A stretch of DNA of 17,975 nucleotides from Nitrospirota bacterium (GTDB taxonomy: Bacteria; Nitrospirota; UBA9217). How positions within the stretch are numbered: the first letter of the stretch is position 1; each line of letters starts with the position of its first letter. The notes beneath the pieces are model-generated. The model saw only the letters and a list, made by a program, of their open reading frames with translations. It searched no databases and had not been told where the DNA came from. The position numbers and the translations under genes were made by a program. The stretch is taken from assembly GCA_963741205.1 (NCBI GenBank), contig CAVUHW010000007.1, positions 1 through 17,975 on the forward strand, given 5' to 3'. This document shows, in pieces, positions 1-17,975 of this stretch.

Positions 1-64
1 GTGAAACAAATGCGGCCGTACACGCAAGCAATGCGGCACACACAATACGAAACGTCTTTTTCAT
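1..64 (-). CDS. 5' end of a secreted/periplasmic protein gene, runs off the window (MKKTFRIVCAALLACTAAFVS...)
   Basis: ATG at 64 (minus) preceded by AAAAAGGGGG RBS; basic N-terminus plus hydrophobic stretch resembles a Sec signal peptide; sigma54 promoter at 185-200 points at it. Not in the ORF track. Confidence 0.7.
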   Translation of the reverse strand, partial: MKKTFRIVCAALLACTAAFVS

Positions 65-184
65 GATTTCCCCCTTTTTAATCTTTATAATTTATGACCG
101 CGACCTTGCGCGGGGCACAGCGTCTGGGAAAGCCTCCGGAGCTTTCATAAGAAGGTACCGTATCAACTTACTTATCTGTTTAAT

Positions 185-200
185 TGCAAGGCATATGCCA
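185..200 (-). promoter_or_regulatory. sigma54 (RpoN) -24/-12 promoter for the gene starting at 64
   Basis: Minus strand TGGCATATGCCTTGCA: GG-N10-GC, close to consensus TGGCAC-N5-TTGCA. Confidence 0.8.
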
Positions 201-363
201 AGTCATTCTGACGCCCATATTATGCCGATCAGGTTGATTTTATTGCCACTCATCGACAGACCAGGATACCGTTGCCCTTGCATTAGGCGGCTCAATGAGA
301 TTACATTCTACGCAAATGCTTAATAGATGATCAGGCGCGACTTCCTGTTCAATGGCCGTCACC

Positions 364-537
364 TTACAGGACCAACTTCCCGATATACAGCCCGCAAAAA
401 AGCGAGCCCCAGGCAATGACCGTCACATAAGCAGCCAGTTTACCTTTGTCCGGTTCATTCGTTCTTCCGATCAGAAACGATACGAAGAATGTGACTACGG
501 CAAAAGCCAGCACAGCGAATACCAGCATGGGAATCAT
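364..537 (-). CDS. small membrane protein, 57 aa, two predicted TM helices
   Basis: ATG at 537 after GGGAGAGGAG RBS, 11 nt downstream of the hesA stop; two hydrophobic segments separated by GRTNEPDKGK. Confidence 0.65.
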   Translation of the reverse strand: MIPMLVFAVLAFAVVTFFVSFLIGRTNEPDKGKLAAYVTVIAWGSLFCGLYIGKLVL

Positions 538-548
538 CTCCTCTCCCG

Positions 549-1301
549 TCAACTACTGCAAACCCCGCACTGCTCGTTCCGGGGTATCTTCACCTTCCTG
601 AAGTCCATGTCAAACGTATTGAATACCAGCATCTCCGAAAAAAGCGGCTTGCCGTAACCGGTCAAGAGCTTGATCGTCTCCAGCGCCATCAGGCACCCCA
701 GCATTCCCGAGACCGCTCCGAGCACCGGGAACCCAAGCTCCTCCCAGGACGGATCGTCCTCGGGATACACGCAGTGGACGCACGAGGCGGCCATCGGGAT
801 GACGTTGAAAAGATACCCCTCCATTCCGTTCATGGCAGCCTCGACCATCGGGACGCCCTTCCCGATGCAGGCCTTGTTCAAAACCCTTCGTTCTTCAAAG
901 TTCGGCCTCGCGGACAATGCGATCTGCGCCCGCTGCAGCAAAGCCGCCGCATTTTTATCCGTTATGCGCTCATCATAGATCTCGACATCGACCCCCGGGT
1001 TCAGCTCCTGGATCGTCTTCTTCGCCTGCTCCACCCTGCTCTTGCCGATCCCGCCGTTCTTCATCAGGATCTGCCGGTTCATGTTCGAAAGCGTCAGGTT
1101 GCCCGCATGCGCAAGGACCAGCCGCCCTATTCCCGCTGCCGCGAGATAGAGCGCCGCCGTACCGCCCAGGCCGCCCACGCCGGCGACCAGGGCCGTGGAA
1201 TCCCCGAGACGCCTCTGGTGGTCCGGCGTGAAGCCGCGGAGCATCAATTGGCGGCGATACCGTTCCAAGTCGGCATGCGTGAGCTGTTCTTTCATGATCA
1301 T
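549..1301 (-). CDS. hesA: HesA/MoeB/ThiF-family E1-like adenylyltransferase (nif-associated HesA type), ~250 aa
   Basis: ERYRRQ, GVGGLG nucleotide-binding loop, SNMNRQ, CVHC and CGVC Zn pairs; WEELGFPVLGAV lacks the MoeB loop Cys, as in HesA. Start at 1301 overlaps the nifB stop (TAATG); 1295 is an alternative start. Confidence 0.8.
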   Translation of the reverse strand: MIMKEQLTHADLERYRRQLMLRGFTPDHQRRLGDSTALVAGVGGLGGTAALYLAAAGIGRLVLAHAGNLTLSNMNRQILMKNGGIGKSRVEQAKKTIQELNPGVDVEIYDERITDKNAAALLQRAQIALSARPNFEERRVLNKACIGKGVPMVEAAMNGMEGYLFNVIPMAASCVHCVYPEDDPSWEELGFPVLGAVSGMLGCLMALETIKLLTGYGKPLFSEMLVFNTFDMDFRKVKIPRNEQCGVCSS

Positions 1302-2188
1302 TACACCGCCTCGTTGTATTCCTCGCCGATCCGAGACATCAGCACTTCGAGTTCCATGTCCTTGTCCTCGCCCAGGATTCCGCAGGCATCGGCCCGGCAC
1401 TGTTTGCAGTGAGTCATCTGTGGAATGAAAGGGCGGCACTCCTCGCGCAATTTACTGATTTCGGAATGGGAAGGCCGCGTCAGATGCTCGAACTCCGCCT
1501 GGGGGATGAGCGGTAGGATATTCATGATGTCGGCGCCGAGCTTGCCGGCGCGTTCGGCGATCTGCCGGATTTCATCATCGTTCACCCAGGGAATGAAAAC
1601 GGTATTGACCTTCACGATAAGCCCTGCTTCGATAGCGCTCTCCAGACCGCGCCACTGGTTCTTCAGGAGAAGTTCCGCCGCCTCTCTTCCTTCGTAACGC
1701 CGTCCCTTATAGATAATCCAGGCATAGATCTTTTCCGCTGTCTCCGGGGTCACCGCATTGATCGTAACCGTCAGGCTCCGTACCCCCGTTGCGATAAGCT
1801 GTGCCAATCGGTCCGGCAGGAGAAGGCCGTTCGTCGAAAGGCACAGGGTCAGGTCGGGATATTCCCAGTGGATCTTTCTCAGAGTGACATACGTCGGCGC
1901 ATTCACGAGCGGGTCTCCCGGACCAGCAATCCCCACGACGCTAAGGCGGTCGCTCCGCTCGATGAGCACCCTGGCCCTGTCGACAGCCTCATCCGGAGAC
2001 AGGACCCTGCTCGTGATCCCTGGCCGCGACTCGTTCGCGCAATCGAATTTTCTCACACAGTACCGGCATTGGATGTTGCACGCCGGGGCGACGGGCAAAT
2101 GCGCCCTCCCGAAGCGCTCGTGGGCCTCCTCGGAAAAACAGGGATGCACCTTGATAAAATCTTTGTTGCTGCGTCCTGGATTGCTCAT
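1301..2188 (-). CDS. nifB: NifB radical-SAM FeMo-cofactor biosynthesis protein, single-domain form (no NifX-like tail), 295 aa
   Basis: HPC, CNIQCRYC (CxxxCxxC), ESRPG, AGPGDPL, TVTIN and CKQCRADA NifB motifs; AAGGAGG RBS; intact frame. Confidence 0.95.
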   Translation of the reverse strand: MSNPGRSNKDFIKVHPCFSEEAHERFGRAHLPVAPACNIQCRYCVRKFDCANESRPGITSRVLSPDEAVDRARVLIERSDRLSVVGIAGPGDPLVNAPTYVTLRKIHWEYPDLTLCLSTNGLLLPDRLAQLIATGVRSLTVTINAVTPETAEKIYAWIIYKGRRYEGREAAELLLKNQWRGLESAIEAGLIVKVNTVFIPWVNDDEIRQIAERAGKLGADIMNILPLIPQAEFEHLTRPSHSEISKLREECRPFIPQMTHCKQCRADACGILGEDKDMELEVLMSRIGEEYNEAV

Positions 2189-2219
2189 ACTGTCCTCCTT
2201 AGTCCATGCTCATGATAAT

Positions 2220-2235
2220 AGCAATATCATTGCCA
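2220..2235 (-). promoter_or_regulatory. sigma54 -24/-12 promoter of nifB-hesA
   Basis: Minus strand TGGCAATGATATTGCT (GG-N10-GC) just upstream of nifB; weak IHF-like TTTCAAGGAGTTC at 2254-2266. Confidence 0.75.
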
Positions 2236-2322
2236 GGGACACGGCATCATGATTTTCAAGGAGTTCATGCGCTGAATTCCGTCGCAGAGGGAAAAGAGGC
2301 TGCGGGGTTTTTAGGCTATTGA

Positions 2323-2811
2323 CTATTTTCGGATCAATTCGGGGTCTAAAGGCCGTAACCGTGAAGGACCTCTGAGGCAGGAAAGATTGGTGGTTTTCCA
2401 GCAGCGGTTTACATAGAACTTCAGGGCATCCCCGTTATCCTGATCAGCGAGGAGCTGGACCCGGCTCAGGCCCTTTTTTTCGCACCACGTTAAGGCCTCA
2501 GAAAGGAGTCTAGTCCCGATACCTTTCTTGCGGCTATCCTTTCGCACGATGACATCTTCGATAAGACCCACCGGGCCGCCCTCGGCAGTGGAGATCAGTG
2601 TCTGCACGGAGCACATGCCGAGGACCTCTCCGCCAGATTCAGCGACAAGAACGAGTGAGTTGCCTGGAGAATCGTTGATCAGAAGTTCCAGTCCGCGGGC
2701 TTGTTTTCGCGGGTCCGGTTCAAAATCGGACTCCAGGCAAAAGAGGTCGCCGAGGAGCCCGCAGAGCTGGCCGATATCCTCGCTTCTGGCCGGACGGAGG
2801 GTGATATCCAC
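2323..2811 (-). CDS. GNAT-family N-acetyltransferase
   Basis: GTG start at 2811 just after the fdxB stop; LRPA, GLIEDVIV, RKKGIGTRLL (acetyl-CoA motif A), N..ALKFY. Exact C-terminus uncertain. Confidence 0.85.
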   Translation of the reverse strand: MDITLRPARSEDIGQLCGLLGDLFCLESDFEPDPRKQARGLELLINDSPGNSLVLVAESGGEVLGMCSVQTLISTAEGGPVGLIEDVIVRKDSRKKGIGTRLLSEALTWCEKKGLSRVQLLADQDNGDALKFYVNRCWKTTNLSCLRGPSRLRPLDPELIRK

Positions 2812-2822
2812 AGACCGGCCTC

Positions 2823-3101
2823 TCAAACCGCCACGTGCACGTGGCATTTCTTCGTGCACGTGCGCGCGCAGGCTTCGCACCCGATGCAGTTCTCCGGCCG
2901 TGCGACGGACATGACCTTGTTTCCCATGTCGTCGCCGTACTCGTCCTCGCCTTCAAACGGCTTTTCGATCAGCTCCAGCACGTCGAAGCCGCAGACCTTG
3001 TAGCAGCGTCCGCAGCCGATGCACTTGTCGATCTCGATAGCGTCGATGAATTTCGGGGTCCAGGGCTTGCCGCCCCGGGTTGTTCCGGTAATGGGGGACA
3101 T
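2823..3101 (-). CDS. fdxB: nif-specific 2[4Fe-4S] ferredoxin (ferredoxin III / FdxB type), 92 aa
   Basis: ATG at 3101 after AAGGAGG; TRGGKPWTPKF N-terminus, CIGCGRCYKVC and CIGCEACARTC motifs with an acidic spacer. Confidence 0.88.
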   Translation of the reverse strand: MSPITGTTRGGKPWTPKFIDAIEIDKCIGCGRCYKVCGFDVLELIEKPFEGEDEYGDDMGNKVMSVARPENCIGCEACARTCTKKCHVHVAV

Positions 3102-3120
3102 GGTGACCTCCTTATGAATC

Positions 3121-3203
3121 AGAGCGCAAGGGTCAGTAGCGCATGGGCGCAAGCGTTTAGGCCATTTACCTTGCTGCTATGACTCTGCGCTATCCACTAT
3201 GCC
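3121..3203. repeat. degenerate ~7-nt-period repeat element with inverted arms (nifI2-fdxB junction)
   Basis: Left arm AGAGCGCAAG..TAGCGCATGGGCGCAAGCG; right arm GCTATGACTCTGCGCTATCCACTATGCC, roughly complementary. Confidence 0.55.
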
Positions 3204-3206
3204 GTT

Positions 3207-3625
3207 TTACGCTATCGCCTCGCCGTTCTTCTCGCCGGTCCTGACCCGGAGCGCTCCATCGACGGCCGACACGAAGATCTTTCCGTCGCCTGCCTTGCCG
3301 GTCTGGTTCACTTTGATGATGGCTTTGACCACGGTAGTCACCACGTCGTCGGGGACCACGATCGTGAGCAAGCCGCTTCGGCACGAAGAGCGCGATCTTC
3401 GGCAGCGTATGGTCGAGCGCATAGGTCGAAGGCGTGGACTTGAGCTTCACCGCAGTGCAATAACTGTCCGGCATTTCCGAGTCCATCTCCGCGCACATGG
3501 CGCCCCGCTGCCTGCCCCGGCCGTCCGACGCTCTGGATCGTGAGCGAGGGATAGCCGAGGTCATCGAGTATTTTTTTCGTTTCCGGGAGCTTGTCCCGGC
3601 GTATGATTGCCGTAATTTCTTTCAT
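3207..3625 (-). CDS. nifI2: PII-family nitrogenase regulator NifI2 (~138 aa after fixing two +1 indels near 3525 and 3370)
   Basis: [45 protein letters not shown] reconstructed across three frames; long T-loop; directly follows nifI1. Confidence 0.85.
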
Positions 3626-3668
3626 GATGAGACCTCCTGTCCGGACAAGCCGGAAGCAAAACCTTGGA

Positions 3669-3766
3669 ACCGCGAAGGCGCAAAGGTCGCGAAGGACGGC
3701 TAAAAATGTTTCGGGTTTAAAACCGAGAATTAAAGATTTCCTTAGCGCCCCTTGCGCCTTCGCGGT
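3669..3766. repeat. 28-bp inverted repeat (25/28 match) with 9-nt periodicity, nifI1-nifI2 junction
   Basis: ACCGCGAAGGCGCAAAGGTCGCGAAGGA (3669-3696) pairs with TCCTTAGCGCCCCTTGCGCCTTCGCGGT (3739-3766); inner palindrome TCGGGTTTAAAACCGA. Confidence 0.85.
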
Positions 3767-3816
3767 AAATTTGTTTAATTCATTTTATAACGGATCGACT
3801 CCGCATTCCGCATTCG

Positions 3817-4134
3817 CTACAATCCCGCTTCTCCGGTCCTTACCGTGTACGCGCTCTCCACCGGGCTCACGAAGATCTTCCCGTCGCCGATGAAACCGGT
3901 CCGCGCCTTGTCCTGGATCACCTTCAGCACCTTGTCCAGGTCCTTGTCGTCGATGACCGTCATGATGAGCGTCTTCGGAAGTTCGTCATAATGGACCGGC
4001 CCCACGGTCAACCCCTTCTGCTTGCCCCGTCCGAATACGGGAACTTTGGTCAGCGACGGGAAGCCCGCGCCTTCGAGCGCCAGGACAACCTCCTGTTCCT
4101 TTTCCGGCCGAATGAATGCTCTGATCATCTTCAT
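3817..4134 (-). CDS. nifI1: PII-family nitrogenase regulator NifI1, 105 aa
   Basis: MKMIRAFIRPEK, VFGRGKQKG, short T-loop (HYDELPK), RTGFIGDGKIFV; intact; AGGAGG RBS. Confidence 0.9.
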   Translation of the reverse strand: MKMIRAFIRPEKEQEVVLALEGAGFPSLTKVPVFGRGKQKGLTVGPVHYDELPKTLIMTVIDDKDLDKVLKVIQDKARTGFIGDGKIFVSPVESAYTVRTGEAGL

Positions 4135-4220
4135 GGTTTGTTTCCTCCTGTTTTTTTGTCAAGTTCTTTCGCAACTACGTGCATAGCGTTTATATTTTTT
4201 ACTCTCTGCGCTTTGCGATT

Positions 4221-4611
4221 TCATCTGTTCAACGCCTTCCTGAGCCACGGCGGCGGCGATTTCTTGATCGTCTCCCAAGCTGCCCGAGGGCGCTCTCGAT
4301 AGAGACGATCTCCTTCATCTTCATCGGCATGATGCCCTTTTTCACGAGCCGCGCCGCCGACGGGCCGCCGATCTCCGTAAGATAAATGAGCTTGCAGTCA
4401 GCGAGCGGTCAACTTTGTTCTCGACCGCGCTGTCATGAAGGGGACCCATGTCCCTGGTGTCCACGACCGCTTTGTCCATGCCATCGGCGAACTTCCGCAT
4501 TCCGAGGAATTGAGAGCCGCCTCGCGTGATTTCATAAATTGCGAACATGCCCGCCCTGCCGAAATGCTCGTCCACCTGTTTCCCGTCAGTCGTTGCAAAT
4601 GCGACTTTCAT
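4221..4611 (-). CDS. nifX: NifX FeMo-co precursor carrier (~130 aa after fixing two -1 indels near 4404 and 4275)
   Basis: MKVAFATTDGKQVDEHFG..DCKLIYLTEIGGPSAARLVKKGIMP..SPPPWLRKAL; follows nifEN. Confidence 0.9.
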
Positions 4612-4630
4612 AAGAACCTCCAAGATCCTT

Positions 4631-4662
4631 CAAGCTTGCAAGCTTCAAAGCCGGCAAGCGGG
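4631..4662. repeat. 8-nt tandem repeat, four copies (nifEN-nifX junction)
   Basis: CAAGCTTG CAAGCTTC AAAGCCGG CAAGCGGG. Confidence 0.6.
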
Positions 4663-4683
4663 GTACAACATCTTCGCAGCTAC

Positions 4684-7374
4684 TTAATGCCTCTTCATCA
4701 GCAAATTCGCCATTTCATTGATCAGCGTCAGTGTCCCCCGGTAGCCGATCGTGACCTTCGAGGTGTACCCGAAGGTTTTGTACACCGGGAACCCCATTTC
4801 AAAGAGCGGGACGCCGAGACGCATCGCCGTGCTCTCCCCATGGGAGTTCGAGATAAGCGCGTCGAAACTCGCCTTGGATGGAGAAAAAGTCGCCGATCCG
4901 CACTTCCCGGGAGCAGATGCGGTCTGCGGCATCCGACAGCGTCGGGAATGACGGCCAACTCCACCGAAGCCCCCATTTCATCGAGCCACTTCGAGGTCTG
5001 GACCGCCAGATCGGGCTCAAGGGCAATACAGATCTTCTTGCCTCCGAAATAAAAGATGCGCGTCCCGCATTGCGTCCACCAGGACCTTGCGCTGCCGTTC
5101 GTACTGTGGCGGCATTGGCATCCCGCTGACTTCCGACAACGTCTGCATCAGACGATCGAGTCGTGCGAGCCCGCAGATGCTATCGAACACTCGATACTCG
5201 ATGCCGGACTTTTCTGCAGCAGCCTGGCCGCGGGCTCCATGCTCATGCCCGAGCGCGATCGTGAGATCGGAACTGCCCATGGCGTCCAGATCCTCTATGG
5301 TCGTTCCTCCCGAGGCCAAGGGGAGAAAAACCCTGCCTGCTCCCGTCGAGAGCAGACAAGTCAGGGAGGATGATCGGTTTCATCCCGAACGACTCTATGA
5401 TACTCACGAAGCTCCGTTACGTCCGCCGGAGTAAGATGCGATCCGGCGAGAACGTTGATCGTTCTGTCGGCAGTCCGGACGCGTCCGCAGTCGGCAGTCG
5501 ACTGTTGACTAGCGACTGACGACTGAAGGACTGACTTCTATCGCCTTCGCATACCCCGTTTCCAGCCCGCCCTGCATAGTCCGGCGTCGGAATATGAACG
5601 ACCCTGCATGCTGAATCCTGACCATTGAATTGCCGACACGACACGTGCGACATCATCCCCCTTCACTTCTGACAGCCCCGAGGTCAGCACGCCGATGAGC
5701 GAGGGTTTGTTCTTTTCAATGAACCCCTCTATGGTCTTGGCCAGCTTTCTTCGCTTCCCATGACCACATCCTCCACAAAAAGCTTCTCGAAACTAGCGCA
5801 ATGGGCTCGCGGAAATGCTTGGTCAGGAGCACTTTGCCGAGGAACGTGCAGCCCTGGGCGCCGTGGATAAGCGGCAGCGCGCGGTCGATGCCCTGGAGCG
5901 CCATCGCCGCGCCGATTGCCGGAGAATGCTTGAGGGGATTGATAAGAATTGCGGATTTCGGATTGGCGATTTCGGATTGACTTTTTTGATGTTTTGATTT
6001 TAATTCCGCATGGAGCCTGCCCTCGAAATCCTTTATCGGGGGCAATCCGCATTCCGCAATCTCTCCGCTTCCCTCATAGAAGCGGAGGCTGTTGCTGATT
6101 TGCTCCGCCAAGTTCACAAGCCCCAAATATCCCGCATAGGGCGTGTGCCGCTCCTGGTTCACATCCACAAAGGGATATCCTTCTTTGACGGCAAGATACT
6201 GGTTCCGTCCTCCGGCAATCAGCATGTCAGCGCTGCGATCCTTTAACAGCTTCAGCAGGTTTTTCGGCGTCACATCCTCGACCAAGGGCGCGTCAGGCCC
6301 GAGGATCGCTTTCATCTTTTCTTCGTCCTCGACCGTGCTCTTCTTCGTGCCGACGGCCACGATCTCGATGCCGAGGTCCCTGAGCGCCGAGATGAAGGAC
6401 CAGCTCTTGACTCCGCCCGTATACAGCACCGCCTTTTTGCCGTGCAGGTGCTTGTAGGGCTTGAGCTGCTGCTTCAGCCGTTTTTCCTCCGACAGGATGA
6501 GTTCCTCGACACGGGACGTGAGGCTCGGCTCGTCCTTCCCGACTTTGGCCTGCAGTCCCTCCGCGATCGCGCGCAAAGCCTTTGCGATCTCGGTGCTCCC
6601 GAAGAACGATACTTCCACGTACGGAATGCCGTATCTGCGTTCCATTTCCCGGGCGACGTTGATCAGTGCCCGGCCGCAAACGACCACGTTCAGTTTTGCC
6701 TGGTGCGCCCAGGTGATTTCCTCGAAGGTCGAGTCTCCGGTGATCCTCGAAAGGATCCGAATGCCCGCCTTGGCAAGGAGCGGCTCCACGAGCCAGAGGT
6801 CGCCGGCGATATTGTACTCGCCGATCAGGTTGATGTCGGTGTGCGTCATGACCGGCGTTTCCCCGGTCCCGATCACCTGCTCGAGCAGCACCTCGCCGGC
6901 GATGCGGTTCCCGAGGTTCTTCGGCCCCACAAACCCCGGCGCGTTCACGGGAATGACGCGTATGCCGAGTTCGTTTTCCGCGCGCTTGCAGACCGCTTCG
7001 ATGTCCTCGCCCGTGAGCCCGCTCACGCAGGTGGAGTACACGAAGATCGCCTTCGGCCTGACCGTCTCCTGCGTTCGCTTTATGGCGTTCAGCAGTTTTT
7101 CTTCCGAGCCGTAAACGATGTCGATCTCGCCCATATCGGTGGTGAAGCCCATGGCATGCAGCTCGCCCTTCGACGATCGCGTTCCCCGGCCTTCCCAGGT
7201 GTTGCCGCAGCACGCGATCGGGCCGTGCACGACGTGCGCCGTGTCCGCGATGGGCTGGAGCACGATCATGGCGCCGTCAAAGGCGCAGGACTCCCCGCCG
7301 CGGGAACGGCAGACCTTGTGCTTGTCGTCCGTGGAACAACCGTCTGTTGTCAATTTGTCGAGAGTACTGACCAT
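4684..7374 (-). CDS. nifEN: fused NifE-NifN FeMo-co assembly scaffold; NifN half broken by many single-base indels
   Basis: NifE motifs (CAFDGA, HGPIACC, STCVSGL, YTGGVKSWS, DVNQER) read without a stop into NifN motifs (NPLKHSPAIGA, HGAQGCT, HFREPI); the rest of NifN (TPDY, INVLAG, LPDLS, GFPVY, GYRGTL) is recoverable across frames to TAA at 4684. Confidence 0.9.
5465..5535. repeat. 7-nt-period repeat with inverted arms inside the NifN coding region
   Basis: AGTCGGC AGTCGAC opposed to GACTGTT GACTAGC GACTGAC GACTGAA(G) GACTGAC. Confidence 0.7.
5948..6060. repeat. 7-nt-period inverted-arm element with nested hairpin, forming the NifE-NifN linker
   Basis: ATTGCGG ATTTCGG ATTGGCG ATTTCGG ATT (5948-5978) opposed to AATCCGC ATTCCGC AAT (6044-6060); internal hairpin GCCCTCGA..TCGGGGGC (6019-6043). 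Confidence 0.8.
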
Positions 7375-7420
7375 GAGAAACTCCGCTGCACTTTTGAACT
7401 CTTTACTTCGCGCGCCGTGC

Positions 7421-8161
7421 TCAGATTACGACCAGTTTCAACCCGGCCATGACGAGCATGACGCCGAGCAATACCCGCAGGACCGGACTGTTGAACTTCG
7501 TTGCCCCCAGCGTCGAGCCGATGAATCCGCCGGAAATGACCGCAACGGACCAGAAAGCGAGGTGGTCGGGGAACGCGCCGCCTTTTTGAATATATCCCGC
7601 TAAACCGGAGATCGAGTTCAGGAGGATGAATGCCGCGGCCACTGCGGCCGTTCTCCGGAGTCCCGCCCAATGCAGAATGATCAGCACCGGGCTGAGAAAG
7701 ATTCCGCCGCCGACCCCCGTGAGGCCCGAAAGGAACCCGATGCCCCCTCCCACTGCCAGCGACGCCGCAATCGCCGGGTACGCGACCCGTCCGGAATCAT
7801 CGGAAGCAACCTTGCTCCGGAGCATGAGATGGAGAGCGGCGAATACCAACGCAATGCCCACGAGCATTTTGTATATCGTCGCGTCCACTGCCAGTCCGCC
7901 GCCAAGGTACGCCATGGGAACCGAGGCAAGAGCAAAGGGCCAGAAAAGGCGCCAGGAAAAATGTCCGGCCTGGTAAAAGCGGATGGTCGTGACCAGGGCC
8001 ACAATAATGTTAAGCGCAAGGGCCGTCGGCTTCATCACTGCCGGCGGAAACGAAAGAAGCGCCATGGTTGCCAGATACCCGGAGGCCCCCGCGTGCCCGA
8101 CCGTGGAATACAGAAGCGCGATGAAAAAGAAGTATATGCCGGTCATTGCGATGTCGTGCAT
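7421..8161 (-). CDS. TauE/SafE (DUF81/TSUP) family membrane transporter, 246 aa
   Basis: About 8 hydrophobic segments in two repeats with family motifs VGHAGASGY and GLTGVGGGIFLSP; intact, co-oriented between nifK and nifE. Confidence 0.85.
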   Translation of the reverse strand: MHDIAMTGIYFFFIALLYSTVGHAGASGYLATMALLSFPPAVMKPTALALNIIVALVTTIRFYQAGHFSWRLFWPFALASVPMAYLGGGLAVDATIYKMLVGIALVFAALHLMLRSKVASDDSGRVAYPAIAASLAVGGGIGFLSGLTGVGGGIFLSPVLIILHWAGLRRTAAVAAAFILLNSISGLAGYIQKGGAFPDHLAFWSVAVISGGFIGSTLGATKFNSPVLRVLLGVMLVMAGLKLVVI

Positions 8162-8177
8162 AGGATCACCCGAATAC

Positions 8178-8292
8178 CAAGCACTAAACTCTAATTTCTA
8201 AATTCGAATCAATAGTCAAAATTTCAATTTGAATATTGGTCCCTTCGTGCTTTGAATTTATTTCGGATTTAGGATTTCCTATTTCGTGCTTG
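8178..8292. repeat. AT-rich 7-nt-period inverted-arm element (nifK-transporter junction)
   Basis: CAAGCACTAAACTCTAATTTCTAAATTCGAA at left is complementary, with mismatches, to TTCGGATTTAGGATTTCCTATTTCGTGCTTG at right. Confidence 0.75.
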
Positions 8293-8295
8293 ATC

Positions 8296-9806
8296 CTATC
8301 TGAATCACATCAAAGCTCGCCGAACCCGTCGGTCTTCCTGTCCAGCTCGTCAAGCACGGTGTTCACCAGCATGGTCACGAGGTTCAATGCTCCCTGGTAC
8401 CCGATGATCGGCTGGCGGTGCAGATGGTGCCGGTCGAAAAGCGGGAACCCGATGCGGACCAGAGGCGTTCCCGTGTCCTGCGTCAGGAACTTTGCATACG
8501 AGTTGCCGATCAGGACGTCCACGGGATCGGTGAACAGAAGCGACCGGAGATGCCACATGTCTTTGCCGATATAGACTGTACCATGAGCGCCGAATGGGCT
8601 CGACGCGAGCAACTCGTTCGCCTCAGCCTCGAAATTCTTATCGCCGTTTGTGCATACGATATGGACCGGCTCGCCGCCCATCTCCATGATAAGGCTCATC
8701 ATCCCGAGCAGGATGTCCGGGTCGCCGACCAGGGCGAACCGCTTGCCGTGGACGTACGGATGCGAGTCCACCATGGCGTCCACAACCCTGCCGCGCTCGG
8801 CCTCGATCGCGGCCGGGATCGGCTTGCCCGTAAGCTTGCTCAGCTCTGCAAAGAACGCGTCGGTATTCTTGATGCCGATCGGAGAAAGCGTGAGCGTCTT
8901 CTGGCCCCACTCCTTCTGGATGTAATCCATGGTCTTCATGGTCGAATATTTCTGAAGCGCGACCGTTCCCGGGGCGTTCACCGCGTCCATGGCATGCAGG
9001 GAGCGGCGTGCCGCCCGGGATAGAGCTTGTACTCGCCCGTGTTCGGAGAATCGAAAGTGTCGCTCACGTCGGCAAGAAGCGTAAACTCGATGCCCATCAG
9101 CGCCATCAGCCGTCTTGATCTCGTGATAGTTTCCGGTATAGGTATCGAAGCCCGGAATGATGTTGATCTTTCCGTTCGATTCGCCCTTCTTGCCCGTAGA
9201 GAGCGTCGAGAGGATGCCCTTCATCATGTTGTCGTAGCCCACGATGTGGGAGCCCACGAAGGAGGGCGTGTGCGCAAACGGGACCGGCAGGTCCTGGGGG
9301 ATCACGCCCTTCTCGCGCGCGGTCCTGATGTAGGCGTTCAGGTCGTCGCCGATCACCTCCGCCATGCAGGTCGTCGAGACCGCGATCATCTTCGGCTTAT
9401 ACAGCGTATAGGCGTTCTCCAGGCCTTCGAGCATGTTGTTCAGTCCGCCGAACACCGCGGCGTCCTCGGTCATCGAAGTGGATATCGCGGCAAAAGGCTC
9501 CTTGAAATGCCGGGAGAGGTGGCTCCGGAAGTAGGCCACGCAGCCCTGTGCGCCCTGCACGAACGGCATGGAGCCCTCGAAACCCGAGGCGCAGAAAACA
9601 GCGCCGAGCGGCTGGCAGGCTTTCGCCGGGTTGATCTTGATGTTCTGGCGCTTGAAGTTGAGCTCCTTGTACTCCTCGGTCTTGGTCCACTCGGAGATCT
9701 CTTTCACCTTCTCCGCCGGCCAGCAGTTCTCGAACTCCTTCTTGCGCTCGAACTGGTCTTTATAATCTTGCTGTTTGAACAGCTCGCTATGGTCTCTGAC
9801 TTTCAT
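8296..9806 (-). CDS. nifK: nitrogenase MoFe protein beta chain
   Basis: ATG 9806 after GGAGG; P-cluster ligands AKACQP, QGCVAY, TTCMAE, TPSF; GFPLFDRHH. Three compensating +1 indels at ~9113-8997 scramble ~40 aa; two more near the end hide a typical ..SFDVIR* terminus (TAG at 8296; the as-sequenced stop is at 8310). Confidence 0.95.
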
Positions 9807-9821
9807 GATAATCCTCCATTG

Positions 9822-9920
9822 AACCACAGGCGACTGCATCGCGCACGGTAAGCATCGAAACTAAGACTCTGATTTTCGCACCTTGCAGTTCTCTCTGTGC
9901 GCTCTGCGACCTCCGTGGTT
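9822..9920. repeat. degenerate inverted repeat with ~9-nt periodicity (nifD-nifK junction)
   Basis: AACCACAGGCGACTGCATCGCGCACGG pairs imperfectly with CTCTGTGCGCTCTGCGACCTCCGTGGTT. Confidence 0.65.
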
Positions 9921-9931
9921 ACAATTTATTG

Positions 9932-11403
9932 TTATTTCTTTCTCCTTATCAAACTCCACGTCGGGCTGTTCACGGTCATGTCCATGTCCCGCGCGAAGAC
10001 CGGGAACCCGTCGAACCCATGGTACGGCCCCGAGTAATCCCAGGAGTGCATCTGCCGGAACGGCACGCCGAGCTTGTGGTAGGAGTACTTCTCCTTGATG
10101 CCCGAACCGACCATGTCGGGCTTCAGCCTGCGGGTGAACTCTTCGAGTTCATACAAGGTCGCATCGTCCATGATCACCGCGCCTTCCTTCATATCCGGAT
10201 AGGTGCGCTTGTAGTCGTCGCTGTGACCGAACTCGTAGCCCGAGGCCACCACCTCCATGCCGAGGTCCTCGTAGGCGCCGATGGTGTGGCGGGGGCGGAG
10301 GCCGCCGACGTAGAGCATCACCTTCTTGCCTTCGAGCTTCGGCCGGTACTGCTCCACCACCTTGTCCATGAGCGGCTTGTACTTCTCGATCACGGCCTCG
10401 GCGTTCTTCTGGATCTTCTCGTCGAACTTGGCGGCGATCTTCCTGATGCTGTCGTAGATCTTCGTAGGACCGAAGAAATTGAACTCCATCCACGGGATGC
10501 CGTAGGTCTCTTCCATGTGCCGGCAGATATAGTTCATGGACCGGTAGCAGTGGATCAGGTTCAGCTTGGCCTTGGTCGCGATGCCGATCTCGTTGATCGT
10601 CGAATCGCCGGTGTACTGGGCGATCACGCGGAGGCCCATCTCTTCCAAAATTTTCCGCGAAGCCCAGGCATCGCCGCCGATGTTGTAGTCGCCGATCAGG
10701 TTCACGTCATAGGGCGTGGACTTCTTGAGTTCGCCTTTGCCGAGCACATAATCCCTGATCGTATCGTTCGCAATATGGTGCCCGAGGGACTGGGAAACTC
10801 CGCGAAAGCCCTCGCACCGACCGGAACGATCGGGATGCCCATTCCTTCGCCACCCGCTTCGAAACCGCTTCGATGTCGTCGCCGATGAGTCCCACGGGAC
10901 ATTCAGACAGGATGCCGATGCCGCGGCCGAGGGGGAAGAGGCCTTTCAGTTCCTTGAGCGCGGCATCAAGCCCCTTGTCTCCGCCATACACGATGTTTTT
11001 TTCCTGGAAATCGGTCGTGATGTGCATAGTGCCGAAGGCGTCGATGCCGGTCTGGCCGTTATAGTAATTCCTGCGCGACCACCAGGAGTACTGGCCGCAG
11101 CCGACGGGCCCGTGGCTGACCGTGATCTGGTCCTTGACCGGTCCCCAGACCACGCCCTTCGCGCCCGCGTACGCGCAGCCGCGCACGGTCATGACGCCGG
11201 GACGGGACTTGACGTTCGACTTCACCTGGCAGGTGCTGCACTGGCCCGTGGGGTCGTTGGCCGCCAGATGTTTCGCCCGCTCCTTCTTCGACTTCTCCGG
11301 GATAGGCATCCAGCACCTCTTCGATCATTTTCTGGGTATCTTTGATCTTTCCGCTCATGGGTTTCGCATCCTTGATTTCTTTATCTTTCACTTCAGTGCT
11401 CAT
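9932..11403 (-). CDS. nifD: nitrogenase MoFe protein alpha chain (~490 aa after fixing indels at ~11300, ~10840, ~10819)
   Basis: [43 protein letters not shown] and RQMHSWDY all present; no clostridial-type ~50 aa insertion after YEFGH, so group I-like Mo enzyme. Confidence 0.95.
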
Positions 11404-11420
11404 GGGATCTCCTTCGTATG

Positions 11421-12378
<958 letters not shown>

Positions 12379-12384
12379 TTATAT

Positions 12385-12400
12385 AGCAACTGGCGTGCCA
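12385..12400 (-). promoter_or_regulatory. sigma54 -24/-12 promoter of the nifH operon
   Basis: Minus strand TGGCACGCCAGTTGCT, a near-perfect consensus, 36 nt upstream of the nifH ATG. Confidence 0.92.
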
Positions 12401-12605
12401 TTCTCAAAAATGCATTTTCTGGCCCGTTTTTTCATGTTTTGACAAAGCCGTCCGTGAACAAGATACGAACAGGTGGGGGATAAATAGGCATCATTGATAC
12501 TACAAACGAGCTACAATGAAAGAAACGGCGAGCAGATGTGCAACACAGGGCTGCGAAGCGCGCCGTAAGCATGCCCCGGGAGAAAGTTCGGCTTTGGAGG
12601 ACCGC

Positions 12606-13641
12606 ATGAAACGAAAAACTCTTGCAACACTGTTCATGATGGTTGCAATCTGTTTATCCGCCGGCACGGCCTTCGGTTTGGACGCGGACGAGACATCGAT
12701 TCATCCCGCAATCGGCATCCAGGGCTGGTTCTCATCGGCCTTTGCAAAATGGCAGATCTCATTTCCCTATGTCACCCGAGTCCGCAAATCCAGGGAATAC
12801 CCGCCGAGGCACGCGCGGCAAGATCGAATCAGAGCTCGATTTCGATAACATCGACAGCCCAATTTGGATCGTTACGGGAGGAGCGGCCATTGGGCCGAAC
12901 TTTTCTTTTGAAGTATTACTCGGCACGGGCTCGATCGGAAACGGGCACGGAACGGACACGGACAGGTTTCTGGCGGACTCGGGAGGAGGCCTGGAGTTCT
13001 CTCAATCCAAAAACGATGTCGACGGTAACGTCAAGCTGGGGGAATTAAATTTCTACTTTAATAACCATCGTTTCTCCGGGAAACATGATGGGCCCTGGGG
13101 GGCGGTGCTGGGCTACACCCATTATGAAGACCAACTGCACATGACGAACGCCGTACAAACCGTTTCCGTGACCTTCGACGGGACCGCGTTCCCGCCGGTC
13201 GGCCCTTTTCCCCCGGGCCTGGTGCTCAATTCCGATTTTGATTTTTCCTGGGATGCCTTAAAAGTGGGTGTCCTGTTTCAACCTGTCTTGACGGATCAGC
13301 TTTCTCTTACCGGAACCCTGTCCGTTTATCCGTTCGTAGAATACAAGGGCGACGGTTTTTGGAACCTGCGAGCGGGGAGCGGCAGGAACGATTTCCGCTC
13401 ACAGCCGCCTAATTTCACTCAGACCTCTTCAACCGGCTACGGCTACGACGTGTCGCTCGGGTTGGCATATGCTGTTTTGGAAAATCTGGAATTGTCCGCG
13501 GGATACCGGATTTTTTACCTTCGCGCGACGAACGGGACCGATACGACATTTTTTGCGGACGGGACCTCGGACGTTTCGAACCTGGACTGGGCCACCGTGA
13601 CGCGGCAGGGGGTCTATGCGGGTGTGCTGTACAAATTTTAA
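12606..13641 (+). CDS. outer-membrane beta-barrel protein, omptin-like; frameshift near 12775-12810
   Basis: GGAGG RBS, signal peptide MKRKTLATLFMMVAICLSAGTAFG in one frame, then amphipathic beta strands (ESELDF, GTDTD, GDGFWNLR) in the next; C-terminal YKF. The omptin label rests on resemblance only. Confidence 0.7.
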
Positions 13642-13899
13642 TGCGCGCCCCTGCGGAACCCGATAAAGAATGAACTCCGGCGGAGATCCTCGAACGAGTC
13701 ACTCATTGCCCCCCTTGCCAGCTGACCCCACTGGTCTCGAATACCTTAGCCTATCAGGCTACTGGGATCCGGGGTAATTAATAAGCATACTAAAGAAGTA
13801 GTTCAAAAAAGCCCACCTAATATGTCATTTCACCCACTTTTGGCGCAATTACCCAACCCTTAATTTTGTAATACACTGAAATTTAATAGTTTACAATTC

Positions 13900-13915
13900 T
13901 GGCATACCATATGCT
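13900..13915 (+). promoter_or_regulatory. sigma54 -24/-12 promoter upstream of a small ORF
   Basis: TGGCATACCATATGCT (GG-N10-GC) preceded by an AT-rich, IHF-like tract at 13861-13893. Confidence 0.7.
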
Positions 13916-13953
13916 TATTATTAATCAGAATTATAGATAGGGTGGGTAATAAA

Positions 13954-14112
13954 ATGAACGAGATGAGAACAACCGGTTGCATCCGGGAAAAGGAAAAAGA
14001 GATCGTTAATATTTTGATCGACAGCGACCTTTACCTGGACATGGATCTGGCAGAGAGATACAGGCTGTTACACTACATCGTAGACTCCTATTTCGACGCC
14101 GCTGTAAAGTAG
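13954..14112 (+). CDS. small hypothetical protein, 52 aa (MNEMRTTGCIREKEKEIVNILIDSDLYLDMDLAERYRLLHYIVDSYFDAAVK)
   Basis: AGGGTGG RBS-like sequence, ATG 13954, TAG 14112, amphipathic helical pattern, own sigma54 promoter; below the ORF-track cutoff. Confidence 0.65.
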   Translation: MNEMRTTGCIREKEKEIVNILIDSDLYLDMDLAERYRLLHYIVDSYFDAAVK

Positions 14113-14325
14113 GAAACAAGCGCTCTCCTCAAGCCCTTGCCCCGCATTACGTTTGTCCCGCTATGACCATCTAGAACGAGACTGCAAGCAGACACGAAAT
14201 TTCCCCTCAATCGTATTCAGTTGAAGATTGCGAATCCTTTCATAACCGCAGAATGACGGGAAATTATTTTATTTTTGTGATACAATGCGGACCCGATAAG
14301 GACATCACCATAAAGGGGGCATTTG

Positions 14326-16578
14326 ATGCCGACAAAGGACAATTCGATTTTGACCACCGCGCTGCACTCGGAGGTCGAGAGCCGGTTCCTCACGTACGCC
14401 CTTTCCACCATCGTTTCCCGCTCTCTTCCCGATGTGCGCGACGGATTGAAGCCGGTGCACCGCAGGATCCTGTTCGCGATGTGGGAAATGGGCCTCGGCC
14501 CCACGGCAAAATTCCGCAAGAGCGCGGCCGTCGTGGGCGAGGTCCTCGGAAAGTTCCACCCCCACGGCGACCAGGCTGCCTACGACGCCATGGTCAGAAT
14601 GGCGCAGCCCTTCTCGCTCCGCTATCCGCTCGTTGAGGGCTCGGGAAATTTCGGCAGCGTGGACGGCGACCCTGCGGCGGCCATGCGCTATACCGAAGCG
14701 CGGCTCTCGAGTATCGCCGAGGAGCTCCTGGCCGAGATCGACAAAGACACCGTCGGCTTCCGGCCGAACTACGACAACTCGTTGAAAGAACCGCTTGTGC
14801 TTCCCGCGCGGTTCCCCCAACTCCTGGTGAACGGCACGTCCGGAATAGCCGTGGGTATGAGCTGTTCCTTCCCGCCGCACAATATTTCCGAGGTAATCAA
14901 CGGACTGGCGGCCATGATCGATGATCCGGACATCGAGATAAAGGACCTGCTCAAACACATCAAAGGCCCGGATTTCCCGACCGGAGGCCAGATTCTGAAC
15001 TCGAAAAGGGAGCTTCGTGAGATTTACGAAACCGGTTCCGGCGGCATCAGGGTCCGCGGAGAATACGATGTCGAAGACCTTCCCCGCGGCAAGCAGGCCA
15101 TCGTGTTCACCTCCATCCCCTACCTCGTGAACAAAGCCAAGCTGCTCGAAAAGCTCATCGGCCTCATGGAGGACAAGAAGCTGCCCCAGGTGTCCGTCGT
15201 CCGCGACGAATCCACCCACGAAGTTCGCCTCGTGCTCGAGCTCAAAGCTGAAACGAACGCGGAGCTCGTTACCGCATACCTCTTCAAACACACGGACCTC
15301 GAATCCACCTTTCCGATCAACTTCACCGCCTTGAAACCGAACATGGAGCCCGACCGCCTGCCGCTCAAGGAGATGATGCGCTATTTTCTCGACTTCAGGC
15401 TCGACGTCGTCAAGAAGCGGCTGAACTTCGACCTCAGGATCCTCAAGGCCCGGCTCCACATCCTGGCCGCCTTCGAGAAACTCTATGACGACCTCGACGC
15501 GGCGATCAAGATCATCCGCAAGGCTAAATCGCGGGAGGATGCCTCCGAGAAGCTCAAGAAGCACTTCAAGCTCGACGACGAACAGGTGAAGGCTGTCCTT
15601 GATATCCAGCTTTACAAGCTCGTGGGCTTGGAAATCGAGCGGATCCTCAACGAGATAGCCGAGAAGACCCGGCAAAAGAAAGACATCGAGGTCATCCTGG
15701 CCTCACAGAAAAAGATCTGGGGCCTCATCAAGACCGAGCTTCTGGAGATCAAGGAAAAATTCGGTGACAAGCGAAAGTCAACGATGAAGGCGGCGGATGA
15801 CGTCGAATTCTCCCAGGAGGACTTCATCGTTCACGAGGATGTGACCGTGATCATGACGAAGATGGGATGGATCAGACGCGTCAAGACCGTGGGAGAGAAC
15901 CTCCGGTTCAAGGAAGGCGACGAGCTTTTGGCGCTCCTGCCGGCGAACACCAAGGACAACATCGCCGTCTTCTCGTCGGCAGGCAAGGTCTATGTCGTGA
16001 AGGCCGTCGATCTGCCGTCCGGCTCCGGCTTCGGCGAGCCGGTCCAACACCTCTTCAAGTTCGGCGACGGCGAACGTCCTATCGCGGCAATGAATTTCAC
16101 GACCGTCTTAGCGCAACCGGCACTCGCACCAGGCGAACAACCGGAGCTCGCTCTCGCCCCCCGGGAGGTGACGGCCCTGACTGTTTCCGCCCACGGTATG
16201 GGTTTTGCCTTTGACCTGGGACAATATAATTCCGTAACCACCCGAGCCGGGAAAAAATACGCCAGTGTCAAAGAAGACGACTATATCATGGGCGTGGGCA
16301 TCCTCGATCTGCCGAATGTCCTGTTTATCACCTCAGAGGGCAAGGCCGTCGTAGTCGCAGCTAAGGAAATCACCGTCCTGACCGGAGCGGGCAAGGGTGT
16401 CAAGCTCGTGAACGTGAAGAACGGCGAGGTTGCGCTCTTCCGGCCCGTCAGCAAAGGCGAGCAGGTGAAGGTCGTCGATGAGAAGGGCAATGAGAAGGTG
16501 ATCGACCTGAAAAAATACGGCGTGATGACCCGGGGGAGCGTAGGACATAAGGCCGTGAAGGCCGTGAAGTTCGCGTAG
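14326..16578 (+). CDS. parC: type IIA DNA topoisomerase subunit A, ParC-like (~750 aa)
   Basis: [25 protein letters not shown] (catalytic Tyr), [14 protein letters not shown]; shortened CTD with no QRRGGKG GyrA-box after GWIRRV. TTG 14323 is an alternative start. Confidence 0.85.
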
Positions 16579-16587
16579 AAAACCTGA

Positions 16588-16698
16588 CACATTAAAAGGG
16601 TCTTCGGGTCACATGCGCGGGGAGCAGCAGGCCCGGAGTCGGACCTCGATGTGCTCGTGGTTGTTGACCGCGCGGACCATGAACCCACGATTTTTTGA
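16588..16698 (+). pseudogene. remnant of a minimal nucleotidyltransferase (MNT, pol-beta fold) gene
   Basis: Translates HIKRVFGSHARGAAGPESDLDVLVVVDRADHEPTIF*, matching FGSxARG..SDxDhhV; no start codon or RBS, truncated at both ends. Confidence 0.7.
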
Positions 16699-16761
16699 AA
16701 GCTGTCCCAGGCAAGTAGCTCGGCCAGTAAGTTTGTAGCAAAGCAAAACCCGACGTAACGA

Positions 16762-16820
16762 TTCCAACAACGCCGTCGAGCGGATCGTTAAAACCGCGCC
16801 CCTCACGGCGGCGGTTCATT
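16762..16820 (+). other. degenerate attC-like (59-base element) hairpin
   Basis: TTCCAAC..CGCCGT(C)GAGCGG..CCCCTCACGGCG..GTT: AAC/GTT ends, inner stem with one extrahelical C, 59 nt long; the R boxes deviate from RYYYAAC/GTTRRRY. Confidence 0.4.
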
Positions 16821-16880
16821 TGCCTGATTCAACCAGTATTATGCATAGATATTTCGTCAACATGGCTGCATAATTGGTAG

Positions 16881-16957
16881 GTGTCGACGAGATGGATAAA
16901 ATTATTACGGACGTATAGAATAGTGAATGAACCATTCGGTTCAGCATCCATTTTGTA
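16881..16957 (+). repeat. copy 1 of a diverged ~77-bp direct repeat
   Basis: Begins GTGTCGACGAGATGG, identical to 17792-17806; ungapped similarity continues, about 48/77 by manual count. Confidence 0.6.
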
Positions 16958-17080
16958 GTTGTTATAGCAACCACTTATTTAAGCGTGAGAAGATTCCACC
17001 TGAGTTCCTTCCCCCACATACATAGAAGATATTAACATATTGACTTTGACTATCAAAGGCCGGCTTGTTACAATCAATAT

Positions 17081-17704
17081 ATGAGAAAAATAATCACTAC
17101 TACATTCTTAACATTAGACGGCATCGTACAAGCACCGGGAGGGCCAACGGAGGACACTACCGGCGGCTTTGCGTATGGCGGCTGGTCAGTCAATTATTGG
17201 GACGAGATGATGGGCACGGTCATGAAAGGGTTTATGGGTATCCCCTTTGAGCTCCTTCTCGGCAAGAACACGTACGAAATATTTGCCGCTTATTGGCCGC
17301 ACACAAAAGAGGATGCGGTGGTGGCAGAGCCCTTCAACGCCACTAAAAAGTACGTCGTGTCGGAGAAATCCTTTGAGCCTTCGTGGCAGAACTCAACATG
17401 TATTACCGGTGATATAGTGAAGCAGATCAAAAAACTCAAAGCAGAGGACGGTCCAGATTTGTGGGTGCACGGCAGTGGTAACCTCATTCAGACCTTGCTC
17501 AGACACCAACTGATCGATCGAATGCATCTTTGGATCTTCCCGGTGACCGTGGGTGACGGAAAGAAACTTTTTGCGGAAGGAACGCAAGCTGAAGGATTCA
17601 AACTAGTTGAATCAAAATCTTCGACGACCGGCGTTATCATCGCTACATACGAGTCGGCAGGTGCGCTCAAGACGGGTTCAATCCATCCCGCCAAGCCTTC
17701 CTAA
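17081..17704 (+). CDS. dihydrofolate reductase-family protein (RibD C-terminal domain type), 207 aa
   Basis: MRKII..TLDG..QAPGGP.ED..GGF..GGW, LLLGKNTYE, KYVVS, VHGSGNL, LIDR..PVTVGDGKKLF. Confidence 0.9.
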   Translation: MRKIITTTFLTLDGIVQAPGGPTEDTTGGFAYGGWSVNYWDEMMGTVMKGFMGIPFELLLGKNTYEIFAAYWPHTKEDAVVAEPFNATKKYVVSEKSFEPSWQNSTCITGDIVKQIKKLKAEDGPDLWVHGSGNLIQTLLRHQLIDRMHLWIFPVTVGDGKKLFAEGTQAEGFKLVESKSSTTGVIIATYESAGALKTGSIHPAKPS

Positions 17705-17791
17705 ACCCGGGATACGATGCGTAACAGCAGCACAACATACAAGTGGTATTCTTTGTCCTTGTCACAATATTGGTCTTCCAAACTCGCAGGT

Positions 17792-17868
17792 GTGTCGACG
17801 AGATGGTCAAGAACTTAGAAGATGTGCAGAAGCCCGATTGAAGCATGCTGCGCGACCTACATCCTGTA
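17792..17868 (+). repeat. copy 2 of the diverged ~77-bp direct repeat
   Basis: Ungapped alignment to 16881-16957. Confidence 0.6.
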
Positions 17869-17975
17869 TCTTGTCTGCTTAAATGCAGAGCAGTTTGCAT
17901 ATTCTCCATGGGAGCCGCGTTCAGGAGAATACTATTAACAAAGCAATTAACAGGTTTTCAACAAACAATGTGAAC

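Follow-up and report, generated by a model that had tools for sequence, protein, structure and literature searches.

A TauE/SafE-family permease gene within the nif cluster of Nitrospirota as a candidate molybdate transporter

Bacterial molybdenum uptake is usually credited to the ModABC, WtpABC and TupABC transporters, and nitrogen fixation is Mo-limited in many soils and sediments. In E. coli some molybdate also leaks in through the sulfate system. ModABC is coded by three genes, is driven by ATP and works with a periplasmic binding protein. The gene described here, from a 17,975-nucleotide stretch of a Nitrospirota genome (the window), resembles ModABC in the job that we propose for it and in genomic place, since in sister genomes ModABC is found in or beside nif clusters. 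It codes, however, for a single-gene secondary permease with no homology to ModABC, and because such a permease has no binding protein its affinity would probably be lower.

Among described systems, TauE/SafE exporters (DUF81, TSUP, TC 2.A.102), like TauE of Cupriavidus necator, share PF01925 with the window protein, as well as a length of about 250 aa and at least eight helices organized in two repeats, each with a glycine-rich motif. The window protein differs from them by GH[AG]GASGY in the first repeat and G[VIT]GGG in the second, and its subfamily occurs in the context of nif, Moco and ModE-like genes, whereas the exporters are associated with sulfonate degradation; its substrate is probably different from their sulfite or sulfoacetate. 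Tetrahedral oxyanion uptake by TauE-family proteins has been demonstrated by complementation for Pseudomonas fluorescens TK06_RS10770 and Acidovorax Ac3H11_578, and a P. fluorescens TauE homologue can stand in for cysA of E. coli in the uptake of sulfate, but these proteins have sulfate as substrate and sulfate-assimilation genes as neighbours (PMC11535334). Rice OsDISMO1, likened to the window protein by a shared TauE family annotation, affects Mo in the plant, as its mutants show, and increases cellular Mo when expressed in yeast, but it is eukaryotic, with a proposed ER localisation (PMC12227400). In a search of the literature available without subscription, we found no paper that places a TauE-family gene in a nif cluster and none on a bacterial TauE-family molybdate transporter.

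The permease gene and its nif cluster

The first-pass annotation of the window described an intact TauE/SafE transporter gene with a GHxGASGY motif, inserted into the core nif operon, and our analysis agrees on all three points. The gene (7421..8161, minus strand; hereafter TauE) lies on the same strand as nifK upstream and a fused nifEN, starting at 7374, downstream. Its reading frame, 8161-7421, opens with an ATG that is kept in 9/9 aligned relatives, has zero internal stops and codes for 246 aa. Residues 11-243 match PF01925 (E 6e-33; score 114.9 bits, cut-off 32.6) over positions 5-237 of the 237 in the profile, which places the protein in the TauE/SafE family. This is its sole Pfam match at E <= 0.001, with neither SBP nor ABC domain, and the protein does not belong to the ModABC, WtpABC or TupABC type of ABC transporter, built from a binding protein, a permease and an ATPase, although its function may be similar to theirs. 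No NCBIfam model matched it at E <= 0.01, and a protein atlas search retrieved TauE/TSUP clusters only. The genome of the window contains about ten further TauE-family genes.

The motif reads GHAGASGY at residues 22-29. Of the 150 representative homologues that match best, 107 contain GH[AG]GA[ST]GY. We defined the GH[AG]GASGY subfamily by this motif in the first helix and at least 40% identity to subfamily representatives; the window protein has the motif and is 40-62% identical to near-full-length representatives. Judged by named cluster members and atlas clusters, the subfamily appears to range over Pseudomonadota, Planctomycetota, Bacteroidota, Chloroflexota and Nitrospirota.

An AlphaFold2 model of the protein (mean pLDDT 89.7) shows ten helices. 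Helix breaks fall at residues 21-25 and 149-152, where they coincide with GHAGASGY and with GVGGG (149-153). The model is that of a helical membrane protein made of two repeats, each of which opens with a glycine-rich motif; the TauE family has a 4+4 repeat. The two glycine-rich breaks may form an anion site. A sequence search of the PDB gave no match at E <= 10, so that no solved TSUP structure was detectable in this way. The best Foldseek match among solved structures was the BacA/UppP fold (PDB 6fmt and 5oon; TM 0.57, E 0.015), which also has broken helices but is that of an enzyme, only 12-14% identical in sequence; the structural match is weak. As for fusions of TauE to Mo-binding domains, ten longer proteins carried either no further domain or one of another kind (among them ABC_tran, ACR_tran and thioredoxin-like), and they resemble neighbouring genes that were called as one. 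The long ORFs of L113, L078 and P0148 had no second Pfam domain.

All the nif genes of the window are on the minus strand. The order begins with nifH (11470..12348; PF00142, E 9e-128), followed by nifD (9932..11309), split near 10820-10842 by two private 1-bp deletions into two ORFs that both match PF00148, and by nifK (8310..9839; PF00148, E 1e-121, and DUF3364), which keeps its frame although three private 1-bp insertions (9113, 9016, 8996) scramble about 40 codons. The fused nifEN (4687..7374) is broken by many 1-bp indels and matches NF011047 NifEN (E 2e-204) with its first 552 aa; it is a single ORF of 905 aa in the relative L010, whose protein spans 7374-4687 of the window by tblastn. 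Further along are a nifX-like gene in three frames (4227..4623; PF02579), genes for a nifI1-like P-II protein (3817..4134; PF00543, E 4e-25) and a second, nifI2-like one in three frames (3213..3625), the nif-specific ferredoxin III gene fdxN (2823..3152; TIGR02936, 107.8 bits, cut-off 80.55), and a GNAT acetyltransferase gene (2323..2880; PF00583) that is common to most related nif clusters. The last genes are nifB, in a radical-SAM core form of 295 aa (1301..2188; TIGR01290, 355 bits, cut-off 343.65), a hesA/moeB-like gene for a ThiF-family adenylyltransferase (549..1439; PF00899, E 2e-55), which NCBIfam MoeB models match under their cut-offs, and an ORF downstream of hesA for a 62-aa protein with two hydrophobic stretches (364..552). 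The nif genes around TauE carry about 25 private 1-bp indels in this assembly, and because they are frame-broken the cluster may not function in this strain. The window's own sequence was not found in the sequencing runs searched, where the best share of words was 0.09.

A sigma-54-type promoter sequence, TGGCACGCCAGTTGC (12386..12400, minus strand), is located 38 bp upstream of nifH and is the only exact match in the window to the -24/-12 consensus pattern of sigma-54 promoters. A second sigma-54-like site, TGGCAATGATATTGC (2221..2235, minus strand), with one mismatch, is upstream of nifB. The AT-rich spacer of 148 bp between nifK and TauE (8162..8309, minus strand) contains no sigma-70-like promoter, no terminator-like site and no -24/-12 match at up to two mismatches; aligned in search of a regulatory element, it varies in sequence and length among nine relatives. 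The 46-bp spacer between TauE and nifEN (7375..7420, minus strand) also lacks promoter-like and terminator-like sites. In one RNA library, contigs from relatives about 85% identical bridge nifK and TauE (8171 to 8304, with 195 nt on the shorter side) as well as TauE and nifEN (7333 to 7417, 84 nt), with the reservation that RNA-library contigs may contain DNA and that a two-gene contig does not amount to proof of a single transcript. TauE is probably co-transcribed with nifHDK and nifEN, and the site upstream of nifH is the likely promoter for nifHDK-TauE-nifEN.

Conserved position and distribution relative to ModA

An insertion unique to this genome would have refuted the reading of the first-pass annotation, but the insertion recurs: the window's family numbers 64 genomes, and 22 have it, own genome counted. 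The order nifK-TauE-nifEN was seen in 10/10 genome-contig loci and, in the phylum scan, in 20 of the 21 loci from other genomes with at least 71% identity, two sets that overlap in some genomes and are not independent. In the exception, L034, nifK is present and the contig stops 110 bp beyond TauE. Relatives without the insertion (L150-L158) have nifK directly adjoining nifEN. Close orthologues, with 71-89% identity, span 11 genera, and none of the 22 matches of at least 71% identity has an internal stop, while three are shortened or split (G209, G227, G230). The arrangement exceeds chance by far, and by its conserved position across genomes TauE ranks as an accessory gene of the nif cluster. 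More distant homologues (42-52% identity) are placed elsewhere in the nif clusters of five genomes, where they adjoin fdxN, nifB or hesA; in one of these, G190, which has no ModA, the order is fdxN-TauE-GNAT ... nifB-hesA-nifV. In the subfamily tree the genes of the nifK-TauE-nifEN arrangement group together in a single clade (SH-aLRT 99), whereas the five other nif-linked Nitrospirota genes are scattered, and nif linkage needs five changes.

The presence of TauE in the cluster was compared with that of ModA, scored by TIGR01256, in 63 genomes of the family plus the window's own. TauE is embedded in the nif cluster of 23 nif+ genomes, and only 2 of these have ModA (21 are without it), against 13 of the 15 nif+ genomes with no such gene (raw Fisher p 1.7e-6, uncorrected for kinship). 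In the whole phylum sample the figures are 4/27 and 75/111. Many of the ModA-less genomes with TauE are 94-100% complete (G131, G033, G103, G115, G091, G200, G209, G099), and TupA-like genes, taken as a control for detection, were found in 58/64 family genomes irrespective of TauE; no WtpA scored over the cut-off in any of the 64. The TauE-less nif+ genomes of the family often have modA or modABC within the nif cluster or adjoining it: modA directly follows nifB or hesA in G169, G024 and G063, modCBA is 2.5 kb upstream of nifH in G087, and in G385, of the same family as G190, the cluster reads nifB-modA-modB-modC-nifV. ModA and nif-embedded TauE replace each other near-exclusively among nif+ relatives, in genomes that are related. 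They occur together in four genomes (G197, G173, G231 and, weakly, G058), of which G197 contains two nif clusters and is about 6% contaminated. ModA and a nif-embedded TauE are both absent from a further 36 nif+ genomes of the sample, so that other Mo routes exist. TupA-like binding proteins, present in nearly all family genomes, could supply Mo.

It is unlikely that the gene codes for a general permease for anions, without a role specific to nif, inserted once between nifK and nifEN and then inherited, and that the ModA pattern just reflects two cluster haplotypes. The single clade of the nifK-TauE-nifEN genes and the many family paralogues would fit such a history, as would the modABC genes inside some nif clusters, since whole-cluster gain or loss would shift both traits. 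On the NifK tree the number of independent contrasts between TauE and ModA is eight on all branches and just three on well-supported ones, so that a sign test cannot reach 0.05. The same tree, however, interleaves the two types, with eight changes needed for the TauE state and seven for the ModA state, and the five nif-linked homologues at other positions fall outside the clade. Moreover, modA is distant from nif in some TauE-less genomes (in G095 the two are on different contigs), the subfamily is linked to Moco and ModE-like genes in unrelated phyla, and the sequence has been kept, free of stops, over the 11 genera.

Subfamily neighbours outside nif and the question of substrate

In a survey of 80 metagenome loci of the GH[AG]GASGY subfamily, Moco-biosynthesis genes were found within 4 kb in 12. 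In these loci MoeA is typically 10-65 bp upstream of TauE on the same strand, and operons of the type moaA-moeA-TauE-moaD-moeB-moaE were seen. In about 7/80 loci TauE follows TupB/C/A-like ABC genes together with a gene for a ModE N-terminal domain, and one of them adds a Mop-domain gene; the matches to TupA-like (about 231-235 bits) and ModE-like (75-83 bits) models are under the NCBIfam cut-offs of 400 and 98.5, respectively. Next to an ABC importer of the Tup type, a permease might just as well be an exporter. In L086, MobB directly follows TauE. Mo-linked contexts need about ten changes on the subfamily tree. Outside Nitrospirota only 1/80 metagenome loci was nif-linked, and its gene belongs to the clade of the nifK-TauE-nifEN genes. 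Large clades of the subfamily have no Mo-related neighbours, namely a DUF255/DUF309/CNNM group (25 rows), an ArgZ-like group (9) and an ABC-2 group (6). Non-nif Nitrospirota homologues have neighbours with no common theme (MFS, cation antiporters, BamA, a NifA-like activator); molybdopterin oxidoreductases are encoded near two of them (L055 and L065). Rfam detected no Moco riboswitch in the window or in 13 Mo-context loci, and its only matches were a chrB-b RNA and a fluoride riboswitch, in L104.

The annotation had suggested a sulfur- or molybdate-supply module formed with HesA and the small membrane protein. Both partners are present in the window (1439-549 and 552-364), but neither adjoins TauE. 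HesA is also found in nif clusters that have no TauE, and the small protein was matched by tblastn in eight loci, six of them with no nif-embedded TauE; in three loci of that kind (L154, L157, L165) it lies just upstream of modA. Molybdate supply gained support from the replacement of ModA and from the Mo-gene neighbours, whereas the genome comparisons gave nothing in favour of sulfur.

A transporter of sulfite or another sulfur oxyanion, which would feed NifB with the ninth sulfur of the cofactor or export sulfite, seems improbable. It would agree with the Pfam family name, which refers to sulfite and sulfoacetate exporters, and with the description of the ninth sulfur of the L-cluster as sulfite-derived, a literature point of the annotation that holds (PMC10622910). 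The cluster also contains nifB and a ThiF-type sulfur-activating enzyme, and homologues adjoin fdxN, nifB or hesA in the five genomes mentioned above. However, sulfite export by bacterial TauE was inferred from expression and never measured, according to PMC12227400. Moreover, sulfite transport leaves the near-exclusive distribution relative to ModA unexplained, as it does the recurring ModE-like, Mop, TupA-like, MoeA and MobB neighbours. No sulfur-assimilation or sulfite genes (sulfite reductase, APS/PAPS, sulfonate) recur near TauE in the loci surveyed, and most nif clusters of the phylum do without TauE.

We consider it very improbable that the protein is a sulfate uptake permease that provides the large amounts of sulfur needed to build Fe-S clusters while nitrogen is being fixed. 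Sulfate and molybdate are alike in shape, which counts for this reading. So do the complementation of E. coli cysA by the P. fluorescens homologue (PMC11535334) and a C. glutamicum TSUP protein that is cited as a sulfate transporter (PMC5840216). Sulfate uptake, too, does not account for the complementarity with ModA or the Mo-specific neighbours; the genome already has its other TauE-family genes, and cys and sat genes are absent next to TauE.

A proposed role in molybdenum supply

The explanation that we favour, with moderate confidence, makes TauE a permease for molybdate that has displaced ModABC and is probably co-transcribed with nifHDK-EN. We infer its substrate and import direction from genome comparisons. 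Molybdate is favoured because of the replacement between ModA and TauE and of the moeA, moaA, moaD, moaE, mobB, ModE-like, Mop and TupA-like neighbours. In the proposed mechanism, the secondary permease of the TauE/SafE (TSUP) family would import molybdate, or more broadly Mo/W oxyanions, and the imported Mo would feed FeMo-cofactor synthesis on NifEN. Transcription of the gene would start, as for nifHDK and nifEN, at the sigma-54 promoter that precedes nifH, and its product would occupy the role held by the ModABC ABC transporter in sister genomes.

For the subfamily as a whole, we see an even chance that the GH[AG]GASGY branch represents a widespread, hitherto unrecognised class of prokaryotic molybdate, perhaps tungstate, permeases, repeatedly recruited to nif, Moco and ModE-like-linked operons, which displaced ModABC in diazotrophic Nitrospirota. 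If true, Mo homeostasis would gain a new class of transporters, and the "sulfite exporter" annotation of thousands of genes would be corrected. Such a permease would also provide a compact part for engineered nif clusters, and would explain the Mo source of diazotrophs that have no ModA.

Organization of the nif cluster

The nif cluster of the window lies on the minus strand and opens with the sole exact match to the -24/-12 pattern of a sigma-54-type promoter in the window (12400-12386), followed by nifH (12348-11470), nifD (11309-9932, in two frames) and nifK (9839-8310). The TauE/SafE permease gene comes next (8161-7421) as one unbroken ORF of 246 aa, and then a fused nifEN (7374 to about 4687), a nifX-like gene, two P-II genes, fdxN, a GNAT acetyltransferase gene, nifB with a second sigma-54-like site (2235-2221), and finally a hesA/moeB-like gene and a 62-aa ORF with two hydrophobic stretches. 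The fusion of nifE and nifN is seen as a single 905-aa ORF in the related locus L010 (L010:10893-13610; window counterpart 4687-7374), and the bifunctional NifEN model of NCBIfam matches the first 552 aa of the window's nifEN.

The P-II genes (nifI1/nifI2-like, 3213-4134) are located after nifX and not between nifH and nifD, an order kept in all related clusters examined, and most related nif clusters also have the GNAT gene (2323-2880), here located between fdxN and nifB. Taken at its longest, the hesA ORF begins 139 nt before nifB ends (1301-1439); since alignments of relatives begin only at about residue 39-60, translation probably starts at a codon further in. Upstream of nifH, a divergent gene (12643-13641) codes for a Pom-family (PF17251) outer-membrane protein, found at the same place in three related loci (L001, L004 and L154; 58-65% identity), which may provide the nif cluster with an outer-membrane channel.

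About 25 single-base indels, common to none of up to seven relatives, are spread over 3370-11550, breaking nifD, nifEN, nifX and nifI2 and scrambling part of nifK and the 3' end of nifH. They are absent from relatives' contigs in four public runs, and a search of public sequencing runs found none holding the window itself. Either the assembly is locally in error or the nif cluster is decaying, and we lean towards error, because all changes are 1-bp indels in genes whose proteins are 81-96% identical to those of relatives. TauE is unbroken, as are nifB, hesA, fdxN, the GNAT gene and a gyrA/parC-like topoisomerase gene on the same contig, and since the chance of finding no indel in its 741 bp at the local rate is about 0.1, its intactness says little by itself.

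A variable element at the nifK/nifEN junction

The first-pass annotation had read this gene as an intact TauE/SafE insertion between nifK and nifE, and its coordinates, strand, family and GHAGASGY motif (residues 22-29) were all correct. The nifK-TauE-nifEN arrangement recurs in 10/10 loci returned from species-representative genomes (71-89% identity), whose records are titled as Nitrospirota or Nitrospiraceae MAGs, except for one 5.4-kb contig titled Betaproteobacteria. A TauE homologue (E <= 1e-20) was present in 41 of 401 genomes of the phylum, the window's own counted; nifK adjoins it in all 21 matches of at least 71% identity from other genomes, and nifEN lies on its other side in 20 of these, the remaining contig ending there (the 10-locus and 21-match sets share genomes). 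Orthologues at this level occur only in the taxonomic family of the window's genome, in 22 of 64 genomes (window's own counted) and 11 genera. Nine nif-bearing relatives without TauE (L150-L158) have nifEN immediately next to nifK, with the rest of the cluster collinear. TauE is therefore a present/absent element at exactly the nifK/nifEN junction, variable even inside the window's genus. One genome, G197, carries two nif clusters (C51, C98; L030, L178), one with nifK-TauE-nifEN and the other without TauE, plus a ModA gene; because its contamination is about 6%, it may represent two merged strains.

Homologues with 42-52% identity were also found at other positions in the nif clusters of five genomes: fdxN-TauE-nifB-hesA (G399), fdxN-TauE-GNAT (G190), TauE-GNAT-nifB (G176), hesA-TauE (G231) and nifV-hesA-TauE (G058). 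The nifK-TauE-nifEN genes form one clade in the subfamily tree (SH-aLRT 99) and these five are scattered over it, requiring five changes, so that linkage of TauE to nif does not appear to be a single accident. In another fourteen genomes the nearest 10 kb or so around the homologue contain no nif gene; ten of these homologues belong to the same subfamily, three are distant (34-35% identity) and one is a fragment, and no common theme was found among their neighbours. After one such subfamily member, in a single genome, lies a gene with GAF and sigma-54-activator domains (NifA-like, L057:10492-12111).

Distribution of TauE and ModA

A nif-embedded TauE that supplied molybdate would be expected to be dispensable in genomes with ModABC, and vice versa. 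Within the family, ModA was present in 2 (G197 and G173) of the 23 nif-bearing genomes with TauE in the nif cluster and not found in 21, as against 13 of the 15 without it, where it was not found in two (G111 and G123). Across the whole phylum sample, the corresponding counts were 4 present and 23 not found among 27 genomes, and 75 present and 36 not found among 111. These counts leave out G211 and G235, whose "NifK" match is only 35-37% identical, and add G176, whose nif cluster was seen in L068. Raw Fisher p values are 1.7e-6 (family) and 7e-7 (phylum sample) for genomes that are related to one another. Mapped on a NifK tree, the state of TauE takes 8 changes and that of ModA 7; well-supported branches yield only 3 independent contrasts, on average 2.6 of the 3 opposite, which puts significance out of reach. 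Outside the family only four genomes have TauE in nif, with no trend for ModA (2 vs 2).

The missing ModA is not a detection failure, because many of the genomes concerned are 94-100% complete and TupA-like genes were found regardless of TauE (58 of 64 family genomes); among the same 64, no WtpA match exceeded its cut-off. Three or four genes for TupA-like binding proteins stand in tandem in the window's own genome, with matches below the NCBIfam cut-off (G000 C8:12349-14862).

The position of mod genes agrees with the ModA counts and points in the same direction. One nif cluster ends in nifB-modA-modB-modC-nifV (G385), modA directly follows nifB or hesA in three others (G169, G024 and G063), and in G087 nifH has modCBA 2.5 kb upstream. 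G190 shares a family with G385 and G169; its TauE-bearing cluster has nifB-hesA-nifV without mod genes, and no ModA was found in its genome; no mod genes were seen in any of the TauE-bearing clusters examined, window included.

HesA and the small membrane protein, once proposed to form a module with TauE, do not seem to be part of it. The 62-aa ORF (364-552), just after hesA, has tblastn matches in 8 loci, 6 of them without a nif-embedded TauE. Because it lies just upstream of modA in L154, L157 and L165, its product may also be linked to Mo supply.

Predicted substrate and function of TauE

The TauE/SafE Pfam match to the ORF is near end-to-end (E 6e-33), and an NCBIfam search returned no matching model. 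The structure, predicted with confidence (pLDDT 89.7), has ten helices, with two transmembrane spans broken exactly at the glycine-rich motifs GHAGASGY (22-29) and GVGGG (149-153). Y18, H23 (in most members), S27, Y29, N51, N182 and S183 are invariant or near-invariant polar residues, and no prominent conserved basic residue was seen. From these helix breaks and residues, an anion site would be formed by helix ends together with hydroxyl or amide donors. A PDB sequence search and Foldseek of the model found no solved structure of the family.

The protein is part of a large branch of the TauE family: there are 602 representative clusters at E <= 1e-30, and GH[AG]GA[ST]GY occurs in 107 of the best 150 representatives; named members (Fluviibacter and Polynucleobacter MAGs, Planctomycetota, Chitinophagaceae) carry no annotation beyond "sulfite exporter TauE/SafE family" or "YfcA". 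A metagenome scan with the subfamily alignment gave 80 loci (43-83% identity, median length 5.3 kb), of which one, belonging to the Nitrospirota clade, is nif-linked and 12 have molybdenum-cofactor genes within 4 kb, typically in the order moaA ... moeA-TauE-moaD-moeB(+rhodanese)-moaE, where moeA precedes TauE by 10-65 bp on its strand. In about seven loci TauE is directly behind TupB/TupC/TupA-like ABC genes and a gene of roughly 120 aa with a ModE N-domain; the TupA-like and ModE-like matches reach E 1e-21 to 1e-70, yet fall below NCBIfam curated cut-offs. Of these loci, L095 additionally encodes a Mop-domain protein that scores above its cut-off, and MoeA (L104) or MobB (L086) lies downstream in two others. 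On a 103-row tree Mo-related contexts occur in several separate lineages (about 10 changes), and three sizeable clades have no Mo-related neighbours. An Rfam search of the window and 13 Mo-context loci found no Moco riboswitch; the metagenome locus L104 does contain a chrB-b RNA and a fluoride riboswitch (5604-5657, 12637-12698) close to its TupA-like, ModE-like, TauE and MoeA genes.

Oxyanion transport has already been reported for the TauE family. A Pseudomonas fluorescens homologue restores sulfate uptake in an Escherichia coli cysA mutant (PMC11535334), a sulfate transporter of the TSUP family is cited from Corynebacterium glutamicum (PMC5840216), and in rice OsDISMO1 influences the Mo of the plant and, in yeast, increases Mo (PMC12227400); PMC12227400 also treats sulfite export by bacterial TauE as inferred, never measured. 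Our literature search, which covered main texts, found neither a paper that reports a TauE-family gene within a nif cluster nor a proposal of a bacterial TauE-family molybdate transporter.

TauE is likely transcribed with nifHDK-EN, as it shares their strand and the spacers of 148 and 46 bp on either side of it hold no promoter-like or terminator-like sites; its upstream spacer is not conserved among relatives. Relatives' contigs from one RNA-library run bridge both TauE junctions, in a library that may contain DNA and as contigs, not transcripts.

The annotation had suggested a possible sulfur or molybdate supply role and cited sulfite as a source of cofactor sulfur, in agreement with the "sulfite-derived ninth sulfur" that the L-cluster acquires according to PMC10622910. 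The idea of a dedicated supply transporter holds up, with gene context and distribution pointing to molybdate and not to sulfur. TauE would import molybdate in place of ModABC, a direction assumed because it replaces an importer, and it appears to be a nif-dedicated supply transporter from a known family, whose proposed function can be tested.
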